NCBI GenBank assembly: GCA_964016885.1
Contig: OZ024746.1
Location: forward strand, 101,928,001-101,992,000
Source: Eledone cirrhosa
Lineage: Eukaryota
Direction: 5' to 3'
Length of the DNA: 64,000 nucleotides
The first letter of the stretch is position 1, and each line of letters starts with the position of its first letter. Under the pieces are notes generated by a model. It was not told the origin of the DNA. It saw nothing but the letters and a program-made list of their open reading frames with translations, and did no database searches. Position numbers and translations under genes: made by a program. Below are positions 1 through 64,000 of the stretch, in pieces.

Positions 1-1
1 G

Positions 2-2197
2 TTGTACAGTCTCTTGCGTGAGGTTTATGGACCGTCTTCTTCTCTGGTGACACCGATTCGCAGCAGGGATGGCAAAGAACTTCTTCGTGACTCACAGGGA
101 ATTCTACGAAGGTGGCGAGAGCACTTTGATGATCTTTTGAATCAGCCGTCTGTCGTCAGTGAAGATTTCCTCAATCTCATTCCGGAAAGTCCTGTGAAAG
201 TAGCTCTCGCAGAACCTCCGACACTTGTGGAGGTTGCAGTGGCTATTTCGAAGCTGAACAGTGGAAGATCTCCAGGTATGGATGGCATACATGCTGAGCT
301 CCTACAATATGGTGGTGAGAGACTCCTGCAACATCTTCACTCTCTGTTTGGAAGGATATGGGCTAATGAATCCGTGCCTGAGGACTGGAGAGATGCAGTA
401 ATGGTGGTCTTGTACAAGGGAAAGGGTAACAGGAATGATTGTGGGAACTACAGAGGTATATCATTGCTTTCTGTCGTGGGGAAAGTTTTATGTAGGGTGC
501 TTCTGGACCGTCTGCTGACACACATTGCAGATTGTGTCCTTCCTGAAAGTCAATCTGGTTTTCGTGTTGGACGCGGCACTACTGATATGATCTTCTCAGC
601 TAGACAGCTCCAGGAGAAGTGCATTGAACAGGGCTTGGATCTGTATCAGGTTTTTGTCGATCTGACAAAGGCTTTCGATACTGTCAACAGAGATGCATTA
701 TGGAAGGTTCTCCAGAAACTTGGTTGCCCTGATAAGTTCCTTGCTTTAGTTAGGTCTTTCCATGACGACATGAAGGCTTGGGTTAATGTCGGAGGTAACA
801 TGTCGGAGCCTATCTCAGTAAAAAATGGAGTGAAACAGGGGGATATTCCAGCACCGACCCTGTTTGCCATATACTTTGCAATGGTTTTCTGTATTGCATT
901 CAGGAATTGCGAGCATGGTGTTTACATCCGATATCGAACCTCAGGCAGCATATTTAACATCAGGCGCTTTGCTGCGAAGACAAAAGTATTTACATCAGTC
1001 ATAAGAGACCTCTTGTATGCAGATGATTGCGATCTTGTAGCGCACACAGAGAGTGATATGCAGCACATTTTGAATGTATTTTCTGACGCTTGCACTGCCC
1101 TGGGTTTGACTGTCAGTCTCAAGAAAACCGTCATCATGTACCAACCTGCACCTGGTAGGCAGTACACTGAACCAAACATCTATGTGTATGGCAAACGACT
1201 TGGAGTGGTTGATCAGTTTGTCTACCTGGGAAGCACTGTCAATCGATACGGCAACCTTGACAGTGAAATCTCACTTAGGATTAGGAAAGCAAGTGATGCT
1301 TTCGGAAAGCTAGAAAGGCGACTCTGGGGTCGGCGAGACATATGCAGGAGGACAAAGGTAAAGGTGTACAGGGCATGTGTACTCTCTTGTCTTCTTTATG
1401 CCTGCGAGACCTGGGTCACATATCGACGCCACCTTAAGCAATTGGAGCGTTTCCATCAGATGTGTCTCAGACGGATACATGGCGTTCACTGGAGGGACCA
1501 CATCAGTGATGTCGAGATTTTGGAAAGCTCTATGTGTGACAGTATAGAAGCTCTTGTGCTTAAGCAGCGACTCCGTTGGAGTGGTCACCTTGCCAGGATG
1601 AAGGATTCTAGAATACCAAAACAACTCTTCTATGGAGAGTTGGTTAAAGGAAAACGACCGCCACATAAACCAAAAAAGAGGTATAAGGATTCCTTGAAGG
1701 CCTCTCTGAAAGACGCTAACATCTCTGCTGATACATGGGAAAATATTGCTGCTGATCGTAATAAATGGAGAAAGACTGTATATGAGGGAAAAGTTGCCTT
1801 TGAGGCATCTCGAATCGCACACGAGAAAGTAAAGCGGGACGTGAGGAAGGGTATTGCTGTTGCACTTCCAGACGGCGAGGGTCCTCCTATGTTTCTGACA
1901 TGCAGCGTCTGTGCGAGACTCTGCCTAAGCAAAGCCGGACTCGAAAGTCATCTTCGCAGTCATAAAGTAAGACCAGTGGTTGACTACCAGGCTGCTGTTG
2001 GAGATGCTACTCATCATGCTTGCCAAACATGTGGTAGAGAATGTAAATCAGCAGGAGGACTCAAGCGACATGCAAAAGTACACGAACTCCAACCACAGCC
2101 GACTATTCCCAGTAAATGTTTTGGTTGCCGACTCTGTGCAAGACATTTTAGATCATTGGCTGGGCTAAAAAGTCACATTCGATCGCAGCACTGTTAG
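2..2197 (+). CDS. RTE LINE ORF (partial): reverse transcriptase plus three C2H2 zinc fingers
   Basis: RT motifs PEDWRDA..NYRGISLLS, QSGFR, FVDLTKAFD, GVKQG, LYADD, YLGS; RTE-type tail RLRWSGHLARM..RIPKQLFYGEL..DRNKWR; three CxxC-x12-H-x3/4-H fingers at ~1900-2194. The ORF is open at the window edge, so the listed start is not real. Confidence 0.92.
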   Translation: MYSLLREVYGPSSSLVTPIRSRDGKELLRDSQGILRRWREHFDDLLNQPSVVSEDFLNLIPESPVKVALAEPPTLVEVAVAISKLNSGRSPGMDGIHAELLQYGGERLLQHLHSLFGRIWANESVPEDWRDAVMVVLYKGKGNRNDCGNYRGISLLSVVGKVLCRVLLDRLLTHIADCVLPESQSGFRVGRGTTDMIFSARQLQEKCIEQGLDLYQVFVDLTKAFDTVNRDALWKVLQKLGCPDKFLALVRSFHDDMKAWVNVGGNMSEPISVKNGVKQGDIPAPTLFAIYFAMVFCIAFRNCEHGVYIRYRTSGSIFNIRRFAAKTKVFTSVIRDLLYADDCDLVAHTESDMQHILNVFSDACTALGLTVSLKKTVIMYQPAPGRQYTEPNIYVYGKRLGVVDQFVYLGSTVNRYGNLDSEISLRIRKASDAFGKLERRLWGRRDICRRTKVKVYRACVLSCLLYACETWVTYRRHLKQLERFHQMCLRRIHGVHWRDHISDVEILESSMCDSIEALVLKQRLRWSGHLARMKDSRIPKQLFYGELVKGKRPPHKPKKRYKDSLKASLKDANISADTWENIAADRNKWRKTVYEGKVAFEASRIAHEKVKRDVRKGIAVALPDGEGPPMFLTCSVCARLCLSKAGLESHLRSHKVRPVVDYQAAVGDATHHACQTCGRECKSAGGLKRHAKVHELQPQPTIPSKCFGCRLCARHFRSLAGLKSHIRSQHC

Positions 2198-2205
2198 TTG
2201 CTATC

Positions 2206-2206
<1 letters not shown>

Positions 2207-2251
<45 letters not shown>

Positions 2252-2330
2252 GCTTATGTGCGTGCGTGTGTGTGTATATATATATGAATATGTATATTAT
2301 TATTGTTGTTGTCGTTATTATTATTATTGC

Positions 2331-2370
<40 letters not shown>

Positions 2371-2492
2371 GTTATTAATGTATGTGTGTATATATGTGTG
2401 AGTGTATGTGTATGTATGTGTGTGTGTATATATGTATGTATGTGTATGTATGTGTGTGTGTATATATATGTGTATGTATATGTGTATGTATA

Positions 2493-2525
<33 letters not shown>

Positions 2526-2561
2526 CTTTTCCCTTTTTTTTTTTTTTTTTTTTTTTATTTA

Positions 2562-2611
<50 letters not shown>

Positions 2612-2665
2612 TTATTTTTTTTTTTTTATTTATTTTTTTTTTTTTTATTTATTTTTTTTTTTTAT
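2207..2665. repeat. Compound microsatellite block: (TG)n, (ATT)n, (TA/TG)n, poly-T
   Basis: Directly visible simple repeats. Confidence 0.95.
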
Positions 2666-2706
2666 TGTGCAATGGCCATACTCGATAACGAGGGGGCAGC
2701 CATCAT

Positions 2707-3053
<347 letters not shown>

Positions 3054-3724
3054 GGGAAAAGGAAGAGGAAAAGGAAAGGGAAAAAGAAAAGGAGGAGAGC
3101 ACAAGCACGGACCTGAAAGAAAATGATATACCCTCCGCTACAGGCAGGGAGGGCAGGCCGGGCAACCAACAAGCTAAGGGCAAAGGTGAAAAGCGAAATC
3201 ACCTTCCGAAGGAGAACCAAGCGCAGAGGGACCAGTGGACAACTGTTCAAAGAAAGAACAGAAAGCACCGAGACACTGGGAGCAAAAAACACCAAGTAAT
3301 GTGCAAGTTTTTCAAGAACGGGACATGCTGGCATGGAGAGACAGGGATGGGATGCAGATTCGCCCACCCTAGGTCTCAAACGAACTATGCCCATCATACT
3401 CGCGCAACATGCCCCAGCCAAAGCCGAAATAAGCCGCTCCAGAAGTATGCTGATGTCGCGCGTGCTGCACCAACAAGGAGAAGGCACGCACATGCCGACG
3501 AGATACAGATGGCAGCAGCAGATCAGAAAAATTTTTTAGTGATGGCAGAGAAGATTGTGAGACAGCTGACCTGGCTGCATCGTCTCCAGAGCCAGGGTCA
3601 TCCACACCAGCACTCGAGACCACCGCAGTTAAGGGACCCAGATTGGCCGCCGCTGACACCAGACCAGGTGTCATACCGACAGCCATTACTGGCACCCCAA
3701 AAGTCACACCAGTGCTGCTGCTGA
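3054..3724 (+). CDS. Family A ORF1, C-terminal part (CCCH zinc finger)
   Basis: Non-repetitive end of track ORF 2402..3724: [22 protein letters not shown] finger, ends SHQCCC*. No start codon because the element is truncated at the TA tract. Confidence 0.75.
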
Positions 3725-6684
3725 ATGTCAGGGGCCTGGTGAAACTCAGCAACATGAGTAAAATTTCCTACCTGGGAGACTTAGCCATAAGCAATCAAGC
3801 ACTATGCATGGCACTAACCGAAACGCACCTGACAAGCAGTATAGCAGATGCAGAAATACATATACCGAAATATACTGTATTTCGTTCGGACAGGAAGGAG
3901 AGAACTCATGGTGGGGTTGCTCTGTATATCCGTGAAGATGTCACACCAATTGTACTGTTGACACATTCAAACTCAGTCTGTGACACACTGATAATACATA
4001 TGAAGCAACTACAGACGGTAATATGTGTCACATATCGGCCGCCCGATGCCCCCAGTCATGAGGGTAAATTTGAGGATAGCCTAAGTAGGATAGAAGAGGT
4101 CCTTGACAAACTGGACCAGGGTCTCAACATCCTACTGCTGGGAGACTTCAACCTACCAAAGGTCAAATGGCCTGAGGGCCACCTCCTCCCTGGAATGACG
4201 TCAATAGAACAGAGACAGACGGAATCCCTGCTGGCCCTCACACACAGGCTGTTCATGGAGCAAGCAATACTCCTCCCAACAAGAGGCGAAAATGTCCTGG
4301 ACCTCTGTTTTACAAACAACGAAGTGCTCATCCACAATGTAAAGGTGACACCAACAATTCTCTCGGATCATAACTTGGTAGAGCTAATGATATGTGGTCC
4401 AAGAGAACCAACAGAGACAAAACCACCAAGAAGCTCCGGGACGCTATCCAGCCTTAACTTCTACGGGGCTGACTGGAAGAAGATTAAGAGTGAAATCCGG
4501 AAGCAAACATGGAGTGCAAACATCGCCACACAAGACACTAACACACAATTTCAACACTTCATGACAACGATACACACCATATGCAAAAAGTGTGTCCCGG
4601 AGAAAGAGGCAAACAGACACAAAAATCTTATTCCCAGAGATAGGAAAATCCTTATGAGACGTAGAACTAAACTCTCAAACCAGTTGAATAGTCAACAAAA
4701 CCAAAACAAGAAGGAATCCTATTTGAAACGTGCACTACTTGACACCGAGATTGCACTCAAGCTTTCACATGAGAATGAGAGGGCAAGGAAAGAGAACAGG
4801 GCCATAGAAAACATTAAAACAAACCCTAAGGCCTTCTTTAAATTTGCAAAAGAAACTGCCTCAGTACACTGCAAGATTGGACCACTCTTCCACACGGACG
4901 GTTCATTAACCGAAAATCCCCAAGAGATATGTGAAATACTGAACGAACAGTACAAAAGTGTCTTCACATGTCCACTGAGGCACATGCAAATAACGAAGCC
5001 AGAGGAGTTCTTTGATGCCACAACACTACATCAAGAAATGGCAACCATCAACCACATAGACATAACGGAGGAGGATGTGGTGTACGCCATTGATGAAATT
5101 AGAACAGACTCGGCTGCTGGACCTGATGGATTCCCAGCAGTTCTCCTAAAAATATGTAAGCGGGCCTTAGCAACTCCACTGAAGATGCTCTTCAGAAGCT
5201 CCTTGGCTAGCGGTGTACTACCCAGGGAGCTGAAAGAAGGCACAATATGCCCTATCCATAAAGGAGGTAGTAGAGCGGAGGCCAAGAACTATAGGCCAGT
5301 CTCCCTGACGTCGCATATCAGTAAGGTCATGGAGCGAGTCGTCAGAAAGAAACTAATCACTTTCCTCGAAGAAAATGACCGCCTGACTAGCACGCAACAT
5401 GGCTTCCGCCCAGGAAGAAGCTGCCTTACACAGCTGCTACATCACTACGACTGGGTACTGAGACAGCTACTAGACAGCTGACATGTAGACGTGATATATC
5501 TTGACTTTGCGAAGGCCTTTGACAAGGTCGACCACGGAATGATATGTCACAAACTACACGGACTCGGCATAACTGGAAAAGTAGGTGAGTGGCTGCATGG
5601 CTTCCTGAGGGACAGAAGCCAGGCAGTCGCAGCAAATGGGGCCCTCTCGAGGGAAACACCGATAACAAGTGGGGTGCCTCAGGGGACAGTCCTAGGACCA
5701 CTACTGTTTTTGGTGGCTCTCTCGGACATGCCCTCTGTGGTGCATGCAACAACATCCCTCACTAGCTATGCTGATGACACTAAGGTAGCACAGGCAATCA
5801 AAAACCCGGCTGACGCTGCCCTCTTACAGCAGGATCTGGATGCCATATACAGATGGGCGGAAGAAAACAACATGCAGTTTAATGCTGGCAAATTTCAAGC
5901 CCTACAATACAAACCTGCAAACACAAACACAAATATAGCGGAACACAGCTACACAGGACCAGGAGGGACCGATATCCCCGTGTCAAAATCGATACGAGAC
6001 CTGGGCATAGACATGAGCGATGATGCATCTTTTTCTTCACACATCATGAAGGTGGCGACAGCATGTAGACGATTCGCTGGCTGGATCTTGAGGACTTTCC
6101 TTACAAGAGATCGAGACACCATGTTGACACTGTGGAGGACTTTTGTCCTAAGCCGCCTGGACTACTGCTCCCAGCTGTGGTCACCCCATAGTGTCAAACT
6201 AACCACAGAGCTTGAGGCAATCCAGCGAAGCTACACCAAGAGGATTGCCAAGATGAGGGAGACAAGCTACTGGGAGAGGCTGAAGGAACTGAACCTCTAC
6301 TCCTTGGAGCGAAGACGGGAGAGATACGCAGTGATCTACATGTGGAAAATCCTGGAGGGACTAGCACCAAACTTTGGCATTGGGAGCTGGACCAACCGTC
6401 GAACAGGACGTCACTGTGTGGTGCCAAAGGTCCCGTCTTCCACATCTAGAATAAGGAGCAGGTATTGCAATAGCCTGGGATTCAAGGGCCCTCAACTCTT
6501 CAACAGGCTGCCGAGGCATCTGCGAGACTTGCATGACGTGGAGGTGGATGTCTTTAAGAAACATCTCGACACGTTGTTATCCAGGATCCCGGATGAGCCC
6601 ACAGCAAGACACGAGGGAAACCTAAGGGCAGCAGCAACAAACTCCCTCCTACACCAGTGGCCAACCTATACAGGCTGGAGATAA
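3643..6684 (+). pseudogene. Family A ORF2 (APE endonuclease + RT), interrupted by one in-frame TGA at 5479-5481
   Basis: EN motifs LLNVRG, LTETHL, YRPP, GDFN, LDLCF, SDH; RT motifs [32 protein letters not shown]. Track ORFs 3643..5481 and 5491..6684 are in the same frame, and the second copy has TCA (Ser) at this codon. Confidence 0.92.
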
Positions 6685-6758
6685 AATGTGTAGCAACAAG
6701 GGCGGTGCCCCAGCATGGCCTCAGCCGGATGGCTGAAACAGGTAAAAGAGTAAAAGAG

Positions 6759-7571
<813 letters not shown>

Positions 7572-7645
7572 ATAAAGGACGTAAAATAAGAAAATATTTT
7601 TTTAAAAAAAATTTAAAAAAAAATTTTTTTCTTACTTAAATTTTC

Positions 7646-7727
7646 ACTCCAACTAATTAGTTTCTGCAATGGGATAAAGACAGTTATGTAATCCAACTGT
7701 CGAGAATTCATTGCGTCATCAGGAAGT
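7646..7727 (-). ncRNA. Type I hammerhead ribozyme (predicted), copy 1
   Basis: Minus strand reads ACUUC-CUGAUGA-C-GCAAUG...CAUUGC-A-GAAA-CUAAUUA-GUU/GGAGU. Stem I is ACUUC:GGAGU; stem II is GCAAUG:CAUUGC extended by GACAGUU:AACUGUC; stem III is the palindrome ACUAAUUAGU. The pair closing stem II next to the core is a C-A mismatch. Confidence 0.72.
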
Positions 7728-8204
7728 CTATTCTCAGTTAAGTCTCCAGGCAATGCGCGGACACTGGCGGCTCATATAAAAATAATAATAATTCGGTAGA
7801 TCGAACAGCTTGCGAGGACTGAATTCTATGTACCGAAATTCTCACTGCTTCAAGTCAAATGGCCGATTCTAAAGAATCAATCACGTGACACAGAGGCTAG
7901 TTAGAAGGAATGGGATGGTAAGATGACTGACGCCTACTAACACCCCAAAAAAAATTTTTTTAGAAGTGGTTTTGACAAGTTTGCTCGACAAATCAGTGAT
8001 TTGGAGATAAATATAGATAATTTAATATATCAACTAACATAAGCGCACAGATGCACGCCCATGCCAGCAAATACACAGGTTATGTCATAGTACCTAGGTG
8101 GTTCAATGCAGGAGAATGCAGAACAATAATATAAAGGACGTAAAATAAGAAAATATTTTTTTAAAAAAAATTTTAAAAAAAATTTTTTTCTTACTTAAAT
8201 TTTC

Positions 8205-8286
8205 ACTCCAACTAATTAGTTTCTGCAATGGGATAAAGACAGTTATGTAATCCAACTGTCGAGAATTCATTGCGTCATCAGGAAGT
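8205..8286 (-). ncRNA. Type I hammerhead ribozyme (predicted), copy 2
   Basis: Same sequence as 7646-7727, offset by 559 bp. Confidence 0.72.
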
Positions 8287-8763
8287 CTATTCTCAGTTAA
8301 GTCTCCAGGCAATGCGCGGACACTGGCGGCTCATATAAAAATAATAATAATTCGGTAGATCGAACAGCTTGCGAGGACTGAATTCTATGTACCGAAATTC
8401 TCACTGCTTCAAGTCAAATGGCCGATTCTAAAGAATCAATCACGTGACACAGAGGCTAGTTAGAAGGAATGGGATGGTAAGATGACTGACGCCTACTAAC
8501 ACCCCAAAAAAAATTTTTTTAGAAGTGGTTTTGACAAGTTTGCTCGACAAATCAGTGATTTGGAGATAAATATAGATAATTTAATATATCAACTAACATA
8601 AGCGCACAGATGCACGCCCATGCCAGCAAATACACAGGTTATGTCATAGTACCTAGGTGGTTCAATGCAGGAGAATGCAGAACAATAATATAAAGGACGT
8701 AAAATAAGAAAATATTTTTTTAAAAAAAATTTTAAAAAAAATTTTTTTCTTACTTAAATTTTC

Positions 8764-8845
8764 ACTCCAACTAATTAGTTTCTGCAATGGGATAAAGACA
8801 GTTATGTAATCCAACTGTCGAGAATTCATTGCGTCATCAGGAAGT
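8764..8845 (-). ncRNA. Type I hammerhead ribozyme (predicted), copy 3
   Basis: Same sequence as 7646-7727, offset by 1118 bp. Confidence 0.72.
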
Positions 8846-9145
8846 CTATTCTCAGTTAAGTCTCCAGGCAATGCGCGGACACTGGCGGCTCATATAAAAA
8901 TAATAATAATTCGGTAGATCGAACTAATTGCAGAAACTAATTAGTTGGAGTGAAAATTTAAGTAAGAAAAAAATTTTTTTTTAAATTTTTTTTAAAAAAA
9001 TATTTTCTTATTTTACGTCCTTTATATTATTGTTCTGCATTCTCCTGCATTGAACCACCTAGGTACTATGACATAACCTGTGTATTTGCTGGCATGGGCG
9101 TGCATCTGTGCGCTTATGTTAGTTGATATATTAAATTATCTATAT

Positions 9146-11130
<1,985 letters not shown>

Positions 11131-11168
11131 TGTGCAGTTGAGCAGTTGAAGTATAAGGACGTGTTTTT
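11131..11168 (+). promoter_or_regulatory. Putative internal Pol II promoter of LINE B (Inr-like CAGTT + DPE-like GGACGTG)
   Basis: GCAGTTG occurs twice at the 5' junction and GGACGTGTT at 11157, about 27 nt into the element. This matches the arrangement known from jockey-superfamily LINE promoters. Confidence 0.5.
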
Positions 11169-11240
11169 ACTTCTCTCCCCGAGTAAGCAGCAAGTCACAC
11201 AGCCACAAAACAAAACCACAAGACAAAACCAAACAAACAA

Positions 11241-11830
11241 AAATTGACCGGTTAATACATTTTCATACATCTATATTATTATATATTTGAAAATTGACCG
11301 GTTAATACATTTTTCATACATCTATATTATTATATATTTGAAAATTGACCGGTTAATACATTTTTCATACATCTATATTATTATATATTTGAAACCACGT
11401 GTTTTCGAACTTGTGAGTACATTTTCTTTTAACTACAAATTATTATTATATACTTTCGTCTTTTCATTAATTTCAAATAACCAGAATATACATATATATA
11501 TATATATATACTCATATTTATATATATACGCTTCTCACTCACACACAAGAAAAATATATATTGAAATACTTAACTAAAACACACACACACGAACTTGTGA
11601 GTACATTTTCCTTTAACTACAAATTATTATTATATACTTTCGTCTTTTCATTAACTTAATTAATTTCAAATAACCAGAATATACATATATATATATATAT
11701 ATACTCATATTTATATATATACGCTTCTCACTCACACACAAGAAAAACAAAAAACAAAAATAAATCAAAAATAAATTTAAAAAAAAAAAATATATATATA
11801 TTGAAATACTTAACTAAAACACACACACAC
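11241..11830 (+). repeat. Tandem repeats in the LINE B 5' UTR: 3 x ~50 bp, then 2 x ~184-240 bp
   Basis: AAATTGACCGGTTAATAC at 11241, 11291 and 11342; GAACTTGTGAGTACATTTTC at 11407 and 11591, both units ending TTGAAATACTTAACTAAAACACAC. Confidence 0.9.
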
Positions 11831-11841
11831 TCAAAACTAGA

Positions 11842-13008
11842 ATGGCTAACCAGCAAAAATCCAAACAGAACTGGTCTGATAATGAAATCGACATTCTAAT
11901 AAACACATGGCATTGCCTTTCCCAAACAGAAAATATAGATGCTTCATCTCTGAACGACATTGCTAAACGTACAGTTCAATTTTTGAAAACTCGATCTGAA
12001 CAACAGATTCAAAATAAATTAAAGCAAATCGAAATTGCTTTTAAATTAATCAATAAACATTTGGATAAACTACGGTGTGTTTTCTCTTCGAATGCTGTCC
12101 AGCAGCAGCAACAACAACAACAGCAGCTACAACAGCAACAACAACAACAGCTACAACAACAACATCAACAACAGCTACAACAACAACAACAACATCAACA
12201 TCAGCAACAACAACAGTGTGAACCACTCCTTGATTCATCAACAATGGCCGATCTACTAAATGAAACTATTGACCCCCCAGTAGCCTCTGTCTCACAGCAT
12301 GAAACGCCACATCCTTTCTCTGGCCCAGCAGTCCAATCATCACCACTGCCAACATCTCTGCCTACTACTACTACTACTACTACAACATTTTTGTCCACTG
12401 CTATGTCAAGGAATTTACCTTCTAATACCAGAACAAGAACTCTCCCTCCCACAGTCCACAAAGGTCGTCAAATCCTACCCAAACCATCATCTACACCTCT
12501 CACAACACCCACACCCATATACCCACCCACTCGAAACCCCATCATTTGCCGCTACTCTCTACGCTATAGAATATGTACGGATAGTGGCTGCAAATTCACC
12601 CATTTACCTAGGACAAAACGATCTATCCCCACAAACAGCCACCACCATAATACATACTCTAATTTAACACCAACACAACCACCAATAACTCAAACAAGGA
12701 ATCCACAAATCTGCCGTTTTTCCCTGCGAGACAGATTGTGTTTAGACCGGGATTGTCCCTTTACCCATCTCCCGGGGACCCGTCGGATAAATGAAAATAA
12801 AATTAAAAATAAAAGCAAAAACAAAAACCATAACCTACATAAAAATAACCACTACCACAGTCACCAACAGTCTTCTAAACAGGAAACTTCTTCCTCTTTT
12901 TTAGCCATAATGAATCTGGCAAAAGAACTGGAAAAAAACATTCGAGCTATCACCCAGCACCACCCTCCACTATCACCCCACTGCACAAACTCCCATTGCT
13001 GCCATTAA
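11842..13008 (+). CDS. LINE B ORF1: Myb/SANT(trihelix)-like N-terminus, polyQ, Pro/Thr-rich linker, two CCCH fingers
   Basis: 388-aa ATG ORF; WSDNEIDILINTW...RSEQQIQNKLKQI; CRYSLRYRICTDSGCKFTH and CRFSLRDRLCLDRDCPFTH. Confidence 0.85.
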   Translation: MANQQKSKQNWSDNEIDILINTWHCLSQTENIDASSLNDIAKRTVQFLKTRSEQQIQNKLKQIEIAFKLINKHLDKLRCVFSSNAVQQQQQQQQQLQQQQQQQLQQQHQQQLQQQQQHQHQQQQQCEPLLDSSTMADLLNETIDPPVASVSQHETPHPFSGPAVQSSPLPTSLPTTTTTTTTFLSTAMSRNLPSNTRTRTLPPTVHKGRQILPKPSSTPLTTPTPIYPPTRNPIICRYSLRYRICTDSGCKFTHLPRTKRSIPTNSHHHNTYSNLTPTQPPITQTRNPQICRFSLRDRLCLDRDCPFTHLPGTRRINENKIKNKSKNKNHNLHKNNHYHSHQQSSKQETSSSFLAIMNLAKELEKNIRAITQHHPPLSPHCTNSHCCH

Positions 13009-16000
13009 CAAACAAACAAATTAACAACACACCAAAACAATTAAAACCATCCACTCTCGCCTCTACATTTTTGCTTAACGCCCAAGGCATCAGCCCTTCC
13101 ACCAATACTCAAAAATGGAAGATCAAATTCCTGGAGGACTGGATTGATGTCCATCCAAACCACATCCCTTTCTTCGTCCTCACTGAAACCCATCTCGGTA
13201 ACCTCCACTTGGAAGCCGAGGTGAAAGTGAAAAATTTCAAAGCCATCCGTGCTGATCGCGCTGGCAGAAGAAAGGGCGGAACTGCCATTTATGTCCATAA
13301 TTCTTTCTCAACAGAGGCTATGAACATATTCACTAATGGATACTGTGAGGCAGTCACTGTATTCAGTCAAACCAACAACCTATTAGTAGTTGGGCTCTAT
13401 AGGCCACCCCAAACGCCTGTACCATGCTTCAAGGAATGCCTCAACAGCATAAAGTGTTTCATCCAAGAGTGTCACCCTGACAACATCTTAATGATGGGGG
13501 ACTTCAACCTGCCCGGAGTTGACTGGTCCACAAACACCCTGCCACCAGGTTCTTCTGCCTCAACCTCTGACAGGGAAGCTGTGGAATCGCTTCTTGACTT
13601 CATGGATGATTTCTTCCTATCCCAACTAGTGCTCGAACCAACGAGGTGCCACAAAAACGTCCTAGACTTAATTTTCAGCAATCACACTGACAATATCCAC
13701 AATATTGCAGTGGAGAAAACTCTACTCTCTGATCATGACATGGTTCTCTGTGATCTGAGATTCCACCGTCCAATATACAAACCCAATGTCATTTCTCCTG
13801 TCCATCCGTTTGACGCTATGGATTTCCACAATGCAAACTGGGAAGCGATCAGTCATGATCTTGCACATGTCGACTGGTCCTTCACGCACACTCATACACC
13901 CACTAACATCAAAAAGTCCTGGCAGACATTTGTGGACACTGTTACAAACATATGTGCTAAACACACCCCATTAAGAACTATAAACAAATCTAAGAGCAGA
14001 ATCCCTAGAAATAGAAAAACGCTCATCAGAAAAATTAAGAGAACGAACAAAAAAATCAACAATCTGAAATACTGTCAGCAGCAACACATCAACTTGACTG
14101 CCATTTCATCACTAGAGATTAAAAAACATAACCTCCAAAACAACATAATGTCCCTCATCAACAATCAGAGAAGAGCTGAAGAGGCCTGGGCCATTGAGAA
14201 GATCAAACTCAATCCCAAAGTGTTCTTTTCATTTGCAAAAAAACACAAAATCACTGGCTCTACTGTTGGCCCTCTAATTGATGAAAATGCTCTAATTGAT
14301 GAAAATGGCACTCTTCAAGACAATGCTAAAACCATGGGTGAGATACTGCAGAAACAATACTGCTCTGTTTTCAGCAATCCTGATATGGCCGATCTGGGCT
14401 GTATCGGCGATGTTACTCCCCATTACACCTTATCGGACATAACGTTTGGCGCCCCTGATGTCTTGGCGGCAATAAAGGAAATCAAGCATAATTCAGCAGT
14501 AGGTCCCGATAGGTTCCCTGCTTGTGTCTTGAAGGCGTGTCAACACCAACTTGCTTCTCCTCTTGCCAATCTGTGGCGGAACTCACTGGATGCTGGATAT
14601 GTGCCAGAAAACCTTCTATCCCAGTCTGTTGTCCCAGTTTTCAAAAAGGGAAACAAATCCCTTGCCGTGAATTACCGTCCAATCTCACTCACCTCTCATA
14701 TCATTAAGGTATTTGAGCGAGTGGTGAGATCGCGAATGACCCACTTCCTTGAGAGTAACAATATGCTGAACTCCAACCAGCATGGATTCCGTAATGGAAG
14801 GGATTGCCTGACGCAACTACTGCATCACTTTGATGACATTTTGAGAGCCTTGGGAGAGGGTTCCAACACTGATGTTATCTACCTTGATTTCAGCAAGGCC
14901 TTTGACAGGGTTGATCATAACCTTCTACTGAGAAAGCTGTCCAATATTGGTGTCACTGGAAAGCTGCTGCAGTGGATCAAGAGCTTCCTGTCAAACAGAA
15001 CCCAACATGTTGTAGTTGAGGGAGTCAAATCAAGCCCAGCCAAAGTCAGTAGTGGAGTCCCACAAGGCACTGTGTTGGGCCCACTTCTCTTCATCATCTA
15101 TATTAATGACATCACTGACATCATCAAACACAGCAACATTAAAATTTTCGCTGATGATTCCAAGCTCCAAAAGGTCATCAATGGCGTGGATGACCGGATA
15201 AGCCTTCAGTCAGACCTACTGGCTGTTACCCAATGGGCAGAAAAGAACAACATGTTACTGAACGAAGACAAATTCGAACTGATCCACTTTGGAAAAGAGG
15301 ATGCTCTGAAACTCCCGTACTCCCTTCCCTCCGGGGAAACTCTCGTGGCATCTAACAACATCAGAGACTTGGGAGTAACCGTGGACAGCAACATAAGCTG
15401 GACCACGCATATAAGCAGCAAAGTTGACATGGCCCGCAGAATGTGTTCCTGGATCCTCAGAACCTTCCAGTCGAGAGATTCCCGCACCATTATCCTTCTC
15501 TTCTCTACTTTCGCCCGACCACACCTTGAATACTGTTGTCCACTGTGGTCTCCCCACACGAAACAAAGTATCATGAAACTTGAAGCTCCTCAAAGGGCAA
15601 TCACAAAAAAGATAGATGGCATGTCAGACCTTGACTACTGGGGTCGATTGGAAAACCTGAAACTTTACTCACTCCAACGTCGCCGTGAGCGTTATATTAT
15701 CTGCATGATGTGGAAAATGTTCCATCATCACTGCCCAAATGATGTTGGCATCGCCTTCAAGATACACCCAAGGCTTGGGCCCCGTGCTATCCGTCCCATT
15801 CAAAAATCTAAATCGCAACTCATAACAACAATACGGCACAATTATTTCACCTCAATCGGCCCTGCTCTCTTCAACATCACACCAGGACACGTCAAAACAG
15901 AAACTGACCACACAAAATTCAAGAAATCTTTGGACAAATTCCTCCAAGTAATCCCGGACAAACCACCCACACCCGGATATGTCTCCGCAAACAGTAATTC

Positions 16001-16034
16001 TCTTCTCGAATGGGCCATGGTGCCCAAATCCTGA
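12996..16034 (+). CDS. LINE B ORF2 (APE endonuclease + RT), no AUG before the EN domain
   Basis: LLNAQG, LTETHL, YRPP, GDFN, LDLIF, SDH; [32 protein letters not shown]. The frame is open from 12879 and the track start is TTG. An in-frame 18-bp duplication at 14272-14307 gives [12 protein letters not shown]. Confidence 0.93.
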
Positions 16035-16121
16035 ATTGAAAGACTTCGCCAGGTGGTGCTATTAAGTTAGACATGGCCTGGGCCAATACTGGCCAAAACA
16101 TTTCAAAGTTATTCAAAGTTA

Positions 16122-16535
16122 TACACATATGTATATACATATATATATACATATACATATATATATACATATACATATATATACATATATATATATACAT
16201 ACATATATACATATATATACATATATATATATATACATATATATACATATATATACATATATATATATATACATATATATACATATATATACATATATAT
16301 ATATATACATATATATACATATATATACATATATATATATATACATATATATACATCTATATATATATACATATATATACATATATATATATATACATAT
16401 ATATACATCTATATATATATACATATATATACATCTATATATATATACATATATATACATATATATATATATATACATATATATACATATATATATATAT
16501 ATACATATATATACATATATACATATATATACATC

Positions 16536-16567
<32 letters not shown>

Positions 16568-17072
16568 CATATATATACATCTATATATATATACATATAT
16601 ATATATATACATATATATACATCTATATATATATATACATATACATATATATATATACATATATATACATATATATATATATACATATATATACATATAT
16701 ATACATATATATACATCTATATATATACATATATATACATCTATATATATACATATATATACATCTATATATATATACATATACATATACATATATACAT
16801 ATATATACATATATATACTTATATATACATATACATACATATATATACATATACATATATACATATATATACATATATATACTTATATATACATATATAT
16901 ACATATATATACATATATATACTTATATATACATATATATACATATATATACATATATATACATATACATATATATACATATATATACATATATATACAT
17001 ATACATATATATACATATATATACATATATATACATATACATATATATACATATACATATACATATATATAC

Positions 17073-17121
<49 letters not shown>

Positions 17122-17334
17122 CATATATATATACATATATATATATATACATATATATATATGCATATACAGACACATATATACATACATATGCATATAC
17201 AGACATATATATATACATATATACATATATATATATACATATGTAGATATATATATATACATATGTACATATATATATCTACATATATACATATATATAA
17301 TTACATATATACATATGTTGATACGTAATACATA
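16122..17334. repeat. (TA)n/TACA tract
   Basis: Directly visible. Confidence 0.95.
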
Positions 17335-17510
17335 CATCTATCTTTTTCGTGATTGCCCTTTGAGAAGCTTCAAGTTTCATGATACTTTGTTTCGTGTGGG
17401 GAGACCACAGTGGACAACAGTATTCAAGGTGTGGTCGGGCAAAAGTGGAGAAGAGAAGGATAATGGTATGGGAATCTCTCGACTGGAAGGTTCTGAGGAT
17501 CCAGGACCAC
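17335..17510 (-). mobile_element. Internal fragment of LINE family B (ORF2 C-terminal region), cut by the gap
   Basis: Translates [56 protein letters not shown], matching ~15445-15617 with a few substitutions. Confidence 0.88.
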
Positions 17511-17710
17511 NNNNNNNNNNNNNNNNNNNNNNNNNNNNNNNNNNNNNNNNNNNNNNNNNNNNNNNNNNNNNNNNNNNNNNNNNNNNNNNNNNNNNNNNNN
17601 NNNNNNNNNNNNNNNNNNNNNNNNNNNNNNNNNNNNNNNNNNNNNNNNNNNNNNNNNNNNNNNNNNNNNNNNNNNNNNNNNNNNNNNNNNNNNNNNNNNN
17701 NNNNNNNNNN
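17511..17710. other. Assembly gap (200 N)
   Basis: Run of N. Confidence 1.
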
Positions 17711-19210
<1,500 letters not shown>

Positions 19211-21074
19211 TCTCTTTTACTCTTTTACTCTTTTACCTGTTTCAGCCATCCGGCTGAGGCCATGCTGGCGCACCGCCCTTGTTGCTACACATTTTATCTC
19301 CAGCCTGTATAGGTTGGCCACTGGTGTAGGAGGGAGTTTGTTGCTGCTGCCCTTAGGTTTCCCTCGTGTCTTGCTGTGGGCTCATCCGGGATCCTGGATA
19401 ACAACGTGTCGAGATGTTTCTTAAAGACATCCACCTCCACGTCATGCAAGTCTCGCAGATGCCTCGGCAGCCTGTTGAAGAGTTGAGGGCCCTTGAATCC
19501 CAGGCTATTGCAATACCTGCTCCTTATTCTAGATGTGGAAGACGGGACCTTTGGCACCACACAGTGACGTCCTGTTCGACGGTTGGTCCAGCTCCCAATG
19601 CCAAAGTTTGGTGCTAGTCCCTCCAGGATTTTCCACATGTAGATCACTGCGTATCTCTCCCGTCTTCGCTCCAAGGAGTAGAGGTTCAGTTCCTTCAGCC
19701 TCTCCCAGTAGCTTGTCTCCCTCATCTTGGCAATCCTCTTGGTGTAGCTTCGCTGGATTGCCTCAAGCTCTGTGGTTAGTTTGACACTATGGGGTGACCA
19801 CAGCTGGGAGCAGTAGTCCAGGCGGCTTAGGACAAAAGTCCTCCACAGTGTCAACATGGTGTCTCGATCTCTTGTAAGGAAAGTCCTCAAGATCCAGCCA
19901 GCGAATCGTCTACATGCTGTCGCCACCTTCATGATGTGTGAAGAAAAAGATGCATCATCGCTCATGTCTATGCCCAGGTCTCGTATCGATTTTGACACGG
20001 GGATATCGGTCCCTCCTGCTCCTGTGTAGCTGTGTTCCGCTATATTTGTGTTTGTGTTTGCAGGTTTGTATTGTAGGGCTTGGAATTTGCCAGCATTAAA
20101 CTGCATGTTGTTTTCTTCCGCCCATCTGTATATGGCATCCAGATCCTGCTGTAAGAGGGCAGCGTCAGCCGGGTTTTTGATTGCCTGTGCTACCTTAGTG
20201 TCATCAGCATAGCTAGTGAGGGATGTTGTTGCATGCACCACAGAGGGCATGTCCGAGAGAGCCACCAAAAACAGTAGTGGTCCCAGGACTGTCCCCTGAG
20301 GCACCCCACTTGTTATCGGTGTTTCCCTCGAGAGGGCCCCATTTGCTGCGACTGCCTGGCTTCTGTCCCTCAGGAAGCCATGCAGCCACTCACCTACTTT
20401 TCCAGTTATGCCGAGTCCGTGTAGTTTGTGACATATCATTCCGTGGTCGACCTTGTCAAAGGCCTTCGCAAAGTCAAGATATATCACGTCTACATGTGAG
20501 CTGTCTAGTAGCTGTCTCAGTACCCAGTCGTAGTGATGTAGCAGCTGTGTAAGGCAGCTTCTTCCTGGGCGGAAGCCATGCTGCGTGCTAGTCAGGCGGT
20601 CATTTTCTTCGAGGAAAGTGATTAGTTTCTTTCTGACGACTCGCTCCATGACCTTACTGATATGCGACGTCAGGGAGACTGGCCTATAGTTCTTGGCCTC
20701 CGCTCTACTACCTCCTTTATGGATAGGGCATATTGTGCCTTCTTTCAGCTCCCTGGGTAGTACACCGCTAGCCAAGGAGCTTCTGAAGAGCATCTTCAGT
20801 GGAGTTGCTAAGGCCCGCTTACATATTTTTAGGAGAACTGCTGGGAATCCATCAGGTCCAGCAGCCGAGTCTGTTCTAATTTCATCAATGGCGTACACCA
20901 CATCCTCCTCCGTTATGTCTATGTGGTTGATGGTTGCCATTTCTTGATGTAGTGTTGTGGCATCAAAGAACTCCTCTGGCTTCGTTATTTGCATGTGCCT
21001 CAGTGGACATGTGAAGACACTTTTGTACTGTTCGTTCAGTATTTCACATATCTCTTGGGGATTTTCGGTTAATG
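19211..21074 (-). mobile_element. CR1-group LINE family A, copy 2 (5'-truncated; RT part intact)
   Basis: Reverse complement of 4904-6758 with about 6 substitutions seen by eye. ORF open to the stop at 19294; tail has three GTAAAAGA units. Confidence 0.95.
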
Positions 21075-26721
<5,647 letters not shown>

Positions 26722-27148
26722 GAGATAGAGGTTGTAGGTGATAATTAAATTAAACGATGTGGCGAGGGTGAAAAGAATGGCAAAGCCATCATGAAGGCGA
26801 GAGGTAGAGGAAAAGACTGAGTCATTCATTTTTTTCCAAGCAAATAATAGAGGAATCCATTTTTATAGCAACTTCCAGATGTATGTTAGACCAATGTACA
26901 TATATACAAGATGTACAGAAATAAACCTTATTTCTTTCAGTAATAGTAACCAGTTTCTTATTAAAAAGCATAAAATCATTAGTTTTGTTGTTTAAAACTG
27001 ACGAATGAGTAATATCAATAATACATTTGGGAATATATGTCAGAAAGAAGATTTAAGCCAATATTTTAACATATTTCTTCGTCTTTATAGAATGTTCTAG
27101 AAAAATAAAATGAGAAGGAAAAAAACATCGTATATACACATATTGCTA

Positions 27149-27200
<52 letters not shown>

Positions 27201-27957
27201 TGTGTGTGTGTGTGTGTGTTACCCGACATTACAGCAAATACACCTTAACATAGTTTAATTGGTTTCTATAAGAAGCAGTATTTGTGGAATCCCCTAAATG
27301 ACAAACAAAACAGTAAGGAATGAAGAGAAACCCTAAAAATTGTCCTCACAGCAACATATATCTTCCACTTTTCTTAACATATTCTTCACAGCAGTAAGAA
27401 ATAGCTTTTCTCTCTCTCATACGACACTTTATCATCAACAATATATATTATATATGTTACAGATGATGAAAATTAAGCTATTTATCTAATGCTTTATTTC
27501 AAAATGTCTGTTTTGTTCTAGAAACTATAATAATAATGAAATAATGATTTATTTCATTGCCAGAAAGACGACGGATTAATAGTAATAATACATGTTTTGC
27601 ATGATCTAATAATAATAATAATAATATAAAGTGTATTGTGACAAAGGTATAAAATATTGATTTGTGTAGTCATTGGTATAGGTCAAATACCCTAGTCCCT
27701 GTTAGAGGTATAATGTCTCCTATTAACGAGTTATTAGTGATGTCATTAAGTGGAGAAAGGACACAAACGACCAACTGCTAACGTAATAATTATACACATA
27801 ATAGACATTAACAGATAGTAACATACAAATAGCAATGAACTGAATATTATGAATATTGTTGTTGTTAATATCATCATCATCACTATTGTTGTTATTATAA
27901 CATATAATGCTTAAGGTTGTTAACCGTTTTGTCAATTTGTTAATCAGTGACTCTTAC

Positions 27958-28434
27958 CTCGTCAGTATTATCTTGAAATTGGCGTCCAGGAGTTGCATGT
28001 TCATCTTCACTGTTGTAGCCACCGTTCATGGAATCATATTCAGAAGGTGGGGAGCCACTACCGGCCACTCCGACCCCAACAGAGCCTGCTCCAGGTACTA
28101 CACTCCCGCCAACTACAACGTGAGACGAAGATGATGTCGGAGGGTGGTGACCCCCGCGAGGATCATGTCTATGTTTACGTACATTCCTGTGTGGTGACGA
28201 CCTATGCCGTCTTTTGTTGTGGTTTGGATTATTATCGTGTCCATCGTATGAGCTGCCGCCTGAATCTCGTTTATCTTCGAAAGAAGTGGAAGCAGGAAGC
28301 CATCGGGTGGGAGAATTTCTAGAACGTCCCACTTTTTCGTGTCTAGATTCGTTTGAGGACGGGTGGTGGCTGTGGTCCGTATTCTCCGGATCATTCTTGT
28401 CCTTTGTTGTCTTCTTCTTTGGAAGAATAGTCAT
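27958..28434 (-). CDS. OTUD5: OTU domain-containing protein 5 (DUBA) orthologue, first coding exon (159 codons)
   Basis: Begins MTILPKKK, as human OTUD5 does; contains HNKRRHR and GYNSEDE (the OTUD5 activating phosphoserine motif). Ends at a phase-0 donor GAG/GTAAGA (intron starts at 27957). I found no OTU-domain exon in the window. Confidence 0.9.
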
Positions 28435-28479
28435 GTTTTAGAATTAAATAGACACTTTACGTCCTTCTACAAATTTAAT

Positions 28480-28640
28480 TGGCACTTGATATATGTTGTG
28501 AGCTGACAGTGATCGCCCGTTCGATTCGCACTAGGCACTCTTATGGCAAACTGCCAGCGAAACGAAGTAAACATGGCGCCTGGACATTTGACGTCAGACA
28601 ACGTAAACAGGAGAATTGACAAGGGAGATAATTAAGACAC
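28480..28640. promoter_or_regulatory. Probable OTUD5 promoter / 5' region
   Basis: Locally CpG-rich; YY1-like AACATGGCG at 28570-28578, perfect CRE palindrome TGACGTCA at 28589-28596, AAGGGAGATAA at 28621-28631; 140-200 bp upstream of the ATG. Confidence 0.6.
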
Positions 28641-29428
28641 TGCGACCTCACTGGCTTTTTGTTTATAACATTAGTGCAGTTGTCACTTACTTGCGTTATA
28701 TACTCACACACATATATCTATATAATATATTTGGATATATATATACACATACAATTAACTTATATATATATATATATATATTGATGTAATATGTTATGTA
28801 CTTTTATTGAAAAATCTAGCTTTTGTCCGATATAATTCTCAAAATTGATGCTATTTAACAATGTATGAACGGTGTGTGTATAAATATATATGTGAGTATA
28901 TAAATATATGTGTGTGTATAAATATATGTGTGTATATTACAAAATTCTTTGTCACAGTGATATTAATAAATGCGCGGGCGCGCGAGTACCTAAAATTTAT
29001 TTTCTTTCTGCTCTGAATAATGTCTTTAACACAGGTTTTAAACAAAATATTCGTCTATAATATTCTAAACATTAGTAAAACATATACTGGAACAGTAGTC
29101 GCCGATGTTTTGTTGTTAAATAGGATGTGGATGTTATAGACGAAATGCCACTCTAGTAGTAGGCTGTAGTAAATAGTAAAAAGTAGCTTTTAATGTGTCA
29201 AACTCTCTCTCATCACAACAATAAACACACCTTTATGTTTACATTACATTTTCGTGGCCTCTCACTTCCCTACCGTGGTAGCACTGGCGTTATAATAACT
29301 GTACAGTCGGATCTCTTATTGTTCTTCGTCTTTTTCATCTGTTGTTGTTGGAAGGAGGGGGGTTAACTTGATAAATAATCGCATAAAGCAAATAAAACAA
29401 TATTACTGTTACTTTGGAATCGTACCTT

Positions 29429-32400
29429 TAACTATACCTGTCTCTAACTGTACCTGTCTTTAACTATACTTGTCTCTAACTGTACCTGTCTCTAACTGTA
29501 CCTGTCTTTAACTATACTTGTCTCTAACTGTACCTGTCTCTAACTGTACCTGTCTTTAACTATACTTGTATCTAACTGTACCTGTCTCTAACTATTTCTG
29601 TCTCTAACTATACCTGTCTCTAACTGTACCTGTCTTTAACTATACTTGTCTCTAACTATACCTGTCTGTAACTGTACCTGTCTCTAACTATACCTGTCTC
29701 TAACTATACTTGTCTCTAATGTACCTGTCTCTAACTGTACCTGTCCCTAACTATACCTGTCTCTAACTGTACCTGTCTCTAACTATACTTGTCTCTAACT
29801 GTACCTGTCTCTAACTGTACCTGTCTCTAACTGTACCTGTCTCTAATTTACCTGTCTCTAACTATACCTGTATCTAACTGTACCTGTCTCTAAGTGTACC
29901 TGTCTCTAACTGTACCTGTCTCTAACTGTCCTGTCTCTAACTATACCTGTCTCTAACTGTACCTGTCTCTAACTATACCTGTCTTTAACTGTACCTGTCT
30001 CTAACTATACCTGTCTCTAACTATACCTGTCTCTAACTGTACCTGTCTCTAACTATACCTGTCTCTAATTATACCTCTCTCTAACTATACCTGTCTCTAA
30101 CTATACCTGTCATTAACTGTACCTGTCTCTAACTACACCTGTCTCTAAATGTACCTGTCTCTAACTGTACCTGTCTATAACTGTACCTGTCTATAACTGT
30201 ACTTGTCTCTAACTATACCTGTCTCTAAGTATACCTGTCTCTAACTGTACTTGTAATTAACTGTACTTGTCTCTAACTATACCTTTCTCTAACAGTACCT
30301 GTAATTAACTGTACCTGTCTGTAACTATAACTGTCTCTAATTGTACTTGTCTCTAACTGTACCTGTCTGTAACTATACCTGTCTCTAACTGTACCTGTCT
30401 CTAACTGTACCTGTCTATAACTGTACCTGTCTATAACTGTACCTGTCTCTAACTGTACCTGCCTATAACTGCACCTGTCTATAACTGTTCCTGTCTCTAA
30501 ATATACCTGTCTCTAACTATACCTGTCTCTAACTGTACCTGTCTCTAACTATACCTGTCTCTAACTGTTCCTGTCTCTAACAATACCTGCCTTTAACTGT
30601 ACCCGTCTCTAACTATACCTGTCTCTAACTGTACCTGTCTCTAGCTGTACCTGTCTCTAACTGTACCTGTCTCTAACTATACCTGTCTCTAACTGTACCT
30701 GTCTCTAACTGTACCTGTCTCTAACTATACCTCTCTCTAACTGTACCTGTCTCTAACTATACCTGTATCTAACTGTACCTGTCTCTAACTGTACCCTTCT
30801 CTAACTGTACCTGTCTCTAACTGTACCTGTCTCTAACTATACCTGTCTCTTACTATACCTGTCTATAACTGTACCTGTCTCTAACTGTACCTTTCTCTAA
30901 ATATACCTGTCTCTAACTATACCTGTCTCTAACTGTACCTGTCTCTAACTATACCTGTCTCTAAGTATACCTGTCTCTAACTATACCTGTCATTAACTGT
31001 ACCTGTCTATAACTGTACCTGTCTCTAACTGTACCTTTCTCTAACTGTACCTGTCTCTAACTATACCTGTCTCTAACTGTACCCGTCTCTAACTATACCT
31101 GACTCTAACTATACCTGTCTCTAACTATACTTGTCTATAACTGTACCTGTCTATAACTGTACCTGTCTCTAACTGTACCTGTCTCTAACTGTACCTGTCT
31201 CTAACTATACCTGTCTCTAACTGTACCTGTCTCTAACTATACCTGTCTCTAACTGTACCTGTCTATAACTGTACCTGTCTATAACTGTACCTGTCTATAA
31301 CTGTACCTGTATGTAACTATAACTGTCTCTAACTGTAACTGTCTATAACTGTACCTGTCTATAACTGTACTTGTCTCTAACTATACCTGTCTATAAATGT
31401 ACCTGTCTCTAACTGTACCTGTCTCTAACTATACCTGTCTCTAACTGTACCTGTCTCTAACTATACCTGTCTCTAACTGTACCTGTCTCTAACTGTACCT
31501 GTCTCTAACTGTACCTGTCTCTAACTATACCTGTCTCTAACTATACCTGTCTCTAACTGTACCTGTCTCTTACTATACCTGTCTCTAATTATACCTGTCT
31601 CTAACTGTACCTGTCTCTAACTATACCTGTCTCTAACTATACCTGTCTCTAACTATACCTGTCTCTAACTGTACTTGCCTCTAACTATACCTGTCTCTAA
31701 CTATACCTGTCTCTAACTGTACCTGTAATTAACTGTACCTGTCTCTAACTATACCTTTCTCTAACAGTACCTGTAATTAACTGTACCTGTCTGTAACTAT
31801 AACTGTCTCTAACTGTACTTGTCTCTAACTGTACCTGTCTCTAACTGTACCTGTCTACAACTGTACCTGTCTCTCACTGTACCTGTCTGTAACTATAACT
31901 GTCTCTAACTGTACTTGTCTCTAACTATACCTGTCTCTAACTGTACCTGTCTACAACTGTACCTGTCTCTAACTGTACCTGTCTATAACTGCACCTGTCT
32001 ATAACTGTTCCTGTCTCTAAATATACCTGTCTCTAAGTATACCTGTCTCTAACTGTACCTGTCTCTAACTATACCTGTCTCTAACTGTACCTGTCTCTAA
32101 CTGTACCTGCTTCTAACTGTACCTGTCTCTAACTATACCTGTCTCTAACTGTACCTGTCTCTAACTGTACCTGTCTCTAACTATACCTGTATCTAACTGT
32201 ACCTGTCTCTAACTGTACCTGTCTCTAACTGTACCTGTCTCTAACTATACCTGTCTTTAACTATACCTGTCTCTAACTGTACCTGTCTCTAACTGTACCT
32301 TTCTCTAACTATACCTGTCTCTAACTATACCTGTCTCTAACTGTACCTGTCTCTAACTATACCTGTCTCTAACTATACCTGTCTCTCACTATACCTGTCT

Positions 32401-35400
32401 CTAACTATACCTGTCATTAACTGTACCTGTCTATAACTGTACCTGTCTCTAACCGTACCTGTCTCTAACAATACCTGTCTCTAACTGTACCCGTCTCTAA
32501 CTATACCTGACTCTAACTATACCTGTCTCTAACTATACCTGTCTCTAACTGTACCTGTCTATAACTGTACCTGTCTCTAACTGTACCTGTCTCTAACTGT
32601 ACCTGTCTCTAACTATACCTGTCTCTAACTGTACCTGTCTATAACTGTACCTGTCTATAACTGTACCTGTCTCTAACTGTACCTGTATGTAACTATAACT
32701 GTCTCTAACTGTAACTGTCTATAACTGTACCTGTCTATAACTGTACTTGTCTCTAACTATACCTGTCTATAAATGTACCTGTCTCTAACTGTACCTGTCT
32801 CTAACTATACCTGTCTCTAACTGTACCTGTCTCTAACTATACCTGTCTCTAACTGTACCTGTCTCTAACTGTACCTGTCTCTAACTATACCTGTCTCTAA
32901 CTATACCTGTCTCTAACTGTACCTGTCTCTAACTATACCTGTCTCTACCTGTACCTGTCTCTAATTATACCTGTCTCTAACTGTACCTGTCTCTAACTAT
33001 ACCTGTCTCTAACTATACCTGTCTCTAACTGTACTTGTCTCTAACTATACCTGTCTCTAACTGTACCTGTAATTAACTGTACCTGTCTCTAACTATACCT
33101 TTCTCTAACAGTACCTGTAATTAACTGTACCTGTCTGTAACTATAACTGTCTCTAACTGTACCTGTCTCTAACTATACCTGTCTCTAACTGTACCTGTCT
33201 CTAACTGTACCTGTGATAACTGTACCTGTCTCTAGCTGTACCTGTCTCTAACTGTAGCTGTCTGTAACTATACATGTCTCTAACTGTACCTGTCTCTAAC
33301 TGTTCCTGTCTCTAACTATACCTGTCTCTAACTGTACCTGTCTCTAACTGTACCTGTCTCTAACTGTACCTGACTCTAACTATAGCTGTCTCTAACTATA
33401 CCTGTCTCTAACTGTACCTGTCTCTAACTATACCTGTCTCTACCTATACCTGTCTCTAACTATACCTGTCTCTAACTGTACCTGTCTCTAACTATACCTG
33501 TCTCTAACTGTACCTGTCTCTAACTATACCTGTCTCTAACTGTACCTGTCTATAACTGTACCTGTCTATAACTGTACCTGTCTATAACTGTACCTGTATG
33601 TAACTATAACTGTCTCTAACTGTAACTGTCTATAACTGTACCTGTCTATAACTGTACTTGTCTCTAACTATACCTGTCTATAAATCTACCTGTCTCTAAC
33701 TGTACCTGTCTCTAACTATACCTGTCTCTAACTGTACCTGTCTCTAACTATACCTGTCTCTAACTGTACCTGTCTCTAACTGTACCTGTCTCTAACTGTA
33801 CCTGTCTCTAACTATACCTGTCTCTAACTATACCTGTCTCTAACTGTTCCTGTCTCTAACAATACCTGCCTTTAACTGTACCTGTCTCTAACTATACCTG
33901 TCTCTAACTGTACCTGTCTCTATATGTACCTGTCTCTAACTGTACCTGTCTGTAACTATACCTGTCTCTAACTGTACCTGTCTCTAACTGTACCTGTCTC
34001 TAACTGTTCCTGTCTCTAACTGTACCTGTCTCTAACTGTACCTGTCTATAACTGTACCTGTCTATAACTATACCTGTTTCTAACTGTACCTGTCTCTAAC
34101 TGTACATGTCTCTAACTGTTCCTGTCTCTAACTATACCTGTCTCTAACTGTACCTGTCTATAACTGTACCTGTCTATAACTGTACCTGTCTATAACTATA
34201 CCTGTTTCTAACTGTACCTGTCTCTAACTGTACCTGTCTCTAACTGTTCCTGTCTCTAAATATACCTGTCTCTAACTATACCTGTCTCTAACTGTACCTG
34301 TCTCTAACTATACCTGTCTCTAACTGTTCCTGTCTCTAACAATACCTGCCTTTAACTGTACCTGTCTCTAACTATACCTGTCTCTAACTGTACTTGTCTC
34401 TAGCTGTACCTGTCTCTAACTGTACCTGTCTGTAACTATACATGTCTCTAACTGTACCTGTCTCTAGCTGTACCTGTCTCTAACTGTACCTGTCTGTAAC
34501 TATACATGTCTCTAACTGTACCTGTCTCTAACTGTATCTGTCTCTAACTGTTCCTGTCTCTAACTATACCTCTCTCTAACTGTTCCTGTCTCTAACTATA
34601 CCTGTCTCTAACTGTACCTGTCTCTAACTGTACCTGTCTATAACTGTACCTGTCTATAACTATACCTGTTTCTAACTGTACCTGTCTCTAACTGTACCTG
34701 TCTCTAACTGTACCTGTCTCTAACTGTACCTGTCTCTACCTATACCTGTCTCTAACTATACCTGTCTCTAACTGTACCTGTCTCTAACTGTACCTGTCTC
34801 TAACTATACCTGTCTCTAACTGTACCTGTCTCTAACTATACCTGTCTCTAACTGTACCTGTCTATAACTGTACCTGTCTATAACTGTACCTGTCTATAAC
34901 TGTACCTGTATGTAACTATAACTGTCTCTAACTCTAACTGTCTATAGCTGTACCTCTCTATAACTGTACTTGTCTCTAACTATACCTGTCTATAAATGTA
35001 CCTGTCTCTAACTGTACCTGTCTCTAACTATACCTGTCTCTAACTATACCTGTCTCTAACTGTACCTGTCTCTAACTATACCTGTCTCTAACTGTACCTG
35101 TCTCTAACTGTACCTGTCTCTAACTGTACCTGTCTCTAACTATACCTGTCTCTAACTATAGCTGTCTCTAACTGTTCCTGTCTCTAACAATACCTGCCTT
35201 TAACTGAACCTGTCTCTAACTATACCTGTCTCTAACTGTACCTGTCTCTATATGTACCTGTCTCTAACTGTACCTGTCTGTAACTATACCTGTCTCTAAC
35301 TGTACCTGTCTCTAACTGTACCTGTCTCTAACTGTTCCTGTCTCTAACTATACCTGTCTCTAACTGTACCTGTCTCTAACTGTACCTGTCTATAACTGTA

Positions 35401-38400
35401 CCTGTCTATAACTATACCTGTTTCTAACTGTACCTGTCTCTAACTGTACCTGTCTCTAACTGTTCCTGTCTCTAACTATACCTGTCTCTAACTGTACCTG
35501 TTTATAACTGTACCTGTCTATAACTGTACCTGTCTCTAACTATACCTGTCTCTACCTATACCTGTCTCTAACTGTACCTGTCTCTAACTGTACCTGTCTC
35601 TAACTATACCTGTCTCTAACTGTACCTGTCTCTAACTGTATCTGTCTCTAACTATACCTGTATCTAACTGTACCTGTCTCTAACTATACCTGTCTCTAAC
35701 TATAACTGTCTCTAACTGTACCTGTCTCTAACTGTACCTGTCTCTAACTATACCTGTCTCTACCTGTACCTGTCTCTAATTATACCTGTCACTAACTGTA
35801 CCTGTCTCTAACTATACCTGTCTCTAACTATACCTGTCTCTAACTTACCTGTCTCTAACTATACCTGTCTCTAACTATACCTACCTCTAACTGTACCTGT
35901 AATTAACTGTACCTGTCTCTAACTATACCTGTCTCTAACTATACCTACCTCTAACTGTACCTGTAATTAACTGTACCTGTCTCTAACTATACCTTTCTGT
36001 AACTGTACCTGTAATTGACTGTACCTGTCTGTAACTATAACTGTCTCTAACTGTACCTGTCTTTAACTATACTTGTCTCTAACTGTACCTGTCTTTAACT
36101 ATACTTGTCTCTAACTGTACCTGTCTCTAACTGTACCTGTCTTTAACTATACTTGTATCTAACTGAACCTGTCTCTAACTGTACCTGTCTCTAACTATAT
36201 CTGTCTCTAACTATACCTGTCTCTAACTGTACCTGTCTTTAACTATACTTGTCTCTAACTGTACCTGTCTCTAACTATACCTGTCTCTAACTATACTTGT
36301 CTCTAATGTACCTGTCTCTAACTGTACCTGTCCCTAACTATACCTGTCTCTAACTGTACCTGTCTCTAACTATACTTGTCTCTAACTGTACCTGTCTCTA
36401 ACTGTACCTGTCTCTAACTGTACCTGTCTCTAACTTACCTGTCTCTAACTATACCTGTATCTAACTGTACCTGTCTCTAAGTGTACCTGTCATTAACTGT
36501 ACCTGTCTCTAACTACACCTGTCTCTAAATGTACCTGTCTCTAACTGTACCTGTCTATAACTGTACCTGTCTATAACTGTACTTGTCTCTAACTATACCT
36601 GTCTCTAACTATACCTGTCTCTAACTGTACCTGTAATTAACTGTACCTGTCTCTAACTATACCTTTCTCTAACAGTACCTGTAATTAACTGTACCTGTCT
36701 GTAACTATAACTGTCTCTAACTGTACTTGTCTCTAACTGTACCTGTCTCTAACTATACCTGTCTCTAACTGTACCTGTCTCTAACTGTACCTGTCTATAA
36801 CTGTACCTGTCTCTAACTGTACCTATCTATAACTGCACCTGTCTATAACTGTTCCTGTCTCTAAATATACCTGTCTCTAACTATACCTGTCTCTAACTGT
36901 ACCTGTCTCTAACTGTTCCTGTCTCTAACAATACCTGCCTTTAACTGTACCCGTCTCTAACTATACCTGTCTCTAACTGTACCTGTCTCTAGCTGTACCT
37001 GTCTCTAACTGTACCTGTCTCTAACTATACCTGTCTCTAACTGTTCCTGTCTCTAACTGTACCTGTCTCTAACTGTACCTGTCTCTAACTATACCTCTCT
37101 CTAACTGTACCTGTCTCTAACTATACCTGTATCTAACTGTACCTGTCTCTAACTGTACCCTTCTCTAACTGTACCTGTCTCTAACTGTACCTGTCTCTAA
37201 CTATACCTGTCTCTTACTATACTTGTCTCTAACTGTACCTGTCATTAACTGTACCTGTCTCTAACTATACCTGTCTCTAACTATACCTGTCTATAACTGT
37301 ACCTGTCTCTAACTGTACCTTTCTCTAACTATACCTGTCTCTAACTATACCTGTCTCTAAATGTACCTGTCTCTAACTATACCTGTCTCTAACTATACCT
37401 GTCTCTAACTATACCTGTCTCTAACTATACCTGTCATTAACTGTACCTGTCTATAACTGTACCTGTCTCTAACTGTACCTTTCTCTAACTGTACCTGTCT
37501 CTAACTGTTCCTGTCTCTAACTGTTCCTGTCTCTAACTATACCTGACTCTAACTATACCTGTCTCTAACTATACCTGTCACTAACTGTACCTGTCTCTAA
37601 CTGTACCTGTCTCTAACTGTACCTGTCTCTAACTGTACCTCTCTCTAACTATACCTGTCTCTAACTGTACCTGTCTCTAACTATACCTGTCTCTAACTGT
37701 ACCTGTCTATAATTGTACCTGTCTATAACTGTACCTGTCTCTAACTGTACCTGTATGTAACTATAACTGTCTCTAACTGTAACTGTCTATAACTGTACCT
37801 GTCTATAACTGTACCTGTCTCTAACTGTACCTGTATGTAACTATAACTGTCTATAAATGTACCTGTCTCTAACTGTACCTGTCTCTAACTATACCTGTCT
37901 CTAACTGTACCTGTCTCTAACTATACCTGTCTCTAACTGTACCTGTCTCTAACTGTACCTGTCTCTAACTGTACCTGTCTCTAACTATACCTGTCTCTAA
38001 CTATACCTGTCTCTAACTGTACCTGTCTCTAACTATACCTGTATGTAACTATAACTGTCTCTAACTGTAACTGTCTATAGCTGTACCTCTCTATAACTGT
38101 ACTTGTCTCTAACTATACCTGTCTATAAATGTACCTGTCTCTAACTGTACCTGTCTCTAACTATACCTGTCTCTAACTGTACCTGTCTCTAACTATACCT
38201 GTCTCTAACTGTACCTGTCTCTAACTATACCTGTCTCTAACTGTACCTGTCTATAACTGTACCTGTCTATAACTGTACCTGTCTATAACTGTACCTGTAT
38301 GTAACTATAGCTGTCTCTAACTGTAACTGTCTATAACTGTACCTGTCTATAACTGTACTTGTCTCTAACTATACCTGTCTATAAATGTACCTGTCTCTAA

Positions 38401-41400
38401 CTGTACCTGTCTCTAACTATACCTGTCTCTAACTGTACCTGTCTCTAACTATACCTGTCTCTAACTGTACCTGTCTCTAACTGTACCTGTCTCTAACTGT
38501 ACCTGTCTCTAACTATACCTGTCTCTAACTATACCTGTCTCTAACTGTTCCTGTCTCTAACAATACCTGCCTTTAACTGTACCTGTCTCTAACTGTACCT
38601 GTCTCTAACTGTACCTGTCTCTATATGTACCTGTCTCTAACTGTACCTGTCTGTAACTATACCTGTCTCTAACTGTACCTGTCTCTAACTGTACCTGTCT
38701 CTAACTGTTCCTGTCTCTAACTGTACCTGTCTCTAACTGTACCTGTCTATAACTGTACCTGTCTATAACTATACCTGTTTCTAACTGTACCTGTCTCTAA
38801 CTGTACCTGTCTCTAACTGTTCCTGTCTCTAACTATACCTGTCTCTAACTGTACCTGTCTCTAACTGTACCTGTCTATAACTGTACCTGTCTATAACTAT
38901 ACCTGTTTCTAACTGTACCTGTCTCTAACTGTACCTGTCTCTAACTGTTCCTGTCTCTAAATATACCTGTCTCTAACTATACCTGTCTCTAACTGTACCT
39001 GTCTCTAACTATACCTGTCTCTAACTGTTCCTGTCTCTAACAATACCTGCCTTTAACTGTACCTGTCTCTAACTATACCTGTCTCTAACTGTACTTGTCT
39101 CTAGCTGTACCTGTCTCTAACTGTACCTGTCTGTAACTATACATGTCTCTAACTGTACCTGTCTCTAGCTGTACCTGTCTCTAACTGTACCTGTCTGTAA
39201 CTATACATGTCTCTAACTGTACCTGTCTCTAACTGTACCTGTCTCTAACTGTTCCTGTCTCTAACTATACCTCTCTCTAACTGTTCCTGTCTCTAACTAT
39301 ACCTGTCTCTAACTGTACCTGTCTCTAACTGTACCTGTCTATAACTGTACCTGTCTATAACTATACCTGTCTCTAACTATACCTGTCACTAACTGTACCT
39401 GTCTCTAACTGTACCTGTCTCTAACTGTACCTGTCTCTAACTGTACCTCTCTCTAACTATACCTGTCTCTAACTGTACCTGTCTCTAACTATACCTGTCT
39501 CTAACTGTACCTGTCTATAATTGTACCTGTCTATAACTGTACCTGTCTCTAACTGTACCTGTATGTAACTATAACTGTCTCTAACTGTAACTGTCTATAA
39601 CTGTACCTGTCTATAACTGTACCTGTCTCTAACTGTACCTGTATGTAACTATAACTGTCTATAAATGTACCTGTCTCTAACTGTACCTGTCTCTAACTAT
39701 ACCTGTCTCTAACTGTACCTGTCTCTAACTATACCTGTCTCTAACTGTACCTGTCTCTAACTGTACCTGTCTCTAACTGTACCTGTCTCTAACTATACCT
39801 GTCTCTAACTATACCTGTCTCTAACTGTACCTGTCTCTAACTATACCTGTATGTAACTATAACTGTCTCTAACTGTAACTGTCTATAGCTGTACCTCTCT
39901 ATAACTGTACTTGTCTCTAACTATACCTGTCTATAAATGTACCTGTCTCTAACTGTACCTGTCTCTAACTATACCTGTCTCTAACTGTACCTGTCTCTAA
40001 CTATACCTGTCTCTAACTGTACCTGTCTCTAACTATACCTGTCTCTAACTGTACCTGTCTATAACTGTACCTGTCTATAACTGTACCTGTCTATAACTGT
40101 ACCTGTATGTAACTATAACTGTCTCTAACTGTAACTGTCTATAACTGTACCTGTCTATAACTGTACTTGTCTCTAACTATACCTGTCTATAAATGTACCT
40201 GTCTCTAACTGTACCTGTCTCTAACTATACCTGTCTCTAACTGTACCTGTCTCTAACTATACCTGTCTCTAACTGTACCTGTCTCTAACTGTACCTGTCT
40301 CTAACTGTACCTGTCTCTAACTATACCTGTCTCTAACTATACCTGTCTCTAACTGTTCCTGTCTCTAACAATACCTGCCTTTAACTGTACCTGTCTCTAA
40401 CTGTACCTGTCTCTAACTGTACCTGTCTCTATATGTACCTGTCTCTAACTGTACCTGTCTGTAACTATACCTGTCTCTAACTGTACCTGTCTCTAACTGT
40501 ACCTGTCTCTAACTGTTCCTGTCTCTAACTGTACCTGTCTCTAACTGTACCTGTCTATAACTGTACCTGTCTATAACTATACCTGTTTCTAACTGTACCT
40601 GTCTCTAACTGTACCTGTCTCTAACTGTTCCTGTCTCTAACTATACCTGTCTCTAACTGTACCTGTCTATAACTGTACCTGTCTATAACTGTACCTGTCT
40701 ATAACTATACCTGTTTCTAACTGTACCTGTCTCTAACTGTACCTGTCTCTAACTGTTCCTGTCTCTAAATATACCTGTCTCTAACTATACCTGTCTCTAA
40801 CTGTACCTGTCTCTAACTATACCTGTCTCTAACTGTTCCTGTCTCTAACAATACCTGCCTTTAACTGTACCTGTCTCTAACTATACCTGTCTCTAACTGT
40901 ACTTGTCTCTAGCTGTACCTGTCTCTAACTGTACCTGTCTGTAACTATACATGTCTCTAACTGTACCTGTCTCTAGCTGTACCTGTCTCTAACTGTACCT
41001 GTCTGTAACTATACATGTCTCTAACTGTACCTGTCTCTAACTGTACCTGTCTCTAACTGTTCCTGTCTCTAACTATACCTCTCTCTAACTGTTCCTGTCT
41101 CTAACTATACCTGTCTCTAACTGTACCTGTCTCTAACTGTACCTGTCTATAACTGTACCTGTCTATAACTATACCTGTTTCTAACTGTACCTGTCTCTAA
41201 CTGTACCTGTCTCTAACTGTTCCTGTCTCTAACTATACCTGTCTCTAACTGTACCTGTCTATAACTGTACCTGTCTATAACTGTACCTGTCTATAACTAT
41301 ACCTGTTTCTAACTGTACCTGTCTCTTACTGTACCTGTCTCTAACTGTTCCTGTCTCTAAATATACCTGTCTCTAACTATACCTGTCTCTAACTGTACCT

Positions 41401-44400
41401 GTCTCTAACTATACCTGTCTCTAACTGTTCCTGTCTCTAACAATACCTTCCTTTAACTGTACCTGTCTCTAACTGTACCTGTCTCTAACTGTACCTGTCT
41501 CTAACTGTACCTGTCTCTACCTATACCTGTCTCTAACTGTACCTGTCTCTAACTATACCTGTCTCTAACTGTACCTGTCTCTAACTATACCTGTCTCTAA
41601 CTGTACCTGTCTCTAACTGTACCTGTCTCTAACTGTACCTGTCTCTAACTATACCTGTCTCTAACTATACCTGTCTCTAACTGTACCTGTCTATAATTGT
41701 ACCTGTCTATAACTGTACCTGTCTCTAACTGTACCTGTATGTAACTATAACTGTCTCTAACTGTAACTGTCTATAACTGTACCTGTCTATAACTGTACCT
41801 GTCTCTAACTGTACCTGTATGTAACTATAACTGTCTATAAATGTACCTGTCTCTAACTGTACCTGTCTCTAACTATACCTGTCTCTAACTGTACCTGTCT
41901 CTAACTATACCTGTCTCTAACTGTACCTGTCTCTAACTGTACCTGTCTCTAACTGTACCTGTCTCTAACTATACCTGTCTCTAACTATACCTGTCTCTAA
42001 CTGTACCTGTCTCTAACTATACCTGTATGTAACTATAACTGTCTCTAACTGTAACTGTCTATAGCTGTACCTCTCTATAACTGTACTTGTCTCTAACTAT
42101 ACCTGTCTATAAATGTACCTGTCTCTAACTGTACCTGTCTCTAACTATACCTGTCTCTAACTGTACCTGTCTCTAACTATACCTGTCTCTAACTGTACCT
42201 GTCTCTAACTATACCTGTCTCTAACTGTACCTGTCTATAACTGTACCTGTCTATAACTGTACCTGTCTATAACTGTACCTGTATGTAACTATAACTGTCT
42301 CTAACTGTAACTGTCTATAACTGTACCTGTCTATAACTGTACTTGTCTCTAACTATACCTGTCTATAAATGTACCTGTCTCTAACTGTACCTGTCTCTAA
42401 CTATACCTGTCTCTAACTGTACCTGTCTCTAACTATACCTGTCTCTAACTGTACCTGTCTCTAACTGTACCTGTCTCTAACTGTACCTGTCTCTAACTAT
42501 ACCTGTCTCTAACTATACCTGTCTCTAACTGTTCCTGTCTCTAACAATACCTGCCTTTAACTGTACCTGTCTCTAACTGTACCTGTCTCTAACTGTACCT
42601 GTCTCTATATGTACCTGTCTCTAACTGTACCTGTCTGTAACTATACCTGTCTCTAACTGTACCTGTCTCTAACTGTACCTGTCTCTAACTGTTCCTGTCT
42701 CTAACTGTACCTGTCTCTAACTGTACCTGTCTATAACTGTACCTGTCTATAACTATACCTGTTTCTAACTGTACCTGTCTCTAACTGTACCTGTCTCTAA
42801 CTGTTCCTGTCTCTAACTATACCTGTCTCTAACTGTACCTGTCTATAACTGTACCTGTCTATAACTGTACCTGTCTATAACTATACCTGTTTCTAACTGT
42901 ACCTGTCTCTAACTGTACCTGTCTCTAACTGTTCCTGTCTCTAAATATACCTGTCTCTAACTATACCTGTCTCTAACTGTACCTGTCTCTAACTATACCT
43001 GTCTCTAACTGTTCCTGTCTCTAACAATACCTGCCTTTAACTGTACCTGTCTCTAACTATACCTGTCTCTAACTGTACTTGTCTCTAGCTGTACCTGTCT
43101 CTAACTGTACCTGTCTGTAACTATACATGTCTCTAACTGTACCTGTCTCTAGCTGTACCTGTCTCTAACTGTACCTGTCTGTAACTATACATGTCTCTAA
43201 CTGTACCTGTCTCTAACTGTACCTGTCTCTAACTGTTCCTGTCTCTAACTATACCTCTCTCTAACTGTTCCTGTCTCTAACTATACCTGTCTCTAACTGT
43301 ACCTGTCTCTAACTGTACCTGTCTATAACTGTACCTGTCTATAACTATACCTGTTTCTAACTGTACCTGTCTCTAACTGTACCTGTCTCTAACTGTTCCT
43401 GTCTCTAACTATACCTGTCTCTAACTGTACCTGTCTATAACTGTACTTGTCTATAACTGTACCTGTCTATAACTATACCTGTTTCTAACTGTACCTGTCT
43501 CTTACTGTACCTGTCTCTAACTGTTCCTGTCTCTAAATATACCTGTCTCTAACTATACCTGTCTCTAACTGTACCTGTCTCTAACTATACCTGTCTCTAA
43601 CTGTTCCTGTCTCTAACAATACCTTCCTTTAACTGTACCTGTCTCTAACTGTACCTGTCTCTAACTGTACCTGTCTCTAACTGTACCTGTCTCTACCTAT
43701 ACCTGTCTCTAACTATACCTGTCTCTAACTGTACCTGTCTCTAACTGTACCTGTCTCTAACTATACCTGTCTCTAACTGTACCTGTCTCTAACTATACCT
43801 GTCTCTAACTGTACCTGTCTATAACTGTACCTGTCTATAACTGTACCTGTCTATAACTGTACCTGTATGTAACTATAACTGTCTCTAACTGTAACTGTCT
43901 ATAGCTGTACCTCTCTATAACTGTACTTGTCTCTAACTATACCTGTCTATAAATGTACCTGTCTCTAACTGTACCTGTCTCTAACTATACCTGTCTCTAA
44001 CTGTACCTGTCTCTAACTATACCTGTCTCTAACTGTACCTGTCTCTAACTGTACCTGTCTCTAACTGTACCTGTCTCTAACTATACCTGTCTCTAACTAT
44101 ACCTGTCTCTAACTGTTCCTGTCTCTAACAATACCTGCCTTTAACTGTACCTGTCTCTAACTATACCTGTCTCTAACTGTACCTGTCTCTATATGTACCT
44201 GTCTCTAACTGTACCTGTCTGTAACTATACCTGTCTCTAACTGTACCTGTCTCTAACTGTACCTGTCTCTAACTGTTCCTGTCTCTAACTATACCTGTCT
44301 CTAACTGTACCTGTCTCTAACTGTACCTGTCTATAACTGTACCTGTCTATAACTATACCTGTTTCTAACTGTACCTGTCTCTAACTGTACCTGTCTCTAA

Positions 44401-47400
44401 CTGTTCCTGTCTCTAACTATACCTGTCTCTAACTGTACCTGTCTATAACTGTACCTGTCTATAACTGTACCTGTCTCTAACTATACCTGTCTCTACCTAT
44501 ACCTGTCTCTAACTGTACCTGTCTCTAACTGTACCTGTCTCTAACTATACCTGTCTCTAACTGTACCTGTCTCTAACTGTATCTGTCTCTAACTATACCT
44601 GTATCTAACTGTACCTGTCTCTAACTATACCTGTCTCTAACTATAACTGTCTCTAACTGTACCTGTCTCTAACTGTACCTGTCTCTAACTATACCTGTCT
44701 CTACCTGTACCTGTCTCTAATTATACCTGTCTCTAACTGTACCTGTCTCTAACTATACCTGTCTCTAACTATACCTGTCTCTAACTTACCTGTCTCTAAC
44801 TATACCTGTCTCTAACTATACCTGCCTCTAACTGTACCTGTAATTAACTGTACCTGTCTCTAACTATACCTTTCTGTAACTGTACCTGTAATTGACTGTA
44901 CCTGTCTGTAACTATAACTGTCTCTAACTGTAGCTGTCTTTAACTATACTTGTCTCTAACTGTACCTGTCTTTAACTATACTTGTCTCTAACTGTACCTG
45001 TCTCTAACTGTACCTGTCTTTAACTATACTTGTATCTAACTGTACCTGTCTCTAACTGTACCTGTCTCTAACTATATCTGTCTCTAACTATACCTGTCTC
45101 TAACTGTACCTGTCTTTAACTATACTTGTCTCTAACTGTACCTGTCTCTAACTATACCTGTCTGTAACTGTACCTGTCTCTAACTATACCTGTCTCTAAC
45201 TATACTTGTCTCTAATGTACCTGTCTCTAACTGTACCTGTCCCTAACTATACCTGTCTCTAACTGTACCTGTCTCTAACTATACTTGTCTCTAACTGTAC
45301 CTGTCTCTAACTGTACCTTTCTCTAACTGTACCTGTCTCTAACTTACCTGTCTCTAACTATAGCTGTATCTAACTGTACCTGTCTCTAAGTGTACCTGTC
45401 ATTAACTGTACCTGTCTCTAACTACACCTGTCTCTAAATGTACCTGTCTCTAACTGTACCTGTCTATAACTGTACCTGTCTATAACTGTACTTGTCTCTA
45501 ACTATACCTGTCTCTAACTATACCTGTCTCTAACTGTACCTGTAATTAACTGTACCTGTCTCTAACTATACCTTTCTCTAACAGTACCTGTAATTAACTG
45601 TACCTGTCTGTAACTATAACTGTCTCTAACTGTACTTGTCTCTTTCTGTACCTGTCTCTAACTATACCTGTCTCTAACTGTACCTGTCTCTAACTGTACC
45701 TATCTATAACTGTACCTGTCTCTAACTGTACCTATCTATAACTGCACCTGTCTATAACTGTTCCTGTCTCTAAATATACCTGTCTCTAACTATACCTGTC
45801 TCTAACTGTACCTGTCTCTAACTGTTCCTGTCTCTAACAATACCTGCCTTTAACTGTACCCGTCTCTAACTATACCTGTCTCTAACTGTACCTGTCTCTA
45901 GCTGTACCTGTCTCTAACTGTACCTGTCTCTAACTATACCTGTCTCTAACTGTACCTGTCTCTAACTGTACCTGTCTCTAACTGTACCTGTCTCTAACTA
46001 TACCTCTCTCTAACTGTACCTGTCTCTAACTATACCTGTATCTAACTGTGCCTGTCTCTAACTGTACCCTTCTCTAACTGTACCTGTCTCTAACTGTACC
46101 TGTCTCTAACTATACCTGTCTCTTACTATACCTGTCTCTAACTGTACCTGTCATTAACTGTACCTGTCTCTAACTATACCTGTCTCTAACTATACCTGTC
46201 TATAACTGTACCTGTCTCTAACTGTACCTTTCTCTAACTATACCTGTCTCTAACTATACCTGTCTCTAAATGTACCTGTCTCTAACTATACCTGTCTCTA
46301 ACTATACCTGTCTCTAACTATACCTGTCTCTAACTATACCTGTCATTAACTGTACCTGTCTATAACTGTACCTGTCTCTAACTGTACCTTTCTCTAACTG
46401 TACCTGTCTCTAACTGTTCCTGTCTCTAACTGTTCCTGTCTCTAACTATACCTGACTCTAACTATACCTGTCTCTAACTATACCTGTCACTAACTGTACC
46501 TGTCTCTAACTGTACCTGTCTCTAACTGTACCTGTCTCTAACTGTACCTCTCTCTAACTATACCTGTCTCTAACTGTACCTGTCTCTAACTATACCTGTC
46601 TCTAACTGTACCTGTCTATAATTGTTCCTGTCTATAACTGTACCTGTCTCTAACTGTACCTGTATGTAACTATACCTGTCTCTAACTGTAACTGTCTATA
46701 ACTGTACCTGTCTATAACTGTACCTCTCTCTAACTGTACCTGTATGTAACTATAACTGTCTATAAATGTACCTGTCTCTAACTATACCTGTCTCTAACTG
46801 TACCTGTCTCTAACTATACCTGTCTCTAACTGTACCTGTCTCTAACTGTACCTGTCTCTAACTGTACCTGTCTCTAACTATACCTGTCTCTAACTATACC
46901 TGTCTCTAACTGTACCTGTCTCTAACTATACCTGTCTCTACCTGTACCTGTCTCTAATTATACCTGTCTCTAACTGTACCTGTCTCTAACTATACCTGTC
47001 TCTAACTATACCTGTCTCTAACTGTACTTGTCTCTAACTATACCTGTGTCTAACTATACCTGTCTCTAACTGTACCTGTAATTAACTGTACCTGTCTCTA
47101 ACTATACCTTTCTCTAACAGTACCTGTAATTAACTGTACCTGTCTGTAACTATAACTGTATCTAACTGTACTTGTCTCTAACTGTACCTGTCTCTAACTA
47201 TACCTGTCTCTAACTGTACCTGTCTCTAACTGTACCTGTCTATAACTGTACCTGTCTCTAACTGTACCTGTCTATAACTGCACCTGTCTATAACTGTACC
47301 TGTCTCTAACTGTACTTGTCTGTAACTATACCTGTCTCTAACTATACCTGTCTCTAACTATACCTGTCTCTAACTGTACCTGTCTCTAACTGTACCTGTC

Positions 47401-50400
47401 GCTAACTGTACCTGTCTGTAACTATACCTGTCTCTAACTGTACCTGTCTCTAACTGTACCTGTCTCTAACTGTACCTGTCTCTAACTGTACCTGTCTCTA
47501 ACTATACCTGTCTCTAACTATACCTGTCTCTAACTGTACCTGTCTCTAACTGTACCTGTCTCTAACTGTACCTGTCTATAACTGTTCCATTCTCTAACTA
47601 TACCTGTCTCTAACTATACCTGTCTCTAACTATACCTGTCTCTAACTGTACCTGTCTCTAACTGTACCTGCTCTAACTATACCTGTCTCTAACTATACCT
47701 GTCTCTAACTGTACCTGTCTCTAACTGTACCTGTCTCTAACTGTACCTGTCTATAACTGTTCCATTCTCTAACTATACCTGTCTCTAACTACACCTGTCT
47801 CTAACTGTTCCTGTCTCTAACAATACCTGCCTTTAACTGTACCTGTCTCTAACTATACCTGTCTCTAACTGTATCTGTCTCTATCTGTACCTGTCTCTAA
47901 CTGTTCCTGTCTCTAACTGTACCTGTCTCTAACTGTACCTGTCTCTAACTATACCTGTCTCTAACTATACCTGTCTCTAACTGTACCTGTCTCTAACTGT
48001 ACCTGTCTATAACTGCACCTGTCTCTAACTGTACCTGTCTCTAACTGTTCCTGTCTCTAACTATACCTGTCTCTAACTGTACCTGTCTCTAATTTTACCT
48101 GTCTCTAACTGTACCTGTCTATAACTGTACCTGTCTATAACTGTACCTGTCTATAACTGTACCTGTCTCTAACTGTACCTGTCTCTAACTGTACCTGTCT
48201 CTAACTATACCTTTCTCTAACTGTACCTGTCTCTAACAATACCTGCCTTTAACTGTACCTGTCTCTAACTATACCTGTCTCTAACTGTACCTGTCTCTAA
48301 CTGTACCTGTCTCTAACTATACCTGTCTCTAACTATACCTGTCTCTAACTGTACCTGTCTCTAACTATACCTGTCTCTAACTATACCTGTCTCTAACTGT
48401 ACCTGTAATTAACTGTACCTGTCTCTAACTGTACCTGTAATTAAATGTACCTGTCTGTAACTATAACTGTCTCTAACTGTACTTGTCTCTAACTGTACCT
48501 GTCTCTAACTATACCTGTCTCTAACTGTACCTGGCTCTAACTATAGTTGTCTCTAACTGTACCTGTCTCTAACTGTTCCTGTCTCTAACAATACCTGCCT
48601 TTAACTGTACCTGTCTCTACCTATACCTGTCTCTAACTGTACCTGTCTCTATCTGTACCTGTCTCTAACTGTACCTGTCTGTAACTATACCTGTCTCTAA
48701 CTGTACCTGTCTCTAACTGTTCCTGTCTCTAACAATACCTGCCTTTAACTGTACCTGTCTCTACCTATACCTGTCTCTAACTGTACCTGTCTCTACCTGT
48801 ACCTGTCTCTAACTGTTCCTGTCTCTAACAATACCTGCCTTTAACTGTACCTGTCTCTACCTATACCTGTCTCTAACTGTACCTGTCTCTACCTGTACCT
48901 GTCTCTAACTGTACCTGTCTCTACCTGTACCTGTCTCTAACTGTACCTGGCTCTAACTATACCTGTCTGTAACTGTACCTGTCTATAACTGTTCCTGTCT
49001 GTAACTATACCTGTCTCTAACTATACCTGTCTGTAACTGTACCTGTCTATAACTTTACCTGTCTATAACTGTACCTGTCTATAACTATACCTGTCTCTAA
49101 CTGTACCTGTCTCTAACTGTATCTGTCTCTAACTATACCTGTCTCTAACTATACCTGTCTCTAACTATACCTGTCTCTAACTGTACCTGTCTCTAGTTGT
49201 ACCTGTCTCTAACTGTACCTGTCTGTAACTATACCTGTCTCTAACTGTACCTGTCTCTAACTGTACCTGTCTCTAACTGTACCTGTCTCTAACTGTACCT
49301 GTCTCTAACTGTACCTGTCTCTAACTATACCTGTCTCTAACTATACCTGTCTCTAACTGTACCTGTCTCTAACTGTACCTGTGTATAACTGCACCTGTCT
49401 ATAACTGTTCCTGTCTCTAACTATACCTGTCTCCAACTATACCTGTCTCTAACTGTACCTGTCTCTAACTACACCTGTCTCTAACTGTTCCTGTCTCTAA
49501 CAATACCTGCCTTTAACTGTACCTGTCTCTAACTATACCTGTCTCTAACTGTACCTGTCTCTAACTGTACCTGTCTCTAACTGTTCCTGTCTCTAACTAT
49601 ACCTGTCTCTAACTGTACCTGTCTCTAACTGTACCTCTCTATAACTGTACCTGTCTATAACTGTACCTGTCTCTAACTGTACCTGTCTCTAACTATACCT
49701 GTCTCTAACTATACCTGTCTGTAACTGTACCTGTCTCTAACTGTACCTGTCTCTAACTATACCTGTCTCTATCTGTACATGTCTCTAACTGTACCTGTCT
49801 CTAACTATACCTGTCTCTAACTGTACCTGTCTCTAACTATACCTGTCTCTAACTATACCTGTCTCTAACTGTACCTGTCTCTACTATACCTGTCTCTAAC
49901 TATACCTGTCTCTAACTGTACCTGTAATTAACTGTACCTGTCTCTAACTGTACCTGTAATTAAATGTACCTGTCTGTAACTATAACTGTCTGTAACTATA
50001 CCTGTCTTTAACTATACCTGTCTATAACTGTACCTGTCTATAACTGTACCTGTCTTTAACTATACTTGTATCTAACTGTACCTGTCTCTAACTGTACCTG
50101 TCTCTAACTATATCTGTCTCTAACTATACCTGTCTCTAACTATACTTGTCTCTAATGTACCTGTCTCTAACTGTACCTGTCCCTAACTATACCTGTCTCT
50201 AACTGTACCTGTCTCTAACTATACTTGTCTCTAACTGTACCTGTCTCTAACTGTACCTGTCTGTAACTATAACTGTCTCTAACTGTACCTGTCTCTAACT
50301 GTACCTGTCTTTAACTATACTTGTCTCTAACTGTACCTGTCTTTAACTATACTTGTCCCTAACTGTACCTGTCTCTAACTGTACCTGTCTTTAACTATAC

Positions 50401-53400
50401 TTGTCTCTAACTGTACCTGTCTCTAACTATACTTGTATCTAACTGTACCTGTCTCTAACTGTACCTGTCTCTAACTATATCTGTCTCTAACTATACCTGT
50501 CTCTAACTGTACCTGTCTTTAACTATACTTGTCTCTAACTGTACCTGTCTCTAACTATACCTGTCTGTAACTGTACCTGTCTCTAACTATACCTGTCTCT
50601 AACTATACTTGTCTCTAATGTACCTGTCTCTAACTGTACCTGTCCCTAACTATACCTGTCTCTAACTGTACCTGTCTCTAACTATACTTGTCTCTAACTG
50701 TACCTGTCTCTAACTGTACCTGTCTCTAACTGTACCTGTCTCTAACTTACCTGTCTCTAACTATACCTGTATCTAACTGTACCTGTCTCTAAGTGTACCT
50801 GTCTCTAACTGTACCTGTCTCTAACTGTCCTGTCTCTAACTATACCTGTCTCTAACTGTACCTGTCTCTAACTATACCTGTCTTTAACTGTCCCTGTCTC
50901 TAACTATACCTGTCTCTAACTATACCTGTCTCTAACTGTACCTGTCTCTAACTATACCTGTCTCTAATTATACCTCTCTCTAACTATACCTGTCTCTAAC
51001 TATACCTGTCATTAACTGTACCTGTCTCTAACTACACCTGTCTCTAAATGTACCTGTCTCTAACTGTACCTGTCTATAACTATACCTGTCTATAACTGTA
51101 CTTGTCTCTAACTATACCTGTCTCTAACTATACCTGTCTCTAACTGTACCTGTAATTAACTGTACCTGTCTCTAACTATACCTTTCTCTAACAGTACCTG
51201 TAATTAACTGTACCTGTCTGTAACTATAACTGTCTCTAACTGTACTTGTCTCTAACTGTACCTGTCTCTAACTATACCTGTCTCTAACTGTACCTGTCTC
51301 TAACTGTACCTGTCTATAACTGTACCTGTCTCTAACTGTACCTGTCTATAACTGCACCTGTCTATAACTGTTCCTGTCTCTAAATATACCTGTCTCTAAC
51401 TATACCTGTCTCTAACTGTACCTGTCTCTAACTATACCTGTCTCTAACTATACCTGTCTCTAACTGTTCCTGTCTCTAACAATACCTGCCTTTAACTGTA
51501 CCCGTCTCTAACTATACCTGTCTCTAACTGTACCTGTCTCTAGCTGTACCTGTCTCTAACTGTACCTGTCTCTACCTATACCTGTCTCTAACTGTTCCTG
51601 TCTCTAACTGTACCTGTCTCTAACTGTACCTGTCTCTAACTATACCTCTCTCTAACTGTACCTGTCTCTAACTATACCTGTATCTAACTGTACCTGTCTC
51701 TAACTGTACCCTTCTCTAACTGTACCTGTCTCTAAGTGTACCTGTCTCTAACTATACCTGTTTCTTACTATACCTGTAATTAACTGTACCTGTCTGTAAC
51801 TATAACTGTCTCTAACTGTACTTGTCTCTAACTGTACCTGTCTCTAACTATACCTGTCTCTAACTGTACCTGTCATTAACTGTACCTGTCTCTAACTATA
51901 CCTGTCTCTAACTATACCTGTCTATAACTGTACCTGTCTCTAACTGTACCTTTCTCTAACTATACCTGTCTCTAACTATACCTGTCTCTAACTGTACCTG
52001 TCTCTAACTATACCTGTCTCTAACTATACCTGTCTCTAACTATACCTGTCTCTAACTATACCTGTCATTAACTGTACCTGTCTATAACTGTACCTGTCTC
52101 TAACTGTACCTTTCTCTAACTGTACCTGTCTCTAACAATACCTGTCTCTAACTGTACCCGTCTCTAACTATACCTGACTCTAACTATACCTGTCTCTAAC
52201 TATACCTGTCACTAACTGTACCTGTCTATAACTGTACCTGTCTCTAACTGTACCTGTCTCTAACTATACCTGTCTCCCAACTGTACCTGTCTCTAACTAT
52301 ACCTGTCTCTAACTGTACCTGTCTATAACTGTACCTGTCTATAACTGTACCTGTCTCTAACTGTACCTGTCTCTAACTATACCTGTCTCTAACTGTACCT
52401 GTCTCTAACTATACCTGTCTCTACCTGTACCTGTCTCTAATTATACCTGTCTCTAACTGTACCTGTCTCTAACTATACCTGTCTCTAACTATACCTGTCT
52501 CTAACTGTACTTGTCTCTAACTATACCTGTGTCTAACTATACCTGTCTCTAACTGTACCTGTAATTAACTGTACCTGTCTCTAACTATACCTTTCTCTAA
52601 CAGTACCTGTAATTAACTGTACCTGTCTGTAACTATAACTGTATCTAACTGTACTTGTCTCTAACTGTACCTGTCTCTAACTATACCTGTCTCTAACTGT
52701 ACCTGTCTCTAACTGTACCTGTCTATAACTGTACCTGTCTCTAACTGTACCTGTCTATAACTGCACCTGTCTATAACTGTACCTGTCTCTAACTGTACTT
52801 GTCTGTAACTATACCTGTCTCTAACTATACCTGTCTCTAACTATACCTGTCTCTAACTGTACCTGTCTCTAACTGTACCTGTCGCTAACTGTACCTGTCT
52901 GTAACTATACCTGTCTCTAACTGTACCTGTCTCTAACTGTACCTGTCTCTAACTGTACCTGTCTCTAACTGTACCTGTCTCTAACTATACCTGTCTCTAA
53001 CTATACCTGTCTCTAACTGTACCTGTCTCTAACTGTACCTGTCTCTAACTGTACCTGTCTATAACTGTTCCATTCTCTAACTATACCTGTCTCTAACTAT
53101 ACCTGTCTCTAACTATACCTGTCTCTAACTGTACCTGTCTCTAACTGTACCTGCTCTAACTATACCTGTCTCTAACTATACCTGTCTCTAACTGTACCTG
53201 TCTCTAACTGTACCTGTCTCTAACTGTACCTGTCTATAACTGTTCCATTCTCTAACTATACCTGTCTCTAACTACACCTGTCTCTAACTGTTCCTGTCTC
53301 TAACAATACCTGCCTTTAACTGTACCTGTCTCTAACTATACCTGTCTCTAACTGTATCTGTCTCTATCTGTACCTGTCTCTAACTGTTCCTGTCTCTAAC

Positions 53401-56400
53401 TGTACCTGTCTCTAACTGTACCTGTCTCTAACTATACCTGTCTCTAACTATACCTGTCTCTAACTGTACCTGTCTCTAACTGTACCTGTCTATAACTGCA
53501 CCTGTCTCTAACTGTACCTGTCTCTAACTGTTCCTGTCTCTAACTATACCTGTCTCTAACTGTACCTGTCTCTAATTTTACCTGTCTCTAACTGTACCTG
53601 TCTATAACTGTACCTGTCTATAACTGTACCTGTCTATAACTGTACCTGTCTATAACTGTACCTGTCTCTAACTGTACCTGTCTCTAACTATACCTTTCTC
53701 TAACTGTACCTGTCTCTAACAATACCTGCCTTTAACTGTACCTGTCTCTAACTATACCTGTCTCTAACTGTACCTGTCTCTAACTGTACCTGTCTCTAAC
53801 TATACCTGTCTCTAACTATACCTGTCTCTAACTGTACCTGTCTCTAACTATACCTGTCTCTAACTATACCTGTCTCTAACTGTACCTGTAATTAACTGTA
53901 CCTGTCTCTAACTGTACCTGTAATTAAATGTACCTGTCTGTAACTATAACTGTCTCTAACTGTACTTGTCTCTAACTGTACCTGTCTCTAACTATACCTG
54001 TCTCTAACTGTACCTGGCTCTAACTATAGTTGTCTCTAACTGTACCTGTCTCTAACTGTTCCTGTCTCTAACAATACCTGCCTTTAACTGTACCTGTCTC
54101 TACCTATACCTGTCTCTAACTGTACCTGTCTCTATCTGTACCTGTCTCTAACTGTACCTGTCTGTAACTATACCTGTCTCTAACTGTACCTGTCTCTAAC
54201 TGTTCCTGTCTCTAACAATACCTGCCTTTAACTGTACCTGTCTCTACCTATACCTGTCTCTAACTGTACCTGTCTCTACCTGTACCTGTCTCTAACTGTT
54301 CCTGTCTCTAACAATACCTGCCTTTAACTGTACCTGTCTCTACCTATACCTGTCTCTAACTGTACCTGTCTCTACCTGTACCTGTCTCTAACTGTACCTG
54401 TCTCTAGCTGTACCTGTCTCTAACTGTACCTGGCTCTAACTATACCTGTCTGTAACTGTACCTGTCTATAACTGTTCCTGTCTGTAACTATACCTGTCTC
54501 TAACTATACCTGTCTGTAACTGTACCTGTCTATAACTTTACCTGTCTATAACTGTACCTGTCTATAACTATACCTGTCTCTAACTGTACCTGTCTCTAAC
54601 TGTATCTGTCTCTAACTATACCTGTCTCTAACTATACCTGTCTCTAACTATACCTGTCTCTAACTGTACCTGTCTCTAGTTGTACCTGTCTCTAACTGTA
54701 CCTGTCTGTAACTATACCTGTCTCTAACTGTACCTGTCTCTAACTGTACCTGTCTCTAACTGTACCTGTCTCTAACTGTACCTGTCTCTAACTGTACCTG
54801 TCTCTAACTATACCTGTCTCTAACTATACCTGTCTCTAACTGTACCTGTCTCTAACTGTACCTGTGTATAACTGCACCTGTCTATAACTGTTCCTGTCTC
54901 TAACTATACCTGTCTCCAACTATACCTGTCTCTAACTGTACCTGTCTCTAACTACACCTGTCTCTAACTGTTCCTGTCTCTAACAATACCTGCCTTTAAC
55001 TGTACCTGTCTCTAACTATACCTGTCTCTAACTGTACCTGTCTCTAACTGTACCTGTCTCTAACTGTTCCTGTCTCTAACTATACCTGTCTCTAACTGTA
55101 CCTGTCTCTAACTGTACCTCTCTATAACTGTACCTGTCTATAACTGTACCTGTCTCTAACTGTACCTGTCTCTAACTATACCTGTCTCTAACTATACCTG
55201 TCTGTAACTGTACCTGTCTCTAACTGTACCTGTCTCTAACTATACCTGTCTCTATCTGTACATGTCTCTAACTGTACCTGTCTCTAACTATACCTGTCTC
55301 TAACTGTACCTGTCTCTAACTATACCTGTCTCTAACTATACCTGTCTCTAACTGTACCTGTCTCTACTATACCTGTCTCTAACTATACCTGTCTCTAACT
55401 GTACCTGTAATTAACTGTACCTGTCTCTAACTGTACCTGTAATTAAATGTACCTGTCTGTAACTATAACTGTCTGTAACTATACCTGTCTTTAACTATAC
55501 CTGTCTATAACTGTACCTGTCTATAACTGTACCTGTCTTTAACTATACTTGTATCTAACTGTACCTGTCTCTAACTGTACCTGTCTCTAACTATATCTGT
55601 CTCTAACTATACCTGTCTCTAACTATACTTGTCTCTAATGTACCTGTCTCTAACTGTACCTGTCCCTAACTATACCTGTCTCTAACTGTACCTGTCTCTA
55701 ACTATACTTGTCTCTAACTGTACCTGTCTCTAACTGTACCTGTCTGTAACTATAACTGTCTCTAACTGTACCTGTCTCTAACTGTACCTGTCTTTAACTA
55801 TACTTGTCTCTAACTGTACCTGTCTTTAACTATACTTGTCCCTAACTGTACCTGTCTCTAACTGTACCTGTCTTTAACTATACTTGTCTCTAACTGTACC
55901 TGTCTCTAACTATACTTGTATCTAACTGTACCTGTCTCTAACTGTACCTGTCTCTAACTATATCTGTCTCTAACTATACCTGTCTCTAACTGTACCTGTC
56001 TTTAACTATACTTGTCTCTAACTGTACCTGTCTCTAACTATACCTGTCTGTAACTGTACCTGTCTCTAACTATACCTGTCTCTAACTATACTTGTCTCTA
56101 ATGTACCTGTCTCTAACTGTACCTGTCCCTAACTATACCTGTCTCTAACTGTACCTGTCTCTAACTATACTTGTCTCTAACTGTACCTGTCTCTAACTGT
56201 ACCTGTCTCTAACTGTACCTGTCTCTAACTTACCTGTCTCTAACTATACCTGTATCTAACTGTACCTGTCTCTAAGTGTACCTGTCTCTAACTGTACCTG
56301 TCTCTAACTGTCCTGTCTCTAACTATACCTGTCTCTAACTGTACCTGTCTCTAACTATACCTGTCTTTAACTGTCCCTGTCTCTAACTATACCTGTCTCT

Positions 56401-59400
56401 AACTATACCTGTCTCTAACTGTACCTGTCTCTAACTATACCTGTCTCTAATTATACCTCTCTCTAACTATACCTGTCTCTAACTATACCTGTCATTAACT
56501 GTACCTGTCTCTAACTACACCTGTCTCTAAATGTACCTGTCTCTAACTGTACCTGTCTATAACTATACCTGTCTATAACTGTACTTGTCTCTAACTATAC
56601 CTGTCTCTAACTATACCTGTCTCTAACTGTACCTGTAATTAACTGTACCTGTCTCTAACTATACCTTTCTCTAACAGTACCTGTAATTAACTGTACCTGT
56701 CTGTAACTATAACTGTCTCTAACTGTACTTGTCTCTAACTGTACCTGTCTCTAACTATACCTGTCTCTAACTGTACCTGTCTCTAACTGTACCTGTCTAT
56801 AACTGTACCTGTCTCTAACTGTACCTGTCTATAACTGCACCTGTCTATAACTGTTCCTGTCTCTAAATATACCTGTCTCTAACTATACCTGTCTCTAACT
56901 GTACCTGTCTCTAACTATACCTGTCTCTAACTATACCTGTCTCTAACTGTTCCTGTCTCTAACAATACCTGCCTTTAACTGTACCCGTCTCTAACTATAC
57001 CTGTCTCTAACTGTACCTGTCTCTAGCTGTACCTGTCTCTAACTGTACCTGTCTCTACCTATACCTGTCTCTAACTGTTCCTGTCTCTAACTGTACCTGT
57101 CTCTAACTGTACCTGTCTCTAACTATACCTCTCTCTAACTGTACCTGTCTCTAACTATACCTGTATCTAACTGTACCTGTCTCTAACTGTACCCTTCTCT
57201 AACTGTACCTGTCTCTAAGTGTACCTGTCTCTAACTATACCTGTTTCTTACTATACCTGTAATTAACTGTACCTGTCTGTAACTATAACTGTCTCTAACT
57301 GTACTTGTCTCTAACTGTACCTGTCTCTAACTATACCTGTCTCTAACTGTACCTGTCATTAACTGTACCTGTCTCTAACTATACCTGTCTCTAACTATAC
57401 CTGTCTATAACTGTACCTGTCTCTAACTGTACCTTTCTCTAACTATACCTGTCTCTAACTATACCTGTCTCTAACTGTACCTGTCTCTAACTATACCTGT
57501 CTCTAACTATACCTGTCTCTAACTATACCTGTCTCTAACTATACCTGTCATTAACTGTACCTGTCTATAACTGTACCTGTCTCTAACTGTACCTTTCTCT
57601 AACTGTACCTGTCTCTAACAATACCTGTCTCTAACTGTACCCGTCTCTAACTATACCTGACTCTAACTATACCTGTCTCTAACTATACCTGTCACTAACT
57701 GTACCTGTCTATAACTGTACCTGTCTCTAACTGTACCTGTCTCTAACTATACCTGTCTCCCAACTGTACCTGTCTCTAACTATACCTGTCTCTAACTGTA
57801 CCTGTCTATAACTGTACCTGTCTATAACTGTACCTGTCTCTAACTGTACCTGTATGTAACTATAACTGTCTCTAACTGTAACTGTCTATAACTGTACCTG
57901 TCTATAACTGTACTTGTCTCTAACTATACCTGTCTATAAATGTACCTGTCTCTAACTGTACCTGTCTCTAACTATACCTGTCTCTAACTGTACCTGTCTC
58001 TAACTGTACCTGTCTCTAACTGTACCTGTCTCTAACTATAGCTGTCTCTAACTATACCTGTCTCTAACTGTAACTGTCTATAACTGTACCTGTCTATAAC
58101 TGTACTTGTCTCTAACTATACCTGTCTATAAATGTACCTGTCTCTAACTGTACCTGTCTCTAACTATACCTGTCTCTAACTGTACCTGTCTCTAACTGTA
58201 CCTGTCTATAACTGTACCTGTCTCTAACTGTACCTGTCTATAACTGCACCTGTCTATAACTGTACCTGTCTCTAACTGTACCTGTCTGTAACTATACCTG
58301 TCTCTAACTATACCTGTCTCTAACTATACCTGTCTCTAACTGTACCTGTCTCTAACTGTACCTGTGGCTAACTGTACCTGTCGCTAACTGTACCTGTCTC
58401 TAACTATACCTGTCTCTAACTGTACCTGTCTCTAACTGTACCTGTCTCTAACTGTACCTGTCTCTAACTGTTCCATTCTCTAACTATACCTGTCTGTAAC
58501 TATAACTGTCTCTAACTGTACCTGTCTCTAACTGTACCTGTCTCTAACTGTACCTGTCTCTAACTGTACCTGTCTATAACTGCACCTGTCTCTAACTGTA
58601 CCTGTCTCTAACTGTTCCTGTCTCTAACTATACCTGTCTCTAACTGTACCTGTCTCTAACTGTACCTGTCTCTAACTGTACCTGTCTCTAACTGTACCTG
58701 TCTATAACTGTACCTGTCTATTACTGTACCTGTCTCTAACTGTACCTGTCTCTAACTATACCTGTCTCTAACTATACCTGTCTCTAACTGTACCTGTCTC
58801 TAACTGTACCTGTCTCTAACTATACCTGTCTCTAACTGTAGCTGTCTCTAACTGTACCTGTCTCTAACTATTCCTGTCTCTAATTGTACCTGTCTCTAAC
58901 TATACCTCTCTCTAACTATACCTGTCTCTAACTGTACCTGTCTCTAACTATACCTGTCTCTAACTATACCTGTCTCTAACTGTACCTGTAATTAACTGTA
59001 CCTGTCTCTAACTGTACCTGTAATTAAATGTACCTGTCTGTAACTATAACTGTCTCTAACTGTACTTGTCTCTAACTGTACCTGTCTCTAACTATACCTG
59101 TCTCTAACTGTACCTGGCTCTAACTGTACCTGTCTCTAACTGTTCCTGTCTCTAACAATACCTGCCTTTAACTGTACCTGTCTCTACCTATACCTGTCTC
59201 TAACTGTACCTGTCTCTATCTGTACCTGTCTCTAACTGTACCTGTCTATAACTATACCTGTCTCTAACTGTACCTGTCTCTAACTGTACCTGTCTCTAAC
59301 TATACCTGTCTGTAACTGTACCTGTCTATAACTGTACCTGTCTATAACTGTACCTGTCTATAACTATACCTGTCTCTAACTGTACCTGTCTCTAACTATA

Positions 59401-61550
59401 CCTGTCTCTAACTGTACCTGTCTATAACTGTACCTGTCTATAACTGTACCTGTCTCTAACTATACCTGTCTCTAACTATACCTGTCTCTAACTGTACCTG
59501 TCTCTAACTGTACCTGTCTCTAACTATACCTGTCTCTAACTGTACCTGTCTCTAACTGTATCTGTCTCTAACTATACCTGTCTCTAACTATACCTGTCTC
59601 TAACTATACCTGTCTCTAACTGTACCTGTCTCTAGCTGTACCTGTCTCTAACTGTACCTGTCTGTAACTATACCTCTCTCTAACTGTACCTGTCTATAAC
59701 TGTACCTCTCTATAACTGTACCTGTCTATAACTGTACCTGTCTATAACTGTACCTGTCTCTAACTATACCTGTCTATAAATGTACCTGTCTATAACTGTA
59801 CCTGTCTCTAACTATACCTGTCTCTAACTGTACCTGTCTCTAACTATACCTGTCTCTAACTGTACCTGTCTCTAACTGTACCTGTCTCTAGCTGTACCTG
59901 TCTCTAACTATACCTGTCTCTAACTGTACCTGTCTCTAACTATACCTGTCTCTACCTGTACCTGTCTCTAAATATACCTGTCTCTAACTGTACCTGTCTC
60001 TAACTATACCTGTCTCTAACTATACCTGTCTCTAACTGTACCTGTCTCTAACTATACCTGTCTCTAACTATACCTGTCTCTAACTGTACCTGTAATTAAC
60101 TGTACCTGTCTCTAACTATACCTTTCTCTAACTGTACTTGTCTCTAACTGTACCTGTCTCTAACTATACCTGTCTCTAACTGTACCTGTCTCTAACTGTA
60201 CCTGTCTATAACTGTACCTGTCTATAACTGTATCTGTCTATAACTGCACCTGTCTCTATCTGTACCTGTCTCTAACTATAGCTGTCTCTAACTATACCTG
60301 TCTCTAACTGTACCTGTCTCTAACTATACCTGTTTCTAACTGTACCTGTCTCTAACCGTACCTGTCTCTAACTATACCTGTCTCTAACTATACCTGTCTC
60401 TAACTGTACCTGTCTCTAACTGTACCTGTCTCTAACTGTACCTATCTCTAACTATACCTGTCTCTAACTATACCTGTCTCTAACTATACCTGTCTCTAAC
60501 TGTACCTGTCTCTAACTGTACCTGTCTCTAACTGTACCTGTCTTTAACTGTACCTGTCTCTAACTATACATGTGTCTAACTGTACCTGTCTCTAACTGTA
60601 CCTGTCTCTAACTATACCTGTCTTTAACTGTACCTGTCTCTAACTATACATGTGTCTAACTGTACCTGTCTCTAACTGTACCTGTCTCTAACTGTACCTG
60701 TCTCTAACTGTATCTGTCTCTAACTGTACCTGTCTCTAACTGTACTTGTCTCTAACTATACCTGTCTCTAACTATACCTGTCTCTAACTGTACCTGTCTT
60801 TAACTGTACCTGTCTCTAACTGTACCTGTCTCTAACTATACCTGTCTTTAACTGTACCTGTCTCTAACTATATCTGTCTTTAACTGTACCTGTCTCTAAC
60901 TATACATGTGTCTAACTGTACCTGTCTCTAACTGTACCTGTCTCTAACTGTACCTGTCTCTAACTGTACCTGTCTTTATCTGTACCTGTCTCTAACTATA
61001 CATGTGTCTAACTGTACCTGTCTCTAACTGTACCTGTCTCTAACTGTACCTGTCCCTAACTATACCTGTCTTTAACTGTACCTGTCTCTAACTATACATG
61101 TACCTAACTGTACCTGTCTCTAACTGTACCTGTCTCTAACTATACCTGTCTTTAACTGTACCTGTCTCTAACTATACATGTGTCTAACTGTACCTGTCTC
61201 TAACTGTACCTGTCTCTAACTGTACCTGTCTCTAACTATACCTGTCTCTAACTGTACCTGTCTCTAACTGTCTCTAACTGTAACTGTCTATAACTGTACC
61301 TGTCTATAACTGTACCTGTCTCTAACTATACCTGTCTCTAACTACACCTGTCTCTAACTATACCTGTCTCTAACTGTACCTGTCTCTATCTGTATCTGTC
61401 TCTAACTACACCTGTCTCTAACTATACCTGTCTCTAACTGTATCTGTCTCTAACTACACCTGTCTCTAACTATACCTGTCTCTAACTATACCTGTCTCTA
61501 ACTGTATCTGTCTCTAACTGTACTTGTCTCTAACTATACCTGTCTCTATC
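29429..61550. repeat. ~32-kb satellite array of 16-bp monomer TAACTRTACCTGTCTC (~2000 copies) with higher-order duplications
   Basis: 16-bp periodicity throughout in a single orientation. Variant monomers recur at fixed offsets (1808, 2176, 5483, ~8900 bp). Confidence 0.98.
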
Positions 61551-62256
61551 TATATCAGTCTGTGGTCCAACAATATGTAGTTACAATGAAGCTGAAGAAA
61601 TACATAAAAAAAGATTGACTAGAGTTAACTCATTACCATATTCCTAATGAAAGACACTGTTTATGATTTTCAAATAATTTTGAAAATATTCAAGAATTTG
61701 GAGATATAACCAAATTTCTCATTGTTAAGGTGATATTTTGAGCTTAACAAATGCTCTCACAAAAAATCATAATAGAAAATTTTTGTGATAAATTTAAACA
61801 CTTTTAAAATGATCTGTTCTGTATAATAGATCAAAATGTAGTTTCAGGTAGTTTGGTATGAAAAGGGTTAAAGGAAGCTGAAGCACATTAAACAACAAAC
61901 AGAGACTATACCAAAATACAGTATTTTGTTGAAGAACAGGAGCAACATCTAATTCAAATAATTCCATCAAGCACAAGAATGGAAATATCTTCTTATTGAA
62001 ATAAGAATAAAACACTGAGTGGAGCATTTCAAAGAGTCTGGACTAATCAACATCATCGACATATGTCTATTTTACTTATTGGGATGGGTTGGTCAGGTTG
62101 TCCTGTTCTGATACTAAGCATAAGTTAGACAGGTTGTCTTGTTCTGAGACTAGTCAGGTCAGGTAATCATATTTTGCATGGTTTCTATGACTACATGTCC
62201 TTCTAAACTATTATTTGCTATCAGTACTAAACTGCCACCAGTTGAATTTAGCAATG

Positions 62257-63223
62257 ACTAGCATTAAAGCCCGGCGTTGCTCGGGGTCAGTAAATTACCA
62301 AAGTTAGGTTGCACCACCCATTTTATGGCAGCACTTTTTTGTCTGCCAGGCACTGGGTGAATGAATTGCAGACCTGGACTGCCGAAGCAGGAGCTGCGCC
62401 AGCAGTGGCTATTGTAGTTTCGCCTATGGATATTATCTCTGTGCAAAGAAGTGTTGAAATTTATTGTTTCACAGTACTTGTGCAACATGCGCGTAGACGA
62501 TGCCAGCCGAACAACAGAGCTGCGATGGAGTTGTTCTGCATGGTTGTCTAATGTGTGTTTTCTAAATTTAAGACAGTAGGGAGGGGTGTGATATGGGGGA
62601 GAGTTAGCTGCTGTTTCTAGCAGGTTTAGTGACCTCATAGAGAATATGTTTTCTAAATTTAAGACAATAGGGAGTGGTGTGATATGGGGGAGAGTTAGCT
62701 GCTGTTTCTAGCAGGTTTAGTGACCACATAGAGGATATTATTGTGTATAGTAAATGAACTGATACTTCTTTCTTCCACGTTCGTTGATAGATGTTTTAAA
62801 AAAGATTTATCGCTATTTTTTTTGTTGTTGAATAAATTTATCTGTTGCTTTTGAATAATTGTTGTTTCGTATGAAATGTAATAAGTTCTCTTTGTCATTG
62901 AAGTAAATAAATATTTGACCGTTCCACACTCAAAAACAAATGTTCTCTCTCTCTGTCTCTCTCTTAAAGTTTAAGGGGAGTAGAGAGAGGTAATCAGATT
63001 CTATTAGAGGGGTAAAGCGTCATTTATTTAGTTTTATCGATTATTTCCGTATTTGTGGGTAAGTGTGAATGAAATAAATAGTCGTTGATCTAAGTTAGAG
63101 CATTTACAACATTCTTACAGACTTTGAGTCGAATCAGTTTGAAATTGTGCAAATGTATAAACATGGAACATGCACACACACACACACACACACAAAACAA
63201 CAACAATCTGCCTTTTATAGATA
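62257..63223 (+). mobile_element. Non-autonomous Helitron/Helentron-like (HINE/DINE-type) element
   Basis: Starts ACTAG followed by hairpin CCCG-GCGTTGCT-CGGG (62270-62285); internal 91-bp tandem duplication; ends with a (CA)n microsatellite then CTGCCTTTTATAGATA. This is a typical terminal layout for these elements. Confidence 0.55.
62556..62733 (+). repeat. 2 x ~91-bp direct repeat
   Basis: TGTTTTCTAAATTTAAGACA...GGTTTAGTGACC at 62556 and 62647. Confidence 0.9.
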
Positions 63224-63274
63224 ATGATGATTCTTTAACTTATCACAGAATCTAAAACTGAAGAACAGCTGCTA

Positions 63275-63615
63275 GACTAGATGAAATCCCAGTTGAGTTG
63301 ATGAAGTTTGGTGATGTAATGGTACAAAATTGAACAGTTTCCTGAGAAGAAAAATGTATCCCTAAAGATTGGAGAAGAGATGTGATCTTCAAACTGCCAA
63401 AGCATGGCAATATGACAGTGTGACAACAGGAGGGGAGTAATATTATTGTCAGTTCCTGGAGAAGTGTTTACAGTACTGATGATAAGACTGAAAGGAACTG
63501 GACAAACAACTAAGAATAAATTGGACTGACTTTCAGAGAAGAGAATCATTCTCTGAGTAAATATTCACATTTAGAATACAACATTGAACAGTACTTTGAA
63601 TTGCACCAACCATTG
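63275..63615 (+). pseudogene. Decayed RTE-type LINE RT fragment
   Basis: With frameshifts it reads PKDWRRDVIFKLPKHGN..CDNRRGVILLSVPGEVF..LDKQLR..IFTFR..IEQ, homologous to the RT N-terminal region of the ORF at 2..2197. Confidence 0.7.
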
Positions 63616-63785
63616 ATCGGTAGAGAGTCGGACGCCATGCTTTCCAGCATAGTTACGTCCCTTTGCGGTCTGAGTTCAAATCCCGCCGAGGTTAACTTTG
63701 CCTTTCATCCTTACGGGGTCGATAAAATAAAGTACCAGTAATGTACTGGGGAATTTGCTGGCCTTATGCCAAAAGTAGAAACAAT
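63616..63785 (+). mobile_element. tRNA-derived SINE (partial) with Nin/Deu-like central domain
   Basis: B-box GTTCAAATCC at 63674-63683, followed by GCCTTTCATCCTT..GGGGTCGATAAAATAAAGTACCAG, which resembles the conserved central domain of mollusc SINEs. Confidence 0.7.
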
Positions 63786-64000
63786 TATCTTCAAGAAGAT
63801 AGTTTACATTGGGATCACTGTAAAATATTCTGTGATCACTTAATATTCTTAAGCGTTATGTCACCACTATTATGCCAAATGGCTGTGACCTACCTTTACT
63901 TTTGTGCCTTCTTAATTTGAACTTTGTCATGAGGAGATCAATTGAGCCAGTAAACTTTGACATTGCATAGAAGCAGCTGCTCAAACTTCAAGATTTAGAC

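Follow-up and report, generated by a model that had tools for sequence, protein, structure and literature searches.

A LINE with two ORFs on one RNA has to get its ORF2 translated, and how it does so is the question raised by a 64,000-nt stretch of DNA from Eledone cirrhosa (GCA_964016885.1, OZ024746.1:101928001-101992000), referred to below as the window. Two retrotransposons in it, LINE A and LINE B, have an ORF2 that overlaps ORF1 in the -1 frame, and their first in-frame ORF2 ATG lies behind the start of the endonuclease. The original prediction, made from the window alone, was that a heptamer within the overlap, T_TTT_TTA, is a conserved recoding signal of this lineage.

Two LINEs with overlapping reading frames

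The window is animal DNA with abundant (TA)n; it also contains a 32-kb satellite with a 16-bp unit and, at 2-2197, a LINE remnant which we take to be RTE-like. LINE A is present in two copies. Copy 1 (3054..6758, + strand) is 5'-truncated, flanked by (TA)n tracts and ends 3' in tandem GTAAAAGA repeats with a unit of 8 bp; one sequencing-run contig reaches 197 nt beyond its 5' end. Copy 2 (19218..21074, - strand) consists of the 3' half alone, without the junction, and is 99.7% identical to copy 1 (6 of 1857 sites differ). The 3' portion of ORF1 survives in copy 1 (3053..3724, + strand), with the start codon absent and the stop TGA at 3722-3724. This ORF1 includes a CCCH-type zinc finger (3302..3370, + strand; Pfam zf-CCCH, E 0.035, below the cut-off) whose Cys and His residues are unchanged in 3 of 3 aligned ORF1s, and its relatives include P0024 from Octopus vulgaris, the best match, and P0025. 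ORF2 of LINE A (3715..6684, + strand) encodes an APE endonuclease and a reverse transcriptase (RT); it carries a premature TGA at 5479-5481, where copy 2 has a sense codon. In LINE B, ORF1 (11842..13008, + strand) encodes 388 aa with a Myb/SANT-like N-terminus and two CCCH-like fingers, and ORF2 (12879..16034, + strand) is intact.

ORF2 is 36% identical between LINE A and LINE B and the ORF1s barely align at all, which agrees with the strong ORF1 divergence noted at the outset. An ORF2 with APE and RT, an upstream ORF1, 5' truncation and a simple-repeat 3' tail identify APE-type non-LTR elements, and Pfam searches of ORF2 from LINE A, LINE B and relatives returned the endonuclease and RT and nothing else. 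Both elements are best read as members of a large LINE clade with two ORFs, APE and RT domains and a CCCH-finger ORF1, often with a PHD-like finger too, the PHD matches in ORF1 of relatives all being below the Pfam cut-off (E 0.0005-0.047). The CCCH-ORF1 family comprises about 2,600 clusters at 50% identity. A tandem-repeat 3' end is a CR1-type trait. Membership of the LINE A/LINE B group in the CR1 clade appears plausible, with the qualification that an ORF2 devoid of RNase H and of a C-terminal zinc finger and PHD or esterase ORF1 traits also occur in L2-lineage elements (PMC4120745) and that our trees contain survey relatives only.

At the LINE A junction, T_TTT_TTA occupies 3532..3538 (+ strand) in ORF1 phase (codons AAT TTT TTA GTG), as predicted at every coordinate, and TTTTTTA occurs only this once within 3001-4000. 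A second canonical heptamer, A_AAT_TTT, lies one codon 5' of it (3529-3535). The preceding stop of the -1 frame is the TGA at 3451-3453, and from 3454 this frame is open through the heptamer into the endonuclease, giving an ORF1/ORF2 overlap (3454..3724, + strand) in which a low-complexity linker is read from the heptamer to the endonuclease motif LLLN at 3715-3726. Heptamer, phase and open frame all exceed chance. Both the opening at 3454 and the position of the first in-frame ORF2 ATG (3754) downstream of the motif had been predicted and were confirmed. This ATG is 13 codons past the start of LLLN and behind the conserved endonuclease Asn; in Zorro3, mutating a conserved Asn near the endonuclease start dropped retrotransposition below 5% (PMC1965478). 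The same arrangement of heptamer, phase and missing AUG was claimed for LINE B and is indeed found there: T_TTT_TTA (12897..12903, + strand) is in phase, 18 nt past the point at 12879 where the -1 frame opens, and the first ORF2 ATG, at 13320, is 84 codons inside the endonuclease. On the protein side, the LINE A heptamer stands at the start of a Phe-Leu-led amphipathic ORF1 helix (3530..3592, + strand), a motif that is family-wide.

The Cys-rich ORF1 tips to which attention had also been drawn are present in LINE A and LINE B, but they were seen in 0 of 14 other elements. We rejected them as a common trait; the tips arise where Leu/Pro codons of ORF2 are read in the ORF1 frame and are a by-product of the overlap.

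About 1,200-1,300 contigs from two sequencing runs of unrecorded type cover 3054-4400. In four diverged contigs of one sequencing run, also of unrecorded type, exact matching starts at 3532. Among contigs of four runs of unrecorded type, no joint ended at the AG among the 15 of 45 joints listed, and no variant fell inside the heptamer among the 40 of 128 variants listed; neither observation was counted as evidence.

The heptamer in related elements

We searched metagenome contigs with an endonuclease alignment, a query that carried no junction information. At least 596 pattern matches were obtained; among the matches listed 119 were confirmed, and 80 loci were kept. The 13 best of these 80 (L001-L013) all had a -1 overlap, of 118-739 nt, with one in-phase T_TTT_TTA each, and L019 had T_TTT_TTG at the homologous site. 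Together with LINE A and LINE B they form a core set of 16 elements, whose pairwise ORF2 identity ranges from 0.26 to 0.79 with a median of 0.36 (L010 and L019 are 79% alike). The clade holding the core set had a local support of 0.966 in FastTree; four further members (L014, L025, L030 and L042) have their junction outside their contigs and were not scored. A survey for enrichment of in-phase TTTTTTA had been proposed, and its result agrees with a conserved signal: the heptamer is in phase in 15 of 16 related elements and out of phase in none of the 15 counted (15/0/0 by phase within the overlaps). In ORF1 upstream of the overlap, in-phase TTTTTTA was found at 0 of 3252 positions.

Conservation of the site extends to silent positions. 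All seven bases of the heptamer are fixed in 15 of 15 elements, including three synonymous positions. Given the amino acids and the codon usage of each element, the per-site p was 0.002-0.047; the product over 15 elements, 1e-27, overstates independence because the 16 elements share ancestry. At the divergence of the core set silent sites should be saturated, and among Phe-Leu pairs in ORF2 the spelling TTT TTA was used in 0 of 53. The site also encodes x-Phe-Leu, which opens the amphipathic ORF1 helix. Among the best 150 of 2630 ORF1 representatives, several of them identical to survey loci, the helix was found without using the site in 109, and Phe-Leu immediately preceded it in 101. Conservation at the heptamer evidently acts on both RNA and protein. 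Besides, Lys, Gln, Glu, Met or Trp preceded the Phe in 0 of 101 cases, whereas the two following positions have these residues in 33 and 44 of 101; we left this result uncounted because a T-ending codon and a helix N-cap fit it equally well.

The -1 frame changes its character at the site. In the core set we found 99 stops in 1373 codons of this frame upstream of the heptamer and 0 in 1445 codons downstream of it, where synonymous shuffling of the 16 ORF1 tails predicts 38.7; this zero follows in part from our definition of the overlap, which required an open frame. The opening point and the length of the -1 frame, on the other hand, were not built into the search. The frame opens a median of 20 nt 5' of the site (range 6-144, for the 14 elements whose contig includes the preceding stop) and then runs without a stop for 109-610 nt 3' of it. 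There is no ATG from the site to the endonuclease motif in 11 of 16 elements; in the other five it lies in the first strand of the motif (2) or earlier (3). Three core elements are ATG-free for 143-179 codons. Heptamer, phase, nucleotide-level invariance, open -1 frame and absence of AUG are established features of this junction.

Other heptamers occupy the junction in further relatives. For example, L015, a core-clade member with a different ORF1 type, has in-phase A_AAA_AAC and T_TTA_AAC. A genome-collection scan outside the survey sample gave 12 loci, three of them with a CCCH ORF1 and a -1 overlap. In L082 and L083, which belong to one family, A_AAA_AAC is in phase 21 nt past the frame opening; in L081 the first open codon carries G_GAT_TTT, and two ATGs precede the endonuclease there by 67 and 48 codons. 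Overall, among the 20 clade members whose upstream DNA is readable, 19 had a -1 overlap containing a slippery-type heptamer in phase. L021, also of the core clade, has no ORF1 overlap and an ATG-led ORF2.

Outside the core set, 18 loci had a -1 overlap after six near-duplicates were dropped. An in-phase canonical heptamer was present in 15 of these, where 3.0 were expected (P 2e-11 under independence, which does not fully hold), and heptamer matches by phase were 16/696, 3/678 and 1/678. A_AAA_AAC occurred in eight non-core loci, and T_TTA_AAC stood immediately before the ORF1 stop in L016, L017 (with an esterase ORF1) and L029; as background, x-Lys-Asn was written as A_AAA_AAC in 1 of 68 cases and x-Leu-Asn as T_TTA_AAC in 3 of 97. 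The three misses were L034, with in-phase T_TTT_TTG, L066, which shares with L024 a G_GAA_AAC kind of junction, and L046, whose ORF2 is broken and which has no real junction but was retained among the 18. A +1 layout was found in about 10-13 more distant loci, some of them broken copies, and the -1 route is therefore common but not universal. Protein scans of viral contigs found no relative, and five pattern matches there were not LINEs; the ESM Atlas yielded CCCH clusters only, all below 0.9. We think it somewhat more likely than not that retrovirus-style -1 frameshifting is the usual route to ORF2p in a large part of the CR1/L2-group LINEs, in which the heptamers would have been swapped (U_UUU_UUA, U_UUA_AAC, A_AAA_AAC, G_GAU_UUU) and the site moved between the ORF1 stop and positions deep within ORF1.

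Proposed frameshifting and its alternatives

A -1 frameshift signal is recognised by an X_XXY_YYZ heptamer that fits the codon phase of the upstream ORF, by a -1 frame open into conserved coding sequence and by conservation at silent sites, and this junction has all three. Reasoning from the sequences, we give a probability of about 0.85 to the view that programmed -1 ribosomal frameshifting yields a minor ORF1-ORF2 fusion. From the arrangement we infer the slip itself, its rate and the fusion protein as follows. Ribosomes would initiate at the ORF1 AUG, and the majority would decode TTT TTA as Phe-Leu, go on to translate the amphipathic helix and then a Gln/Pro-rich tail, and terminate close to the endonuclease start, producing ORF1p. 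A small fraction would slip by -1 on U_UUU_UUA and read a Thr/Ser/Pro-rich linker into the endonuclease and RT. In LINE B the predicted fusion would join about 354 ORF1 residues to 1043 from ORF2, beside the 388-aa ORF1p; it would retain the zinc fingers and lose the helix and the Gln/Pro tail. The expected outcome is a low ORF2:ORF1 ratio, as in Gag-Pol frameshifting. Natural in-frame ORF1-ORF2 fusions numbered 0 among 2530 longer candidates, in what was a weak search, and also 0 in the best 150 of 2630 ORF1 representatives, the longest of which has 921 aa.

In 14 of the 16 core elements the site reads TTTTTTAG, with AG directly after the T run, and so resembles a 3' splice site. The original prediction had itself pointed to splicing as the competing use of the heptamer: a spliced RNA would join an upstream exon to ORF2 and give it a start codon, and splicing too would hold the -1 frame open from there and fix its phase. 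We consider this very unlikely, because two of the 16 elements, L011 (TTTTTTA-T) and L019 (TTTTTTG-G), lack the AG yet have the T run in phase. Moreover, CAG is present in 0 of 14, the preceding 20 nt are only 5-35% T with other AGs in 10 of 16, the A_AAA_AAC and G_GAT_TTT members of the clade offer no such acceptor at the site, and 12 of 101 ORF1 proteins follow Phe-Leu with a residue whose codons cannot begin with G. The G after the heptamer may instead be explained by the Glu, Asp or Gly that follows Phe-Leu in the helix. A different possibility is that the ORF1 helix is the sole reason for keeping Phe-Leu, and that ORF2 is reached by termination-reinitiation or from a non-AUG codon near the ORF1 stop, similar to what has been proposed for L1. 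The helix is conserved as protein, and the residues before the Phe (S, D, H, N, P, A, T) suit a helix N-cap. Also, in 16 of 16 core elements ORF1 ends close to where the endonuclease starts, at -62 to +7 nt from it, and three CTG codons overlap the ORF1 stop of LINE A. However, such a route leaves unexplained why TTT, TTA and the preceding T are kept at synonymous positions, why 109-610 nt of open -1 frame start at the site and why other heptamers replace it, and we see little chance that it is the correct one.

RNA polymerase might also slip on the T run and add a base, which would place ORF1 and ORF2 in one frame and give the same fusion. All 16 core elements preserve six T in a row, but the run is always exactly six and never longer, and polymerase slippage usually requires longer runs. 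Such slippage would give no reason for the codon phase to be kept and does not cover the relatives with T_TTA_AAC and G_GAT_TTT; we regard it, too, as very unlikely.

Programmed -1 frameshifting is often assisted by a structure 3' of the slippery site, and a stem had been proposed for this role in LINE A. The hairpin exists (3567..3600, + strand; arms 3567-3576 and 3590-3600), 28 nt 3' of the heptamer, but it folds no better than shuffles (z -0.41 to +0.73 in five LINE A windows, with 200 shuffles) and is not shared by relatives; we rejected it as a candidate on its spacer, its shuffle-level folding and this lack of sharing, and it is probably not the stimulator. Across the core set, folding 5-50 nt 3' of the site gave z < -2 in 6 of 16 elements, versus 8 of 156 control windows. 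L004, L009, L010 and L019 have in common a 10-pair stem whose spacer is 6 nt long. Covariation in it is thin, since across these four sequences both sides differ in 1 of the 10 pairs and a single side in 4. The hairpin of L012 and L013 is shorter and similarly spaced. By simple folding that excluded pseudoknots, LINE A, LINE B and eight other core elements showed no significant 3' structure. A 3' hairpin at 6-8 nt spacing would thus assist the shift only in a part of the clade that does not include LINE A or B, and these two may rely on the heptamer and its local context or on a stimulator that was not detected. Stimulators without structure are known for frameshifting (PMC5009743).

Comparison with known systems

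Retrovirus-type -1 frameshifting is a known mechanism, and the junction, with its internal U_UUU_UUA, is best explained as its use in an element class for which frameshifting was not shown in the literature searched. That search returned no slippery site described for CR1-group LINEs, most subscription papers, Repbase reports and supplements being outside its scope. For the overlapping ORFs of mosquito T1/Q and chicken CR1 elements, frameshifting may already have been suggested in early papers. In the sections of a frameshifting review covered by the search, non-LTR elements are mentioned as HeT-A, TART and L1-type initiation only, without CR1, and unusual initiation is cited for LINE ORF2 (PMC5009743); the portions covered of four other papers (PMC4700185, PMC5006619, PMC11835228, PMC10294476) contain nothing on LINE frameshifting. 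For Paramecium elements, +1 shifting, reinitiation or readthrough has been suggested (PMC5405496).

Because the site is invariant across a very large clade of LINEs, ORF2 translation becomes testable with a short reporter cassette. If the proposal is correct, ORF2p would be redefined as an ORF1-ORF2 fusion, and annotations that start ORF2 at an endonuclease Met would have to be corrected. The LINE enzyme would be a Gag-Pol-like fusion with its own RNA-binding zinc fingers, and the shift would sit exactly before the ORF1 helix, perhaps an oligomerisation element. Within cellular genomes, the clade would also provide natural variants of an HIV-type shift site by the thousands, some hairpin-bearing and others hairpin-free.

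Among non-LTR elements, the CR1/L2 lineages of the Jockey superfamily described by Metcalfe and Casane (2014) resemble the present ones in their APE-RT ORF2 and in their PHD and esterase ORF1 types, but a CCCH-array ORF1 type is not described and ORF2 translation is not discussed in the parts of that paper considered here (PMC4120745). Mammalian L1, Candida Zorro3 and Bombyx SART1 also express ORF2 from a two-ORF RNA; L1 ORF2 translation is independent of its AUG (PMC5009743, PMC1965478), and Zorro3 ORF2 requires its ATG (PMC1965478). These three differ from the present elements in having non-overlapping or stop-start junctions, initiation or reinitiation, and a separate ORF2p. In SART1 the coupling occurs at UAAUG. 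Dictyostelium TRE5-A and TRE3-A are likewise APE-type non-LTR elements, and according to a review figure legend ORF2 of both needs a -1 frameshift; however, they are amoebozoan, their ORF2 has a zinc finger, and the portion of the paper considered names no slippery site or experiment (PMC5911963).

Two viral systems use the heptamer seen in LINE A and LINE B. The alphavirus 6K/TF shift site is U_UUU_UUA; it differs from the present case in that it belongs to an RNA virus and that shifting there yields a short accessory protein rather than the replicative enzyme. Its stimulators are varied (stem-loop, pseudoknot or non-pairing), comparable to the patchy hairpins of these LINEs (PMC5009743). U_UUU_UUA is also the HIV shift site; among the other heptamers found here, G_GAU_UUU is that of pea enation mosaic virus, and A_AAA_AAC and U_UUA_AAC rank among the most shift-prone (PMC5009743). 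The present elements differ from HIV-1 gag-pol in that they are non-LTR, that 109-610 nt separate the site from the ORF1 stop downstream and that there is no common 3' stem-loop; also, unlike in HIV-1, a protease domain to cut the fusion was not found by Pfam. In other respects they resemble HIV-1: the heptamer is identical, a structural ORF lies upstream with RT in the -1 frame (PMC5009743), and the base directly after the heptamer is G in 14 of the 15 LINEs that have it.

A frame change at the slippery heptamer in an Octopus vulgaris protein

The in-phase heptamer T_TTT_TTA of LINE A ORF1 (3532-3538), a candidate -1 frameshift site, was compared with a related Octopus vulgaris protein, P0024. 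Over the stretch corresponding to 3530-3640, the annotated P0024 departs from the ORF1 frame exactly at the Phe of the heptamer, and beyond this residue its sequence resembles the third frame. This frame change suggests an indel within the T run of the genomic copy encoding P0024.

Untranslated regions and surroundings of the LINEs

In both LINEs, two neighbouring hairpins were found in the 3' UTR directly before the tail (6685-6760 in LINE A, folding z -1.43; 16030-16105 in LINE B, z -2.24), and these pairs resemble the stems by which stringent-type LINEs are recognised at their 3' end. The LINE B 5' region (11260-11790) contains both tandem and dispersed duplications and possibly represents a 5' UTR of modular build. 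The LINE copies at 3054-6758, 19218-21074, 11500-16100 and 2-2197 lie within or beside microsatellites, (TA)n and related tracts. A target preference for TA repeats is possible, as is the alternative that this neighbourhood simply reflects the composition of this genome. The copy at 2-2197 is an RT-containing LINE remnant of RTE-like appearance, with three C2H2 zinc fingers at the end of its ORF. Elsewhere in the window, a satellite with a 16-bp unit occupies 32 kb (29429-61548; ~2009 copies, 89% matches), and an open frame of 165 codons on the minus strand (27940-28437) could plausibly contain a host exon.

Junction motifs in related LINE loci

Genome-collection loci L081-L085 are eukaryotic LINE contigs within bacterial and archaeal MAG records, probably representing host or eukaryote contamination. 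Among metagenome contigs, a 'VETNPGP' motif, which resembles a 2A-like peptide, occurs twice: L007 has it in the ORF1 region (167-500), L043 ahead of the endonuclease. Contigs L016 (1272-1330), L017 (1250-1310) and L029 (1904-1960) carry T_TTA_AAC followed immediately by the ORF1 stop TAG, with a common GC-rich stem following after a spacer of 5-6 nt. This heptamer is a coronavirus-type site, found here in an esterase-ORF1 lineage.

Follow-up and report, generated by a model that had tools for sequence, protein, structure and literature searches.

A dispersed hammerhead retrozyme of Eledone cirrhosa with two fixed, paired 3' ends and its probable mobilisation by PLEs

Results

The window examined here is a stretch of 64,000 nucleotides of Eledone cirrhosa DNA (contig OZ024746.1, positions 101,928,001 to 101,992,000). 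A two-armed non-coding insertion lies at its positions 7570 to 9145, and its features are collected in Table 1. Three type I hammerhead motifs, identical letter for letter, are found on the minus strand of the long arm. Their CUGAUGA boxes start at 8840, 8281 and 7722 and the GAAACUAAUUAGUUGGAGU motifs at 8782, 8223 and 7664, in both cases with a spacing of exactly 559 nt. Self-comparison at lag 559 gave 99.87% identity over 796 nt, with a single mismatch at 7615, and the longest ORF within the unit is 69 aa. The 559-nt monomer at 8210..8768 folds better than shuffles, both as a linear (z -4.0) and as a circular molecule (z -3.7).

Much of this had been described correctly in a first-pass annotation: the three identical motifs and their spacing, the lack of a long ORF, the predicted cleavage positions, and the stems, namely stem I (ACUUC:GGAGU), stem II (GCAAUG:CAUUGC), a hairpin (GACAGUU:AACUGUC) and the palindrome ACUAAUUAGU. 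Its interval, 7572..8924, held the tandem units but stopped short, missing both the flanking (TA)n and an inverted head-to-head arm of the same unit that reaches 9145 and contains the hammerhead 3' half only. Both outer ends of the two-armed element adjoin long (TA)n tracts, which on either flank would mask any target-site duplication.

Table 1. Features of the insertion in window coordinates. Unit numbering starts at the predicted cleavage site (position 1 = 8768).
Feature	Position	Strand	Remarks
(TA)n-rich tract, proximal end	6759..7569	.	target site, possibly lengthened at insertion
Long arm	7570..8924	-	1355 nt = 2.4 units
Long arm 5' end			truncated at unit position 404
Long arm 3' end			proximal fixed site, unit position 81, ...CUUUAUAU
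Hammerhead 1, type I	8764..8845	-	predicted cleavage 8769/8768 after GUU
Hammerhead 2	8205..8286	-	predicted cleavage 8210/8209
Hammerhead 3	7646..7727	-	predicted cleavage 7651/7650
Full 559-nt monomer	8210..8768	-	position 1 = 8768
Second full monomer	7651..8209	-	
118-nt tail between the two fixed 3'-end sites	8570..8687	-	unit 82-199
Predicted A/U-rich hairpin	8702..8755	-	unit 14-67
Head-to-head inversion junction	8925..8926	.	2 extra nt
Short inverted arm	8927..9145	+	219 nt, unit position 540 to 199
Short inverted arm 3' end			distal fixed site, unit position 199, ...AUCUAUAU
(TA)n-rich tract, distal end	9146..11131	.	

Other repeats share the window. An array of about 2009 copies of a 16-bp unit (89% matches) fills 32 kb at 29429-61548. 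LINE-type elements with AP endonuclease and RT were found at 3454-6684 and 12879-16034 (+) and at 19226-21074; one has a stop at about 5480 and one a 1051-aa open frame. The element at 3454-6684 terminates at the TA tract where the retrozyme inserted, and the segments 4570-6752 and 19226-21074 are both 98% alike to one same copy elsewhere. Inside the retrozyme unit, a GTCACGTGA(T/C)TGATTCTTT block at positions 327-345 (window 8424-8442) is conserved across subfamilies A, B and C, and resembles an E-box promoter element.

The first-pass annotation had proposed counting genomic copies. Exact matches to a 25-mer spanning the cleavage site number 8,625 genome-wide, against none for its reversed control, so the motif is not due to chance. 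Searching with the unit gave 243 matches in the 40 candidates scored out of 628, and near-full units among the matches listed are 95-100% identical. Two older subfamilies, B (about 538 nt, 81% alike to the unit) and C (about 525 nt, about 73% alike), were both found without using the hammerhead motif, and 40 loci drawn in chromosomal order from the 25-mer matches form a continuum of 68-99% identity. The GC content of the unit is 35%. It is thus a dispersed, young, non-coding multicopy family with thousands of copies. Contigs from four runs contain tandem junctions and family variants, and are silent on ends, strand and level; three low-share runs under other organism labels (2-7 records each) were left out as evidence. 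Duplicate loci (L099, L101, L169, L173) were dropped before all counts, as was L098 in the (CT)n count.

The hammerhead combines CUGANGA, GAAA and NUH with an extra base between positions 9 and 10.1, a G10.1-C11.1 pair and a palindromic stem III, and is in these respects of the PLE-type (minimal) kind. The last three of these features, with the extra base following A9, are those given for PLE hammerheads, which act weakly and as dimers (Cervera 2014). The present family carries an additional A before G12 that we did not find described there. This A, the C after A9 and the GUU triplet are kept in subfamilies A, B and C. What the first-pass annotation took for possible defects of this copy (a C-A mismatch closing stem II, and GUU) is therefore a variant of the family and not damage. 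The core variant may be listed in Lunse 2017, and supplementary data of Cervera 2014/2020 and of Li 2026 could also be relevant to it.

To assess stem covariation, another of the checks proposed at the outset, we chose a diverse set of 26 among 89 distinct hammerhead sequences. Among them, stem II pair 18-68 is UA in 12, CG in 10 and AU in 4, pair 21-65 is GC in 14 and UA in 11, and three pairs of the distal hairpin have changed on both sides. The covariation score was 0.273, compared with at most 0.08 for slid partners. Because 23 of the 26 rows came from loci chosen by the 25-mer and all were core-filtered, invariance of the core and of stem III is partly by construction; we count as evidence the covariation of stem II and the hairpin, and related sequences inflate the shuffle control. 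Covariation of stem II across subfamilies 68-99% alike indicates that the ribozyme fold is under selection.

The palindrome is predicted to form a duplex of -9.0 kcal/mol and no stable hairpin. The MFE fold of the hammerhead alone is weak (z -1.5) and differs from the active fold. A covariance-model search of Rfam, also proposed in the first-pass annotation, detected no hammerhead, whether at the gathering score or with E<=10, and the matches by E-value were miRNA models on TA repeats. No cleavage was reported for 8 of 9 retrozyme dimers by Li et al. 2026 (10.64898/2026.07.22.740005). The original reading of the locus as a retrozyme with dimer-type hammerheads is supported, and by stronger genomic evidence than was available to the first-pass annotation.

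In the 38 young arrays, every visible 3' end falls at unit position 81 or 199 and is followed by (TA)n; both sites end in UAUAU. Twenty-five of these arrays are two-armed insertions, and in all 23 with both ends in view 81 is paired with 199. The 13 single-armed arrays end at 81 (11) or 199 (2). An anchor-based caller run on 133 loci of all subfamilies made 65 calls (64 unique), all of them proximal plus distal, with no proximal-proximal and no distal-distal pair. With five insertions missed by the caller added, the union is 69 unlike-end pairs in 69 two-armed insertions. Strict pairing would follow if one dimer uses both sites on one RNA. An A/U-rich hairpin is predicted at unit 14-67 in all three subfamilies (A, B and C), its end lying about 14 nt upstream of the proximal site. 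The 118-nt tail contains another long predicted hairpin, conserved and with modest covariation (2/27 pairs), which stops about 14 nt upstream of the distal site.

The 5' ends are scattered. Sixty-two truncation points fit a uniform spread (KS p 0.41), with none at unit positions 1-5 and a slight excess around the cleavage site (4 at 1-15, p 0.09; 6 at 535-559, p 0.06). Inversion junctions mostly show 0-14 nt of overlap (microhomology). The footprint of PLE insertion is therefore present in full: 5' truncation, an inverted 5' copy, a tail at one end and an AT-rich target.

Such structures might also arise from one priming event, the inverted arm being made by fold-back or self-priming and the tail by endonuclease resolution of an intermediate. 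This route has been proposed for PLEs (Arkhipova 2013, PMC3846280; Craig 2021, PMC8557442), two junctions use the stem III palindrome (L032, L059) and one insertion has inverted flanks (L113). However, copying back to the end predicts like ends, and they are unlike in 69/69; none of 24 singleton variants is mirrored between arms; arm lengths in L031, L035 and L053 (3/23, by hand) fit neither copying order; and both ends carry primer-like UAUAU microhomology. We consider a single priming event improbable. At L113 (740-800 and 2130-2230) the sequence past the TA tract is the same on both sides, inverted, unlike at other insertions.

Variants within arrays bear on the template. After removal of older-subfamily pieces in L039, L041 and L061 and masking of homopolymer columns, a variant was fixed in all covering units in 62 array-by-site cases, 31 of them across both arms, compared with 2 truly mixed cases and 24 singletons; a further apparent mixture in L064 was a deletion artefact. 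The arms agree in 18/18 cases at site 388 and 20/20 at site 523 (chance about 0.5 each), although a cell that expresses mainly one locus would produce such concordance as well. In L035, L044, L059 and L060 private variants are fixed on both sides of the inversion; L057 has 407C>A fixed, L061 has it as a singleton. Unit junctions are exact in 205/208, and the remaining ones are single substitutions. Mixed arrays are L046 (388 in 2/3 units), L043 (363 in 2/10) and L245, where two hammerheads of different subfamilies stand in one tandem array (435-1315), pointing to a template switch or a heterodimeric template.

Array-private variants fixed in both arms suggest that new variants pass through a monomer and are then re-multiplied, and exact junctions together with the lack of 5' ends at 1-5 favour a circle over jumps between linear ends. 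The same twin priming could operate without any circle, on an uncleaved linear multimer or on a linear monomer with exact jumps. Ribozyme cleavage is dispensable in vitro for the anole PLE (PMC11167929), homogeneous parent arrays yield homogeneous daughters, and the three mixed arrays and the small surplus of 5' ends close to the cleavage site would fit. Nevertheless, a pure multimer route only shortens arrays and cannot fix 8 private variants in all 3-8 units of both arms, jumps predict scars or 5' ends at position 1, and selection on stem II implies that the ribozyme matters. A template of this linear kind is in our judgement unlikely, although clearly a stronger contender than single priming. 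Paired ends and unit homogeneity both support the proposal of the first-pass annotation that a monomer-length template is copied by a PLE-type RT.

Distal ends differ from proximal ones in carrying (CT)n runs. In subfamily B the internal distal site reads AATT CT CT ATAT in 30/30 loci, whereas among 21 unique terminal copies one has no CT, four have a single CT and the others have 4-34, with two or three CT never seen. Expansion depends on the template: (CT)>=4 occurs at 15/19 distal ends with a CUCU template (new runs (CT)5-26), at 3/35 with AUCU, two of the three being mis-assigned to the template of a neighbouring copy, and at 0/12 with CUUU. Another 19 distal ends had no internal template in view, and 4 were expanded. 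All 101 proximal ends are unexpanded, among them 22 from the older subfamily C, which has (TC)3 beside (AT)n. Among non-element (CT)5+(AT)4+ runs, 0/24 are directly preceded by an AT run. Judged from these end sequences, distal (CT)n probably reflects telomerase-like repeat addition at initiation. If repeats are added at the distal end, the flanking (TA)n may be partly new too.

It could instead be argued that the family is a satellite, amplified and homogenised at the DNA level by unequal crossover or gene conversion from dead pLTR fragments, with the hammerhead a relic and (CT)n the product of replication slippage or of pre-existing compound microsatellites. Unequal crossover has been discussed for retrozyme arrays (Li et al. 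2026, 10.64898/2026.07.22.740005), and microsatellites are very abundant in this genome. Such an origin does not account for short dispersed arrays that contain inversions and whose 3' ends are fixed and 5' ends random, nor for compensatory changes in stem II. The 22 unexpanded subfamily C ends and the 24 non-element runs also speak against it, and we regard both its amplification part and its microsatellite part as very improbable.

A partner enzyme was sought with a GIY-YIG scan (best 150 of 10,596 candidates scored) and four protein searches, which yielded PLE families F1-F5. F1 and F2 have an RT, a CxxxCxxC-type linker and GIY-YIG. Autonomous RT plus GIY-YIG elements also pair their own two TATAT sites (14/14 in F2, 7/7 in F4 and 3/3 in F1, the arms being assumed to belong to one insertion), and F2 distal ends carry similar (CT)n runs (L190, L195, L196). 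Across the genome, PLE endonuclease copies of F2 and F4 are numerous and nearly identical, and intact frames of 775 and 784 aa recur among them. By this sequence evidence they appear to have been active very recently, and both are candidate mobilisers of the retrozyme.

Linkage of the unit to a PLE ORF, which the first-pass annotation had suggested looking for, was not borne out: no PLE ORF is joined to the retrozyme element in any of 40 unbiased loci, and the unit has no sequence match to families F1-F5. Hammerhead-like motifs were seen in F1, F2 and F4; they are unlike that of the unit, to which no family could be aligned. Where pieces of the retrozyme lie close to a PLE ORF they are separate insertions, beyond the TA tract in L135 and L189 and on the opposite strand in L085. 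Retrozyme copies are often located in TA tracts that adjoin or terminate PLE copies (L104, L124, L144, L085, L135, L189), as nested insertions into a shared target.

Hammerhead-like motifs with a UUGAAAA core (U3/A8 type) and the palindrome ACCGGU were seen in F1 (L128, L133, L136, L139) and F4 (L213); despite the very young age of F4, its GAAA box is GCAA in the copies seen. Other such motifs lie at L138:7568, L219:6344 and 6843, L129:6700 and 7159, L137:7486 and L140:2358. Two of these form tandem pairs with spacings of about 500 and 459 nt, and are probably further retrozyme families.

Discussion

The class of element described here is already known and its length of 559 nt is ordinary. What appears to be new are the rules of end pairing, unit homogeneity and stutter. 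We hold it highly probable that this is a PLE-mobilised retrozyme. As to how it inserts, the reading we favour, with some reserve, is twin priming by a Neptune-type PLE on one monomer RNA, probably a circle, within a (TA)n tract.

The steps would be as follows. Tandem transcripts may self-cleave as dimers via the palindromic stem III and be ligated into 559-nt circles, which we find reasonably likely. Within a (TA)n tract, the PLE enzyme would cut each of the two strands and start reverse transcription from both nicks on a single monomer RNA. A somewhat better than even case can be made that a PLE protein dimer binds two hairpin-spacer-UAUAU modules on that RNA, so that each nicked ...ATATA-3' end pairs with one UAUAU. 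Both RTs would then run round the circle with strand displacement and detach at random, and microhomology would join the two cDNA 5' ends into head-to-head arms as long as 11 units. Before escape, the distal RT would probably stutter on the first 4-6 template bases.

A wider proposal is that PLEs in general insert by obligate twin priming, a dimer acting on two fixed sites of a single RNA, in this family a circle made by the ribozyme, with telomerase-like repeat addition at the distal active site. We offer it tentatively and would not yet bet on it. Its appeal is that obligate twin priming and repeat addition would explain the tail, the head-to-head inversion and the multi-unit arrays together. 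If true, PLEs would be active writers of new microsatellites across the genome. Our literature searches turned up no paper that describes this family, twin priming in PLEs or the addition of repeats by EN+ PLEs; the supplements of Cervera 2014/2020 and of Li 2026 may contain information on end structures.

The thousands of near-identical copies constitute a record of the insertion process. With a 559-nt non-coding RNA that has two mapped starts, a known (TA)n target, and a genome that also holds young, intact RT-endonuclease ORFs, it can be tested directly how PLE tails and inverted ends arise and whether retrozymes are copied from circles.

Telomerase repeatedly copies a short template onto a DNA 3' end, beside an RNA hairpin and before a template boundary, and LINEs show 3' repeat slippage. 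The (CT)n runs are similar in that a short template would be copied repeatedly onto a DNA 3' end beside an RNA hairpin. They differ in that this would happen at one of two retroposon start sites and be followed by processive copying, and in that the stutter is known here from genomic ends only. If these elements, the closest retroelement relatives of telomerase, do add repeats, this would be relevant to the origins of both telomerase and microsatellites.

Metazoan non-LTR retrozymes (PMC7229834; 10.64898/2026.07.22.740005) share with the present family non-coding tandem units with one type I hammerhead each, low GC, thousands of copies and the presence of PLEs in the genome. The first-pass annotation had thought the monomer long for an animal retrozyme; it lies within the published 51-972 bp (Li et al. 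2026, 10.64898/2026.07.22.740005). Unlike those elements, the family has a hammerhead of the PLE kind, with an extra base after A9 and a 10-nt palindromic stem III; in addition, an A preceding G12 is invariant and the extension of stem II covaries. In PMC7229834 and Li 2026 we found no description, for metazoan non-LTR retrozymes, of fixed paired ends, of inversions or of private variants shared by a whole array. Rolling-circle copying of retrozymes is a hypothesis (Cervera & de la Pena 2020, PMC7229834; Li, Clavereau & Pollet 2026), and it is stated as open, together with the origin of the tail and inverted ends of PLEs (Craig 2021, Arkhipova 2013, Cervera 2020, Frangieh 2024).

EN+ PLEs of the Neptune/Nematis type (PMC8557442; PMC3846280) are alike in their partial tandems, 5' truncation, (TA)n preference, head-to-head inverted 5' copy and tail at one end only. 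The inverted 5' copy is a known PLE trait (Arkhipova 2013, PMC3846280), and the tail is often at one end (Craig 2021, PMC8557442). In contrast, the retrozyme has no ORF, its tail is 118 nt instead of 30-40, and its pairing is strict where theirs is 'often' or 'optional'.

A further parallel in mechanism is PAc, the Poseidon PLE of Anolis. Its tail lies between two internal RT starts, both target strands are cut and extended, and a protein dimer is predicted (Frangieh 2024, PMC11167929). In the retrozyme, too, two putative internal RT starts downstream of the hammerhead bound the tail, and both strands would be extended by a putative dimer. For PAc the uncleaved RNA is the main substrate and no reads ended at the ribozyme site (PMC11167929). 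Moreover, priming there is non-homologous and the starts are not strand-specific, whereas here both sites end in a UAUAU that matches the target, and they are used one each.

Follow-up and report, generated by a model that had tools for sequence, protein, structure and literature searches.

Introduction

How ORF2 is translated in two-ORF LINEs has been called an open question, and these elements are thought to need little ORF2 protein (PMC3894237). SART1 and mammalian L1, both two-ORF LINEs with an APE endonuclease, make a separate ORF2 protein, SART1 from a stop-start overlap by UAAUG coupling and L1 by reinitiation across a 63-nt spacer (PMC5972666, PMC3894237). The stated precedent for -1 frameshifting in a LINE is the pair TRE5-A and TRE3-A of Dictyostelium, APE-type non-LTR elements in which a -1 frameshift is required for ORF2 according to a review (PMC5911963, which in the part covered gives neither a slippery sequence nor a test); the covered part of PMC5633606 describes the TRE ORFs as overlapping and does not use the word 'frameshift'. 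A general review of frameshifting (PMC5009743) has, in the parts covered, no -1 shift between ORF1 and ORF2 of a LINE, and a term search for 'frameshift' in the covered text of PMC4120745 and PMC13343379 gave nothing. In the literature covered, which took in little of the subscription journals and of Repbase Reports, where an earlier remark is possible, we found no description of a slippery site that is conserved among CR1 elements or any other LINEs of animals.

Among viruses, HIV-1 gag-pol uses the heptamer U_UUU_UUA (PMC5009743). The same review lists G_GA and G_UU as natural variants of the XXX triplet, gives G_GAU_UUU as the site of pea enation mosaic virus, and describes some viral shifts that apparently work without stimulators and are useful at low efficiency.

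Here we analyse LINE B, an element in a 64,000-nt stretch of the 3.0 Gb Eledone cirrhosa genome (referred to as the window; coordinates are those of the window, and features are on the + strand). LINE B resembles SART1 and L1 in being a two-ORF APE LINE that would need little ORF2 protein, but its ORF2 lies in the -1 frame and shares 130 nt with ORF1, an overlap that has no AUG. With retroviral gag-pol it shares the HIV-1 heptamer in the same phase, and a zinc-finger protein that would be joined to enzymes by a -1 shift within an overlap; on the other hand it is a non-LTR element, has no protease domain and no stem-loop that we could find, and its relatives use three heptamers instead of one. 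Judged by its sequence, the site may work like a retroviral gag-pol signal. TRE5-A and TRE3-A, likened to LINE B through the review statement, differ from it as amoeba elements aimed at tRNA genes.

Structure and classification of LINE B

LINE B (11134..16121) is seemingly full-length and is flanked by (TA)n tracts; its 5' start recurs in two of six fetched copies and its 3' tail in all six. The family is young: among 1381 candidates, at least 40 copies are about 100% identical over 601 nt (40/40 scored). ORF2 is open over 1045 codons in 5/6 fetched copies, and since the family is young as well, the ORF1/ORF2 layout is not a lesion of the window copy.

ORF1 (11842..13008, from the ATG at 11842 to the TAA ending at 13008) encodes 388 aa with a weak Myb/SANT-like N-terminus, a poly-Q tract, two CCCH-type fingers found by pattern match (12547..12603 and 12712..12768) and a helix-like C-terminal tail. 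In a Pfam scan PF13837 matched ORF1 below the cut-off (E 0.0024), and an Atlas search with ORF1 returned zf-CCCH clusters only, with scores up to 0.82, i.e. under 0.9, which we treat as a lead only. The poly-Q tract lies at 12100-12215, and three of the copies that were fetched have an ORF1 of 383, 391 and 392 aa, compared with 388 here. The ORF2 frame (12879..16034) is open for 1051 codons and contains an S/T/P-rich linker, an APE endonuclease (motif I from 13074) and a reverse transcriptase (PF03372, PF14529, PF00078); the Pfam scan found no protease domain in LINE B. The element ends in a terminal hairpin and a 10-nt tandem-repeat tail, with no poly(A) (16081..16121).

LINE B most likely belongs to the CR1 clade of the Jockey superfamily, as judged from its sequence: it combines ORF1 with an ORF2 carrying an APE endonuclease and a reverse transcriptase. 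Typical CR1 traits are a short tandem-repeat 3' tail in place of poly(A) and frequent 5' truncation. The tail unit is present in all six fetched copies of family B (two units in five, one unit in one) and a complete 5' end in 2/6. ORF2 of LINE B is 35% identical to that of LINE A, a second CR1-group element in the window (3113-6760), whose ORF2 is broken by one in-frame TGA (5479-5481), while many other LINE A copies have an open frame of 1076 codons. By eye, the reverse transcriptases of LINE A and of family C from the same genome are close to those of the octopus elements O.sinensis_114_LINE and O.sinensis_201_LINE, which are classed as Jockey/CR1 in Table S7 of PMC10294476; that paper classes elements from the reverse transcriptase alone, its main text does not contain the word 'frameshift', and in the part of its octopus set covered no reverse transcriptase row was seen to match LINE B itself. 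The Proto2 clade, a first guess, was dropped, as the reverse transcriptase motifs of Proto2-1_SK and Proto2-1_HM are plainly unlike by eye.

Some further features were noted. By eye, the 5' UTR (11240-11830) contains about three copies of a unit of about 62 nt and a duplication of about 190 nt with an internal (TA)n. The 3' ends of family B enter (TA)n in 6/6 fetched copies (L176-L181), as does that of LINE A, and the (TA)n flanks (11000-11133 and from 16122 onward at LINE B) suggest microsatellite targeting, with target-site duplications hidden. LINE B (16050-16121) and the loci L098, L099, L105, L108, L111, L112 and L183 share, by eye, a 3'-end layout that consists of a G-rich GGYGG motif (in most of them), a terminal hairpin, AAC or AAAC and then at least two repeats of 5-10 nt, probably a recognition signal for the reverse transcriptase. 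Elsewhere in the window, positions 29429-61548 are occupied by a 32 kb satellite with a 16-bp unit (2009 copies, 89% matches).

The slippery site in the ORF1/ORF2 overlap

The original prediction placed a -1 frameshift site at the beginning of the overlap, and its description of the sequence proved accurate. The heptamer U_UUU_UUA occupies 12897..12903, where ORF1 reads TCT TTT TTA, i.e. in X_XXY_YYZ phase. A TAA (12876..12878) shuts the -1 frame on the 5' side, so the frame starts 18 nt upstream of the heptamer, and from there it stays open into ORF2. As was also predicted, ORF2 has no ATG before EAMNIF: the first in-frame ATG (13320..13322) is codon 148, inside the endonuclease and after the LLNAQG and LTETHL motifs. 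A start at this codon would mean the loss of 147 codons, and with them endonuclease motifs I and II and their active-site residues. SART1-type coupling was considered for LINE B and rejected, as there is no overlapping or adjacent stop and AUG and no in-frame ATG before 13320.

The site is intact in 51 of the 55 family-B loci that span the junction, a set in which some loci are repeat fetches of a single genomic place or the window's own copy. A lone heptamer in one 42-codon overlap has a chance probability of about 0.22 under a broad motif definition, which is weak on its own; it is conservation across families that lifts the site above chance. A second in-phase heptamer, A_AAA_AAC (12933..12939), overlooked in the original prediction, was rejected as a signal: it occurs in family B only and is not kept in the sister family B2, which has G_AAA_AAC.

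We consider that -1 programmed frameshifting at this site would produce a rare fusion of ORF1 residues 1-354 with the endonuclease and the reverse transcriptase, of about 1,397 aa, and give this reading, which is drawn from sequence comparison, a probability of roughly 85%. At U_UUU_UUA a minority of ribosomes would slip back by one base, with the tRNAs on UUU and UUA re-pairing in tandem to UUU UUU. These ribosomes would go on to read SHNESGKR..., the S/T/P-rich linker (177 nt to motif I), the endonuclease and the reverse transcriptase, so that ...ETSSSF(L or F)-SHNESGKR... is the sequence predicted across the junction and 354 + 1043 = 1,397 aa the predicted size. Ribosomes that do not shift would append a 34-codon helix-like tail that is absent from the fusion. 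The fusion would probably stay whole, because the Pfam scan found no protease domain.

Conservation among the relatives of LINE B

Relatives in the same genome are LINE A, B2, C and the decayed family B3. LINE A, whose endonuclease is 33% identical to that of B, carries at the homologous site an A_AAU_UUU (3529-3535) overlapping a U_UUU_UUA (3532-3538), both in ORF1 phase (3529..3538), which the original prediction had overlooked. In B2 the site is present in 6/6 copies matching the junction pattern, and family C keeps T6-A in 17/17 junction matches. An endonuclease alignment of 8 sequences, scanned against marine metagenomes, yielded 83 pattern matches that reduce to 21 loci, of which L095 does not contain the junction; the near-duplicates L097, L098, L100, L108 and L111 each carry their partner's site. 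Fifteen metagenome loci together with A, B, B2 and C make up 19 representatives, with endonucleases 20-94% identical. Outside this set stand L093 and L126 (decayed), L092 (5' truncated) and the distant L115. For the statistics 15 rows were used, after L103, L104, L106 and B2 had been dropped as at least 70% identical to another row.

Other searches added little. Viral contig scans gave one marginal 16-residue match and then none, a genome contig scan gave one distant locus (L115), the TETWL-type pattern was not found in the source genome, a protein search with L114 led again to family A among the loci examined, a word-based homologue search returned 4 proteins, and no RNA datasets are listed as containing the window stretch.

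In every one of the 19, ORF1 and ORF2 overlap by 97-325 nt with ORF2 in the -1 frame, and the homologous phenylalanine of ORF1 is part of a slippery heptamer. The heptamer is T_TTT_TTA in 10, G_GAT_TTT in 7 and G_TTT_TTA in 2; thus ten conform to X_XXY_YYZ strictly, and nine do so through the listed variants G_GA or G_UU. An alignment of relatives, proposed originally as a check on whether TTT TTA is kept in phase, therefore bears out the TTT codon and a slippery heptamer in 19/19 across the lineage, but not one fixed heptamer, as there are three forms. When the ORF1 proteins were aligned with no use of frame information, the phenylalanine took column 291 in 16 rows and column 290 in the other 3, which shows that the site is homologous and not picked for its frame; in all 19 it is at the start of the helix-like tail, downstream of the CCCH fingers. 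The G_GAU_UUU of umbraviruses and dianthoviruses is thus used by 7/19 of these LINEs. In pea enation mosaic virus a stop follows 3 nt past the site, whereas the LINE ORF1s run on for 23-94 codons with no detected 3' structure.

The heptamers could also be explained as the by-product of a conserved xFL motif that opens the ORF1 tail, combined with codon bias and without any recoding role. F followed by L or R is indeed conserved as protein in 19/19, and dead copies readily lose the site. However, with the amino acids fixed, a synonymous-codon null predicts 1.7/15 slippery sites, as opposed to the 15/15 found. The phenylalanine codon at the site is never TTC (19/19), while TTT makes up only 38-39% of phenylalanine codons elsewhere, and the leucine codon closing the heptamer is TTA in 12/12, where TTA accounts for 8-11% of leucine codons. 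In the rows whose heptamer is placed one codon further 5' (G_GAT_TTT), it is followed by CTG, CTC, CTA or CGG (7/7). Control codons in the TETHL and GDFN motifs are mixed in the same 15 rows (His CAT 7, CAC 8; Glu GAG 7, GAA 8). Elsewhere in these elements, over 13,393 codons, the three heptamers occur in phase only twice; heptamers by the broad definition, whose XXX list was taken from PMC5009743 and chosen after the data had been seen, occur in phase 79 times in these 13,393 codons, by which 5.7/15 overlaps are expected to have one somewhere. Such a by-product would, moreover, leave the translation of ORF2 unaccounted for, and we regard it as very improbable. A caution is needed: the seven G_GAT_TTT rows group as a single clade (91/91), 4/16 inner branches of the tree being well supported, and multiplied probabilities therefore overstate independence.

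The -1 frame itself points to the same place. From the site to the ORF1 stop it contains 0 stops in 15 representatives, compared with 36.8 expected from the ORF1 amino acids, while matched stretches 5' of the site have an ordinary density (86 stops, 96.8 expected). The closest 5' stop is at a median of 12 nt from the site, and in L113 a TGA abuts the heptamer directly, leaving no room for an upstream start. The original prediction had also made the case depend on the absence of an AUG ahead of the endonuclease in related families, and 17/19 indeed have no ATG before motif I, the exceptions being L109 and L110.

These data bear on termination-reinitiation at the ORF1 stop, or non-AUG initiation from a near-cognate codon upstream of the endonuclease. 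A reinitiation-type mechanism is described for SART1 (PMC5972666) and L1 (PMC3894237), motif I is separated from the ORF1 stop by -1 to 77 nt across the 19 representatives, the ORF2 frame of LINE B offers CTG, TTG, ATT and ATC codons between the site and motif I, and L109 and L110 have usable in-frame ATGs before motif I. Nevertheless, reinitiation leaves unexplained why the -1 frame contains no stop over the 23-94 codons that precede the ORF1 stop, it accounts for neither the heptamer nor the codon covariation, and LINE B has no stop-start overlap and no in-frame ATG before 13320. We think it unlikely that ORF2 is reached in this way.

The original prediction offered a 3' splice acceptor as its alternative, with the pyrimidine tract and the AG at 12903-12904 joining an upstream exon to ORF2. 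The sequence CTCTTTTTTAG makes a good acceptor by eye, and an AG directly follows the site in 8/19. It is missing in the other 11/19, including L101 and L107 which retain T_TTT_TTA, and an acceptor requires no fixed ORF1 phase. Contigs from three runs (X1-X3) cross the B-type site unspliced, with no listed joint or loose end at 12905, and one A-type X3 contig has no AG; these runs disfavour splicing weakly, being only guessed RNA from other organisms, with contigs that drop rare forms and with the LINE A junction missed in X1 and X2. We give the splicing alternative very little credence. In favour of the frameshift reading, the same runs contain a diverged family that aligns in this region solely as an island, starting at 12895 (12895-12926 in the X3 record) between unalignable flanks; and, in keeping with the codon covariation, the A-type X3 contig has TTA changed to GTG with A_AAT_TTT seemingly intact (among 40 of 123 difference rows).

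Slippage of RNA polymerase on the T run could add one base, after which ordinary translation would yield the fusion, so the predicted product is identical. T6 runs are found in 10/19, and two family-B copies have lost one base within the run. Yet G_GAT_TTT, in 7/19, offers a run of four or five T only, and polymerase slippage gives no reason for the ORF1 phase or the X_XXY_YYZ pattern, which makes it a highly unlikely source of the fusion. 

Of about 12 database proteins with long N-terminal extensions before motif II, three (P0045, P0056 and P0088) carry the FF[RS] trace that a -1 reading would be expected to leave.

Stimulators and variant copies

Not all evidence is favourable. The original prediction had noted a weak GCCA..TGGC hairpin next to the site (12904..12920); the hairpin is there, with 4 bp, but it abuts the heptamer with zero spacer and is not a credible stimulator (folding z -0.42 and +0.41 relative to shuffles). 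Local structure 3' of the site reaches z < -2 in 0, 1 and 0 of the 19 representatives in three window sizes, in a search that left pseudoknots outside explicit modelling. Pairing with the cognate 3' end gave permutation P values of 0.36 and 0.63 over 10 families. In LINE B, 12914-12920 could pair with 16048-16054 (7 bp), which is not significant across families. In each of B, C, L111 and L112 a helix of 6-7 bp can form between +8..+11 and a segment 50-74 nt before the 3' terminus, but a long-range stimulator of this kind was not supported, as cognate pairs are no better than permuted ones. L111 and L112 have the same potential 6-bp helix, in which +8..+13 pairs with bases 64-65 nt before the terminus; this is the best single long-range hint, also not significant. 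Three of the sequence signs of a -1 signal are thus present (heptamer phase, the open and closed -1 frame, synonymous conservation) while the usual, though not universal, stimulator was not found. Because no stimulator is detectable, either local or by 3'-end pairing, a low shift rate is expected, and it would be set mainly by the heptamer. The original idea of an ORF1-ORF2 fusion by retrovirus-like frameshifting accordingly keeps its support in sequence conservation and loses the stimulatory structure; the shift itself we infer.

Variant copies form the second group of unfavourable observations. In family A, where old copies often lack the site, only 27/57 loci agree with the window across the 18 nt of the junction, and mismatches are more frequent at the site (8.9%) than in the flanks (3.7%). 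C_TTT_TTA is common to 3 copies of family A, and a T>G change by which both canonical heptamers are abolished recurs in several older ones. As several copies share such site-breaking variants, these must have been copied, perhaps in trans, and their carriers are possibly non-autonomous sub-lineages or mosaics. Dead copies would be unselected, and T runs presumably mutate fast. Site-breaking variants were noted in the family-A copies L038, L129, L152, L044 and L154 and in L034, L035 and L166. The decayed B3 copy L093 also has C_TTT_TTA.

CR1-like relatives do not all share the layout: in the distant L115 (32% identity) the overlap is +1 and ATGs are present. In L115:560-700, on a bacterial MAG contig, ORF1 ends in CCC TTT TAG, ORF2 is in the +1 frame and two ATGs lie upstream; the DNA is probably host DNA, and the junction is possibly a +1 shifty stop or an ordinary start.

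Significance

On the same sequence comparison, we lean somewhat towards a more general proposal, namely that a large and old CR1-group lineage never makes a free ORF2 protein. A bare heptamer within ORF1, upstream of its conserved C-terminal helix, would swap that helix for the endonuclease and reverse transcriptase in a Gag-Pol-like fusion that keeps the CCCH fingers, with the ORF1:ORF2 ratio fixed and cis preference possible. Any stimulator would then be of an unusual kind, such as a nascent helix, a protein or a few base pairs formed with the element's 3' end. The site allows a sharp test, as it is a seven-base signal with natural variants in a young, high-copy element with intact ORFs. If the proposal is true, the absence of a start codon in ORF2 would be explained, and these LINEs would provide natural low-rate frameshift sites that seemingly function without local structure. 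The active enzyme of these LINEs would be an ORF1-endonuclease-reverse transcriptase fusion, and the standard contrast between LINEs and LTR elements would be blurred.
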